Below, in pieces: positions 1 to 64,000 of a stretch of DNA of 64,000 nucleotides. The position numbers and the translations under genes were made by a program. Under the pieces are notes generated by a model, which was not told the DNA's origin, ran no database searches, and saw nothing but the letters and a program-made list of their open reading frames with translations. The stretch is taken from positions 90,706,001 through 90,770,000 of the forward strand of contig OX597819.1 in the NCBI GenBank assembly GCA_951406725.2, in the 5' to 3' direction. The stretch comes from Octopus vulgaris. Taxonomy: Eukaryota. The first letter of the stretch is position 1, and each line of letters starts with the position of its first letter.

Positions 1-1640
1 TTGCATTTAGAGCCATTTTACATTACCAGTAGGAAAAAAAAAAGGACTAAGTGCAAGGGCAGTGTCAAAAGAAGTTAATGATGTGGAAGGTCCAGGAACT
101 GTCAGTGTTGCCAACAAAGCACGCGGAATTCTGTTCTTGATTCGACGGTCATTCGGAATGCTCATAGCAGCCATATTCCTACCGCTCTATGTCATGCTGG
201 TGAGACCCATATTGGAGTATGGGATTCAAGCCTCTTCTCCTTATCTCCTCAAAGACATACAGCATCTCGAAAGAGTCCAGAAGCTGGCTACCCGCATGGT
301 TCATGGTCTCAAGAATTTGTCTTATGAAGAAAGGCTGAAGATGCTCGACCTTTATTCTCTAGAAAAATGCCGCCGCCGTGGTGATCTCATTCTTGCTCAC
401 AACATCATAAGTGGAAAGTGTAACCTCTCGAAAGAGCTATTCTTCACTCCTGCTCCAGAGCGTCGGCTGCGGGGTAATTCCGAAAAGCTCTATCTGCGAC
501 GATTTCATCTCAATCAAAGGAGAGGGACTTTCTCCGTCTGGGTTGCGGATCCGTGGAACAAGCTGCCAGACGAGATGGTGAAGATGCCAACGACCGCTTT
601 GTTCAAAGTCTCCCTTGACCTCAAGTGGCCTGAACTCTTTACATGAACACCACACTGTACATAACTCAATGTCCCCCTACATGGCCTTGCTTTTTGCTTT
701 TTGAGCCAAAAAATTAACTAACTAACTAACTAGCTTAGATGTTTCAAGCAAGGTGACATCAGCCTCAAAAACAACAAAAGGTCTCCCCAAAGTCTGGGAG
801 ACTGTCTGTTGTGGAAGATGAAGCCTTGCTTGAAATCAGCAGAACTTGGTCCTTCAAAAAGCATCATCAGTTGACACCTCCATAAGCTCAGCCTTGAGAA
901 CAGATGATGTTTAAAAGCTCCTCATAAATGACCAATCACCAGGCTCAACAATGTGTGGGAATTTGCAAACAACTGCTGATAAATCCGTGAGATGCTTGTT
1001 TTTGATACTGAATTGTAACTGGGAATTATATATAAAAAAAAATAATCTATTTTTGTAATGCTAATACGACAAATCAGTGGCTTCATTCTAGCTGGGCTTC
1101 AGAAGCTGTTGTCAAACAAGGGCAGTTTGAACAGATCATGTTGAGTGTTTGGTGGAATTTTGAGGGGGGTGTTGCAATTTGAGCTTGTCCCAGATGGTCA
1201 TGCTGTTAACTCTTGCCTTTATGCTCCACAGCTGCAGTGAATATATGATGCTTTGAAAGCCTGTTACCCAGCATTAGCCAATTGAAGACACACAATGTCC
1301 CAGCACACACTGCTAATGCTCGACCAAGTGCAAACTTGAGGGGTTAGAAGTGCTCCCTCACCTTGCCTACAGTCCAGACCTTGCACCATCAGATTACCAA
1401 CTTTTCTGAGACATGGCTCATTTCATGTACAGATGGAGGTTCAATAATGTGGATGCAGTGGAAAACAGGCAAAAGGAGTTTTTTGCCTCTAAACCAGCCG
1501 AATGTTATAAACATAGAGTTGTGCTTCTGGCACAACAATAGCAACAAACAATAGAACATGATGGGATATATTTTGATGAATAAATGCTTTTCATATGTAA
1601 TTTGTTTGAAGTATTAATTAAAGCTTGCAAAATGAAAAAA
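1..1640 (+). mobile_element. Degenerate mariner (Tc1/mariner) transposase fossil, interrupted by a CR1 LINE at ~110-733
   Basis: Broken frames give an N-terminal HTH (KGLSARAVSKEVNDVEGPGTVSV ... FKQGDISLK) that resumes after the CR1 tail, then MLSVWWNFEG (~1140-1165) and the mariner signature YSPDLAPSDYQLF (~1368-1406). Multiple stops and frameshifts. Right end approximate. Confidence 0.85.
110..733 (+). mobile_element. 5'-truncated CR1-clade LINE (ORF2 C-terminus, 3' UTR, (CTAA)n tail)
   Basis: ORF to 646 has ANKARGILFLIRRSF...LVRPILEYG...SPYLLKDIQHLERVQKLATRMV..L..LSYEERL..LDLYSLE.RRRGDLI...WNKLP, typical of the CR1 ORF2 C-terminus. It ends in a short tandem tail ttaactaactaactaactag. Confidence 0.88.
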
Positions 1641-3462
1641 AACTTGTGACTCAATCTGGTAAATACAATGTATTGCTATAAATGTATTTGAATGGTCTGC
1701 TATAAATGTATTCGAAAAGAATTTCATGTCTTATATCAATCATTTAACGTCCACTTTCCATATTGGTATGGGTTAGACAGTTTGACTGGAACTGGTAAGC
1801 CTTCTGATCGGGCATGGTTTCTACAGCTGGGTGCCCTTCCTAATGCCAACCACCAGTACACCAGTACGGGTGCCATTTGCATGACACCAGCCATGACTAT
1901 AACTACACTTGGTTATATGAAAGATAATTTTTCAAATGAAATCCAAATAGTGTTTTATTAAGCCAAACATGCTTTCATTAAGAATAATTCTGAGCCTTTT
2001 ATTGATACTTCCCAGCCTGAGCAATGTTGGATAATCTACTAATAATTATATACATATAATGTAATTATGTGGTTAAGAAGTTTGCTTGTAAACCATGTGG
2101 CTATGAGTTCAGTCCCAATGTATGATAAATATACACACATATACATGCACATATACATACAACATAGGATTAAGCATCTTTACACTCAGATCTAATGCAA
2201 AGTGGTCAAATCATGTTCCTAAGAACTGGAAACCCCAGGTCTTCTCGAATATAAAAAGCATAATATATATAACAAATATTACATATATAGATTTAGAGAT
2301 TCAATAAATAGAATCCAATGAATTAAGAAGCAGACTGAAATAAATATTGAACTTGATATGATTGAATAAAATCCATGAAGGTAGTGTCTGAGCATAGATA
2401 CAGTTCACTCACTGAAACCAGTGAGAGAGAGAGAGAAAAAAAAAGTTTAAAAAAATGCAAAAAAAACCAAAAAAACAATATATTTCTTTCAAATCTGAAA
2501 CCAGTGTAATTCCGGTTTCTATCTTGTGTTAAATGAACACTCCTAGATATATGAATTGATGTTTTTCTCATCAATACTGCATTTTGATAATATTTTTATC
2601 GGAACACTTCATGTTAGAAAGCACTTGAAAATCAAAAACAAAATTCACGTCAGTTTTGTTGATAATATATTAGAATCAAGTTCATATGTAAGTGTATTTC
2701 ACATAAAAATAATGTAACTGAATTTCTGTCTGTGTGTCCATCTTCACACATACAAACAAGTGCTTGTGTACATAAACATTATACACATGTAAAGATATAA
2801 ATATTTAAGAATAATCAAAATAATGAAATACAAAAGAAGAAAAAAGGAAAAACTGAACAATTGTGTTAGTGGATACCAAGTAGATGGTTGCTGGCTGTGT
2901 AGTTTGTTAATATAGGATGGACTATTACTTATCAGCCAATACTAACAGCTGCATTAAGTAACAGCACTTAGATCCTACGATAAAGCTAGCTTAAGATGGC
3001 TTCTGAATTCAGCATTTAAAGCTAATAAAATTGTTATTAATTACACTGCACATGCTTCAACACTATTCACTGATGAACAGTAAATACCCATTGTACATGT
3101 TTACAGCTCGGTGGATTGAGCTAGCAAGTGACTTGACCATAAATGCAGTACAGTGCTATTGACAAGATGTTAGCCATTAACACTGACAACAACTTGTCAG
3201 ATCGGTTTGTGCTGAAACATAAACTATAACATCAATAAAGTGTAGGGTCAAGTTTTATAAGAGAGAGCACTGTCGATGAAATAGGCAGCAGATATTACTG
3301 GTATTAATTTTATATACTCAATGCATGAGTAAAAGTAAAATCTGATTGCAGTATAAACTGAAATCTGGACATCTACATTTCATGATCCTTCATTGCATTA
3401 ATAAGGTTCAAGATGCTCAAATATGACCTCACTGCTTTTACCAATGCCTTCTCCTTCTATGT

Positions 3463-3750
3463 GGAGGCACATGGCCTAGTGGTTAGAGCAGCGGACTCGC
3501 GGTCGAGGGATCATGGGTTCGAATCTCAGACCGGGAGATGTGTGTGTTTATGAGCGAAACACCTAAGCTCCACGCGGCTCAGGCAGAAGGTAATGGCGAA
3601 CTTCTGCTGACTCTTTTGCCACAACATTCTCTCACTCTTTCTTCCAGCATCTTGCAGCTCACCTGCGATGGACTGGTGTCCGTCCAGGTGGGGAACCTAT
3701 ACACCAAGGAAACCGGCCCTTATGAGCCAGGCATGGCTTGTGAAGGAACT
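3463..3750 (+). mobile_element. tRNA-derived SINE (tRNA-Arg-like head); related copies ~5810-6095(-), 7590-7765(-), 11340-11530(-), 15942-16150(+)
   Basis: A box TGGCCTAGTGG and B box GGTTCGAATCTC, followed by a non-tRNA body with no CCA end or acceptor stem. The head recurs nearly identically at 15942. Confidence 0.75.
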
Positions 3751-4604
3751 CCTTCTATAGATATCTTCCATTATCACTGAATGGTACTTTTTTACCTTGC
3801 ACTCATCATCCCTTCACATCACATAGTTATCTCTCATGCATATAGTGATTGGTGCTTTAATTCTCTGTTCCTCTCAGCTCACCTGTACACTATCTTTCAT
3901 CTACTTTAAGTGCGTGGACAACAGACCATACTCGACACATTCCTCTTTAGTCCCCACATCTTCTAAAATCAATGGCTCTATGTCAGTACCATGTAGCATC
4001 ACAGTCTTACATATGTGAAATATTCTAAATATTATCTGCCTTTCACTGTTGTTGATCAATATCATAAGCAAAGTTCAGATATAAACTGATAGCATATTTG
4101 AAAAAGTAATATACAAAGTCAGTAACCCCAGCTTCAAGTTTACATACAATTGGTCAACATCCTTTCAGCTCTACTGGTTCTTATTTCATTGACCTTGAAA
4201 AGATGAAAGTCAAAGTGAACTTGAGTAAGATTTGAGCTCAGAATGCGTAGGGTATTTTTTGTCTGATGCTCTACAAATACACCAGTCCAAAATGAATGAC
4301 TATTCTGAGAAAACCTCATTACGTTTAAGTTTATTTACTTCCCTTTGTTTCATTTGTCTGAATTGTTCATTTCCTTACATATGATGGAGAGGACACATCA
4401 TAGGTATCAATTACACAAGTTAAGTATATTTGGTACTTCGTTTATTAATCCCGAAGAGACAAAAATTATTGTCTCCCCATTAAAAATTTGATATTAGTAA
4501 AATAAGTCTATTTAGTTCTACTTAAATAAGTCTATTTATCCTCTACTTTAAAATTACAACTTTGATAAAAAGCAATTACAACATTTCTAGAAGAGAGCAT
4601 ATAT

Positions 4605-4997
4605 CATCATCATCATCGTTTAACGTCCGCTTTCCATGCTAGCATGGGTTGGATGATTTTGACCGAGGGTTGGCGAACCAGATTCCAATCTTGATTTGGC
4701 AGAGTTTCTACAGCTGGATGCCCTTCCTAACGTTAATCACTCCAAGAGTGTAGTGGGTGCTTTTTACGTGCCACCGGCACGGAGGCCAGTCAGGCGGTAC
4801 TGGCAATGACTTCGCTCGAATTCTTTTACACATGCCACCAGCACAGGTGTCAGTAAGGCGACGTTGGTAATGATCATGCTTGAATGGTGCCCTTTTACGT
4901 GCCACTGGCATGGAAGCCAGTTGGCTGCTCTGGCAACGATCATGCTCGGATGGTGCTCTTGGCACCCTACTAGCATGGGCACAAGTGCCAGTAGGGC
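4605..4997 (-). mobile_element. Non-autonomous retroposon with RTE-like (ATG)n tail and internal gtgccggtggcacgtaaaa repeats; copies ~1735-1900, 17455-17740(+), 24452-24720, 26905-27250, 28075-28356(+), 28730-29050, 45317-45552, 59560-59800(+)
   Basis: Shared blocks (CAT)n-tttaacgtccgctttccatgctagcatgggttgg and tttctacagctggatgcccttcctaa recur across the window. The same tail follows RTE ORF2 remains at 59150-59800. Confidence 0.8.
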
Positions 4998-7900
4998 ATA
5001 TATATATATATATATATAACTAGTTATATATATATATATAACTATATATATATCTTTATCTTTTACTTGTTACAGTCAATTGACAGTGGCCATGCTGGGG
5101 TAGCACCTTGAAGAATTTTCAGCTGAATGTATCAACCCCAGTACTTACTTTTTATAAGCCTGGTACTTATTCTATTGGTCTCTTTTGCCAAACTGCTAAG
5201 TTATGGGGACCTAAACACACCAGCACCGGTAGTCAAGCAGTGGCTAGGGACAAACACAGACACAAAGGCATACATTATATATATATATGATGGGCTTCTT
5301 TGAGTTTCTGTCTACCAAATCCACTCATAGCCTGAGGCTATAGCAGAAGACACTTGCCCAAGGTTCCACGCAGTGGGATTGAACCCAGAACCAGGTAGTT
5401 GGGAAGCAATCTTCTTACCACAAGGCCATATTTTTATTAATATTTAGCAGAAGCAACAGAATGACTCAAGATCTGAGTTTGATAAGTGCCAACACATGAA
5501 ACTCTTGAACCTGGAGTCACTCTGTTGCTTCTGCTAAATATTCTTTTCTACTCTAAGCACAAGACCCAAAATTTTTGGAGAGGGGGCTAGCTAATTAGAT
5601 CGACCCCAGTATGCAACTGATACTCAATTTATTGACCTTGAAAGGATGAAAGGCAAAGTCAACCTCAGCACAATTTGAACTCAGAATGTAAAGACAAATG
5701 AAATATTGCTAAGCATTTCACCCTAAATATTAATAGAAATATACATATACTTTGAGTTCTATTTTTCCTATTTGTACCAACATACCTATTTGTATACATA
5801 TATATCACATGACCGACCAAACTATTGGATGTTGTTATATATTACTGGTGGTCATAATGTACATTGCATTGTTTTAGCTTTTGAATGATGCCACCCTGCT
5901 GGGCGAACAGGCCAACATTCCTCCTGATTGGAAGGCTAGTCTGTCACAGGGTTACCCATTTACAGCTGAGTGGACAGGAGCAATGTAAAATGAAGTGTTT
6001 TGCTCAAGAACACAAAGCGCAGCCGATCTGGGAACTGAAAGCACAATCTCATAATCATGAGTGCAACACACCTAACCTCTAGGCCATATGTCTTCACACA
6101 CACACACACGTATATAATATATATGACAGATGTAAATTTTGAAATTCAATTCTAATACTATTGAATTAAAGTACAAAATATCCAGAGTTTAAACTGAGTC
6201 AAATTTTAAATGAATATCTTTATTTCAACTTGTAATATATAATTTGAAATCAAAAACTCAAATATGGTTGAGAATAAAGATGAATTGCACAGACTAATGC
6301 AATTAAATATAATTCAGCACCATGAACATAATTCTAAATATAATTGATAAAAGATAATGAGAATTAGGTTATATTGCTTGACTATTGTATAAAATAGCAT
6401 CCAACTCTCCTTTAAATCACACATAACCATCTCACATAAAGGACTGATTACTTTAGATAAAAAGATGGGATGGTTACAACTGGAACGTCTTTGAATATAG
6501 ACATCCTGGATGATCAGGTTTAACCTAGAGCTAAGCCACACTATAGTAGAAGTTTTCTTTTTATAAACACAAATGCCATATGTGTATGTATGTATGATAA
6601 ATCAAAAGATCCCCCTCTATATTTCTTGCTTTTACTGAAAGGGCTATTATTCATCAATAGATTTTCTTCTTCGTTGCCACAGAGATCCATCATGTTAAAT
6701 GATGGTGATGATGATGATGAATCCTTGTGGCAAAGATAAAAAAAAAAACAAGTGCCCTTTGTAACGTAATTAAAGTTTGATGAAAAGTCATCAGGTATCA
6801 TCCATGTTTTTATGAACCAAATGTAAGATTTGTTCAAAGATAGCAAAATATTTACAAATTTGGAAGTTTATGGTTGCACGTGTACTCAAAAACAGTTTCT
6901 GTAATTCAACATCAGCGGTCCCTAGTAAAATTCAACACACAAGAGTGCATTAGAGACTTCAGCAAGCAGCATTGCAAGATACTTATTTAGGAAAGTAGTA
7001 ACACACACACACACAAAAAAAAAAAATCATACAGAGTAGAAATGACTCTTTAGTTTGGGAGAAAATGTCTCTAGTACTGGTGGCATGATATAGCACACAG
7101 TTCACACTGTAAGACATACACAACAACAAAATTGACTGGTTTTCTCTGTTGCAGTGTATGCCAGGTGACAAGAAGTGAGTCACTGTGAGATCCATTTAAC
7201 TCATGCTAAATGGATGCAAAAATGGTGATGATTTTGGTAATAACTTCTGTATTGCCTCAACTATCTGATTGAAACAAACATTGTTTTCAATATATATGGA
7301 AATCACATAGGAGATTTCAAATATTGCATTTCACAAAAGCCCTCTTCATGCTTAGCAGTTATTTTGTTATGGATTATATGAAATAAAAATTTAAGAATAT
7401 AAACTCACTTTTTAGTTTCATTATTTAAAGAATAGAAGGTAAAAAACCCCTTTGGTCATGAATGACCATGGGATTGCGTCTAGAAAGTTCCCCTCCAAGG
7501 CACAAGTCTGGGCAAGGTTGTTTATGGAAGACCAGCAGTTGCCCATGCCTACCAGCCTCTCCTCTCCATGCCACCAATGTTATCCAAGGGAAAGACAAAG
7601 GCCGATACAGCTTGGTACCAGTGATGTCGCAACTCATATCTACAGCTGAGTGAACTGGAGCAACATGAAATAAAGTGTTTTGCTCAAGAACACAACACAC
7701 AACCTGGGCTGGAATTGAACCCACTACCTCATTATTGCAAGCCTGACGCCCTTACCACTGAGCAATAAAATTATATTTATACCATGCATTTTGTAGGTGG
7801 CGATTTCCAACTAGCCAGCCATTGGCTCACTGCATTTTCGATGGTGAGAATGACAAAGAATTGTCTATGTAACTCAAGCTGAGTAAATACCACAAGATAT

Positions 7901-9049
7901 TTTTCTTTGAATGCACTAATTTTAATCCCAGAACTGCACATCTTCTGCTGATATACACTGGCAAAGGATATAGACAAACATATGCAATAAATTTTGCACA
8001 GTCTCCCCATACTAAATTTCTCTCTGAAGACACTGACCGACTGGAGGCTTCTTAACCACACAGTCATGTCATTTCTATTTTCTTTTTGTTCTTATCTTCA
8101 GTATCTACTTCAGTATCCAACAAGCTGGTTTGTTTAATGGACAAAAACTTACATTGTACTAACATAGCTTTGAAGAGGAAATACTACTTAGAATTACAAT
8201 ATTCTTGGAATTACAATCCTATATTGATAAGCTCAAATTTCAGTACCTATTCTAGTAATGATGTCTGTATTCATGAAAATATGATGACTTATGTGTCAGC
8301 TATGATTCTTAGTTTATTTGAGGAATTAAGTTTTGTATTAATTTAACATAATTGAAGTGAAAGGACCACACATCCTGTTTATTGTACTGAAATGAAAGTA
8401 TATTGTTACTTGTCACAGCTGTCCATTGGTTGCACTTGATCATCATTTCTTAAAACAAAATTTATTCATATACTGATTTCAAATTTTGGCACAAGGCCAG
8501 CAACTTGGGGTGAGTGGGTAAGTTGATTACATTGACCCCCAATGCTTAACTGGTACTTACTTATTTTGTCAATCTCAAAATATGAAAGACAAAGTCAATT
8601 TAAGCAGAATTTGAACTCAGAAGATAAAGACAGATGAAATGCTGCTAAGCATTTTGCCTAGTGTGCTAATGGTTCCGCCAGCTTGCCGCTTTAATTATTC
8701 ATATATTAATATTTAGAAACTAATTCCCATTGCTTTGGAATCACAATTGCTTACATATTTTAGAGAATAAATGACTTGGTAAACAAGGAGGAGGACTTTT
8801 AGATATTTTCAAACTAAAAAAAAACAAAAACAATTATGTATGCTTGTCATTGTGGTGAATCATATGTACATTTACTATTATGTTGAGTGATATTTCTTTA
8901 TCAAACAGCATAATTAATTATTGATAAGAAAGTAAACAATACTGAGAAGTCTCAAGACATTATGATTTTATAAGTCAATACAATCTATGATTGCTAAAGA
9001 CACACATTTTGTATATTCATGGTTTCAAATTATATAGCTATTACTTTAC

Positions 9050-9116
9050 CTGGTCTAGCCTTTTTTACAGCTCTATTCACTTTCTCAGCAAAACCTATTG
9101 GTATTTTTTCAAGCAG
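9050..9116 (-). CDS. IPPK: Inositol-pentakisphosphate 2-kinase, coding exon 4 (LLEKIPIGFAEKVNRAVKKARP+G)
   Basis: ttttag acceptor and G|gtaaag donor, 67 nt, in frame with exon 3. Resembles human IPPK EVVQLPLEFVKQLCLKIQSERP (recalled). Confidence 0.82.
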
Positions 9117-10131
9117 CTAAAAGTAAAATAAAATATATATATATTAGAAAGACTGAACAACTGCAAAATATCAGCTAAAATCACATAGACATTGGATCTC
9201 AAATCTCGTATAACTAGGATTCTATTTATGCAATGACTGGAGAAAGTGGATAAGATCTTATCAGCCTTTCAACAGAACAAAGGAACTGCAAACAATCTAC
9301 TTAATGCACATTTGGTCTTGATTAGTTGGATAAAAAACCTGAGTCACTTAAGCAATGTTAAAGAAAAGTGATTTGTCAAGAAATTTGGGAAAATGGACAA
9401 AAATAAGAGTTTTGGTGTTAAAAGCATTAGCTAGTATAAAATAGACTCATTAAACAATTTGAGAAAGATTACCATTGTTGGAAGTAAACTTCTAAAGTAT
9501 AATTCTCAATTTGGGAAACATACTTTAAATAAGTAATGTCATGTTTCAGAAGACGAACTTGAAAGCAATGATGTTAATCTGAGAATTTAAAAGGAAAAGT
9601 TCTATATTTCTAAGATAAACTTCCAGTGGCATTATAGCTTTCCCAAATTTTACTTCTTGCCAAGAAAACAGTATGAAAATCATTTTGGAATAACATATAT
9701 TGAAGGAGTTGGGAAAGAAGGGTTAAATTTTTTGAGAAATGAATGTACAAATTTTATTACACTGTACAAAAGAGAGGTGTAGTGTTCATGGCTCTTGCTT
9801 ATCCTTATTATGTCTGGAAAGAAAACATAATTGAGGTGGTAGAGTAAAAGGAAGTTTAGAGGAATGGTTTCCAAACAACTTTGATAAAGACTTGTCATAC
9901 TTACCTAAAAGCTAGAACGACCACATTTCTCATTAAAAACCAAAACCCACCCACAAAAAATCCATAATAAATGAAAGTTTAAGACAGTATTCTTGGTAAA
10001 TAAAATTATAAAAAATTACTTTATTCAGTTAATACTAATTAGACTATTGGTTGATATAACCAGATTTGAACCCCTGACTACAAAATAAATACTTTTAGCA
10101 AACTACCAAGCATATGTATGTGTATGTAAAG

Positions 10132-10189
<58 letters not shown>

Positions 10190-10293
10190 TTAATCCAAAC
10201 AAGAAAACACAGAAAAAAAGAGAAAAAAACACAGCAACGCAGGACGTGGAACAATTAAAGTATTATTGACGCTCAGGAAAGAAGGGAAGGAGG

Positions 10294-10328
10294 GTTTAAC
10301 ATTTCGAGCGGAGCTCTTCGTCGGAAAC
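10294..10328 (-). ncRNA. Minimal type I hammerhead-like motif (CCGACGAA core) in a PLE-type non-autonomous repeat (~10185-10405)
   Basis: Minus strand reads GTTT-CCGACGAA-GAGC tcc GCTC-GAAA-tg-TT-AAAC: stem I GTTT/AAAC, stem II GAGC/GCTC. Confidence 0.55.
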
Positions 10329-10747
10329 AAGGAGAAGGAAAGATCCCAAGGAGGGAAGACAGAGGAGACAATATTTGAGCTGGTGGTGCTTAAGAGATCA
10401 CATGTTATATATATATATAACCTTTTGATATTGTTTACTCTTTAGGTTGCTAATTGATTGTACATTCTCTACCCAATGAGATTACTTAATGCTAACGGCA
10501 ATAAAACTGGGTTCCATGGTCTATCTACCATGAAAATTTCTCATTTTGTTTTGTTGCTCAAAGTAAACATATATCTACATTCATTTCACACACAAAATAA
10601 TCAACATCTGTTCAATAATGAGTGGGAAAACAAACAAGAAAATTTTATATTTTGAAAAAATAGGAATCAATATTACTAAGACATTTTTATTGTCACAAGG
10701 AAAAAAAAAAAAACTTTAAGGGAAAGGAAATTAGGAAAGCAACTTAC

Positions 10748-10846
10748 TGGTGGAATGACATAGACCGAAGACAACAATGGCTGCATAACTTCTTTCACAA
10801 AATCAACCGTCCTCTGTAATTTACAATGAATTTGGTCAGCTCTTTC
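10748..10846 (-). CDS. IPPK: IPPK coding exon 3 (ERADQIHCKLQRTVDFVKEVMQPLLSSVYVIPP)
   Basis: tttgtag acceptor and gtaagt donor, 99 nt, phase 0/0. Resembles IPPK EEIFQHLQNIVDFGKNVMKEFLGENYV (recalled). Confidence 0.88.
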
Positions 10847-12604
10847 CTACAAACAAGATGGCAAATATACAACTCGTACTCTTTTATAAATTTCTTTCTT
10901 TTTTTCCCGGATTGACGTTATCTTCATCATCACTTTTATAGCTATTAAAATGGTGATGAGCTGGCAGAAGCAATGACTGAAAGTGCTTTTTTATTCTTTC
11001 ATCTCTCTGGTGTTAAGCCCCAAATCAGTCTAATCAAACAGACTTATAAGCAAAGGCATTTCATCTCTGATAATCATTTATTTTTTCCAGGCTACATTAT
11101 CTAATATAGTAGATGGTAGAGTGCAATATGAGGGAGATATAGCTACTTTTTCTAGTAAGTGGGTTAACTGTGTAAAACCTCCCTCACTACAATATACTAG
11201 TACTAAAAACAGTAAAGACCATGGAATTGCACCTAGAAAGTTACTCTCTGAGGTACAAGTCCAGGCAAGGTTGTTTATAGAAGTCCAGCTGTCACCCATG
11301 CATACCAACCTCTCTTCTCCATGCCACTGATGTTATCCAAGAGAAAGGCAAAGGACGATACAGTATGGCACCAGTAACATTGCAACTAATTTCTACAGCT
11401 GAGTGAACTGGAGCAATGTGAAATAAAGTGCTTTCCTCAAGAACACAACACACAACCATATCCGGGAATCAAACTTACTACCTCATGATTGTGAACCTGA
11501 CGCTCTAACCACTGAGCCATGTGCCTTCATTATACTAGTAATATATTAATATAATTTAATGAACGATGCTTCTCAAATACCAAAACAAAGAGACCTTTAT
11601 CTGGTACATTAATGCTCTGTTGCAGTATATTACAAAGGACATACCCTGGTAATAACCCTATGTAGGTGCTACGGGGATCACATTTGCTTTTTACTATATA
11701 AAATTTTCCAAGTGGGAGAATCAGTTGAATTTCACAGATACTAAAATTGTTTAGGATTCAGTTGCTCTACTTCTTTCACAAGATCTAGTGTTCTTAGAAT
11801 CATTGGGTTTTCTCTGCATTCTGAGTTCAAATCCCAACAGGATCTTATTGCTCTGATCTCTATAAGATAATTACAAGTAATACATTCTATATACTATGAC
11901 CATGTTGAAGAAGGGTGTGTGTTTGTACAGGCACAAATAGGTGAGTGTGTGAATGTGTTGGCATGACTATGGCTACAAGTTTAGCTTTACTATCATAGTT
12001 TATTTCACTGTACAACACCTTAGGCAAGAAAAGGGATTCTCTCTTTAAGTGAAAAGCAAATTGCTTACTGCTTTTCTATGAAGTGTAATTTTGCATGGGA
12101 GTGAAACAGTGGCATTGATAACAGGGGATATATGAAGATTGGAAAGAGATGAAGTGAGTATACTCTGCTAGATGTGTAAGGTTATTGTGCATTAATGATA
12201 GAGCACAAGTGTGTCGAGAAAAAAAAAGTATAAAAGAAATAAGAAGGAGGGTGCGAGCAATGAGACTGCACTGGCATAGGCATGTGATGTGTATGGGGGA
12301 TGAGTTGTGTAAATAAGTACCAAATATGAAAAAAAAACATGGAGACAAATAGCAAATAGTGAAAGTTGATCCCTGGGGGTTGAACCTCACAAAGGAGATG
12401 ATAAAATACTGCAAGTAGTAAATGCTGAGCTGGAAGACCTAACCAACCCATGCTATAATGGAAAAACAAATGTAAAATTATTACAATGCTAATGATCTTG
12501 TATGGATATGCAAACTTTAAGTATTTTCTTTTACCTCAAATGCTTCATAAGTTCCATTTCAATACTTAAGAGTTGTAACAATGTCAATCACAATACAATA
12601 TATA

Positions 12605-12680
<76 letters not shown>

Positions 12681-12696
12681 ATAAACATGAACTTAC

Positions 12697-12762
12697 TTTG
12701 TTATGCTCAAAATTGTTTTCACATTTTACATTAGTCTTCACGAAACGGTATACTTTCTTTTG
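12697..12762 (-). CDS. IPPK: IPPK coding exon 2 (QKKVYRFVKTNVKCENNFEHNK)
   Basis: tttttatttccag acceptor and gtaagt donor, 66 nt, phase 0/0. VYRFVK corresponds to the IPPK VLRFLK motif. Confidence 0.85.
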
Positions 12763-15700
12763 CTGGAAATAAAAACATTGAAAAAAAAATCAATAAAAGT
12801 ATGACTGTATGAACCAAAATCATACACATTTGGTTGTTTTATGAGAAACAGCAATCAAGTCTTTCTCAAATCATACATTACTAAAGTAAAAAAAAAAAAA
12901 GGAATGACTCATAGGTTAATTCCTGATGGCATGTTGTGCCCTTGAGCAAAACACTTTATTTCACATTGCTCCAGTCCATTCAGATGGCAAAAATGAGTTG
13001 TACCCATACTTTAAAGAGCCAGCCCCGTCACATTCTGTCAAGTTGATTCTCCCCTGTGAATTATGTGAAGGGTACATGTGCCTGCGGAATTCTCAGCTAC
13101 TTCCACGTTAATTTCATGAGTAGGCTGTTCCTACTAGAACCCTCGGTGTAACTGACAGAGTGCCATGAGAGAGAGAGAGGGGAGAGAGAGAGAGAGAGAG
13201 ATGTATATACTGTTTGTTTCTAGTCTTCAGGTTTGGAAACAGGTGGAGGTTTGGTAACAGGACGGTCATCCAGTTGTAGAATATGAAAGAACCGTTAGAA
13301 TAAAAGGGAAGTTAGGGAATAAATATAAAGGATAAAAAATACATGCAACCATATTCTCACAATACATAGACATAAAACCTCCTGCGTTCATAACGTCCAC
13401 ATATGACATACTCATATAGACATGTATATGTACATGCACATACACAAATATATATGTGTGCATGCACATACATATTAGTGGGAAAGAAACACAGAAAGAG
13501 GTGCAACACAGAGATCCATATGAGGAATGCAGATAGCAAGTTTGGAAGAGCAAATAAGGTTTGTAATGAGTTTTAAAAGCTATTTTGAAGACAACATTTT
13601 TGTGTACTTGTATATTTGGTCATTTACAATCAGTAAAATTTCTAACTCTTTCCTTCAGAATGCCATTCTAACAGTAGCCACTCAAGTGAGGGGGAGTGGA
13701 AACTACTTCACAGCTAAATGAAGTTGTTTTTCAACACTAGGTTTAAGGTGTTTCAATTGTAACCATCCCATCTATTTTGTATATCTAGATCTACATTCAT
13801 TTTCCCTTTAAGATGGTAGGTATCATTTGAGGGAGATCTGGTTATTATTCCTAGCATATTAAGCAAATGTGTAGAGGCTCACTTGTAGACTTACGCTATA
13901 AGTAGTAAAGCTACATGCTTTACAGTGTAACAGATGCATCAACTACACACATTTAACTTTGTAAATTAATTTGAGAACAGCTAACATCCATTCCAATAAT
14001 CTAGTTAAAAGAGCAAAAAAAAAAAGCTTCCATTGACAAACCCATCAAATGCTCAAGAACATAGAAAATATAAAATTTTAAATGTGTGATGCAAGTGTGA
14101 CTGTGTGGCTCTCAACCACATAGTTCTAGGTTTAGTTCCACTGAACCTAGAACCATATATAAAGAGACACTTACCCAAGGTGTCACACAGTGGTATCTTG
14201 GGCAAGTGTCTTCTACAGCCTTGGGCTGACCAAAGCCTTGTGAGTGGACTTGGTAGATGGAAATTGAGGAGTGTATATATATACACCCAATATATATATG
14301 CGTGTGTGTGTGTTCATGTCCTTTTAACTTGGTAGTTTGACAAAAGAGACTGATAAAATAAGTACCAAGCTTAAAAAGAAATAAGTACCGGGGTTGATTC
14401 ATTTGACTACAATTCATGAAGATGGTGCCCCAGTATGGCCACAGTCTAATGACTGAAACAAGTAAAATGTGTGAGAAAAAAAGCAAGGTATTTGTGGCCA
14501 CAACAAATAATTGTTGATTGACATAAGCCAGATTATATATGATCAATAGAATGTGATTTAAGGATCTTAAATTATTCAGTACACAATCTTAGTGTCATGA
14601 TGGCCACAAGTTATAGATACAAAACAGTAAAGATCATTTTACTTCATTGTACTATGCTGCCACATCTGAATAGAGTTGGCTTTTAAAAAAAGCATTGTAG
14701 TCAGAATAAGGAATGAAGTGAAAAAATCCAGGGAGCTTGTAGTGGGGTTTAGAATTGAAACTGTGTAAGTTCAGTAATGAGAAATAGGCCACAACATATC
14801 AGATAACTTGACTTGAATGCCATCCAAACATATTACAGCTTCATTTGTACAATCAATGGAATTTTCCATGACTTCCTGCCAATACATGGCTACATATATT
14901 GAAGTTCAGGACAATTAATATAGTGGTTTCAGGGGATCCTGAGAGGACAAGGTTCATGGTTGCTGTTCAACCTCAGGTTAAAAAGAATCATTTGTCTATG
15001 ATGAATGAAGGATTTCCTGCCTCTTGCTACATTAATATGTAGCTAGCCAATTCTTGGTCAAAACGGCATATAATCATGACTCCCTATTGGTAATCAGTGA
15101 TACAGCTTTCGGTAGGCAACTTTTGTAATCAGTATAATGTTCATAATATTCTCATAAAAAAATCTAAGATAGACTCGGTTTTATATGGGGAGAGAGATGC
15201 AGTCTAACCAAAATATTCATAGCTCATCTAACTAGTCCACAAGCTATTAAATCTTTTGTCAACAAAGGGATTCTCTCTCTCTTTCTCTCAATGAAGGGCA
15301 AACTGTATGGTCCTTGTGACATATGATACTGCTTAGGTAGTGAAATATGGATATTGAAAGAGGATTGGTGATAGTCAGGCAGAAATGAGGTGAGCGTGTT
15401 CCATTGGATGTGTAATGAAAAATCAGTTGTGACCAAGAGAACAAAAAAATTGTGCTGGTATGGTTAGGTGATGTATATGAAAAAAATGATAGTTGGGTGA
15501 AATCTATCCCAGTAAAAAGGAGCCAAGTAGAGGAGGAAGATTTTAGAGGTGGTTAAGACTGTGAAAAATTGTACTGGAAGAAGACCTATCCCACTATGCA
15601 GGCTTATATGGACATAAAATAATGACATTGATGAGTATGTTTTGTATCCACTTTTGATATTAGCATGGGTGGGAAGGTTTTTTCTTTTTTGTTGCAAATT

Positions 15701-17798
15701 TAGTTATTTGAATATTTTGGAATGGCTTGATGTCGTTTTCCTTTTTTAATCACTAACCATCCAACATTGATGTAATAGGAATTTCTTTATCAGATGTACA
15801 AACTAAAGTATGTAGGTTATAGAGGCACAATACATATAGTAAGACAAATGATGGCAAGAGACATTTTTCTTAAGTTAAAGAAGGAAACACTATGCAAACT
15901 CTCTTACATTGGTGAGAATATGACCTACGCCAAGAGTTTGTAGAGGCGCAATGGCCTAGTGGTTAGGGCAGCGGACTCGCGGTCGCAGGATCGCGGTTTC
16001 GATTCTCAGACCGGGTGTTGTGTGTGTTTATTGAGCGAAAACACCTAAAAGCTCTACGAGGCTCCGGCAGGGGGTGGTGATCCCTGCTGTACTCTTTCAC
16101 CACAATGGCGGTGCCCCAGCATGGCCACAGCTCAAGAGCTGAAACTGGAAAAACAAAAACAAAAAAACGCCCAATGTGAAAATCTACAGGTCACTATTGG
16201 TAGGAAAAGAGCTGGAAGTCTGGTCTAAATAAACTCTGGAAAAGGCACTCAAAAAACAGGAGATGGTGAAAATTCTAGGTATGAATATCAGGCATGTCAC
16301 CCAAAACAGAATGCTTGCTTCTATCATGAATGTCTTCTTTGATGCAGCCTTGACTTGGCAGTGTTAATGGCAAAGTGCTGTAATAACTGTATAATGGGTT
16401 ATATTTTCTGCAAATTTATTACTGGTGGAGGCATTAACAAAAACAAATACGACACAATAGATGGAATATAATTTCTTGTAAAACCGCAGTGAAGCAAAAC
16501 TTCTAAGAATAATTAGATGCATTAGGATAATAATTAAAAACAGGAACAGTCATGAACTGCAGACCAAAGACTGTTGAGGATGGCTTGCTGGAAATAATAG
16601 ACTCCTGTTAGCTAGTTTTTATGATAGAGTCCAAAGCAAACAAAAATCAACTGACCCTGAAGTGAGATAAATTTTTAACATATAGAGCAAATCTAATTTT
16701 GTTTTATCAAGCTCATAATGCCAATCACTGGAAAAAAGAAAAAAAATTGCTTGGAAAAACTGGTTTGAGAATTCTTTGCAAGTAATGTATTTATCCTCAC
16801 TTTTTTTTAACCAAAACCCAATGCGCAGAAAAGATTAAAAACATAACACACAAAAACCTCAAGTGTATTGGTTAAAAAATACAAAAAAAAATAAATAACA
16901 TCCCAAATCACATGATACGCAAACCTCTTTTGTTAATCACAGCAAAGGAAATACAAGCATTGTATAATTATAATAGAATTTTCATTGAAAGCCAGGAGTA
17001 TTCAAAGCAAATCATTGTAATCAACTTATTAACAGACAAAACTCACTTACCTTGGCCAAAATGGCATCATAACAAACCTGATTTCTATTCATGGTAAACA
17101 ATAGTCTGGAACTTTTATAATGAGTGAGATTCAGTTGTATAGTTGTTACTAGCTAATCAACTAAATGTCTACAGCGGAACATGCTGCAATTGACATAAAC
17201 AAAGATAGTTTTGAACTGAAATTGGCTAATTGAACAAAACCATAGACTCGTGGCAGGAGTTGAGAGAGTGCTTTTAAGTTATTTTAAAAGAGTTCTTCAA
17301 TTGAAAAACTAAACCTATTATCACAGTATTTGTCTTTAAATATTATCTTCACTGACAAAATCCTAAACCTTTCAAATTCATAGGAACATGTATCCTATGT
17401 TCTTCAGAGTAATAAACAAACTCGATAGTTTTAAGAATTAAATATAATTTCTTACAGGTCGTTGCCAGTGCTGCTGGACTGGTTCCTGTGTAGGTGACAC
17501 ATAAAAAACACCATTTGAGCGTGGCCATTGCCAGTACTGCCTGACTAGCCCTCATGCTGGTGGCACATAAAAGCACCCAGTACTCTCAGAGTGGTTGGTG
17601 TTAGGAAGAACATCCAGCTGTAGAAACTCTGCCAGATCAGATTGGAGCCTGGTGCAGCCATCTGGCTCGCCAGTCCCCAGTCAAACCGTCCAACCCATGC
17701 CAGCATGGAAAGTGAACATTAAACGATAATGATGATGATGAGAAAGGCATCAGGTTCATAAGAGAAGGAAAATGTGATTTTGATGTTCATACTCTTCT

Positions 17799-18029
17799 TA
17801 TTTCTTTATTGCCCACAAGGAGCTAAACATAGAGGGGACAAGCAAGGACAGACAAAGGGATTATGCCAATTAGATCAACCCCAGTGTGTAACTGGTACTT
17901 AATTTATCGACCCCGAAAGGATGAAAGGCAAAGTCGACCTCGGCGGAATTTGAACTCAGAACGTAACGGCAGACGAAATACCGCTAAGCATTTCACCCGG
18001 TGTGCTAACCTTTCTGCCAGCTTGCTGCC
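17799..18029 (-). mobile_element. tRNA-related SINE with core gtcgactttgcctttcatcctttcggggtcgataaattaagtaccag; other copies ~4165-4290, 5545-5720, 8480-8690, 18490-18722, 60858-61800
   Basis: Full-length copy flanked by a 13-bp target-site duplication ttcatactcttct (17786-17798 and 18030-18042). The family recurs many times in the window. Confidence 0.85.
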
Positions 18030-19938
18030 TTCATACTCTTCTAAAAGATACAAGCAGTCTATAGGAAACTTATTTTATTGGTTCAGGAAAGATGAAAGTT
18101 AACCCATAAAGCACTGGAATTTGCACTTACATAGCATGGTCTGCTGAGCACATTTTATGAAAATGAGACTGCCGTGCACACATAAAAAACAAAAAAATAG
18201 TTAAAATATCTTCTTAGTATATAATGGTGGCAAGTTTTACATCACCTGAAAAGTCATTAGTTGAACTATTAGTCTTCTTTCATTCTGGGGGGTACTGGAG
18301 CATTTGAGTGATATCAGACCCCAACAAATGCCCATAAATTAAATGCATCTATCTGGGCCATGCTCACGGCCCGTTGTGCTTTATGTGTTAAAGTTGAATG
18401 TGAATTCAAAGTGTAATGATACAACTGAATGCTACAAGACATTTTGATCAGACTATTGCTAATTCCGATACCCACCATATCACAATAATCCTTTCTATTA
18501 TAAGCCCAAGGTCTGAAATTGGTGGTGGTGGTGGGGGGACTAGTTGATTATATAGACCCCAGGGTGTAACAGTATAAAACTGGTACTTATTTCACTGACT
18601 CATGAAAGAAGGAAAGGCAAAGTTGACCTCAGCAGAATTTAAACTCAGAATTTAAAGATGAACAAAATGCTGCTAAGCATTTTGTCTGGTATGATAACGG
18701 TTCTGCCTGCTTGCCACCTTCCACCGTATTATAACAACAGCAACAACAATAAAGTAAATATGTGAGTGGTGCCTCTACATCATATCATATGTAAATGTAG
18801 CAATCTAGTGTAAAGGATATCTTTGTTTAGAATTAGAAGTTATCTCAGAAGCAAATTTGCTTTCTAGTACCTCAAGGAATAAAAATCCAAACAAAACAAA
18901 GTGAAATAAAATTTAGCTTTTTGATTAAAATTTTGGAGAATGTTTTTACAGTTTAATCAGAAGATTTCCAGGATCCATCAAACTGAAGAATAAGGATTCT
19001 CTGGTAATTTTTATAGAGTTAATGTTTAGTATGAACTTTTGTGATTACTATTTAGTAGAAAACAGGTGAAAAAGTTTTTGAGAATGTAGTTTTGTGAAGT
19101 AAATATTGCTCATGTGCATAATAAGATGATAGCAATGATGGAAGATGGAGGTGTGGTTGAAACAAAAATAAGTTTAGATGGAGGTTGTCTCTTACTACCA
19201 GACAAACTTGACTGCTTAACTAAGGCACTTACTGCACACCAGCCAAGCATGAAGTGTGAGAAATTTTTGCAGATTGTTAAGTTTAATGTTGAGTGTATAA
19301 GCATGTTTTAGTTAAGAGTTTCTTCACATAAAATTATGAAATGCTTTAATTAAACTATGGGCACATTAAAATGGATTAATGCATCAACATTCGTCACTGT
19401 ACACTAATGTTGGAAGAATACAGAACTGATAACATTGTGTAAAATCTAGGAGATGCAGACCATTAAATTGTCTGTTTATATTGTAATAGCTATTTTACCA
19501 AATAGACTGTATGAAAACAAGATGAAATTGTAAGTTTATAAAACAAATACTACATATAGTTAAAGGATAGAGTAATATGTTTATGTCACAGTTAGTCAAG
19601 TTGGCAGGCAGAATCTTGTCCTCATGTGCTAAGTAATGCTTGTCTCCTGTCATTGGTCTTAAAGACACTCAACTGATTCGTTCAGACCAATTAGTAAAAT
19701 AGGTAACATGAGAAAAACAGTTCACAATTGAAAAACAGCAAAAGGCAACTTATAAACGACAAAATAAGAGAATAGCAGTTTATTAGCAGCACAGCTTGAA
19801 TAAACATTCCAGCGACTGTCTTAAGAGTTAGTGTCACTAAAGACAAGGAAGGATTGCAAAAAGGTTTAATGAAACTAAATAAGGTTCTAAAGGGTCAGGC
19901 ATCGATCCCAGTGTCACAATTGACTTTCTAAATAGCTT

Positions 19939-20317
19939 ACTCTTTTACTTGTTTCAGTCATTTGACTGTGGCTATGCTGGAGCACCGCCTTTAGTCGAGC
20001 AAATCGACCCCATGACTTATTCTTTGTAAGTCTAGTACTTATTCTATCGGTCTCTTTTGCCGAACCGCTAAGTTACGGGGACGTAAACACACCAGCATCG
20101 GTTGTCATGCGATGTTGGGGGGGACAAACACACACACACATATATATATATATACGACGGGCTTCTTTCAGTTTCCGTCTACCAAATCCACTCACAAGGC
20201 TTTGGTTTGCCCGAGGTTATAGTAGAAGACACTTGCCCAAGGTGCAACGCAGTGGGACTGAACCCGGAACCATGTGGTTCGTAAGCAAGCTACTTACCAC
20301 ACAGCCACTCCTACGCC
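19939..20317 (-). mobile_element. CORE-type tRNA SINE with internal (TA)/(TG) microsatellite; other copies ~5055-5430, 14190-14465, 36700-37215, 53930-54340, 54835-55470, 58720-58940, 61865-62050, 63000-63590
   Basis: Sense strand ggcgtaggagtggctgtgtggtaag...gggttcagtccc (A/B boxes), then a CORE-like gcaccttgggcaagtgtctt block and a 3' end gactgaaacaagtaaaagag. Highly repeated. Confidence 0.8.
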
Positions 20318-21935
20318 TATCAATGGTTTGTTTAATGATATCTATTGAAATTCTGTTATAGTTAATTCTTCAGCTTATTAATCCTGTTGGGAATTTATAA
20401 AATAAGTATCAGTATTACACCAGATGAAGGAGTGAAATAAGTGAATAAAGTTATCTATTTGATCGGTTTCGACTAAATAGTCATATCTGCATGTATTTAT
20501 TATTGCTGTGAAATTAGGCCCCATAAGTTCATGATTCATCACCAAATATTCAATTGGCAGTACATACTTGTAGGCCTGCTGGCATACAGCTGATCAATAC
20601 TTTAAACATCACTTGCCAATATAAGATAAAGAGTGAGTGGGTGTGTGTTTACTATTAGTATTCAAAAGCATCTGTTCCTTCTATTGATATCATTTCTGTC
20701 TCCCGTACCAATGCAGATTCAGTGGCAATCAGGTTTAATCTCACCGAAAAGCACTGATTTTCTTTATAACTCACTACCACATTAAATTCTGTTTCCCTAA
20801 CAACAGGAGAGTAGATTTCGATTAATTCAATTGTCGTGAAGAGCGGACAGTGCAGGCAACAACACTACTTTCTCTCTCTTCCCCACTTTCAGATGAGAGG
20901 CAAAGACCCAAAATGTTAGGGTATTCACTGATAACACCAATTCAATTAACTGAATCCTTCTACTCTTCTATTGATGAAGTTGTCGACACAATCCATTATC
21001 AGTTTCCTGGGATTCTGATTTTCACCCCGACATTTAATGTCTAATAATTAAAACCTAATGTAAATAAAAACCAAATCTAAATATAAATAAACGAGGCACC
21101 GCAGATACGAAGTAAAGACTAAAAACACCTCGAGTTCAAAACTTGCTAAAAGCCTCTTATTAGCATAAGTTATTTTATTTCCGTCACAGTCGGTAAGGTG
21201 GAAACAACAATATTAAGCATCCAACAATAATTCACATGTAAAATCTGAAATTCAGAGTAAACAGAATATCGGCAACAATTAATACTATACAGTTTATGCA
21301 TATTTTTGAGGCTTGGCATGTGGGTAATCAAAAATGACATTTCCCCGAAGCAGATGAAAATAAAGTTATTCTCGGAATAATATAAAATCTAATGTCTTTA
21401 CAGAAGAGCACATTGTCAAATAGATTAAACAAAAACAAAATATAATCCCGATTTATTTATTAACATTGCAATCGTTTCCTTTATCTGTGTTGCTAAAAAG
21501 AAGAAAAAAGACAGAAAAAGAGCAAAAGAAACTGAATTGAGTAAATCTATAATAAAAACTTATTAAGTTTCTTTTGTTTTTTTCTTTTACAAATTACTGT
21601 CCTTTATCTATGAAAACCGGTTGCTTAGTTTTTTTTCTTCTAATATACATTAGTTCAGTTTGTAAACATATGAAACCTCAGACCATCAAGCGTGCAATCT
21701 CGCAGATAAAAATCTACATCAAAACCATACTGCATAAACAAATTACAGTTCCTTACCGAAATTGAAATTAACAATATGGAGATTGACAAAATTAAATAAT
21801 CCAGAAAATTTTTTAGACGAATTTTACAATCGCTATTCAATCACACACATACATACGCATATATATATATATATATAAGGTGGAGTGAAAATGAAAATGG
21901 ATTGTACTCTAGGGTGCTAAGTAAAAATTTCCCGG

Positions 21936-22001
<66 letters not shown>

Positions 22002-23084
22002 AAATAAATCTTTTTCGCGACAAAGAAATGTTTATGTGCAGAACTATACGCACTAACTTGGATCCAGCCTTAATTTAGAACATGTAAATGAATAATGGCT
22101 TTGGTAACTTAAAGAAAACATACGTATGATACATATCTGAAAATAGATATGATTGCAAAGTTAGAGGCAAGCCAGAAATTTATTAAGGAAGAATGTAGTA
22201 GAATGGATTACTGGTATTTATTTTATCGACTCTACATACATTAAGAAACAAAATTTATATAATTTTTAAATCGTTTCTATTCCGCGATAAAAATACTAAA
22301 CATACTTTGTTCCTGTAAACTTTTAATAATTAACACTTAAAAATTCCCAATCCCTCATGTAATTTTCCCATTTAAAAGTAAAACGAAATATGAACGGGGA
22401 TTTCAATTATTATTTTTTTTATCAAACTCCAATTACGAATGAGTAAACAGCAGTTTCTTTGTTGATGTTTCATACAAACGTAATCTATAGGACAGAGAAA
22501 TGTGGATGGGTAGAAGCTATTGGTCGATTTAACATTCAATTCAACTGTTAAGAGTACAGCAAAAATGAATGATTTTAGTGTAAAATCAAATATTATAAAT
22601 GTAACTTTAAGTTAGCAAATTAGAAAAGAAATTTTAACAAATTACGATTTTGACTTTCCTTCTAGCTCATATTAATTGTAGTTTTTTCTTCATTAGATGT
22701 ATTTAATTGTTTAATTATCGATATAATTATACCATGTTAACATGTGTGAAAACAGAATATTCTAAGAATCTGTGAGTAACATTACAGTTAATTTAAAAAA
22801 TGCATCAGAGAAGAATACTTTAATCAAGTAACATTAAGACATTAAACTATTTTAAAATTTACACTGTAATAATTAAAATTCAGTAATATTTTTCGAAATT
22901 TCATAGCGAAAATTAAATTACCCACTGTCAAAGGTTGCTTCACGTATGCGGTTTCGCAATAACAAAATTACTGTAACAACGAAAACACATAATCCACAAG
23001 GAAGAGGAAAAAAGACAAGACAATACAGTAATGATCAAAACTGCTGCAATCGGATAGACAGAGTAGAATCTAGAATAAATTTAC

Positions 23085-23153
23085 CTTGATATCTGATAGA
23101 ACCATATTTACGTTGCCTTCTCCACGGTATATCCAATGTTCGTTTACCGCCAT
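23085..23153 (-). CDS. IPPK: IPPK first conserved coding exon (MAVNEHWIYRGEGNVNMVLSDIK)
   Basis: ATG at 23153, WxYxGEGNxxxV Gly-rich motif characteristic of the IPK1/IPPK N-terminus, AAG|gtaaat donor, 69 nt. Splices in frame to three further exons. Confidence 0.9.
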
Positions 23154-23279
23154 CCTATAGCGCTTTTGTAGTTTTCTGTAAAAGAGAGTTACTCATTACA
23201 GTTCCACATTGCAAAGGATTTCTCGTTGTTAATGAAAGCGCATCGTTTGTACCAACTACGAAACCTTGCCTTAACCGGT

Positions 23280-23400
23280 TTCCTCCACCTCTTCGTTGTT
23301 GTAGTTGTTGTCGCACTCATTGACTAATTACATTTCACGCTGTCCGTCGCGCGCATGAAACTCAGTATACACATATGCGTGCGTATGTGTGTGTGTGTTT
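23280..23400 (-). promoter_or_regulatory. Probable IPPK promoter / transcription start region
   Basis: Locally CpG-rich unique sequence (cacgctgtccgtcgcgcgcatg) just upstream of the first exon in an otherwise CpG-poor window. Position is inferred. Confidence 0.35.
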
Positions 23401-23566
23401 GTATATGTGGGTGTGTGCGTGTATTTATATGTATATATGAATGATGTTCTTATTTTTAAGCACTTCTAAGGATGAGAACTGAGCAGTAATTACTGTTGGT
23501 GTATCTATATTACTGATAGCAGAGTCAAATTTATTTTGACTGGGATTTGCAAGTTGCGCCTATCAG

Positions 23567-23633
<67 letters not shown>

Positions 23634-25002
23634 GCGTGCACACAAACACTTATATTGACTTATTTCCTTTCTCACGTTACACTTTAGTCGCGCGATAGTG
23701 AATTACACATCCAGTTAGCTAGTATATATTAATCAGCTAAAAGTTACAAATATGACTCAAAGGCAGAGAGTTTCGTGTACGGCGTTTAAGCATTCGAAAT
23801 CTAGCAATCTGATATATATATATATGTACTTACTTACTTCAAAAGTTCAATAAACATACACGACAAACGAATAACTTTACAAAAACACAACGAACGGAAA
23901 ATTTTACAAAAATATAAACATAACAAATAGAAAATTTGTGCAAATCAAAGGTTAAAAAGAAATAAAAGGCATGACTGATCTTGATCACTGGGACCACCTT
24001 TAAGTATAAAAATCTGTTACCTCTGCAGCAAGAGAATTAGTCTACGTATATAATACATGCATGTGTAGACGTCGGTAATTTAGGTAGCTGCCAGTTTGGG
24101 GGCGTCGCTTCATGCATCTGGGATCTTTGTAAATAACCAGGAGGAAATGTCAAAATAATATACAGAGGAAGCATTTTATCCCTATTCTTAATTGTAGTAA
24201 ACTCTTAATTCCTATATTTCTAGTTTTGCTTTACTGCTTATGGAAAAGAGAAAAAGACTACAATGCTTGCATGGGTGAGGCAGAAGTTGTCGAGGCAGGT
24301 CTAGAAATGGATACCCTTCCTGTTGCCAAGTAAGGTAATATTCCCTATGATTAGATAGGGTTTTCTGGAAGATTGTAAACGGATAACATTTGTTTACGAC
24401 TGTCACATGAAATCAAGGCAAAGAGACTGCAACACACACGCACGCACACATCGTCATCATCATCATCATCATTTAACATCCGTTTTCCATGATGGCATGG
24501 GTTAGACGGCTTGACAGGAACTGGTAGGGCCAGGGGCCGCACCGGGTTTCATAGTCTGTTTTGGCTCGCTTTCTATGGCTGGATGCCCTCCCTACCTTCA
24601 ACAACTCAGCAGAATATATTGATTGCTTTTTACGTAGCACCATCACCAGTGTTTTGTATGCAGTACTAGCATAGATGCTTTTTATAGAACACCAGCAGCC
24701 ACACCAATGCTCTTTATGTGGAACCTTGGTTTTAAGATGTCAATTTCATTGTGGTGGGTGGAGCTTTCTGAGTACAATAATGTACCATACATCTCGGTCC
24801 TCTGTCATCTCCTTTGTAAGTATCTCTTTTGAGATCGGCCTTAGCGTCTTCCAGTTTCCACCTACCAAATTCGTTTACAAGACCTTGGCTGGCCTGGGTC
24901 TGTAGTAGAAGAAACTTACCTAAGGTGCCATAAAGTGAGATTCAAACTGAGACAATGTAGTCAAGAAGCAAATTTCTTACTATGCAGTCATGCCTGTGTC
25001 TC

Positions 25003-25100
<98 letters not shown>

Positions 25101-25143
25101 CATATATATATATATATAATGTATGTATGCATGTATGTATGTA

Positions 25144-25654
25144 CCCTAAATCCTCGAGTGTAATCTGCATTTTTTTCCCAAAATTTAAAGGTCAAAATCC
25201 CTAGTGCATACTATATACGAGGTTAAAAATGAAAAATATTTTCTAAGCAATGTCCGAGTCTCTATTTGCTGTCCAGCAATGTTTATTCAGACGCATTTTG
25301 TGATGTTGGGCATGAAAATACCTTAAGCTAATCCTGAAAGAAATGAAGTCATAAAAGAATCATCCATAATTTGCAGTATGCAACATTTATTAAAATAAAA
25401 GTATTCAGAACACAGAATAACATGTAACAAAAACAATTTGCAAACATATTTACATTCCCATATAACACTTAAGAACATCATCATTATTGTATTACGCATG
25501 TGCAGAAGCATTTGTTCGACTAGGTGCTGCAGGCTTAATTACGCACGACTCAAGTTAGAGAAGGGGTGCGTATTATACATAGGTTTAGGCTTTTCAGAGG
25601 TACATCCCTAAAAATTATTATGCTCAAGGGCAGACTATACTCGGGGATTTACGG
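25144..25654. mobile_element. ~510 bp pogo/Tc2-type MITE
   Basis: TIRs (ta)ccctaaatcctcgagtgta ... tatactcggggatttacgg(ta) with TA flanks. A second copy in opposite orientation lies at 35613-36125. Confidence 0.8.
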
Positions 25655-25655
25655 T

Positions 25656-27920
25656 ATATGTATAGAGTTGCTCCATCAAATGCTGAGGTAAAAAAGGCCA
25701 TAAAACAGCTCACTAATGGAAAGTCATCTGGGAATGATGGCATACCAGCTGAGATATATAAATGTGGTAGCAATCTCTGGCTGAACAAATTATGTGAACT
25801 CTTCTCCTTAATCTTGGAATCAGGATCAGTCCCAGGGGAGTTTAAAGATGGTTCTATTGTCCATCTTTATAAGTGCAAAGGTAACAAATGTGAATGCGAC
25901 AACCATACGAGTAGCTCCATTTTGTGTGTTGCTGGGAAGATCTTTGGAAGGGTTATCTTAAACAGACTCGATGATGCCCTTGCCAGCTTAGTGTTGCCTG
26001 AATCTCAATGTAGCTTTCAGGCTGGTAGAGGCACAGTGAATACGATTTTCAGCTTAAAGCAACTGCAGTAAAAGGATGGTGAGCACAATCGAAACCGTTT
26101 TGTCACTTTTGAGGATCTAACTAAAGCCTTTGGCAGCGAATCTAGTGATGTTCTCTGGGTTGTCCTTAGAAAGCTAGGTGTTCCCGAAAAGATGCTCAAT
26201 GTCTTCATTTCTTTCCATCAAGGGATGATGGCTTCTGTCAGATCTAGTGGAGAAGTGTCTGATTCATTCACAGTCTCAAAGGGAACAAAGTAAGGATGTG
26301 TTCTTGCACTGCTCTTATTTGCTTTGCATTTCTCCATCATTTTGGAAACAGCATTTGAAGGAGTTAAAGGAGTAAAGTTTTTGAACAGAATCAGTGGGGG
26401 CTTGTTCAACCAACAGCGCTTCAAAGCAAAAACTAAAACTTTGGTGCAAACAGTCTGAGATTTGCTCTGTGCATTTGGAGCACACACTCTTAAGGACATG
26501 CAATAGATTCTAAACAATTTGCATGCAGCGAAGGCTTTTGGTCTGACCATCAGCATCAACTTGTCCATTAGCCCTTTCATGACCATCCTCCTGCTGCTGC
26601 TCCTACCGTATATGTTGATGGGAAAGCATTAAAACTTGTTTTCTCCTCTATTTATCCTGGTTCCATTATGTCCAGTGATGCTAAAACGGATAAAGAAATT
26701 GACTCTAGAATCAGAAAGGCTAGCTCCACTTTCAGTAAGCTTTATGACAGGCTCTGGAACAGCCACGATATATTGTTGAAGGTGAAAGTTGATGTATATA
26801 AGACAGTGGTTTTGACATCATTGTTTTATGGTGCTGAATCTTGGATTCTGTACCAAAAGGACATCAACCAGCTTGGTGATTTACATATGTGATGCTTGCG
26901 TACTATCATCATCATCATCATTTAATGTCTGCTTTCCATGCTAGCATGGGTTGGATGATTTCATTGAGGACTGGCGAACCAGATGGCTGCATCAGGCTCC
27001 AATCTGATCTGGCAGAGTTTCTACAGCTGGATGCCCTTCCTAGTGCCAACCGCTCTGAAAGTGCAGTGGGTGCTTTTATGTGCCACTGGCACAAGGGCTA
27101 GTCTGGCGGTACTGTCAACGGCCACGCTCAGATGGTGTTTTTTACATGCCACCTGCACAGGAGTCAGTCCAGTGGCACTGGCAATGACCTCGCTTGAATG
27201 TTTTGTTCATGTGCCACCGGCACAAGTGCCAGTAAGGCGATGCTAGTAACAATTTCATAATCTCCAACATAAAACCAAGTTACTATATTTATAACAGTGA
27301 GGTACTAACAAAATGCAACATATCAGGTATTGAAGCCACCCTCAAAATACAGCTTAAATGGTCAGGTCATCTCTCACATATGAGTGATATCAAAATTCCA
27401 AAGCAACTTCTCTTTGGCCAATTTCTAACAGGAAAATCAGTTGGAAGGCCACTCTTGCACTTCAGAGCCAAGCTAAAAGTCAATCTGAAGCAATGCAATA
27501 TTCCCTTTTCTTCCTTGGAAAACAAAGCATCAGAACGCAGGACCTGGTACCACTCCTACTTCTCCTCAGTTTAAAGATTTGAGCAAAGTCAACTCAAATA
27601 TTGGGACCAACTTCGTGCAAGCATGAAGGCACACTGGCAAAATGCTGCTCCTCTAAATGGAAATCTTACCTGTCATTGTGGTTTTGTGGCATAAAGCAAA
27701 GCAGGCCTTACCATCCACTCAAGGAAACATGTAGTAAATGATCCACAAATACACAAACAAACAGAATCCTCAACTTGTTCCATTTGCCACAAGGTTTGCA
27801 AGGCACCAGCAGGACTCAGGAGAAACATTCATGTCCATAGATCAGGATTATTTCTTTATTTTACTGAATCTTCATTGATTGTTCACAACGAGATTCCTTA
27901 TTGTTCATAACGAGATTCCA
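25656..27920 (+). mobile_element. Degenerate RTE (BovB-like) LINE ORF2, interrupted by a SINE at 26905-27250
   Basis: KSSGNDGIPAEIYK, IVHLYKCKG, LPESQCSFQAGRGT, FEDLTKAF, GTK*GCVLA, EIDSRIRKASSTF, VYKTVVLTSLFYGAESW, QLKWSGHL, IPKQLLFG, and C-terminal CxC/CxxC...H zinc-finger remains. Many stops. Confidence 0.9.
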
Positions 27921-28372
27921 TCATGTGTATGTATGTATGTATGTATGTATGTATGTATGTATGTATGTATGTATGTATGTATGTATGTATGTATGTATGT
28001 ATGTATATATGTATGTATGTTTGTATGTATGTATGCATGCATGCATGCATGTATGTATGTATGTATGTATATATGCCAGTGCTGGTACCATGTAAAAAGC
28101 ATCCAGCCCACACTGTGAAGTGGTTGGCATTTGGAAGGGCATCCAGCTCTAAAAACCATACCCAAACTGACCTTGCCTGTGCTGGTACCACGTAAAAAGA
28201 CTCAGTACACTCAGTAGAGTAGTTGGTGTTAGGAAGGGTATCCAGCCATAGAAACCATGCCAAAATAGACACAGAAATCTGGTGCAGTTTTCTGCCTGGC
28301 TGGCTCCTGTTAAAGCTATACCAGCATGGAAGGTGGATGTTAAATGATAATGATGATATGTATGTGTGTATG

Positions 28373-28437
<65 letters not shown>

Positions 28438-28484
28438 GTGTGTGTGTATGTGCATGCGTGCATCCATGCATGTGTATGTGTATA

Positions 28485-28722
28485 CAGGGTTAGCCAAAAG
28501 TCAGCCAACAGTAAATCAAAGGTCCATAAATAGTTAATATTCAATTTTATTTATTCCTACCAATTATGAATGTTTAATAATTGAATGCTGTGAGTTAAAA
28601 TCACTGTTTATTTTTTCAACATTTGTTTATTTATTAGCAAAGTCTCATATAAGATAATTTTTGTTTTAATCTTGGAATTAAAAGATTTTGATTTACTGTC
28701 AGGTGGCTTTTGGCAAACCCTG
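28485..28722. mobile_element. Tc1/mariner-type MITE (238 bp)
   Basis: ~36-bp imperfect TIRs cagggttagccaaaagtcagccaacagtaaatcaaa / tttgatttactgtcaggtggcttttggcaaaccctg with TA on both sides. Confidence 0.85.
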
Positions 28723-29304
28723 TATATATCATCATCATCATCATCGTTTAACGTCCGCTTTCCATGCTAGCATGGGTTGGATAGCTCAACTGGGGTCTGG
28801 GAAGCCCGAAGGCTGCACCAGGCCAGTCAGATCTGGCAATGCTTCTACAGCTGGATGTCCTTCCTAATGCCAACCACTCCGTGAGTGCAGTGGGTGCTTT
28901 TTACGTGCCACCGGCACAGAGGCCAGGTGAGGCTGGCAACGGCCACGATCGAATGGCGTTTGTTACGTGCCACCGGCACGGAGGCCAGTCGATGCGGTGC
29001 TGGCTACAGCCATGTTTGGCTGGTTCTCTTACGTGCCACCGGCACTGGTATATATATCTATATATATATACACACACACATACATAAGAAATAATTGAGA
29101 TTCATTTGAATTAGGTACTTAAGTTGAAGCACCAGATCAGTGTGGTATTATCTGTACAAATCAAAATAAGATGAATAAAATCAAAAGAAGCAATGGATAT
29201 CGAGAGGTGATGCAGTACGGCATAAATAAATAAATACAATTTTTTAATCAGTTGGACATAGTAATATAATTTTACTCAAATGCTCTAATAGGGCAAGAAT
29301 AGAG

Positions 29305-29855
29305 AAAGAGTATTTGGTGCCACTAATATAGCTAAGAATATACTACACTTCTAAGAACTGTATGAAGTTTGTTGCGGTCATAGCTTGAAAAGGATTGTGG
29401 TTCGTTTTTAATTTATTAGTCTTATTATCAACTACCAAATCTAAGACTAGAGGACTGTGTCTGTTTAGAATGGAGGGCAGGAGTGAGTTGACAGCACATA
29501 GCTGGGTATGGTCATAAATATTGTCAAGATCTTAGGATTAGTATAAAGTAACTGTCTATAAAGGAGGCTGGGTAGGAGGAAAGAGTATTTGGTGCCACTA
29601 ATATAGCTAAGAATATACTACACTTCTAAGAACTGTATGAAGTTTGTTGCGGTCAAAGCTTGAAAAGGATTGTGGTTCGTTTTTAATTTATTAGTCTTAT
29701 TATCAACTACCAAATCTAAGACCAGAGGACTGTGTCTGTTTAGAATGGAGGGCAGGAGTGAGTTGACAGCACATAGCTGGGTATGGTCATAAATATTGTC
29801 AAGATCTTAGGATTAGTATAAAGTAACTGTCTTTAAATGAGGCTGGGTAGGAGGA
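29305..29855. repeat. Direct tandem duplication, ~274-bp unit x2
   Basis: gaaagagtatttggtgccactaatatagc...gaggctgggtaggagga occurs twice back to back and is nearly identical. Confidence 0.9.
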
Positions 29856-30340
29856 GATCTCAAATCAAGATATTAATTACCAGTTAAAGGGGCAAGATGC
29901 TAATAAAACTATGATGTTGATATAGAGGAAATTATCATGGGGTACTATGGGTGATTGTATATAAAAATATTGTAATGTTGTATAAAGATAAAATTTAAGA
30001 TTATTAAAAATGATATTATAACAAGAATAGATAAAATGTGTATATATACCAATTTTCAACATTAGAAAGGGAAGATTACATAGAATTAGTTTAATATTCA
30101 TTCATGTACTTAATTATTTACTTATTAGGTGGTTTCTATAAAGACTGCTCTGGGTATTTACTTATGGAATACTGGGTTGATAAATCACGTTATCTATATA
30201 TTAATTATAAGCTAAGAATCAGAAAGAAAAAAAGTTGTGCACAGACACATACACATATTTAACTATGTGCTAACATACAAATATACACAAATATTTGTAC
30301 TTTATTATAGGTATGTTATATTCAACTCTCACAGACTTAA

Positions 30341-30561
30341 CCCTTTCGTTACCAACCTGGCTGAAACTGGCTCTGGATCTGAATACAAATGTTTTGTTTT
30401 CATAAGTTTTGAATTAAAATCTTCCATCAAACCTTAGTCACAATTTATGTTCCTAACACTAGCTGAATGATAACTAAGTTATTTTACTAAATTCTTAGTT
30501 ATATTTAAAATCAATTGAAAGAAACACAGAGCATCTCAAAATAAATGCAGTAAGAAAAGGG
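30341..30561. mobile_element. piggyBac-type MITE (221 bp)
   Basis: TTAA|ccctttcgttac ... gtaagaaaaggg|TTAA. An inverted second copy lies at 62350-62565. Confidence 0.88.
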
Positions 30562-31671
30562 TTAAGTAACTAGAAAGTTTATTACTCTATTTAAAAAATT
30601 AACAACTTATAGGGGATAAGAGGTTAATAGGTAAAGGTATCAAAATAAGAAACAAAATAATAAGAAATTATAGAGAAAAGTAAGAAAATATATATAACTT
30701 ACATTTTAAAGAAACAGTATTAAAATTTGAGGTAGGGAGAGATAAAGATAACCCCACAGAAGAAGCAATAGGTATAGTAGTAGTGAGGGCAGTTGGAGGT
30801 ATTCAGACCGAAGGGGTATTTTATAAGTTATAAAGTTACTGGTGCTATTACATACATGATTTTATAGTTTCACAGGGGTATATAATTAGGAGGCTTACTT
30901 ACGTAAAAGCCATTACAAAATATATAATATGATTAGTAGGGTAGAACATCATAGAGAGGAATAAAGAGTTTAATTAACAAAAACATGATGAAGTTAGACT
31001 AATTAGGCAGAATTATTCATAGGATAGCAACTACGTGTACATATCATATACTATACCATATAGCTTATAATATATGTAATGTACTTTAATTCATCATACA
31101 ACTCAATATCCCATGATTTTATTATATATAATACTAGGGGTTAAGTTCACATCAGATATGACACTAAAAATTAATTTCTATCTAGGTTCAAGTATTGCAC
31201 CTATAAATGCTAATTTAGAAAATATTTAAATGTACAGGTGACTCTATGTATGCATGATACCTTTAGGTCTAATCTATTATTAATCAGGTTGCTCTTGTCC
31301 CTATACTTAAAAATCTCATAAGTTTCCATAGAGCACAGCTTGCACCTGTATCGACTATCTCTATAAGGCTGTGCTTTCCTATAATATCCCATTTAAGGCT
31401 AAATTCGATCCCACTTTCCTCCAGTTCCCAACTCTTGCTAGATAAGGACGTACAATTGGCCTTATGTTTGAGCCTAAAAGATGAAAAATGATTGTTAGTA
31501 CTGTAAAGTATAGAAGCCATCTTAACATGGCTAACCACGTAGGGGAGGGGGTGTTACTGTAGCTTTATAGCCCCAGGAGATCGTCGTCTCCAGCTGGCTT
31601 TAGACACCATTTCAGTGCCCTTGAAGTATTTGCAAAGGGAGGCCATCTCTTCCTCACAAGCCTGAGTGATA

Positions 31672-31714
31672 CGCTCGGACTAGTTTCGGGATTTTTGTCC
31701 CTTGTCAACGGGCG
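31672..31714 (-). ncRNA. Type I hammerhead ribozyme, U3-A8 core variant (left-arm copy)
   Basis: Reverse complement of the copy at 33100-33142. Confidence 0.72.
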
Positions 31715-32113
31715 GTAACCACCAGGTCGCGATGAAAGAGAAGGCTGCCTTGCAAATATATAAGAGTTTTTCTAGTGACGTCTGCCACTGATTTCGAAAA
31801 ACTGACAGTAAGCATTATTAAATCTCAGATTGTTAGTACGTTTTTCATATTTATTGAACATCCTACAGTTCTTAGAAGTGTAGTATATTCTTAGCTATAT
31901 TAGTGGCAACATGGACTGTTTCCCTATTCTTGGTCTATTAGAGCATTTGAGTAAAATTACATTAATGTGTCCAACTGATTAAAAAATTCTATTTATCTAT
32001 TTATGTAGCATTTAAATTGATGTAATGATTGCATTGTCCAATTAAATGGAGTCACTTGAAACGGTCATACTGCATCACCTCTTGATATCCTGTTGCTTAT
32101 TTAGATTATATAC

Positions 32114-32151
<38 letters not shown>

Positions 32152-32349
32152 TGTTTAACTGTTAATCCCTACACATTTTTTCTCTCTCCTTTTTTTTTAC
32201 CTCTCAATCCTTTCTGTTGAAGAGCATAGGCTTGAAACCTCAAAGACTTTCCATTCTTTCCAACCGTCAAACTAACACACCTGTCTTCATCTTTTGATTT
32301 CTGTAAATTTGAACTATATATATATCTGGATATCCTGTTGCTTATTTTG

Positions 32350-32412
<63 letters not shown>

Positions 32413-32645
32413 TATACATATGTATATAAGCTATATATATATAATCAAAATAAGCAACAGGATATCCAGATATATATATATAGTTCAAATTTACAGAAAT
32501 CAAAAGATGAAGACAGGTGTGTTAGTTTGATGGTTGGAAAGAATGGAAAGTCTTTGAGGTTTCAAGCCTATGCTCTTCAACAGAAAGGATTGAGAGGTAA
32601 AAAAAAAGAAGAGAAAAAAAATGTGTAGGGATTAACAGTTGAACA

Positions 32646-32691
<46 letters not shown>

Positions 32692-33099
32692 TATACATAT
32701 GTATATAATCTAAATAAGCAACAGGATATCAAGAGGTGATGCAGTATGACCATTTCAAGTGACTCCATTTAATTGGACAATGCAATCATTACATCAATTT
32801 AAATGCTACATAAATAGATAAATAGAATTTTTTAATCAGTTGGACACATTAATGTAATTTTACTCAAATGCTCTAATAGACCAAGAATAGGGAAAAAGTC
32901 CATGTTGCCACTAATATAGCTAAGAATATACTACACTTCTAAGAACTGTAGGATGTTCAATAAATATGAAAAACGTACTAACAATCTGAGATTTAATAAT
33001 GCTTACTGTCAGTTTTTCGAAATCAGTGGCAGACGTCACTAGAAAAACTCTTATATATTTGCAAGGCGGCCTTCTCTTTCATCGCGACCTGGTGGTTAC

Positions 33100-33142
33100 C
33101 GCCCGTTGACAAGGGACAAAAATCCCGAAACTAGTCCGAGCG
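33100..33142 (+). ncRNA. Type I hammerhead ribozyme, U3-A8 core variant
   Basis: CGCCCG-TTGACAA-GGGA caaaaa TCCC-GAA-AC ta GT-C-CGAGCG: stem I 5/6 bp, stem II 4 bp, short palindromic stem III, GUC triplet (predicted cut after 33136). Confidence 0.75.
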
Positions 33143-33382
33143 TATCACTCAGGCTTGCGAGGAAGGGATGGCCTCCCTTTGCAAATACTTCAAGGGCACT
33201 GAAATGGTGCCTAAAGCCAGCTGGAGACGACGATCTCCTGGGGCTATAAAGCTACAGTAACACCCCCTCCCCTACGTGGTTAGCCATGTTAAGATGGCTT
33301 CTATACTTTACAGTACTAACAATCGTTTTTCATCTTTTAGGCTCAAACATAAGGCCAATTGTACGTCCTTATCTAGCAAGAG

Positions 33383-35450
33383 GTGGCCTGAGCTTACAAA
33401 AGGCTAAATACTGCACATTTTCTTCTATGAACACATTGATAAAATCACTGGAAAAATTGGCGATGAGCTTCTCAGTTTCTACTCTTATCTTTGCATCAAC
33501 TTAACTACATAAGTTCAGTATAGCTTTGAACTTACCATGCACTGATTGATAGGCTGTCCTGTGTTTTTGTAAGCTGACAAACAACTGATCTAAAATGATA
33601 TTGAAAGTCCCACATCTGAATTTTTCTCTTGCAGAAAGTGAAACTTCCTCTGAGGTTGATGCTAGATTTGCATCACATTTGATTCTCTTCCTTTGTCTAT
33701 GTGTCATTGATTTAAAGTCTGCGTTTGCGTTTCTTCACATGTTCCTCTTATCCAGTTCCAACCCTTCATACTTATCCTCGTGATTTCAGAAAGTTTTCCA
33801 AGGAATCAATTAGATACACCACTTTATTCAGATCAACTTCAAGTCTTTGAAAAACTTTAATTTTAATTAATTAAATTTAACTAATTTAATTAAACTTTAA
33901 TTAATGTTAAACTGTACAAGAATTAAGTTCTAGATCTTAGCCATTAAAGCAGTTTCATGACAGTCCAATTTGTCTGCCTGTGTCTGAGCTTCATATCTTG
34001 CTTCAGGTGTTTGTTCTAAATTGTCTTCAATATCTTTGAGTGCATTTTGAATTAAGTTATATCTATCAACAAGGGCTTCAATAGTATATGCTCTTGCTGA
34101 TCGACGAGTTTCTGAAAAGGACTTTAAGGTTAGCTTTCTTTATTTCCTTCCCCCAAAATTCAATAAATTTGCCCATCTGTGTGTCAACACACAAAAAATG
34201 TATATATATTTTGAATGGAACCAAAATATCTAACAGGTTCAACACAGTAAGGACCAGCAGTGTGTCCAGCAAGCAAGATTCAACAAATGAGGTGCACAGA
34301 ATGAAAATTGTAGTCAAGTTCATTTCCTTAAACCTGGCTTGCATTTCTGTGTAGTGATCTGGCACTACCATAGAATTGTCTCTGCAGTCTTCAAAATTTA
34401 TATTCTACTTTTAAAGAAATTCTAACTCAGATGTGGATAGTATTTCCACTTTATGAGAACCAGTTGACAGGAAAGTTAAAAACCTTTTCCAGAAATACTA
34501 AAATGCACAAAAACTGTTGGCTGATCAACATGAGCACAGTTTAGATTTAAATCTACAGAAGATGACAAATACTTGGCAGATTTACATTTTGTTACAATAT
34601 GAGTCATATATTTTGCATTCAACAGAACTGTATGACTGCTTACCACTTTTGGGATTGTCAAATACATTCTAGTGATTCATTGGAAATGGGTCAAATTGTG
34701 TAATAAAGATCCATAATTCACCCAAATTCTCATCATACTTAGATCCAATGATCTTTTCATAACCCCTAAGTGCCAGGCCTCTCTAAGCTAGAAATATTGT
34801 TACAGCTACAACATAATATTTCATTCAACTATTTTTTGTTTTCCTGCACTTGTTTTTCCAACTCTCTACTAACATGAGAACATCTCTTACATAAAATATT
34901 AAACAACAACACAAAATCTCTGTGGCATTGTTCATGTGCTTTCATTTTCATCTCTACTATTTGTTCAATCATTAAAGCCATCCTTGATGGAAAACCTGTC
35001 ATAGTGGCTTGACATCAAAGTACAGAAAAGGCAATAAACTGCATTCTTTGATGAGCTGTACAAGATCCACCTTTTCAAATGCTGCTTACCATTGTCACAA
35101 AGAATATAATACATTGAAGTTTGGCCCACCCAGTTTGCCTTCCCATTTTTTATAATGGGGTCAAGATTCTGGGTTCTAAAAGAACATTGATGCATACTTT
35201 TCTCTGGAAAAAACTACATGGCTTTGTTGAAATACCAAGCTGCAATTTGCTATCCATAGTGATTCTTCATCTCCAATCCAATTTTTTGCAGATGCACTTG
35301 AGAATGCAGCTATTTTCCCAAAAGTGACACCTGTTACTGATTCTTCATTAGCTTTTAAGTTTTCCTTTTTCCTAAAGAAAGAAAAATTGGGCAAGGAGTT
35401 GTGTCTTTGCCAATACAGTAACATTTTTTCACTTCTGACTTTGGAAATTT
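33383..35450 (-). mobile_element. Degenerate hAT transposase (ZMYM1-like, TTF-type zinc finger)
   Basis: Fragments RWILYSSSKNAVYCLFC..GFND, AKYLSSSVD..HVDQ, MQARFKEMN, REKFRCGTFNIILDQLFVSLQKH in the order expected for a hAT transposase. Many frameshifts. The left side abuts the PLE palindrome. Confidence 0.78.
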
Positions 35451-35612
35451 TGGGGAAACAGCTGGTATATAGTGATATACAGTGTGAAAATATAATCTGA
35501 ATAAAAGCAAAGAGAAAATAGTCTCTTAATGAAACATGAACTGATGACAGCCATGTAAACCTATTTTGTTTAATCTAGTTGCAGGCATACTAAGCCAGAT
35601 TGTTCACACACA

Positions 35613-36125
35613 CTGTAAATCCTCAAGTATAGTCCGCCCTTGAGTATAATACGCAGGGGATTTTTAGGGGGCTGTACCTCTGAAAAACCTAAACCTTGTG
35701 TATAATACGCACCTCTTCTCTTACTTGAGTCAAGGAGGTCTATATAACATCCTTGGTTTGTAAAAATGTATGCAGTAACTTCCTTTATTATTATTGTATA
35801 TATAACATAATGCAAACGTGTAGCTTTTTTGTGCATTTTGTTTGCAGAAAATAAAGAAATAACAGTAATAACGTTTAATAAATGTTGCTTACTGCAAGTT
35901 ATGGATGATTCTTTTAGGACTTCATTGCTTTCAGGCTTAGCTTAAGGTATTTTCGCACCCGACATCATAAAATGTGTCTGAATAAACATTGCTGGACAGC
36001 AAATAGAGACTTGGACATTGCTTAGAAAATATTTTTCATTTTTAACCTCGTATATAGTACGCACTAGGGATTTTGACCTTTAAATTTTGGGAAAAAAATG
36101 TGGATTATACTCGAGAATTTATAGT
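35613..36125. mobile_element. pogo/Tc2-type MITE, second copy
   Basis: Reverse-complement homologue of 25144-25654 with TIRs ctgtaaatcctcaagtata / tatactcgagaatttatag. Confidence 0.8.
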
Positions 36126-37260
36126 ACTTCTGTTATTCTTATATCTGGGGCATATAAAGAGTCTTGCAGCCAAAGCAGATCAATTTTTTATAGAAAAGAG
36201 TTCATGCAATTAACAGCAAATCAAGGATTACAGATGGAGGATTTCATCTCTATAAAATCACTTTTCTTCAGAATTATGTTTCACTTTCCTGGGGCCTTGG
36301 AAACAAAGAAACATCATAAAGCACTTCAGAAAAATGATTGGTTTGAAAAGAAATTGTGTATTTCATTGATTCCTCAAAACTTCAAACAATCATCTAACAA
36401 TATTTGAGTTTGTAATTCTATTTAAAAATGATGCCTGCAGATATAATGGTTCAAATCATTTTGGATTGCAATGAAGATGTGTTGTTGTTTGTGATGTCCT
36501 TTTTTTCTGTTTAAAAAAATTTTTTGGTTCACTTATTTGCATTTAGGAACTTATTGTAGTAGACATCCTCATAACTAGTGTTAAACAAAGGTAGATGAAA
36601 AATTGATGGCCATAGACAAATAGAAAAATCAAGTTCAGGAACAGCGCAGCAACAGTGACAGGTACTAAATCACAATCATCAGTGAAATTTATTTGTAGGT
36701 GTGGTTGTGTAATAAGTAGTTTGTTTCCCAACCACATGGTTCCAAGTTCAGTCCTCCTGCATGACAATTTAGGTGTCTTCTGCAATAATTTCAGGCTGAC
36801 CAAAGCCTAGCGAGTGGATTTGGTAGATAGAAACTAAAAGAAGGTTGCCATGGTAAGTAGCTTGCTTACCAACTACATGGTTCTGGGTTCAGTCCCACTG
36901 CATGGTACCTTGGGCAAGTGTCTTCTACTATAGCCCCAGGCCAGCCAAAGCCTTGTAAGTGGATTTGGTAGATGGAAAATGGAAGAAGCCCATCGTATAT
37001 ATATATGTGTGTGTGTGTGTGTATGTTTGTACCCCCCACTATTGCTTGACAACCGCTGTTGGTGTGTTTACATCCCTGTAACTTTGCGGTTCAGCAAAAG
37101 AGACTGATAGAATAAGCACTAGGCTTACAAAGAATAAGTCCTGGGGTCGACTTGTTCAACAGAAGATAGTGATCCAGCATGACTGCAGTCAAATGACTGA
37201 AACAAGTAAAAAAAGAATATATATATCTGTAAATGTAATATGTAACAATTATTCGGTATC

Positions 37261-37327
37261 CATGATAAAACTCCGAGTTTCAGATGCCGAGGTGGAAATC
37301 CACGCTGCCATCTCTTCAGTTATCCTG
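37261..37327 (-). ncRNA. Type I hammerhead ribozyme with canonical core and extended stem II, enclosed by a 47-bp inverted repeat
   Basis: Minus strand: caggATAA-CTGAAGA-GATG gcagc GTGG attt CCAC ctcgg CATC t-GAA-ACT cgg AGT-T-TTATcatg. Confidence 0.65.
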
Positions 37328-37455
37328 TTAATTTAAATTTTTATCATGGCTACCAAATAATTGTCACATATTACATTTACAGATAAATTCCTCTATTTAC
37401 ATAATATTGAGGTCTCTTTCATTCTTTTGTTGTCTTACCATTACCATTTCTATCA

Positions 37456-37507
<52 letters not shown>

Positions 37508-37732
37508 TTGTGTTTTTTCTCCCACCACTGCTTGACAACCATTGTTAGTGTGTTCCTGTAACTTAGTTCAACACAAAAGTCCAACAGGATAAGTACTAGG
37601 CTTAAAAAAAAAGAAAAAATAAGTACTGGGGCAGTGGCTCAAGAACAAAATTTGCTTTGGGGGTGCAAACCCAGGTCCAAATTCTTTTTACAAACAAGGA
37701 TGTTTTTCAGTCTTAATATCAAAACAAACAGT

Positions 37733-37765
<33 letters not shown>

Positions 37766-38281
37766 TATTATTATTATTATAAAGGTTGGCCAAAAAGTTG
37801 TCCAAGATATCATGGAATGTAACCAAATGAAATTCCTTTTTTTAGCACAATCCCCTTTATAATCCCTTTTATGATCACTTTTCAAAATTTTAAAATGAAA
37901 TGAAAATTTTAAAATTTGGTATATTGATGTAATTTTTCACGCTGAATCTGATGTTGTTATTCACTTGTTCTAAAACCATTTTTAGAAAAGTGTTGCAGTG
38001 GTTTAAAGTTTGATAATTTTTACCCAATTAAAAGAGAATGACTCTCCCCAGACACAACAGAATATGCTTCAACACACGAACTCACATAAAGGATCTTGCA
38101 AACCAAATGCCAAAACGAAATACTGTAGTTTAGTTCATATAAACAATACATATTTTGTAGCGAGAACATTAAATGATGAGAAAATAAACTGTAGTTCATG
38201 TAGCGATCGAACTACTGGAAAAGACTGCCAAATCTCATCCCAAAGAATACCCTAATGTTGTAAAATAAAGAAGGACTAGAT

Positions 38282-41200
38282 CAGTGGTTCTCAAACTGGG
38301 GGTCTGTGAAGCAATTTTAAGGGGACCACGAAGGGACGCTAAATTATTGTGAAAACTAAGTGGCATGAGACAGTTAAGTTAAAAAATTCCAAGACTTCCA
38401 ATTTTTGTCGTTGACTTCAAAAATCCATGCTACTCCTACACACTCATTTGCTAATTACATTTGTACAACAAGTGTGATTGGCTGAAGGAAAATATGTGGG
38501 TATAACGGTTGATCGTGCATATGCTGTCACTATTCTACGTTCACATGATTCACCACTCCACTACTGCAATCCACATGTTTGCATGTCTCATTGTCATTAT
38601 CCTCACCGGTGCATGTTCCTGCATAACTTTGCCCTTTGCCAGACAACCATTCTCATCCTGCATGTTGGCTGGGGTTTGTAAATCATGTCTGGTTTTCATG
38701 GCAACGTGTTCTGACGGAACTGTCTTCTCAACGGTTATCAATTCACGGAGGTTTATCTACGAAAAAACAACGTTCACATACACTTTGGTTTTCTTCCTAA
38801 GCTAACAGTGAGAGGTAAGCTTTATTGCTAATTAGTACACCCAAAAGCTGACTACAATAAAGCATATATGCACACCCGTAGTATATGATAAATGCGAAAG
38901 AAGTATACAATGTAGTTATATTAAATTGGTTTTATCTCTTTTTACAATGCTTCTCCCCCTCCCCCACCAAAAAGAAGTAAAAGAAAATGAGATATGACCA
39001 ATCTTATTTGAAATTTGATTTTACTGTGATAAAGTCTGATGGAGAAGAGAAACCATAGTGTGTTTTGTGTTCCAACGTTTTGGCGTCTACTTCATTAAAG
39101 CCCAGCAATTTAAAGAAGCACTTTGAAACGAACTATCCCAGTTCAATAAATAGAGATGTCGACTTCTTCAGACGCGAAGCCGACATCTCTATTGGCAAAA
39201 TCCAGACTTAATAACACAGGGATGTCTTCGCTGGACATTACGGCTAGTTTGAAAGTGTTCTACGAGGTTTCAAGGAAAATAGCTATTGCTGAAAGCCCCA
39301 CAATATCAGCGAAAAGCTGATATTGCCTTGCTGCAAAGATATTATATCGAATGTGTTGGGAAGTTCTGAACTTCGGAAGCTGATGCAAGCCTCTTTCTCA
39401 AACGATACAGTTAGCAGGCGAATACTATTAGCTGTCTGATAACATTTTGTTGCAGGTGGTCTCAAAGATTCACAATTTGCTTTTTAACTTTTTCGCGATC
39501 CAGCTTGATGAAATGATGGATGTTGTCATCTTAGCCTAACTTTGCGTCTCTGTGTGTTGTACATAATAATCGCCTGGAAGACGAATTCTGGTTTTGCGAA
39601 ACCCTAAGTACCAAAACAACTGCAAGTGAAATATTTGATAAAGTGGACAAATCTGTTGAGACCCATGATATTGTAGGGGCAGTTACCTCCCCTGACGGTG
39701 GCTGCTTAATGAGTTAAACAACAGAGGGCATTACGCAACATTAAGGTTCAGAGACTCGGCTCATCCTCTTTTCTCGCCAAGACGTCGGACTGTAAAGACG
39801 TAACCAAATTGTCTCTCTCATGACACGAGGCAATGCACAGGAGAACATCATGGCCTCCACGCATCAAGCCATTTTCATTTATCATCCAGCTTGTGTATAC
39901 AGACATGTACCACATTCTAGGATTTTAGTTGCTTTCTCATGCTAGCACTTCCAACACTTAACCCAGCTGTTCAAGTGCCTACATTCCTACGATGTGAAGA
40001 TCAACCCGGCTAAGTGTGTATTCGGTTCTACCAGCTTGGAATTCTTGAGGCATCTCATTGGTGCCGACGGTATTCGTCTGCTTCCCTTTAAGGTGGAAGC
40101 CATCAAACGCTTGTCTCCTGCTCAGAAATTTTATTGGTTTAATTAATTATTATCGTCGCATCATTCCTAACTGTGCGGAGAAGTCGCTCCTCTTTACCCA
40201 GCTCTTGAAAGATCAACGGGGGAAAAAAAAAGACTCCCAGATAACGCTGTCTATTACAGCCATTCAAGCTTTTGAATCTGTCAAAACTGACCTTACTCAA
40301 GCATCCTTCCTCGTTCATCCTGTTGCGGATGCAAAATCATCACTTACTTTTGATGCGTCATCATCAGCTGTTACCGCAGTTTTAGAGCAATCTGTCAACA
40401 GCTGAAGCCAGCTGTTAGCTTTCTGCTCTCGCCTACTGAAAAATGCTGAATAGAGATACAGTGTGTTTGGTAAAGAACTCTTAGCAATTTACCTGGCGGT
40501 GAAGCATTTCTCTTATCTTCTTGAAGGTAGAGATTTCACTATTATAACCGACCACAAACCGCTAACGCTCGCTCTCTTTGCCAAAATGGACCAGTATTCG
40601 CCCAGGTAAACAAGACATTTGGACTACATATCACAGTTCACTTGTGACGTGTGCCACATCGCTGGCACTGACAAGATCCCTGCCGACGCCTTATCTCGCC
40701 TGCCTATCGGTGCATTGTCGTCTCCTGCTTCGATTGATTTGGTTGCTATGGCTACTGGCCAACCCTCCTTGGACTCTCTGGACGTCTCTTCACCACAGTT
40801 TCCCTGCTGCAAGTTTGACCACCTGCCTCTGCCTTTTTCCGAAGAAACTATTCTCTGCGATGTTTCTACTGGGTCACCACGACCCCTCATTCCTGAATGT
40901 CACCGTTGTACTGTTTTTGAAGTCCTGCACCCACTGTCACACCCTGGCATTGCGGCCACAGTAAAGCTTATCGCGGCCCGCTATTTCTGGCCGAATATGC
41001 GTCGGTCTATTACTGCTTAGTCACGTGCCTGTATTCCATGTCAGCGTTCCAAGGTGCATCGGCACCTGAGAGCACCTCTTGGACACTTCCAGCCACTGGA
41101 CACCAGGTTCCGTCACATACACAGCGACCTGGTTGGTCCTTGGCCGGTCAGTTGTGGATTTTACTTATATATTGACCTGTATATATATGACCTGAAGCCA

Positions 41201-43155
41201 TGCCTCCCGTGGACATTTCCGTGGAAACAGTCACCAGAGCACTCATCCCTGGGTGGATATCTCGCTTTGGAGTACCCTCTAGAATTACTACTGATCATGG
41301 ATGCCAATTTTAAGCTTGTCTGATCCGTGAGCTTTTGAGATTGTTCAGAGTTCAACACACCCACACCACAAGTTAACATCCCGCCGTGAACAGAATGGTG
41401 GAAAGTTTCTACCGACAGCTCAAAGCTGCTATTCGCTCGGCTCTTGACCCTCATCGTTGGTCCGAGTCTCTCCCCATTGTTCTGCTAGGGTGCCGCTCAT
41501 CTGTCAAGGAGGATTTAGGCTACTCCTCCGCTGAGCTCCTGTATGACACTACCTTAGCACTTCTTGGAAAAATGTTGGCACCCATCGACTTACCGAATGC
41601 GGACCCCACATCTTACGTCATGCGACTCAGGTTATTCTTTACTGACCTGCTACCGATGCTTCCTCGTGACCAGTCTATTTCTTCTGCAGTGCCTCAGGAT
41701 ATTTCTACCTGAACTCACGTGTTTGTATGAAATGATGCCTTCAAGGGGCCGCTCACACCTCCCTACACTGGACCCTATTGCGTTCTAAGAAGCATACCGA
41801 AACTGTTCGCTGTGGACATTCACAGAAAAAAAAAAGAGACTGTCTCTATCGACAGAGTGAAAAAAGCCTTTTATGAAACATTTATGCCACTTGCTGACAC
41901 ACCCATCATTCCACAAATACTGCCACCTCCACCCCAACAAGCACCACTTCGACCCACCAAAACACCAACTACACAAACATATTCTTCACCTTACAGGACA
42001 CGTTCTGGCAGATCGGTTCAGTGGCCGAAGAAATTGTCTCAGACTATTTACATTTCTTAACTTTGCATTGCCAGTGACTATTCCAGAGAATAGACTTATG
42101 TTGTTATAGACACCACATTCACATTTTCTCTCTTTCAGTATCATTGTACATATATGCTTTGTTCTATTTGATTGGACACCTTTCTTTGGTGAATGTTTTT
42201 CTTTGTACATACTTGGATTGTATTTTTTTTTTCAATTTCAATTGTTCATACAACAGTTTTGCCATGGTTCGTTCCACTGTGTCCTTCTAGTGCACAGTCT
42301 GCCCACACTACTTTTAATCGACTGCTTCCAGTGGGGGGGGGGGGGGCTCTGTAGGCGCAATTACCTCCCCTGACGGTGGCTGCCTAATGAGTTAAAAAAT
42401 AGAGGGCATTATGCAATATTAAGGTTCGGAGATTCAGCTCATCCTCTTTTCTCAACAAGATGTCAGACTGTAAAGACACAACCAAGCTGTCCCTCTCACG
42501 ACACGCCAGCTAGCAGACAGGAGGCAATGCACAGGAGAACATTATGGCCTCCACGCATCAAACCATTTTCATTTATCATTCAGCTTGTGTATATACATTT
42601 AGCCACATTAAAGGTGTTTAAAGTCACAGCCTTGTTTATATGTTTCTTTATACCGTGTTCCTTGTTTATATATTTCTTTAAACCATGGTCCAGCCTTCTG
42701 AGTAGAGTCACATTAGATAGCTCCACAACCTATTCATCTATAATATCAATTGGGAGCATGTAAATAGCGCGTGCACCGACGGCGGTGCTTGGTTGCTGTT
42801 CCGGTTTTCAGACTTTGGTGAAAGAAAAAACCCTAGCTGCTATTTGGTACACACTGTACAATTCAACAAGCACTAATGGTGAAAACCATGCATGATAAAA
42901 TAAAGAAAAAATGTTCTGAATTACGTTATTATAGCGGTGAACTTCATCAAGGTGAACGCATTCAATTCTCGTCTGTTTGCTGTGTTGTGCAAAGAAAATG
43001 ATTATGAATTCGAAACTCTTCTGTTGCACTCACAAATGAGGTGGTTTTTGAGACGTAAAACAACAAAGAGGGTCTTCCTTCTACGAAAAGAAGTCAATGA
43101 AAAAACTGTAAGGGCACTGGCATGTAAAACTTTTTGAAAAGTTTGAGAACTACTG
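38282..43155 (+). mobile_element. Buster/Charlie-type hAT DNA transposon (ZBED5-like transposase fossil) interrupted by Gypsy
   Basis: TIRs cagtggttctcaaac / gtttgagaactactg; 8-bp TSD gactagat / gactaaat with central TA. Remnants CVLCSNVLA..SLKPSNLKKHF, EKLILPCC, SNDTVSRRI, FAIQLDE, CTDG, VNFIK..FNSRLF..LLLHSQMRW. Confidence 0.9.
39672..42742 (+). mobile_element. Ty3/Gypsy LTR retrotransposon, deleted and degenerate
   Basis: 5' LTR remnant 39672-~39914 and 3' LTR 42350-42742 (both begin tgtagg..ttacctcccctgacggtgg). G-rich PPT 42333-42346, 4-bp TSD ATAT. RT end (INPAKCVFG..LEFL), RNase H (FDASSSAV, KELLAIY, TDHKPL, ADALSR) and integrase (HPGI, YFWPNM, HIHSDLVGP, MVESFYRQLK). Confidence 0.93.
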
Positions 43156-43244
43156 GACTAAATTTTGGTAATCCTAGATGACTTTAAAATTGTTGGGTGT
43201 TCAGCATTTGCAAACTTTAAAATGACTTTCATTTCCATAGTTAG

Positions 43245-43600
43245 TATGCAAAACTGCATCAACACACCAAATTTAAAACCAATTGGAACGAAATTGAAAG
43301 AATTAAAAAGTGAAGGCTAAACACAAAAAATCCTCCACACAACTTTTTTTTTTCATTGGTGTTGCATTGCTTGGATCGCATTGGTAAAGAAGCTATCCTG
43401 TTGGTCAAAAAGTCTTCAACAGCAGATAAGACGTTATCATCACTGCGATAGTGATCCTTAGCCAAGTGTTTTTTTTTATTTTGGCAAACAGACGGGGCCA
43501 AATCACTAAAATAGGGTGGGTGATCCAACCAGTTCAAAGCCGGCAGATAACAACATCATGTTGAATATCACAATAAAGCTATGGAGCATCCTTGAACTAG
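43245..43600 (-). mobile_element. mariner transposase C-terminal fragment
   Basis: GFELV/DHPPYFSDLAPS...YRSDDNVLSAVEDFL, a YSPDLAP-type motif. Confidence 0.7.
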
Positions 43601-44948
43601 TCTGGGCAGCATGTGCATTCCTTTGAATCCTTTGGGAAAGCTGAATGCCGTTCTTGTCACAAACTACTTTTGTGATATGCAAAATTTCGTTGGAACTTCT
43701 AGACATGCTGGAAGAGTTTTATCATTAATCTGTTCATTGGTTTGCACCTCTGCAATCTATGGAGGTCCTGCATTCCCTTGACATGATACAGTACTGAAGA
43801 AATTTGAAATTTTTGCTCATTTTTGCTTCTCGTGGATTTGACATTGTACACTCAGATGAAAATAAAGGGAAAATGTTAACAAGTGCAAGCAGATCAATAA
43901 TTTCATATTTGAAAAGCCCGATTTCTCTTAACTATTTTTGATTAATGTATTAAAATTTACTCATTCAATATCGTTATCAGGCAAAAATTGAATATTTTCT
44001 TATTTAACAACTTTAAAATTCATCACACTTCGAAAAAACTAAAAGCAGTATGATATAATTTTGCATATTTTTGATTTGAATTAAACGAGTAACATAGTAT
44101 GTGTAATAATTTGAAGTATATTTTGTATATCAAAATGTTTGATTTGGGAGATGTACCAAGCGAAGCAAACATAAGCAGTAAAGAAACAAATTGCAAGTAT
44201 TTCAAAATGTGGTACATTACATGGAAAATAACAAAAGTACAATATGAGGGATGAAGAAAAGGGTAGAAAGATGGGATAGAAGGGAATAAAGACAAAATGA
44301 AAAGTGAAAAGATAAGACAAACTGAGGGTCTGAAGCACTAGCGTAGCTAGAGGGGATACGGTAGAGGTGGCACTTTTGGGTCTGCTGTAGACAGTATGTG
44401 TTTTTTGTGAGGACTATGGGCGGCAAATGGAAGGGCCGTCCAGGGCTGCACACACTCTAGCTACACTAGTAAGTCTGAAGTGAATACTAAGCAGGAGCTG
44501 AAAAAAAAACATGTCTTACCTCGGCAATGGTCAAGTAGGAATAGGATGCGTGATAAAAAAGTTGGATGGTTATATGGCACAAAATGGTGAAGGAAGAGAG
44601 ACAAAGAGAGAGAGGAGTAGAGAAGGTTGGGGAAGAGCAAGTAGGAAGTAAGAGGGAGTGTGGGCAAAGAAGAGAATAAGGATAGACAGTAGGTAGTTGA
44701 CAGAGATGGACAGAGAAAAAAAACGGAAAGTAATAAAGTGGGAAAGGCCACGGATAGATTGAGAGGGAGGCAGATAGAAATAGGGAAGGATTTGTAAACC
44801 AGAGAGGAGAGAAGGCGGGAGAGGAGAAGGAGAGAGAAATGGATAGAAAAGAGAGATATTGTTGACCAAATGTTGACCGCTGTGTGAATGCCTCTGAGTA
44901 GGAACAGAAGTGGGTGTGTAACAATAAAATGTTGCACGGAAAGTCAGC

Positions 44949-44993
<45 letters not shown>

Positions 44994-45244
44994 ACAAATA
45001 CTAACAAACAAACAAAGAGTGAGATAGGTAGGTAGATAGATAGAGAATTTGCCTTTAGAAGTTTAAGTATCACAAGCATATTTTAACTAATTTGAAGTGA
45101 AACCCATTGTAACCTTATACACCGGCCATATCCTGTCTTTATCTGTATAATCTACTGCTATATACCTTACAGTGTGCTTCTTTTTCGGATTTATGATTTA
45201 CTGATGATATATATATATATATATATATCATCATCATCATCATC

Positions 45245-45281
<37 letters not shown>

Positions 45282-45552
45282 CATACATATATATATATAT
45301 ACATATATATATATATCATCATCATCATCATTTAACATCCGTTTTCCGCGCTAGCACGGGTTGGACGGTTTCGACCGGGGTCTGGGGAGCTCGGGACTGC
45401 CCCAGGCTCCAGTCTAGTCTGGCAGTGTTTCTACAGCTGGATGCCCTTCCTAACGCCAACCACTCCGCGAGTGTAGTGGGTGTTTTTTACATGCCACCTG
45501 CACAGGTGCCAGACGGGTCTGGCATCGGCCACGTTCGGATGGTGCTTTTTAT

Positions 45553-46024
45553 GGGGGGGGGTGCAGAAATATAGGGGAGCACCAGTGGGAGGGGTGGTTC
45601 AGAGGACAGGTACTAGGCAAGTAGAACGTAGGATATCGAGAGAGGGGTAATGCATGGTGAAATAGCGTATTGAAGAGGGGGCTTCAAAGAGTAGACACCT
45701 ATAATGGTGGTGGGGGGTGCAGAAATATAGGGGAGCACCAGTGGGAGGGGTGGTTCAGAGGACAGGTTCTAGGCAAGTAGAACGTAGGATATCGAGAGAG
45801 GGGTAATGCATGGTGAAATAGCGTATTGAAGAGGGGGATTCAAAGAGTAGACACCTATAATGGTGGTGGGGGGTGCAGAAATATAGGGGAGCACCAGTGG
45901 GAGGGGTGGTTCAGAGGACAGGTTCTAGGCAAGTAGAACGTAGGATATCGAGAGGGGGGTAATGCATGGTGAAATAGCGTATTGAAGAGGGGGGTTCAAA
46001 GTGTAGACACCTATAATGGTGGTG
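45553..46024. repeat. GC/purine-rich tandem repeat, 156-bp unit x3
   Basis: cagaaatataggggagcacc recurs at 45564, 45720 and 45876. Units are nearly identical. Confidence 0.93.
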
Positions 46025-47382
46025 GGAGAAACGACATCCGGTATAGTTGGAGCAAAATAGAGATATCCGGTATTGGTGGTGGGGGTGGGTAGGGCGGGCG
46101 CGCCGCGAAGAATCGGCAGCCAATTTCTATCAGCCCTGTAAGGGAGATAGATCTTAAATATCTATAACGATAACTAGTGAATTATACAGAATATGCAAAA
46201 ACGAGGCGAGGCTGAAATAGTAAACAGAGTGGCGACTAGGGGGATCAGAATAATAATAATTAATAAATAATAATAATAAATAGAAATACGGGATGAATTA
46301 AAGTTCAAGGATTTCTTATCTTGGGATCACTTCGTTTACGGACAGTCTTGGCAAAAGGAATTCGGAATCAAGAATGAGGCAGGTTACTAGCTTAAGTATG
46401 CATAGCCATGGCGAGGAGTAGGAAGAGAGGAGTCCAGACAGACAATGTAAAAAGAGGGGGAGAGAAGGGCGCGAAGAATCGGCAGCCAATTTCTATCATA
46501 TATATATATGTATTATATGCATATGAATTTGACATGGGCGATTCTTTCTTGTCTTGGGACTCACGGTCAAACAGCTGGGTGGAATTGCGCGAAAAATTAC
46601 ACAGATGTATAGACTGATCTGATGGTGATGCTGGGCTTTGTATGTTTTTCATAGCTCCCAAGGTTGCTGAGATAATCTACTATAATAATACTCTTGTGTT
46701 TATGAATGAGAAGGGAAGGGGTGATAGATGAATAAGGAAGGAAGGGTTTGATGTCATACTTTTTTCATAGGTCCAATGCTTACCGAAATAATCTACTATA
46801 ATAATACTCTTGTGTTTATGAATGAGAAAGGAAGGGGTGGTGTCATACTTGGTAGTGGGATTATGAAAATTGTATGCTGAAAAAATAAATCAAGCAGCGT
46901 TTCAACTCTGTGTGAATATATGTGCATGTATGTAAAAGTTGGGTATGCGAATGTGTGTGTGTGTGTGAGTGTGTTTGTGCGCGTGCGCACAATGGAAGTG
47001 GGATGGTTCATGTTTGTTCGCTTAGTATTTGGGTTTATTTTTTTTGATTTGGTTGAATCTTGGTTGGTTTATTTTTTTTGTTGGTCAGTTATTTTTTAGC
47101 GTTTTGACAGAAATAAGTCGTTCTAAAATTGTTTTTTAACATAAGCATGCCCAAACAAGTTGAATGCTTACACAGAGCAGGTTTTACAACCACATCATCC
47201 AAACTGACGGGTGAGACCGGGCTTAGCTGTTAGTATATATATATATATATAAGGTCAATATATAATTTAACTCCTGGTCACCAAAACGAAAAAAAAAAAA
47301 GAGTCTAATATGTATAAAAAATTGTCTTGGAAACGAATATGAAAACAAAAGTTTGCACAAATGAATGGCTAATAGGTGATGA

Positions 47383-47740
47383 GAGGACTTTCGCAAAATT
47401 TTCGGAAAATTCATACGATCTGATTTTCCTCTCATAACTGTCAAGAAAATACATATATATCACTAAAATTTTATAGAAATACCGTTCAAATGGCATAGAT
47501 TACGATTATAAAGAAATTTGTGGGGAAAATGTTTTCCAAAGGGGTGGGGTGAGGACTTTTGCAAAATTCACACTATCCGATTTTTACCTCATAACTTTCA
47601 GGAAAATGGATATCCTTTAATGAAATTTTACAGAAATACCTTTCAAATGGCATAGATTATGATTGTAAAGAAATCTGTGAGGGAAAAAATGCATACATAC
47701 ATACATACATACATACATACATACATACATACATACATAC

Positions 47741-47771
<31 letters not shown>

Positions 47772-47778
47772 CATACAC

Positions 47779-47827
<49 letters not shown>

Positions 47828-48052
47828 CACACACATATATATATACATACACATTCATACATACATACATACATGCATGCATGCATACATACATACATAC
47901 ATATATATATATACATACATATACACATATATATACATATACATACATATACATACATACATGCATACATACATATATACATACATACATACATACATAC
48001 ATACATACATACATACATACATACATACATACATACATACATACATACATCA
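47383..48052. repeat. ~157-bp imperfect tandem duplication followed by a long (TACA)n/(TA)n tract, possibly a Helentron/DINE-like non-autonomous element
   Basis: agaaatacc.ttcaaatggcatagatta.gatt.taaagaaat occurs at ~47475 and ~47632, directly followed by the microsatellite. Family assignment is inference. Confidence 0.55.
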
Positions 48053-48469
48053 TCTTGGTAATTATTTGACGGCAACGATCCAAGAGAGGAGGATATAACT
48101 TGACTGCCTATATGAAGATCTTGTGTAACAGACCTTCTTCATGTTAAGAAGTTATAAATATCTTGCAAGATATTGTTGCAGATATTTTGATTGAATTTCA
48201 GGCTTTTGAGTTGATTCTTTTATGTCTCTCCAAAGTTTTTCAATATTTTGTGTGTGTATGTTTCTATGTGCGCTATCTTCAAAATTGTTAGAGTGAAGTA
48301 TTACACACCCAGCAGAGCATACTAGCCGTGTTCCTCTCTAATCTTTGCATGTCCTCTGCATTCAGAACTCATGTGTCCTAATTGGATATAGATTCCACAG
48401 TGGCTTCATAAATGATGGTCTTGGACATGCAAGCTCCATTTAAATAACCTGTACACCTGCCACCAGTTC

Positions 48470-48700
48470 AATAATAAAGAAGAGGAAACATAGGAATAGG
48501 AAGACTATCTGGTTCACACACCGCTATTCCCTCGAAGTGACCTTCAATATAGGCAGGTATTTCTTGGCACTGATAGATAGACATTTTCCAGTCAACCATA
48601 GTTACAGAAAGCTCTTCAATAGGCATAACTTAAAAATCAGTTTCAGCTCAACTACTAATTTTAAAAATATAATCGCACACAACATACAAAAACCACAATA
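48470..48700 (+). mobile_element. Penelope-like ORF fragment (post-RT linker)
   Basis: RNRKTIWFT/PYSLEVTFNIGRYFLALIDRHFP..HSYRKLFNRHNLKISFS..NFKNII, characteristic of the PLE type seen at 31.2-31.5 kb. Confidence 0.78.
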
Positions 48701-48842
48701 TGAAACCAGCTGTTCAGACCACACAGCCACTCTTACCCCTTTCTACAAGAATGCTGGGTGTCGAGTTTCTAGAGACGATCTGGAGAATTATCATAGCACC
48801 TGCTGAGTCTGAGTAATTTCAATAATTAAATATTATTTAGAT

Positions 48843-49167
48843 CAGGAGTTCTCAACCATTTTTTACCTATGGACCTCTTTGATTATTACTTTATTCTGGT
48901 GGACCTCCATAGCCATTCAATGTTTAAAAACTAGTTTTATAGAAACTTCATTCAAAATTCCTATTTTTCATTCATTAATTTGTGTAGGTTGAACTATATA
49001 AAATGTAAGAGAAAGAAACCCAACTTTTTCTTGCAATAAATACCAATACATTTAAAACAATATCAAAATACTTTTGTGGACCCCCAACTTACTATTTTGT
49101 TGTGGGGAGCCCCAAAAATCTTATATGGAACCTCAGGAGTCATATGGATTCCAGTTGAGAATCACTA
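48843..49167. mobile_element. hAT (Charlie-like) MITE
   Basis: TIRs caggagttctcaac / gttgagaatcacta; flanks atttagat / acttagac resemble a decayed 8-bp TSD. Confidence 0.7.
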
Positions 49168-49232
49168 ACTTAGACGAACTAAAATGCTACCATCAGAACT
49201 CTATATGTATGTAAACTATATATATATGTCTG

Positions 49233-49264
<32 letters not shown>

Positions 49265-50419
49265 TGTATGTATGTATGTATGTATGTACCTATGTATGTA
49301 TATAATTTAATATAATTTGGTCATTCGTAACCAGAAGTAGTTGTAACCAGAAGTGGTTGTAACCAGAAGTAGTTTTAACAAACACATATACATATTTGAA
49401 TCATTTGTTGGCTGCTTTGATTAGAGGCAGTTAACAATAAGCAACCTGACAACAGGCAAAACACATTCTTCCAACTGACAAGCAGAAACCTTGCATGGGC
49501 ATGATGTTACTATGGAACAAATTAGATTAATCTCACAGTAGTTGGTTAAGGATCAAATGTAGGTGATGAAACAAAAATAATTTTTACATACTTTAGGACC
49601 AGTACAGGTCTTGGATCATTCTCTGTGGGTCACGTAGAAAAAATAAATTTTAAGATTTTATTACTATTTCATTGACTATTGCAGTCTCCAGGGTGTTTTG
49701 GTATTATGTATTATATATGTTATGCACTTTATCATGTTTTGTTATGCACATGTTTCCCTAATATGTGGAAAAATTACCTTGCATGAAATCAGTCTTTGGT
49801 GCAAAAAAAGTAGGGGACTGCTACTTTAGGGGATTTGTAGTGCAGCACACAAGTAAATATATTCACTCAATGCATATTCTTTCATGCACCACCTGCACAT
49901 TTCTTGTGTTCATAGCCATTAAATCTTCACTCAATAGATGTATATGAGTTTAACTGCATGTACAAAGCACATGCACATTAGCAAGTGGACAATTGTCATT
50001 ATTATACACTAATGAATATATTAGGGCAAAAGAAAATGATTGTAAACAGTGGAAACTGAGTATAATCATGAATGATGTTATCAAATAATTATTGTTATAA
50101 AAATTCACATAGATCCCAAACTCATTCAGGAAAACGTCTCCTTTGCTTAATGCTATTAACTAGGTATTGTTATCTAAAATGCTTCAATTAAAAAATTAAT
50201 GCAATAAGCAGTTTCCACTGTAATAATAAGATAAGTAAATAATTTCTGGCTAATGGATAAATATAGCAAATAATTGATGAATTAAAAATAGAATAATACA
50301 CGGATCTGTGTACAAACATGTCCAATTATTGCTCTATCTATCATACATCAATTATGTACTCTATTTATCAGGTATTCATCAGATATATTTTGTAGTACAG
50401 TATATCATTGAAAGAAAAC

Positions 50420-51000
50420 ACTGATAAAGCACCAGCAATTTCCTTGTGTGTTGTTCCATGATGAATTTTATTGAGGTATGACATCATCAATACTGCAAAA
50501 AGATACCTCCCAATTCTTCAACAATCATCAAGAATGAACAAATTAATAACAGGTTCAAAAATATTTTATAGCCGATGTCAAGCACTGAACCTAAAAAAGC
50601 TTTTAACCAAAGCAAGATTTACAACTAGAGAAACAATAAAGAGAGTTAAAAAATGTGGTGACCCTCAATGTGGAACGTGTGATTACATTGAAGGAGAACA
50701 AATTACTTTCAAAGACAACTACACTTTTAAAATAAATGCAAATATGAATTGCAAGTCTGGAAGCCTAATCTGCCACCTGTCCTGAATGCAAAGAATACTA
50801 CATTGGTGATGCAGGCATTGGACCATATGAGAGAGTAAGGGTACATAAACAACAAATCTATGATCCCTCTATTAGAAACACAACATGCAGTGCGCACTTT
50901 GAAAAATATGGGAAAAGAGAATTCAAATATTCCCTTTCTTCAACATTTTCATAAGGAAGAATTCTTTATTCAAAAATACAACTGAAACTGAACAGAAAAT
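50420..51000 (+). mobile_element. Penelope-like GIY-YIG endonuclease fragment (second PLE type)
   Basis: NLKKLLTKARF..KKCGDPQCGTCDYI...INANMNCKS..LI / CPECKEYYIG...RVRVHKQQI: Cys-rich linker followed by the YIG motif. Confidence 0.8.
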
Positions 51001-51084
51001 AATACCAAATCAACTGGAACTACCAACCCAACCCAACAATCCACAGAAAGATACCAACCAAACACTGCCTAAATAATGAGAACT

Positions 51085-51253
51085 ACATATGAGTATATTC
51101 TCTTTTATGTACTATATATATGTACGTGTGCAAGTGTGTGTATATATATGTATGTGTATACATATGTATGTGTGTATATATATGTATATGTGTATATACA
51201 GATATATGTATATACACATATATACATGTGTTTGTATGTGTGTATATAAGTGA

Positions 51254-51291
<38 letters not shown>

Positions 51292-51800
51292 ATATACATA
51301 TATCTGTATATACATATATACATATATATGTGTGTATGTGTGTGTGTGTGTGCACATGTGTGTTTGTATATGTGTGTGTGGTTGTATGTATGCATATGTG
51401 CATGCGTTTGTGTATTTATAGGTGTATATATGGGTATGTATACATACATGCATCTACATGTACATATGAGTAGGTTAGTACAGTTATGTTGGTATGCATG
51501 CATGTATGTGTGCGTATGTGTATATTTATGTATGTATGTGCTTATGTATGTATGTGTGTGTATGTATGTGTATGTATATGTATGTTTATGTATATATATG
51601 TATATATATATATATGTATGTGTGTATGTATGTATGTATGTATGTATATGTGTGTGTGTACGAGTGCATGTATATGTGTGTGTGAGTGGGTATGTGCATG
51701 GGAGATGAATCTGCATATATATGTATGCATATGTATATATATATGTGCATGTGTGTACATGCGCATGTGTATATGTACGTATATGTGTGTGTGTGTGTAT
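51085..51800. repeat. Complex (TG/TA/TATG) low-complexity microsatellite
   Basis: Directly visible; source of spurious YVCM/HTYI ORFs. Confidence 0.95.
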
Positions 51801-51801
51801 A

Positions 51802-52075
51802 CAGGGTGTCCAAAATGTCACTGATGGGTTTCAACTTTTTATAACTTACTTAACTTTACAAATAAATGCATGAAATTTAGATATAATATAAAGGACATAA
51901 TGGAAATTATTATACACAAGTCAAATTTTGCAACACAACTATATCACATATGAAAAATAACATTGCTTAAATGGCAGCCATTTTCAGCTTCGTACACTGC
52001 ACTCTTTCCAAAACTTGTATCATAACACCTTCAAGAGTTTCAGACCCCACTTCTCTGATTTCTTTATTGATGCTC
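51802..52075 (-). mobile_element. 3' end of a Tc1/mariner-superfamily element
   Basis: TA|cagggtgtccaaaa TIR; the minus strand encodes ...AENGCHLSNVIFHM*, a typical transposase C-terminus. Confidence 0.6.
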
Positions 52076-52077
52076 TT

Positions 52078-53658
52078 TTAGGAGTTTGGAAACTGTGCAG
52101 TGGGCTGTCGCTTTGGGGTTGATGAATATGTTGTCCGACAATGACACTCCAATAAGGCCACAATCGAGTTGATGCCCAGGAAGAAGGCAATGAGGGGCAA
52201 GATGGTGTAGTGGTCAGAATTGGAGGAGAAGCTTCTCAGATGGGTGAAGGAGAAGAGGACGGTGAGACTCATGGCATTGACACTCACACTTCAAATCGAG
52301 GCCAAGAAGATCGGCATCAAAGATTTCTGTTCCAGCACATCATGGGCTTTCTGGTTTATGTGCAGGCATGATCTGTCCATCAAGCATTGCACAGCAGCAG
52401 CCAGAAGATCCCAATGAGAAGATTGAGAGGTTCTAGCAGTTTATCATCAACCTGCTTAAACAGCATCAGTACCCTCTGAGCTGCATCAGCAATGCAAACC
52501 AGACTCTCCTCATGTTCGATCTTCCGATAGCGAGAACTGTTGCTGAGAAGTGGGAGAAGACAGTGGAAATCATCGCGACGGGTCATGAGCAGGACTGTTT
52601 TATGGTGTGGCTGGCTTGCATGGCTGATGGAGGAAAGCTGTCACCGCACACTATCTTCAAGAGAAAGATGCTACCTAAAGACTAAGTTTCTGGAAGCGTC
52701 ATCATTCGAGCCCAAGTGAAAGGTTGGATGGACCAGGCACTCAGCAAGGCTTGGCTTTGGGTAGTGTGGGGGTGGCGCATCAGTGGACTGCATCAGAGAA
52801 AGAGTCTCCTGATTATGGACACATTTGAGATGCCGCAAGTCAGAAGAAACCAAGGTGAAGATACGTTCTCTGAACATCGATGTGGAAATGATCCCCGGGG
52901 GAATGACATCCCTTCTTCAACCCTTTGATGTTGCAATCAACAAACCATTTAAGAACTGTCTCAAGCACCGGTGTGAGGATTGGATGGCCAATGCACCGAA
53001 GGAGATGACAAAGACCTGGTGCACAAAGAAAGTCAACTTGGGGGATGATCTGCGAGTGGATCCTGAAAGTCTGGGAGGAGATTCCAGAAGATATCATCAA
53101 GTGGGCTTTTCTGAAGTGCTGCATATCCAATGCACTTGACAGCATAGAAGATGACATCTTGTAGGAAGATGACACCATCTCTCCTAACTCTCCTGACTCC
53201 ACCAATGACAAGGATGAACTGGCATATGCAAACGATCAACTCTACGAGGTCTTCAACGGGTGGTCTGACAACAAAGAATTCTTAAGCTTTGAGTGAAGTC
53301 TACCATTAGGGTCAGTCCCTTTTTGGACCACACATTTTCAAGATAGAATATAAAGACCACAATATGAATAAATCATATAAACACATATAATGAAAAGACG
53401 TTCTCTTAGTATTACTTGCATTTAAAACCTGGACTTTATCTTCTTCCATTAATAATTGTGAATATCAATGATTGAAGTTGGAAATGTTTGTTAAGTATGA
53501 AATCACCATGAAATTGAAGTTTATATTCATCCTGCATTTCTCTCTTTTCATTAGCCCCAGTTATTTCCCAGTTTTCTCCATGTTTTTTCCCCCATCGAGG
53601 ACTGATAATTGGGGGTGTGGTTTATACAGGGGTTCGGCTTATACACTTGCAAATATGG
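52078..53658 (+). mobile_element. Degenerate pogo-family (POGK-like) transposon
   Basis: EFGNCAVGCRFGVDE (N-terminal DBD), WSELEEKLLRWV..FMCRHDLSIK (CENP-B HTH), MFDLP..TGHE..LACMADGGKL, LLIMDTF, IPGGMTSLLQPFDVAINKPFK (DDE_1). Right TIR ...ggcttatacacttgcaaatatgg|ta. Confidence 0.88.
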
Positions 53659-53692
<34 letters not shown>

Positions 53693-55056
53693 GGTATATA
53701 TATGCCTACATGAGTTTGTGTTTGTGTTAATGTTTGAAACTATAAAAGCTTTTCCTGTTTTATATGCGTGTAGAAAAACATATATTTACTATAAGAAAAC
53801 CATACAGAAATATATTACAAGTTCGCCTCTTAAACAGCATCCAATAAGACAAACGACAAGACTATAGTGAGAAATTATCTACATTCTCTTTCAATAATCT
53901 ATATGTAAATAAAATGAAAACAATTATTGTTCTCTTGTTTCAGTCATTGAACTGTGGCCATACTGGATCACTACCTTGAAGAGTTTTAGTCCTACAAATT
54001 GACACTAGTATTTAGTTTTTAAAGTCTGGTACTTATTCTATCAGTGTCTTTTGTTGAGCTACTAAGTGATGGGGATGGAAACAAACCAATTCTGGTTGTC
54101 AAGCAGCATGAGGACTGACACAAGTACAAACACACACACATGTACAACCCCCACGCACTTACACGCCCCCTTCGCCAGATATAGATACAACAGGTTTCTT
54201 TTCAGTTTCTGTCTACCAAATCCACACACAGGCTTTGGTTGGCCCAAGGCTATAGTAGAAGACACTTGCTCAAGGTGCCATGCAGTGAGATTGAACTTGA
54301 AACCGTGTGGTTTGTGAGTAACACTTCTTACCATACAACCAAAGAAGCTGTCATAAATTATCTTACACTCAAATCAAAATTTTGTGCAATTTTTTCATTC
54401 CCAATTTTGAAATTTATTTTGAAAATAATTTTGTGGCTGAACTATACTGTTTGCTTTTTCAAAGATATTAAAAATAAAGAGTAATAGGGAGAAACAAATA
54501 ATTCAAGAAACGATAAAAGTAAGGATAAAGAATTTTTTTCATAGAGTAGTAATTTTCCACATTGAAAACATGAATCTGAAGAAGCTATAAAAAAAAATAT
54601 AAAAAAACACTAAAGTTACTGCCTGTTATGTGGTAAGCTTAAATAATAATTCTGTCCCAATTATACTAATAAACATAGAAATTCCTGGAAAAAGCAAGCA
54701 GTCATACTCTTTATAGTTTACTAGGAATTCCAGCAAGTGTGACTTGACTGTCATTGTTTGAAGAATTTAAAAACAATTTTTAAGTATTTTGACATTATTT
54801 TTCCATATGTATGCTAGTTTGTTAATGTCTGTTAGTCTTTTACTGGTTTCAGTCATTTGACTATGGCCATGCTGGACTACTGCCTTTAGTCGAACAAATC
54901 AACCCCACGACTTATTCTTTGTAAGCCTAGTACTTATTCTATTGGTCTATTTTGCCGAACTGCTTAGTTGCAGGGACATAAACACACCAACATCGGTTGT
55001 CAAGCGATGGTGGGGGGACAAACACAGACACACACGCAGATATATATATATATATT

Positions 55057-55088
<32 letters not shown>

Positions 55089-55118
55089 TATGTATATGTA
55101 CATACATACATACATACA

Positions 55119-55195
<77 letters not shown>

Positions 55196-55341
55196 GTTTT
55201 ATATATTATTTTGTACATTACTTAATCATTGGTATATGTTTTTATCTTATATTAAATTTTTTTCTAAAGGATGTAATTTTTTTCTATATGGTAAAATTTA
55301 GTTTTTTCATGGTTGAATTGATAAAAGGTGGTTTTCTTCTG

Positions 55342-55375
<34 letters not shown>

Positions 55376-55903
55376 GACGGGCTTCTTTCCGTTTCCATCC
55401 ACCAAATCCACTCATAAGGCTTAGGTTAGCCCAAGGCTATACAGAAAACACTTGCCTAAGAATCCACACAGTGTATATTAGTATTTTATCTGTTGGCCCT
55501 TTTCTACATGTATGATGGCTTACCTTCAAAATAAGAGAATATACAGGGACTCTTTTGCATACATATATGTCTCTGAGCATGCATATGTGTTTATATGGGC
55601 ATGTGAATATGTAAATGGATATGCATATATATGTGTATGCATATATATGTGCATGCATGTAGTGGCTAGCGATCTATTATGGCGAATGCCCTGTGTGTGT
55701 GTACATGCATATGTGTGTGTGTGTGCATGCATATATGGATATATTTATCTACATGTGTATATGTTTGGATATGTGTGCATATGTGCATGTGAGCAAGCAC
55801 ACACATACACAAACATACGTCTTCCTGTTGGTATCACAAAACTAATATATATATATATTTTCCTGTTTGCATTAAAAAAACTTAGATGGACATTAAATGA
55901 TGA

Positions 55904-55937
<34 letters not shown>

Positions 55938-55939
<2 letters not shown>

Positions 55940-56533
55940 CAATAATAATTCTCTAAATGAGATATAGACAGTAACTGCTCCATAACATAAGGGACTAAAG
56001 CCATCTGAATATGGCTAGGGATAGGGCAGGGTGGTGGGGGTGTTACTGTTGCATTTAGCCCCAGGCGAACATCAACGTCGCCAGATAGGCTTGACACCAT
56101 CACAGCGTCCTCTATCCTGCAAAGGGAGATAATTCCCCGATGAAGCGGAAACCACACACGGACCTAGGTTTCAAGGTGTTTGCCTATTATCAACGTATGG
56201 TAGGCACCGCTTCCTCGACGAACAACTCACTCTGCAGGATATTTATATATAGATTTTCAAGCAAAATACATTTGCTGATTTCGAAAATCTGTTCGACAGC
56301 AATAATAATTCTCTAAATGAGATATAGACAGTAACTGCTCCATAACATAAGGGACTAAAGCCATCTGAATATGGCTAGGGACAGGGCAGGGTGGTGGGGG
56401 TGTTACTGTTGCATTTAGCCCCAGGCGAACATCAACGTCGCCAGATAGGCTTGACACCTAAATGCAACAGTAACACCCCCACCACCCTGCCCTGTCCCTA
56501 GCTATATTCAGATGGCTTTAGTCCCTTATGTTA
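55938..56533 (-). mobile_element. Non-coding hammerhead-bearing retroelement (retrozyme/PLE-like): 360-bp unit, partial tandem copy and inverted 75-bp segment
   Basis: 55938-56098 repeats at 56298-56458 (period 360). 56458-56533 is the reverse complement of ~56342-56418. Flanked by TA microsatellite. Hammerhead at 56152-56200. Confidence 0.8.
56152..56200 (-). ncRNA. Type I hammerhead ribozyme, U3-A8 core variant (second family)
   Basis: Minus strand: CATACG-TTGATAA-t AGG caaaca CCT t-GAA-ACC ta GGT-C-CGTGTG; palindromic stem III ACCTAGGT and GUC triplet. Confidence 0.7.
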
Positions 56534-56624
56534 TATATATATATGTCTTTCAATGTATATATATAAATATGTCTTTTTTTTATATTTATCAACCTTATTT
56601 TATTGTATTTTAATTTATTTCTAT

Positions 56625-58150
56625 ATACACGCACACATACACACACACACATACATATACACACACAAGAAAAATACATGCAACTGCACACACACATGAA
56701 CGCACATATACTTCCCACACACACCACACACATACACACAACACACATACATTCAGATACACACACATACATCCACACACACATACACATTGCATACACA
56801 TGCACACATACATGCATGTACACAGTAATGCACATATACCTCCACATAACACAACCCCACACACACATTCACATATACACATGCTCATACATACACACAT
56901 GCACACACATACATATATACACACATGCACATACACACATGCACACACATCAATGCACATATACCTCACATATACCTCCCACACAAATGCACACATACAA
57001 CACACATATATGAACGTACACACATACACACACACAGGAATGCCCACATATCTAACACACACGACTCCATGCCCACACAGATATACACACCTATATACAC
57101 ATGCACACACATGCACATATACATGCACACATGTACACACAACTACTCACACATACACACACATACACATGCACACATGCACACATATGCATACATGCAA
57201 TAAAATGCACATATACCTCTACACACAACTCCATGTTCACACACAACTCCATGTTCACACACACATTTGCACACATGCACATAAACACACATGCACACAC
57301 ACACATACATAAACACACACATGTATGCACACATACCTCCCACACACACAACACACACTCATACATACATGCACACAATTACACATACATGGGCATATAC
57401 ACACATGCACATACATGCACATATATGTATGCAAACACATGCATGCACACACACACACACAGGAAAGCACATATACTTGCACAAACAACCCCATGTGCAC
57501 ACACATAAACACATGCACATACACACATGCATACACATACACGTACACACACACAACATATATATACATGTGCACACATACACACATGCACATGCACACA
57601 CATGCACATACACAGATGTGCACACACAGGTGCACACATTCACAGGAATGCATAGATACCTAAGACACAACCCCATGCACACACATATACACATCTACAT
57701 ACACACACATGCACATATACATATGCACACACATGCACACATACACGCACATATGCCCACACAACTACATGAGCATACATTCATAAAAATGCACATATAT
57801 CTCCACACACAACCCCTGGTTCACACATACACACATACACATGCACACACCCATATACACACGCACACCCATATACATACCCATATACACACATGTACAC
57901 ACACACATGTACACACACACATGTACACACATACATGTACACACACACATGTACACACACACATGCACTCACATGCATGCACACATGCACACACACATAT
58001 ATATACACACACACATATGAACTCACACATACCTCCCACACACACTCATACATACACACACACATATACATACACATGCACATACATACACAAACTGCCA
58101 GTTAAACACCTTTCTACTAACCATTCCCCTATGCACATGTGAAGAGACAC
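56625..58150. repeat. Long cryptic (CA/TA/CATG) low-complexity tract
   Basis: Directly visible; produces the His/Thr-rich and Cys/Val-rich pseudo-ORFs. Confidence 0.95.
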
Positions 58151-58419
58151 ACAACTACACAAATGACTGCCACTCCTGCTACTAAATTCTTCCTACAACA
58201 TTAAGCGACATAGAGTTCACTCATACATACACATATAAACAGCTAAAACTGCACACACACACACAATGCATACACAGACATATCTCCTTCTCTTACACTC
58301 TCCTGTCTTAGAGAGAACTTTTTCTTCACTTATTCCCTTCCGGTCATTTCAAAATGTAACCACATGTGAATCATTGGCGATTTTCTTCCTCCGTCTTCCC
58401 TTCTATTGGACGTTCCTCT

Positions 58420-58455
58420 GTTTTCGAAGAAGAGCATCTGCTCGAAACATTAAAC
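58420..58455 (+). ncRNA. Minimal hammerhead-like motif, same family as 10294-10328 (decayed)
   Basis: GTTT-tCGAAGAA-GAGC atct GCTC-GAAA-ca-TT-AAAC. Downstream sequence (tttcc...ctgagc.tc..taatac) also matches the 10.2 kb copy. Confidence 0.5.
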
Positions 58456-58548
58456 CATCTTTCTTTCCTTTGCTGAGCATCTGCTAATACATTACACATA
58501 CCATGTCCTCGCATTGTTATGTTTTTTGTGTTTGTTCTGTTTTGGATT

Positions 58549-58686
<138 letters not shown>

Positions 58687-59149
58687 GTATGTATTTATAT
58701 ATGTATATATTTATGCATGTGTCTTTGTGTTTGTGTTTGTCCCCCCCATTGCTTGACAACTGATGTCAGTGTGTTTATGTCCCCATATCTTAGCAGTTCA
58801 ACAAAAGAGACTAATAGAATAAATACTAGGCTTACAAAAAATAAATCCTGCGGTCGATTTCTTCCACTAAAATCCTTTAAGGTAGTGCTCCAGCATGGCC
58901 ACAGTCAAATGATCGAAACAAGCAAAAGAATAAAAGAATAAATGTCATAAACTCCGTACAAACGAAGACATGAAATAGAGCTGCTTTGCAAGCAATGTTC
59001 CAAATTAATACTTTAAGTAATTCTTTTAATTAATGATTTTAAAAATAACATGTGAATATGTGGGTGTTCATTTTTCATGCACCTATGCAGATGCATAGCT
59101 ATTCATATACCCTCACTCATACTCACATACATATATACACAGAATTATA

Positions 59150-59800
59150 TATTCATGGAGGACATGTGAAGACTAGAGAGGAATAAAGCTGGTATGTTCT
59201 GCAGGCATGTGCAATGTCAGTGTATATGTGCAACAGAGCACTAGTGTATAGAGTGAAATATTGGGCATAAGAGGAATTAGATGCAGTGTGCAAGAGAGAA
59301 AACTACACTGTTTGGTCATGTGATGCAGTGGGATGAGGACAGTTGTATTATGAAGTGTTGATCACTGAAACTGGATGGAAGTTGTGAAGTGAGAAACCCA
59401 GGAAGACATGGGACAAAGTATTGAAGAGTGATCTCAAAACACCGAGACTTATAAAGGATATGACAAAGGACTGAGATATATAGTGCATGGCTGTAATCAA
59501 GAAGACCCACCTACAACAGTATTGATATCCTAAAACTTCAGTACCTTGTAAAAAGTGTTGATGCAACATAAAAAGTGCTGGTGCCATGTAAAAAGCACTG
59601 GTGATGGTGCCATGTACAAAACACTAAAATTCTGTAAAATGGTTGGTGTTAGAAAGGGCATCCATCAGTTGAAACGAAGCCTTAACAGACCATGAAACTT
59701 GGTGTGGTCTCCTGGCTTTGCCAGCTCCTGTCAAGCCATGCAACCCATGTCAGTATGGAAAACAGACATTAAAATGATAATGATGATAATGATGATGATA
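59150..59800 (+). mobile_element. Degenerate RTE LINE 3' end with (GAT)n tail
   Basis: LGIRGIRCSVQERKLHCFGHVM...GSCE..KPRKTWDKVLKSDL, the RTE ORF2 C-terminus, followed by the family 3' tail. Confidence 0.75.
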
Positions 59801-60857
59801 ATATATACACATATGCATATATGGACACAAGCTGACATATGTTAAAACATATCCTGAACCAGAACGAAATTCAAGGCAGGTTGTATTTGCATAAAAGATA
59901 CTTAGGCATGTGCATACAATGCATGAACAGTTCAGTTCTTTTATTCAAGCTATTTCTGCTTTCAATCAAAATAGGTTTGAATCTTAAACACATCCACCCA
60001 TGAAACACCCTTTTTGCTTCCTTACTTAAAATATCAACTTTTTATTCCTTTATTCCTGTATATGCTCACATAGTCTCATCTGGCCATTGCCTAATAAAAG
60101 CATCATCCTTCACTTTGACTTATCATACAACAAACTTTTGCAATCTCAAATACTGGTGCTTCAAGGCAGTTAATTAGCTGGAACTCCACCAATTCTGTGA
60201 TGCTGACTATTGTTAGCAGCAAATTTGTTTCATTACTGATGCTTTCAGCACAGCTAAGCAAATATGTGAAATCAACCTTGCAGCAATAATGTTATTTCAC
60301 ATCTCTTATACAATCAAAGGTGTAAATCTAAAAGCCTCCAAGTGGTTTGTGCCAAGCTGCTGCTAGTACTGTCACTGTGGCAATTTAGAAAATTTTAAAT
60401 TTATGATCTTGTTTAAAGTCATAGTTATCTGCCCTACTTACTTTGTCATTGGTTGTTTAATTATCTAATGTTTTTGTACCTGCCTTTGATATCACTGATA
60501 ATCTGATAATCTGATAATTGTTCAACAACTGAACGCCTGTGCTTATGCAGTTACTTGTTCTGCAAGAAATGGCCTACAAACCCTGTTGTCTAAAATAAAA
60601 GAATTGACATTGAACGGTGTAATTTTGGGTATATAAAAAGACAAGATGATCATTCTTGATCATAAGTCTGCTTTTTCAAGGCTGAACTGATGCTTGGTGA
60701 TGATGAAGATGACACCACCGCCGCCGACGACAACGACAACAACAACTTGCTAGCCAATATTTTTTTACATTGTTTGGTGTTAATTCCAATATATATGTTA
60801 TTATTGCCACTAATGGTCTGACTGGGCTTTGCATTGTCAATTTAATAAATCTTGCAA

Positions 60858-61800
60858 GGCAGCGTGCTGGCAGAAACGTTAGCACGCCTGGCAAAATGCT
60901 TAGCGGTATTTTGCCTGCCGCTATGTTCTGAGTTCAAATTCCGCCGAGGTCGACTTTGCTTTTCATTCTTTCGGGGTTGATTAAATAAGTACCAGTTATG
61001 CACTGGGGATCGATATAATTGACTTAATCCGTTTGTCTGTCCTTGTTTGTCCCCTCTGTGTGTAGCCCCTTGTGGACAGTAAAGAAATAAATGTTAGTAT
61101 GCCAGGTGAAATGCTTAGCAGTATTTCATCTGTCTTTATGTTCTGAGTTTAAATTCCACCGAGGTCGACTTTGCCTTTCATTCATTTGGAGTTGATAAAT
61201 TAAGTACCAGTTGCATACTGGGGTCAATCTAATTGACTGTCCCCCTCCCCACAAAATTTCAGGCCTTGTGCCCAGAGAAGAAAAGAATATAATAAATCTT
61301 GTTAAGAGTGGTTGATAGCAGAATTCCTAGCGTGGTGGTCAAAATATCTTCAGGTATATTTAGTAATATCCTTTTATGTTCTGAGTTCAAGTCACACTGA
61401 GGCAAACATTATCTTTCATCTTTCCAAAAGTGATAAAATAAGTACCAGTCAAACACTGGGACCCATATTATAGACTGTTCTCTCTCTTAAATTTCTGAGT
61501 ACCAGTCAAGTACTAGGGATGATAAAATCAACAGTTCTTTCTCTCCAAATTTTTGACTTTGTGCCTATTTTAGAAATTAATATTATAGAACTTGTTAAAG
61601 GTGGTTGATGGCAGAATTGGTAGAGTGATGTGTCATATGTCATTTATTTATACACATTTACATTCTGAGTTCAGATCTTATCACGGGTTAACTGTAATTT
61701 AATCACTCATTGAGTGGAGAGAGGGAAGGTGAAAAGAACTAGTTGGGCTGGATTGATTGTGTCCGTCCCCCCCAAATTTGTGTTCTTGTGTCAATGCTAG
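60858..61800 (+). mobile_element. Head-to-tail cluster of four SINEs of one family
   Basis: ttctgagtt(c/t)a motif at ~60926, 61141, 61379 and 61663, each within a recognisable family body of decreasing similarity. Confidence 0.75.
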
Positions 61801-62349
61801 ATATTTGCATATGTGTGTTAGAATTTGTGCATGGTTGGCATTTTATTTATATTTTAGTGTAACATAGGTGCAGGTATGGATGTGTGGTAAGAAGTTCACT
61901 TTTTGACCACATGGTTCTGGGTTTGATTCTATTGTGTGACACATTGGGCAGGTGTTTTCTACTATAGTCCCAGGCCAACCAAAACCTTGTGAGTGGATTT
62001 GATAGATAGTAACTGAAGGGAGCTCATTTATTATTATTTGTGTGTGTGTGTATGCATTACTGTCTCCTTGCCTCAACATCATGTGATAGTTGGAAATGAG
62101 TGTCCCCATCACAGTAGTGGTGTCCTTTATTCCCAATCTTCTGTCTGTGAAAACATGTCTGGTTTTGGAGAAATATTATTTTATTTGAAAACAGGTGAAG
62201 GTTGGTGACAGGAAGGACATCTGGCCATAGAAAATCTGCCTCAACAAAATTTCATCTGACTCATACAAGCATGGAAAATACGAACATTAAAACGATGATA
62301 ATGACAATGTTGATGATGATGATGATAATGTACCTTTATATTAATTTAG

Positions 62350-62565
62350 CCCTTTCATTACTGTATTTATTTTGAGATACTCTGTGTTTCTTTGAATTAA
62401 TTTTAAATATAACAAAGAATTTAATAAAATAACTTAGTTATAATTAAGCTAGGGTTAGGAACATAAATTGTGACTAAGGTGTGGTGGAAGATTTTAATTC
62501 AGAACTTATGAAAACAAGACATTTGTACTACAGAGCCAATTTCAGCCGGGTTGGTATCAAAAGAG
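62350..62565. mobile_element. piggyBac-type MITE, second copy
   Basis: Reverse-complement homologue of 30341-30561, with ttag / ttaa flanks. Confidence 0.8.
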
Positions 62566-62903
62566 TTAATAAATCACTTTCTTCCTTCATTATATAGGTT
62601 TCATTTTTCTCGTCCTATTTCTTGCCAATAATGCCTGGTTCTTCTATTATTTCTGTTACAAGAAACCTCTATATTAAATCTGCTATCAATAGCAGGCAAA
62701 TCTTCTTTAAATCACAGTCTTCCCTCTTTAGAAAAGGAAGGTTACGCTGGATAAAACATCTTTATATATGAAAAATATAATTATCACAGTTGATATGCTA
62801 GTAACTATATATCTATTTGTTCACTATATATCTATTATTAACTATATATGTATTTGTTCAAATTAAAAAAGTTATTTTGCATGAAATGTTTTGCATATAT
62901 AGA

Positions 62904-62953
<50 letters not shown>

Positions 62954-63230
62954 TGTGTGTGTGTGTGTGTGTGTGCGCATGCCCTCACGTGTATGCGTGT
63001 TCTTTTATTCTTTTACTTGTTTCAGTCATTTGAAAATGGCTATACTGGAGCACCACCTTGAAAGGTTCTAGTTGAACAAGTTGACCCCAGGACTTTTTTT
63101 TTAAGCCTAGTACCTATTCTATCAGTCTCTTTTGCTGGACTGTTAAGTTACGGGGACATAAACACACCAACACTGATTGTTAAGTGGTGATGGAGAACAA
63201 ACACAAGCATAGTCATACATACATAGTTAT

Positions 63231-63290
<60 letters not shown>

Positions 63291-63293
63291 TTA

Positions 63294-63340
<47 letters not shown>

Positions 63341-63720
63341 GAAGTGCATAGGTTTGAAACTTAAAAGACTTTCTCATTTCCGGAGTGTTAAACTAATACT
63401 TCTGTTTGTTGTTTACACACCCATCTTTGGTCTTTTGTTTTTTTGTAAATTCTCACTATATATATACAAAAATCTGCTTTCAGTTTACATCTACCAAATC
63501 CACTCACAAAGCTTTGGTCGGCCAGAGGCTATAGTAGAGGACACTTACCTAAGATGCCTATTCTTATCACACACTGTGATGCTTGCGCCTATGTGTGTGT
63601 GTGCGTATGTGTGTGTGTATATAAATACACACACATACACATTAAACAACTAAAAAAATATTAGATTAAAATTATCATCTGTGTATCATGTTTCTGTCCA
63701 TCACTACATATATATATATG

Positions 63721-64000
63721 TTGGATCAGGTGATGTTGGATCAGGTGATGAAGGTTACGGAGAGGGTCATAGCCCAACTAATTAGAGAGAGAGTTAGTTT
63801 AGATGAGATGCAGTTTGGGTTTGTGCCAGGGAAAAGTACTACTGATGCTATATTCCTGGTAAGGCAGCTGCAGGAGAAATACCTAGCCAAAGATAAGCCC
63901 CTGTACCTGGCTTTTGTTGACATGGAGAAAGCCTTCGACAGGGTCCCCCGATCCCTTATCTGGTGGGCAATGAGGAAACTAGGGATAGATGAATGGTTAG
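63721..64000 (+). mobile_element. Young 5'-truncated RTE LINE reverse transcriptase (runs off the window)
   Basis: Uninterrupted frame LDQVMKVTERVIAQLIRERVSLDEMQFGFVPGKSTTDAIFLVRQLQEKYLAKDKPLYLAFVDMEKAFDRVPRSLIWWAMRKLGIDEWL (QFGF and FVDxEKAFD RT motifs). Confidence 0.93.

Follow-up and report, generated by a model that had tools for sequence, protein, structure and literature searches.

Animal genomes carry non-LTR retrozymes, which are non-coding tandem repeats with a type I hammerhead ribozyme in each unit and a GC content under 50%, arranged as dimers to multimers (PMC7229834, in the portions available). The mussel units measure 350–390 nt and form strongly self-paired predicted circles, and both circular RNA and cleavage have been shown for these repeats (available portions of PMC7229834). 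Penelope-like elements (PLEs) are named there only as a strong candidate mobiliser, and the mobilising enzyme of animal retrozymes and its recognition target are presented as an open question in the accessible text (PMC7229834; bioRxiv 2026.07.22.740005). In vertebrates, such repeats have been proposed to be non-autonomous derivatives of PLE terminal repeats, and of 57 Xenopus families, 24 have matches among known elements, nearly all of them PLEs; the available text of that study does not analyse RNA structure or start sites (bioRxiv 10.64898/2026.07.22.740005).

Among autonomous PLEs, the Poseidon element of Anolis encodes a protein that, when purified, nicks and extends both strands of AT-rich targets. 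Its reverse transcriptase (RT) has two internal starts that define the genomic tail, requires the RNA around these starts, and showed no strand bias between them in vitro (PMC11167929, available sections). Both sites lie inside the open reading frame (ORF), in an AC-rich stem-loop with a hammerhead upstream, and bracket a tail of 30–40 nt (same sections of PMC11167929). PLE insertions carry the tail on one end, often one only, and in inverted pLTR insertions a 5′-truncated inverted copy lies beside the main copy in TA microsatellite targets (PMC3846280, PMC8557442, as far as their accessible text goes). PLE terminal repeats contain minimal hammerheads with a type I fold and a short palindromic helix III (PMC4209133, accessible part).

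Here, we describe tandem-repeat families of Octopus vulgaris that share features with all of these systems. They are like the animal retrozymes in lacking coding capacity, in hammerhead type, GC content and copy form, and like the mussel units in length and predicted self-pairing, but they also have a conserved domain outside the hammerhead and fixed insertion ends, neither of which is described in the available portions of PMC7229834. Whereas circular RNA and cleavage were demonstrated in that study, the octopus families are known from sequence and predicted folds, and their hammerhead cores include U3-A8 and U4C variants, unlike those of the earlier retrozymes. As in vertebrates, the repeats are candidate non-autonomous PLE derivatives; in octopus, the link rests on insertion anatomy rather than on matches to known elements. 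With Poseidon they share two putative internal starts bracketing a tail, AT-rich targets, probable extension of both strands and the upstream hammerhead; they differ in having a non-coding unit, a longer tail and a domain of five to seven helices kept across many families. The retrozyme class and the tail signature were already known. The literature searched, with Repbase, Dfam and several supplements outside its scope, contained no description of this fold, of such octopus repeats or of mapped retrozyme start sites.

Retrozyme families in the window and the genome

The window, a 64,000-nt stretch of contig OX597819.1 (forward-strand positions 90,706,001 to 90,770,000), contains two elements, A on the plus strand and B on the minus strand, in which an initial annotation had recognised seven parts in a fixed order. 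All seven were located in that order in both elements. In element A, part 1 (33014–33026), as read from the sequence, is followed by a hairpin, H0 (33025–33040), the two together occupying 33014–33040; the arms of H0 vary among families with their complementarity kept. A TATA-like run (33052–33059), a putative promoter element, lies at the foot of a long irregular stem predicted by folding (33056–33187; arms 33056–33064 and 33179–33187). Within this stem is a minimal type I hammerhead with a U3-A8 core (33106–33112), a palindromic helix III and a 3′ core (33127–33136), for which a cut is predicted after 33136. The stem is followed by hairpin P4 (part 4, 33195–33211), hairpin P5 (part 5, 33215–33245), in which outer and inner stems flank a conserved internal loop, part 6 (33254–33267), which holds the 5′ arm of a long-range helix, P6 (33254–33261), and hairpin P7 (part 7, 33282–33299).

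Element B has the same order on the minus strand, starting with part 1 (56287–56275, likewise read from the sequence) and H0 (56276–56260), together 56260–56287, and the TATA run (56251–56243). Its long stem (56114–56240; arms 56240–56232 and 56122–56114) contains a U3-A8 type I hammerhead, the cores of which were read by eye (56193–56187 and 56172–56161; predicted cut after 56161). Next come P4 (56109–56093), P5 (56091–56057), part 6 (56049–56036, with the P6 5′ arm at 56049–56042) and P7 (56016–55999). The cassette extends about 60–75 nt past part 7 into a tail, which in B (55938–55998) includes the P6 3′ arm (55975–55968) and a hairpin, P8 (55962–55950), with one insertion end-site at about 55982 (site 1) and another at 55938 (site 2). 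The A copy in the window is truncated and lacks this tail, and with it the usual partner of the P6 5′ arm. Since A and B match by BLAST within the window (E = 1.6e-9), and since the genome contains 2826 exact matches to the joint pattern of parts 5 and 6, compared to 0 for a reversed control, the cassette is real and not a product of chance.

The initial annotation took the two elements to be dissimilar outside the cassette; the full A and B units are in fact colinear and 72% identical over 329 columns. By their sequence features, A and B are units of two abundant non-coding tandem-repeat families of about 360 nt with a type I hammerhead, i.e., non-LTR retrozymes, an already described class that the annotation had missed. 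The repeats are dispersed and tandem, within the 150–450 nt range of the class, and form arrays on many contigs; each unit has a type I hammerhead, with cores kept among the copies of six families; and they have neither protein-coding capacity nor LTR structure. No long ORF belonging to A or B was found. Searching the 2.8-Gb genome gave 2262 first-look candidates for family A and 1431 for family B, with the best copies 92–99% identical and unit lengths of 357 nt (A) and 361–362 nt (B). There are at least ten related families in the genome. Families C, E, G and I have 2724, 1713, 1184 and 434 first-look candidates genome-wide, respectively, while D, F/K, H, J and M are represented by one to four copies each; all these further families were met by chance in profile searches of locus flanks. 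A full unit is known for A, B, C, E, G and I, and in each of these six families it is 357–366 nt long. This length is kept although the families differ greatly in age and sequence: copies diverge by 17–21% in G and I and by about 3% in B, C and E. The copies range from single units and partial tandems to long arrays, and some are palindromic, with an inverted arm truncated at its 5′ end; most lie in TA runs.

The hammerhead of A matched the Rfam HH9 model at 33088–33158 (E = 1.4e-6, below the gathering score); that of B had no Rfam match and was identified by eye from its core. Like the PLE terminal-repeat hammerheads, as described in the accessible part of PMC4209133, the octopus ribozymes have a type I fold and a short palindromic helix III, with the U3-A8 core swap in families A, B and C. 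In contrast to them, helix I is lengthened to form a rod, about 60 bp in each arm, and helix III of family G has 4 bp. The core of family E has the U4C change, which may weaken its hammerhead.

The A insertion in the window (32987–33312, plus strand, 326 nt) is one 5′-truncated unit of the 357-nt repeat that ends at site 1. It is bordered by a 12-nt direct repeat (32975–32986 and 33313–33324), probably a target-site duplication. An intron had been considered from a GT in part 6 and a branch-point-like motif at 33314–33320; the motif belongs to this flanking direct repeat, part 6 is explained by pairing, and the intron was dropped. A mirror copy of the A insertion (31502–31827, minus strand) lies within a 99% identical inverted duplication (31428–32325 and 32472–33386), which takes in flanking non-element DNA too. 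This near-perfect 0.9-kb inverted duplication (31428–33386 overall) surrounds a nested palindrome (32260–32537) and could be a fold-back rearrangement or an assembly artefact. The B insertion has a direct arm (55938–56458, minus strand) of 1.44 units of the 361-nt repeat, which ends at site 2 (55938), and an inverted 77-nt arm (56458–56534, plus strand), which ends at site 1; a TA run lies next to each end.

Other features of the window are a Hydra-like PLE remnant (48444–48803), a broken remnant of a Neptune-like PLE endonuclease region (50471–50918), and, at 11–646, 25589–26071, 40610–41020 and 45552–46026, remnants that look LINE-like but do not match Pfam, an integrase zinc-binding fragment (PF17921) and three tandem copies of a 156-nt repeat. 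An Rfam scan of the whole window returned only simple-repeat microRNA noise.

Elsewhere, a U6 copy and a SINE-like repeat are inserted in a family I retrozyme near site 1 (L360:1400-2070), with element sequence duplicated on both sides. Five of the 20 U6 matches found form a tandem cluster with a common upstream octamer and TATA (G000:C1:139423726-139428422); the other 15 lack that upstream region, look retroposed and are often followed by a SINE-like repeat. Words of family B are present in sequencing runs under five organism codes, and close relatives therefore probably share this family. Assembled contigs from four sequencing runs, none recorded as RNA, contained no joints or ends. A pattern scan of metagenomes gave 118 stretches, none of which matched the profile at E < 0.5, and these are therefore taken as chance matches.

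Predicted RNA domain outside the hammerhead

Parts 4–7 had been proposed to be a structured RNA motif of no known family. The predicted fold supports this proposal, and an Rfam scan gave no match for these parts at E ≤ 10. In the folding models, parts 4–7 are the front half of a larger RNA domain. Reading tandem RNA from the hammerhead cut, the order is one rod arm, P4, P5, the 5′ arm of P6, P7, a single-stranded stretch, the 3′ arm of P6 and P8, followed by a linker ending in part 1, then H0 and the TA run, and finally the second rod arm, which runs into the next hammerhead. Part 1 flanks H0, whose sequence varies, and in tandem RNA it belongs to the 3′ side of the domain. From P7 onward, the positions of the helices relative to the cut are nearly constant in the six families.

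Two details of the earlier description required revision. Part 6 had been called invariant, which holds between A and B but not across families, where it is one arm of the long-range helix formed with the downstream tail. Part 7 had been described as a start-codon hairpin, but its ATG is not conserved and is replaced by GTG or TTG in other families.

Circular folds of the majority sequences of the six families had z-scores of −4.8 to −9.9 (25 shuffles each), with mean pair probabilities of 0.53–1.0 for P4, P5, P7, P8 and H0. For P6, the mean pair probability reached 0.90–1.0 in B, E, G and I; in A it was 0.29, with a second partner in competition; in family C, the helix is present in the minimum-energy fold. 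RNAalifold recovered only P7 from a sequence-only alignment. The near-invariant unpaired bases are in the P5 internal loop, whose letters are 88–97% conserved, at the A after P5, at two U's in loop 7 and in the UUA immediately preceding site 1. P4 and P5 contain many G-U pairs. A resemblance of parts 4–7 to twister or pistol ribozymes was considered and dropped, as Rfam gave no match.

The initial annotation had called for significant covariation in a large alignment, and this was obtained, to a modest degree, for P4 and P5. In a sequence-only alignment of 20 real copies, 82% of the cells at helix positions were paired and 18 of 32 pairs were changed on both sides, compared to 35–50% pairing with slid partners and a level that 0 of 500 shuffles reached. 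An alignment of 141 matches fitted to the covariance model was 86% paired, against 37–56% for slid partners. Because these simple controls ignore relatedness or lean toward structure, we wrote a G-test with a parsimony null that is similar to, but is not, R-scape. Applied to an 18-row sequence-only alignment in which several helices were visibly out of register, the tree-aware test found no significant helix pair. Applied to the best 78 of the 141 structure-fitted rows (the other 63, weaker and mostly truncated, being excluded), it found 2 of 32 pairs at E < 0.05, one in P4 (E = 0.007) and one in inner P5 (E = 7e-5), and 8 of 32 at p ≤ 0.025. Two pairs of outer P5 had p of about 0.01, and three P6 pairs with p of 0.002–0.005 are suggestive. 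P7 and P8 are conserved, with little covariation in P7 and no significant pair in either among the 78 rows. Covariation in the domain thus appears real but modest, reaching significance for P4 and P5 in the structure-fitted rows.

Insertion ends and the template

The 3′ ends of the insertions are fixed. For 206 of 226 segments from families A, B, C, E and G, the 3′ end fell in two intervals that make up 13% of the unit, compared to 39 of 226 for 5′ ends. The intervals, +8 to +28 and +50 to +76 nt after P7, were set after viewing A and B; the ends of C, E, G and I fall in the same two places. A TA run follows the 3′ end in 143 of 226 segments, in a genome that is itself TA-rich. In the predicted fold, site 1 is a single-stranded loop inside P6, just 3′ of P7, and site 2 is 3′ of P8, before H0. 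The site 1 peak is 171–182 nt after the hammerhead cut in all six families, or about half a unit, which on a circle would be almost exactly opposite the hammerhead junction.

Palindromic insertions use the two sites together. Among 77 palindromes from six families, 12 had at least one end elsewhere and 65 had both ends at a site. In 61 of the 65, there was one end at each site (50% expected under independence, p = 2e-14), while the remaining 4 had both ends at the same site. Insertions without an inverted arm end at either site, and arrays run through both. Partial tandems accompanied by an inverted 5′-truncated copy, as in these 77 palindromes and the B copy of the window, AT-rich or (TA)n targets, and two 3′ ends with a tail between them that is present on one end were thus all found, the tail being about 45–60 nt rather than 30–40 nt. 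By analogy with described PLE insertions, this anatomy is the Penelope “tail” signature, and we read it as a direct genomic signature of Penelope-type mobilisation. The inverted insertions in the accessible text of PMC3846280 and PMC8557442 have the same 5′-truncated inverted copy, one-ended tail and TA microsatellite targets, but were described qualitatively and for autonomous PLEs; here, they are counted, come from non-coding units and are mapped onto a predicted fold.

Approximately 216 of 283 segments cross the hammerhead cut site, 7 stop within 3 nt of the cut and 130 exceed one unit. Departures from the family majority are shared 2–13 times more often within a locus than between loci. 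The read-through of the cut, the segments longer than a unit and the variants shared within loci together point to a circle or an uncut multimer as the template, rather than to a linear monomer released by cutting.

Candidate roles of the domain

Recognition or priming by the PLE reverse transcriptase was one of three roles offered in the initial annotation, and it is the one favoured by the insertion ends. We consider it fairly likely that the domain, comprising P4–P7, the tail and part 1, serves as the recognition and internal-start signal for a Penelope-like RT-endonuclease, with one start per target strand. The array would be transcribed, and either the hammerhead would excise monomers that are ligated into circles, or uncut multimers would serve as the template. 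An RT-endonuclease borrowed from an autonomous PLE would bind the domain and nick both strands of TA-rich DNA, one target strand would be extended from site 1 and the other from site 2, and the two cDNAs would join at their truncated 5′ ends, producing tandem and palindromic insertions. The assignment of one site to each strand goes beyond the in vitro study, since no strand bias was observed there (PMC11167929, available sections).

A bolder and more tentative form of the proposal, which we find somewhat doubtful, is that the domain works as a portable landing pad on which a dimeric, telomerase-related Penelope enzyme sits, each nicked strand being primed from its own template site. A long-lived lineage of RNA circles of about 360 nt would then have kept fold and length at 55–70% identity, with no need for homology to an autonomous element. 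If so, retrozyme mobilisation would have its first defined cis signal in this domain, and the families would be a natural structure–function series for PLE template recognition. The conserved domain gives the in vitro assay already available for PLEs a defined target that can be mutated, and at least ten diverged families in one genome make a covariation series for an RNA that would be bound by a telomerase-related RT. Strand-specific double priming, if it holds, would explain the palindromic insertions of PLEs and point to a compact RNA tag that could be used in PLE-based gene insertion.

The main rival is that only site 1 is an RT start, and that site 2 arises when the GIY-YIG endonuclease cuts cDNA or a DNA hairpin (P8/H0) to resolve a fold-back intermediate, so that part of the structure acts as DNA. 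Such resolution would explain one end at each site equally well, and it agrees with the earlier ascription of the tail to endonuclease-mediated resolution (PMC8557442, accessible text), with a report that the tail is needed for endonuclease recognition (as cited in the available sections of PMC11167929) and with the conservation of P8 in the absence of significant covariation. We nevertheless think it unlikely: with purified protein both tail ends are RT starts (PMC11167929, same sections), insertions lacking an inverted arm end at either site, and the G-U pairs of P4 and P5 favour RNA for those helices. A different possibility, compatible with the start signal, is that each unit is transcribed from an internal promoter formed by part 1 and the TATA run, and that the helices mainly stabilise the circular RNA. 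The 23–25 nt spacing between the two is kept in A and B, a TA run is in the same place in five of six families, and TATA-type promoters occur in PLE terminal repeats (PMC3846280, accessible text), including the Neptune-like repeat described below. However, the TATA run is missing from family C and is predicted to be paired within the folds of E, G and I, and part 1 is itself variable and directly adjoins H0. The five U6 genes with a common upstream region have an octamer and TATA but no part-1 motif, and none was found upstream of any of the 20 U6 matches. As the run is missing in one of six families and part 1 is unlike the U6 promoter, the promoter is unproven; it would also leave the two fixed ends unexplained, and we find it somewhat doubtful. 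Part 1 cannot be a general Pol III B-box either, as the B-box consensus does not fit it in families C, E, G and I.

The other two roles offered in the initial annotation fared less well. In favour of parts 4–7 being a second self-cleaving ribozyme, whose cuts would make the RNA 3′ ends at sites 1 and 2, are the fixed ends and the compact folding of several helices, with an internal loop that is conserved and a handful of unpaired bases that hardly vary. However, no ribozyme family other than hammerhead matches at E ≤ 10, parts 4–7 have no covariance-model match among known small ribozymes (twister, HDV, pistol, hatchet and others), and arrays run through both sites. Moreover, cut RNAs would provide one end per template, and the two arms should then share a site or combine randomly; only 4 of 65 palindromes share one, and the predominance of one end at each site fits poorly with cut RNA. 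A second ribozyme is therefore very improbable. At least as improbable, and in our judgement hardly credible, is the translational role, in which part 7 would conceal a start codon and the cassette would regulate the translation of a peptide or of an ORF once belonging to a PLE. In A and B, part 1 and the ATG share a reading frame with no indel, and because some PLE terminal repeats and tails include the first ORF codons (PMC3846280, PMC11167929, accessible text of both), it may be a relic. Yet families D, E, F, G, H, I and J have G or T as the first base of this codon, and there are in-frame stops in family A. A–B differences, counted by eye, are as frequent at second as at third codon positions, Pfam gave no match for the 35-aa B peptide, and PLE coding sequence is attached to none of the families.

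Against the favoured start signal, no autonomous element bearing the domain was found among the loci sampled. Matches to the RNA model were confined to retrozyme copies, both in the window and in 79 loci at or beside GIY-YIG matches, and a scan of one full period of a young Hydra-like family revealed no domain. Nor was PLE coding sequence joined to any retrozyme family in tblastn searches of sampled loci with PLE proteins, or a domain-bearing partner found by a search of the GIY-YIG family and its flanks and by further PLE protein searches in which one locus was examined. The retrozymes had no flank match in the Neptune-like and Hydra-like elements sampled, which are part of the PLE families of the genome; since only part was sampled, the partner may lie among the others, or recognition may need no homology.

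The genome does contain young PLEs. (The clade names are presumptive and draw on motifs quoted in PMC8557442.) A two-ORF Neptune-like family has many intact 781-aa RT-endonuclease frames with an overlapping upstream ORF (G000:C16:20835800-20840300 and others). The terminal repeat of this family combines repeated CCAAT- and CRE-like boxes with a TATA, and a U3-A8 hammerhead lies about 70 nt upstream of its 3′ end. A very abundant Hydra-like family (G000:C1:57214650-57217350; 9819 first-look candidates) has 717-aa frames in tandems of about 2590 nt and a hammerhead-like motif whose helix II is long and whose core has the U4C change also seen in retrozyme family E. The hammerhead-like motifs of both PLEs were read by eye, and the domain is present in neither of them. 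An old, decayed GIY-YIG family of another clade (G000:C27:12961075-12961401) accounts for a further 5664 first-look candidates, most of which have stops.

Follow-up and report, generated by a model that had tools for sequence, protein, structure and literature searches.

Amplified hammerhead core variants in a short tandem element, probably a retrozyme, of Octopus vulgaris

The hammerhead motifs of a 64,000-nucleotide stretch of the Octopus vulgaris genome (contig OX597819.1 of assembly GCA_951406725.2, positions 90,706,001 to 90,770,000), referred to as the window in what follows, belong on the evidence of their sequences to two subfamilies, A and B, of one tandem element of about 360 bp and not to two families. 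This element is likely to be a non-coding, non-LTR retrozyme carrying a type I hammerhead in each unit. The U3-A8 pair found in the cores of the window copies is one of five cores amplified in the family. The unit, its copy number, the anatomy of its insertions and its core states were read directly from the genome; a retrozyme combined with slow cleavage as a dimer and with insertion of the type known from Penelope-like elements (PLEs) is jointly the best explanation of these observations, and one which we regard as fairly probable.

Hammerhead motifs and insertions in the window

Three type I hammerheads with UUGACAA or UUGAUAA cores had been recognized in the original prediction, and all three are present. 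Each has a stem I of 6 bp and a stem II of 4 bp whose loop counts 6 nt; these are followed by GAAA, by a short stem III of palindromic sequence and by GUC. In the subfamily A motif (33100..33142, + strand), stem I is formed by 33100-33105/33137-33142 and includes a C33103·A33139 mismatch which had gone unmentioned. It is followed by the core UUGACAA (33106-33112), with the U3-A8 pair at 33106/33111, by stem II (33113-33116/33123-33126), GAAA (33127-33130), the palindromic stem III and GUC, which ends at 33136, the nucleotide after which the cut is predicted. The subfamily B motif (56152..56200, - strand) has the core UUGAUAA at 56193-56187, with U3-A8 at 56193/56188, a stem II starting with a U·U mismatch (U10.1·U11.1), and GUC ending at 56161, with the predicted cut after this position. 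The third motif (31672..31714, - strand) is identical in sequence to that of subfamily A. Six matches were returned by a descriptor scan of the window, three of which are these motifs, and 100 block shuffles of the window gave a mean of 0.77 matches, or 0.1 with a U-A or C-G core. The cores of the window copies are the known U3-A8 variant of the type I core (CUGANGA, GAAA and UH, with a Watson-Crick pair between positions 3 and 8); those of the sister subfamilies with U3·G8, C3·A8 or U4C fall outside this definition. The window hammerheads are canonical type I and not of the minimal PLE type.

The A motif resides in an insertion (32982..33315, + strand) made of 334 nt of the 357-bp unit, with one hammerhead and a 3' end at unit position 179. 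It is accompanied by a 12-bp target-site duplication (left copy 32975..32986, right copy 33313..33324, + strand). This insertion is included with host DNA in a palindrome of 1.96 kb (31428..33386) which displays a (TA)n centre and outer arms differing at 8 of 696 bases. Since the mirror half repeats the 12-bp duplication of A together with about 290 bp of flanking host DNA, the motif at 31672..31714 folds as predicted but provides no independent evidence: it required no separate insertion, and the mirror is either a later inverted duplication of the A insertion or an assembly fold-back. The palindrome additionally contains an inner pair of 228-nt arms and represents either a real fold-back duplication or a haplotype misassembly. 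The B insertion (55938..56458, - strand) comprises 521 nt, or 1.45 units, with one hammerhead, a 3' end at unit position 223 (with tail) and a (TA)n end. Its inverted, 5'-truncated partner (56458..56534, + strand) has its 3' end at unit position 179 and a (TA)n end as well. With one hammerhead per strand, the window copies are likely dead ends.

Other repeats were observed in the window. At 45552-46026, a 156-bp unit is repeated three times in tandem with 97-98% identity. A 120-aa fragment at 48444-48806 (+ strand) resembles the C-terminal RT/linker region of Naiad-type PLEs, and the segments at 11-646 (+), 25589-26071 (+) and 40610-41020 (-) have the look of decayed LINE RT/endonuclease and LTR-retrotransposon integrase regions. 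A Pfam search with the fragments at 48444, 25589 and 11 gave no meaningful match.

Taken alone, the motifs of 43-49 nt do not fold better than shuffled sequences (z about -1.2) and their MFE structure is a blocked fold. The 130-nt hairpins enclosing the A and B motifs gave z-scores of -6.0 and -6.3, respectively. In the first of them (33056..33185, + strand), stem I is extended and a bulge in loop 1 faces loop 2. In 18 hand-picked subfamily rows, stems I, II and III are paired in 94%, 93% and 100%, with double-sided changes, and covarying pairs are also present in the distal extension of stem I. The alignment of the Rfam model Hammerhead_HH9 (RF02275) to A covers 33088-33158 and extends across the stems and loops, loop 1 with its bulge and loop 2 both being in register; it scores 32.7 bits (E 6e-7 in a search of 161 bases) for a gathering score of 52. 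Subfamily B gave no hammerhead match, and neither did the whole window among 150 of 154 matches listed, these being microsatellite-driven noise. Among five sister loci, a hammerhead was returned for one, a U3·G8 locus (Hammerhead_1, RF00163, 26.7 bits, gathering 34), and all copies searched (A, B and sister loci) remain below the gathering thresholds of clan CL00010.

In the model of the monomer, the probability of stem III is zero, as expected for a ribozyme active only as a dimer, and G5-A6-Y7 are paired with GUC at 0.76-0.97. The hammerhead is predicted, with good though not full confidence, to cut slowly and to depend on dimerization. Circular folding of all six natural monomers considered gave z-scores of -2.7 to -7.3 (30 shuffles each), with 58-66% of the nucleotides predicted to be paired.

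The tandem unit and its mode of insertion

The two divergent families of the original prediction are not upheld, as the A and B units are homologous over their full length (240 of 375 columns identical, 64%) and are linked by a ladder of intermediate subfamilies. Measured at natural tandem loci, unit lengths are 357 bp for A, 360 bp for B and 353-360 bp for four sisters, and the GC content of these six is 42-50%. A unit motif chosen outside the ribozyme has 9,941 matches in the 2.8-Gb, 227-contig assembly on which all genome-wide counts are based, and its control has 0. Each unit carries a type I hammerhead, in one core variant or another. Same-strand runs of up to 9 units are formed, and in one array, which belongs to a U4C/C3-G8 subfamily, the aligned columns show no difference between eight neighbouring units. 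No LTR-like frame was seen at 29 A and 25 B loci. An RT/GIY-YIG ORF of at least 170 aa joined to a unit was found in none of 180 loci, mostly searched over 1.5 kb on each side, and the one GIY-YIG fragment encountered among them is a separate insertion about 330 bp away. The motifs reside in a non-coding tandem unit and not, as the PLE context originally proposed would have it, in the terminal repeat of a coding PLE. Several properties of non-LTR retrozymes are found together in the element: a unit length within 150-450 bp, monomers to multimers, no protein coding, a GC content under 50% and a target-site duplication longer than 4 bp, this last being 12 bp at the window A copy, the sole copy checked.

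No sequencing run recorded as RNA is listed as containing the unit. In four runs guessed to be RNA, contigs span most of the unit and carry in part a G at core position 8, contigs of this sort being unable to show the kind, strand or ends of the molecules. As a separate observation, a U4C/C3-G8 subfamily closely related to B occurs on contig C1 (e.g. 31009480-31013487, loci L311-L315) as up to 9+3 units arranged head-to-head.

Non-LTR retrozyme units of 350-390 bp in mussel, 330/350 bp in axolotl and 220-245 bp in coral are given by Cervera & de la Peña 2020 (PMC7229834). As described there, metazoan non-LTR retrozymes share with the octopus element the short non-coding tandem unit, the canonical type I hammerhead with a short palindromic stem III, a GC content of at most 50%, a long target-site duplication and a self-paired circular fold, predicted in the present case. 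In the axolotl HHR_Amex2 (PMC7229834), moreover, helix II has a U·U mismatch at its base, as in subfamily B. The octopus family differs from the retrozymes of that report by the presence of the standard core in only 19 of 48 hammerheads of a core-independent sample. Non-LTR retrozymes are derived from PLEs according to a preprint (bioRxiv 2026.07.22.740005).

The anatomy of the insertions was established on 29 A and 25 B loci, which are top BLAST hits biased to long copies, with 6 duplicate loci skipped. In both subfamilies, the 3' ends form two clusters about 44 nt apart, near unit positions 179 and 223 as counted from the predicted cut, and the 5' ends are variable. An inverted piece is present at 10 of the 29 A loci and 16 of the 25 B loci, and (TA)4+ lies at most 40 nt from an end at 11 of these A loci and 24 of these B loci, for a background of 20%. 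The 5' ends of the inverted pieces display no pile-up at the cut site. The element thus displays the characters of PLE-mobilized copies, namely a fixed 3' end, an optional tail, 5' truncation, an inverted partner and a microsatellite bias. The PLE signature is described in two reports as partial tandems with an inverted truncated copy and an optional tail (PMC8557442), the length of this tail corresponding to the spacing of the two internal sites at which the RT starts (PMC11167929). The PLEs Poseidon and Neptune treated in these sources share with the element the partial tandems, the inverted 5'-truncated partner, the AT or microsatellite targets and the optional tail from two RT start sites; their tail measures 30-40 nt versus about 44 nt in the element, which has no ORF. 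By analogy, the element was likely spread by a Penelope-type retrotransposon.

The genome contains at least 150 copies, of 94-100% protein identity, of a young PLE family (L211:981-5801, G000:C5) which has an intact RT + GIY-YIG ORF of 781 aa, a long 5' region, direct terminal repeats and (TA)n ends. By its linker motif, we take it to be of Neptune type. This family, the sole one compared, has no significant homology to units A and B and was discarded as a parent or partner of the element. In 31 of 31 rows, its 3' repeat contains a U3-A8-like motif of the minimal hammerhead type, with GUU as its site and a weak stem I; the motif gave no match in an Rfam search and is a candidate hammerhead.

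Core states and the history of the 3-8 pair

Among the BLAST-aligned rows, some of which represent the same site within overlapping loci, the core is UUGANAA in 36 of 37 for the A query, the exception being a G5 change, and in 50 of 54 for the B query, the other 4 being U3·G8. UUGANAA is the family state of both subfamilies and U3-A8 is fixed in them, so that the copies cannot be dismissed as independent decays. On this point the original prediction, whose separate families and PLE context are not retained, is confirmed. The stems covary, and the palindromic character of stem III is kept from one subfamily to another. The prediction had also warned that a CUGANGA search would miss the U3-A8 copies, which is the case: as judged from 29 of 48 frames in the sample drawn independently of the core, such descriptors would lose about 60% of the hammerheads of this family.

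Counted as copies and not as events, and with other hammerhead-bearing repeats included, the matched patterns in the genome amount to 2286 for C3-G8 (control 12), 1370 for U3-A8 (28), 771 for U3·G8 (17) and 212 for C3·A8 (8). The U4C and G5A patterns, which took both pyrimidines at position 3 and both purines at position 8, gave 2586 matches (control 56), making U4C the commonest core pattern, and 174 matches (control 100), respectively. The G5A matches are scattered, among the 100 listed, and the 100 listed for the purine-3 pattern (443, control 188) are dominated by one unrelated repeat. U4C accompanies C3-G8 in 95 of 100 matches listed, about 62 of which come from one subfamily.

Several repeats were noticed in the course of these counts. 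About half of the purine-3 matches listed (C1-C3) contain an identical 34-bp motif, often in inverted pairs 2.5-4.5 kb apart, suggesting the terminal inverted repeats of a young DNA transposon. The U4C matches listed also include another repeat (L292, L296, L297, L299, L300), often in inverted pairs, whose hammerhead has a U4C core but stems unlike those of the element. Four U3·G8 hammerheads with a spacing of about 1.38 kb are located at L144 (G000:C1:94321000-94327500), in a local tandem duplication with a LINE RT fragment.

In the sample of 100 units drawn independently of the core, a hammerhead frame was recovered in 48 by a test requiring GAAAC, which leaves copies with a broken GAAA uncountable. 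The cores of these 48 frames are C3-G8 in 19, U3-A8 in 10, U3·G8 in 9, U4C in 8 and G5A in 2, with A6 and A9 unchanged in all. Perfect palindromes account for 9 of the 20 stem III sequences seen, including the 6 commonest. All the observed core changes are transitions. Young amplified subfamilies exist for every core state except G5A. The B-related groups (including U3·G8 and U4C) and the C3·A8 groups display 97-99% identity between copies (3-9 distinct copies each); the C3·A8 subfamily, which occurs in tandem, reaches 99.3% (5 distinct copies compared), and an older group with U3·G8 is at 94%. From listings inspected by eye, the longest arrays belong to the U4C subfamily, and a 5-unit run is also present in one C3-G8 subfamily.

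Two trees were built, the first from 84 representatives of 163 rows kept from 187, and the second from 72 rows of 186 kept from 209, with a midpoint root and positions 3, 4 and 8 masked. On the 72-row tree, positions 3 and 4 require 5 changes each and position 8 requires 10, and these counts are the same when the ribozyme columns are removed. The most divergent rows are nearly all C3. All U3-A8 and U3·G8 rows fall in one branch (support 99/93), and both a single clade of U3-A8 rows (p-AU 1e-4) and an exclusive A+B clade (p-AU 3e-5) are rejected. A C3-G8 group nested within the U3-A8 rows has a C3·A8 subfamily as its sister, and a U3·G8 subfamily near B is the sister group of the large U4C/C3-G8 subfamily (100/97). 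In the simplest reading, U3 would have been gained once, early, from a C3-G8 ancestor and shared by descent in A and B, position 8 would have flipped repeatedly between A and G through the U·G wobble, and C3 would have been regained at least twice in amplified subfamilies. Recombination between subfamilies could mimic part of this core history.

By itself, the U3-A8 core had been described before. Hammerheads with this pair are reported from nature in earlier work (Perreault 2011; Cervera 2014; PMC3088659, PMC4209133), with about 1,300 matches in Schistosoma (PMC4209133). The U3-A8 hammerheads of the Schistosoma Cercyon PLE, as presented there (PMC4209133; PMC3088659), resemble those of the octopus by the tertiary 3-8 covariation and by their abundance in a repeat, but they are of the minimal PLE type, whereas the octopus ones are canonical, lie in a non-coding unit and have U3·G8, C3·A8 and U4C sisters. 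Among the papers listed by the literature searches, no cephalopod retrozyme and no amplified U3·G8, C3·A8 or U4C retrozyme family was found. The part of the present results not found in print is the core walk, that is, the amplification of several non-standard cores within one family.

Proposed mechanism, selection and alternatives

The explanation favored here can be briefly summarized as follows. A tandem array would be transcribed, and two hammerheads would pair via the palindromic stem III and cut after GUC, yielding unit-length RNA, perhaps circularized. In the monomer, the core would be blocked by the predicted pairing of G5-A6-Y7 with GUC. A PLE protein would nick AT-rich or (TA)n DNA, and reverse transcription would begin inside the unit, at one site about 179 nt and another about 223 nt after the cut, and pass the cut site, giving rise to more-than-unit copies and inverted partners.

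Selection is likely to keep the fold, Y3/R8 and the catalytic G/A positions, and yet to accept slow cores. The lack of amplification of G5A, the invariance of A6 and A9, the covarying stems, the palindromic nature of the commonest stem III sequences and the association of U4C with C3-G8 in the matches listed argue for selection for catalysis. Against strong selection stand three observations from other reports: in a mutational scan of another hammerhead, variants in the core region are all low except the G:C swap (PMC9901934), a purified PLE performs insertion in vitro without need of hammerhead cleavage (PMC11167929), and 8 of 9 Xenopus retrozyme dimers were not cleaved in vitro (bioRxiv 2026.07.22.740005). 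The young tandem C3·A8 subfamily also counts against the favored explanation. The compensatory argument of the original prediction, in which the double change to U3-A8 pointed to selection, is weakened by the amplification of U3·G8, C3·A8 and U4C in young subfamilies.

These facts leave some room, though not much, for a largely dispensable cleavage. The repeat would then be mobilized by PLEs from uncleaved multimers, its fold being kept for other reasons (protein binding, RNA stability) and its core drifting by transitions in an AT-rich genome. Such a drift would account for the exclusive occurrence of transitions and for the amplified U4C, U3·G8 and C3·A8 subfamilies, and it agrees with the cleavage-independent insertion of PMC11167929 and with inverted pieces whose 5' ends are not concentrated at the cut site. 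G5A is nevertheless a transition as well and was not amplified, A6 and A9 are invariant in 48 of 48 frames, and stem III has stayed self-complementary through many sequences, which a hairpin loop does not need. Among the matches listed, which stem from few lineages, U4C is almost never associated with U3 or A8. Both U4C and the U10.1·U11.1 mismatch are, in addition, reported to lower activity without abolishing it (PMC3088659).

It is quite improbable that the units represent pseudo-LTRs, whether solo or in arrays, which belong to an autonomous PLE, as the original prediction implied. The insertion anatomy is indeed of PLE type, and Xenopus retrozymes and pLTRs are related according to the preprint (bioRxiv 2026.07.22.740005), but the arrays consist of pure units, the 180 loci, mostly extending 1.5 kb on each side, are devoid of attached RT/GIY-YIG ORFs of at least 170 aa, and the hammerhead is canonical with loop-loop sequences and not of the minimal PLE type, one PLE family having been compared. 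An independent origin of A and B with convergence on U3-A8 is very improbable and appears already contradicted for U3 and for the whole element, given that A and B align over the whole unit through intermediate subfamilies and that U3-A8 and U3·G8 rows share a well-supported branch, even if the rejected A+B and all-U3-A8 clades suggest that A8 was perhaps regained separately and a U3-A8-like motif recurs in all 31 rows of an unrelated PLE terminal repeat.

Within the favored explanation of a retrozyme cleaved slowly as a dimer and inserted in the PLE manner, it may tentatively be proposed that the lineage was selected for a slow ribozyme. The 3-8 pair would have walked both ways through wobble or mismatch, changing from C-G into U-A and U·G and returning either through C·A or together with U4C. 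Weak cores might have spread via longer templates or via cutting in trans, in which sister RNAs with the same stem III palindrome would cut the weak-core RNAs.

The question at stake is the need for hammerhead cleavage in PLEs and retrozymes. Five cores in young amplified subfamilies, placed on a resolved tree, make it possible to compare cleavage rate with copy number, array length and the level of circular RNA, and the single steps of a compensatory change at a catalytic tertiary pair are available in the family as natural intermediates. If selection for a slow ribozyme is true, the octopus genome would preserve a fitness landscape, explored in nature, for the active site of a ribozyme, with cheaters among the variants.
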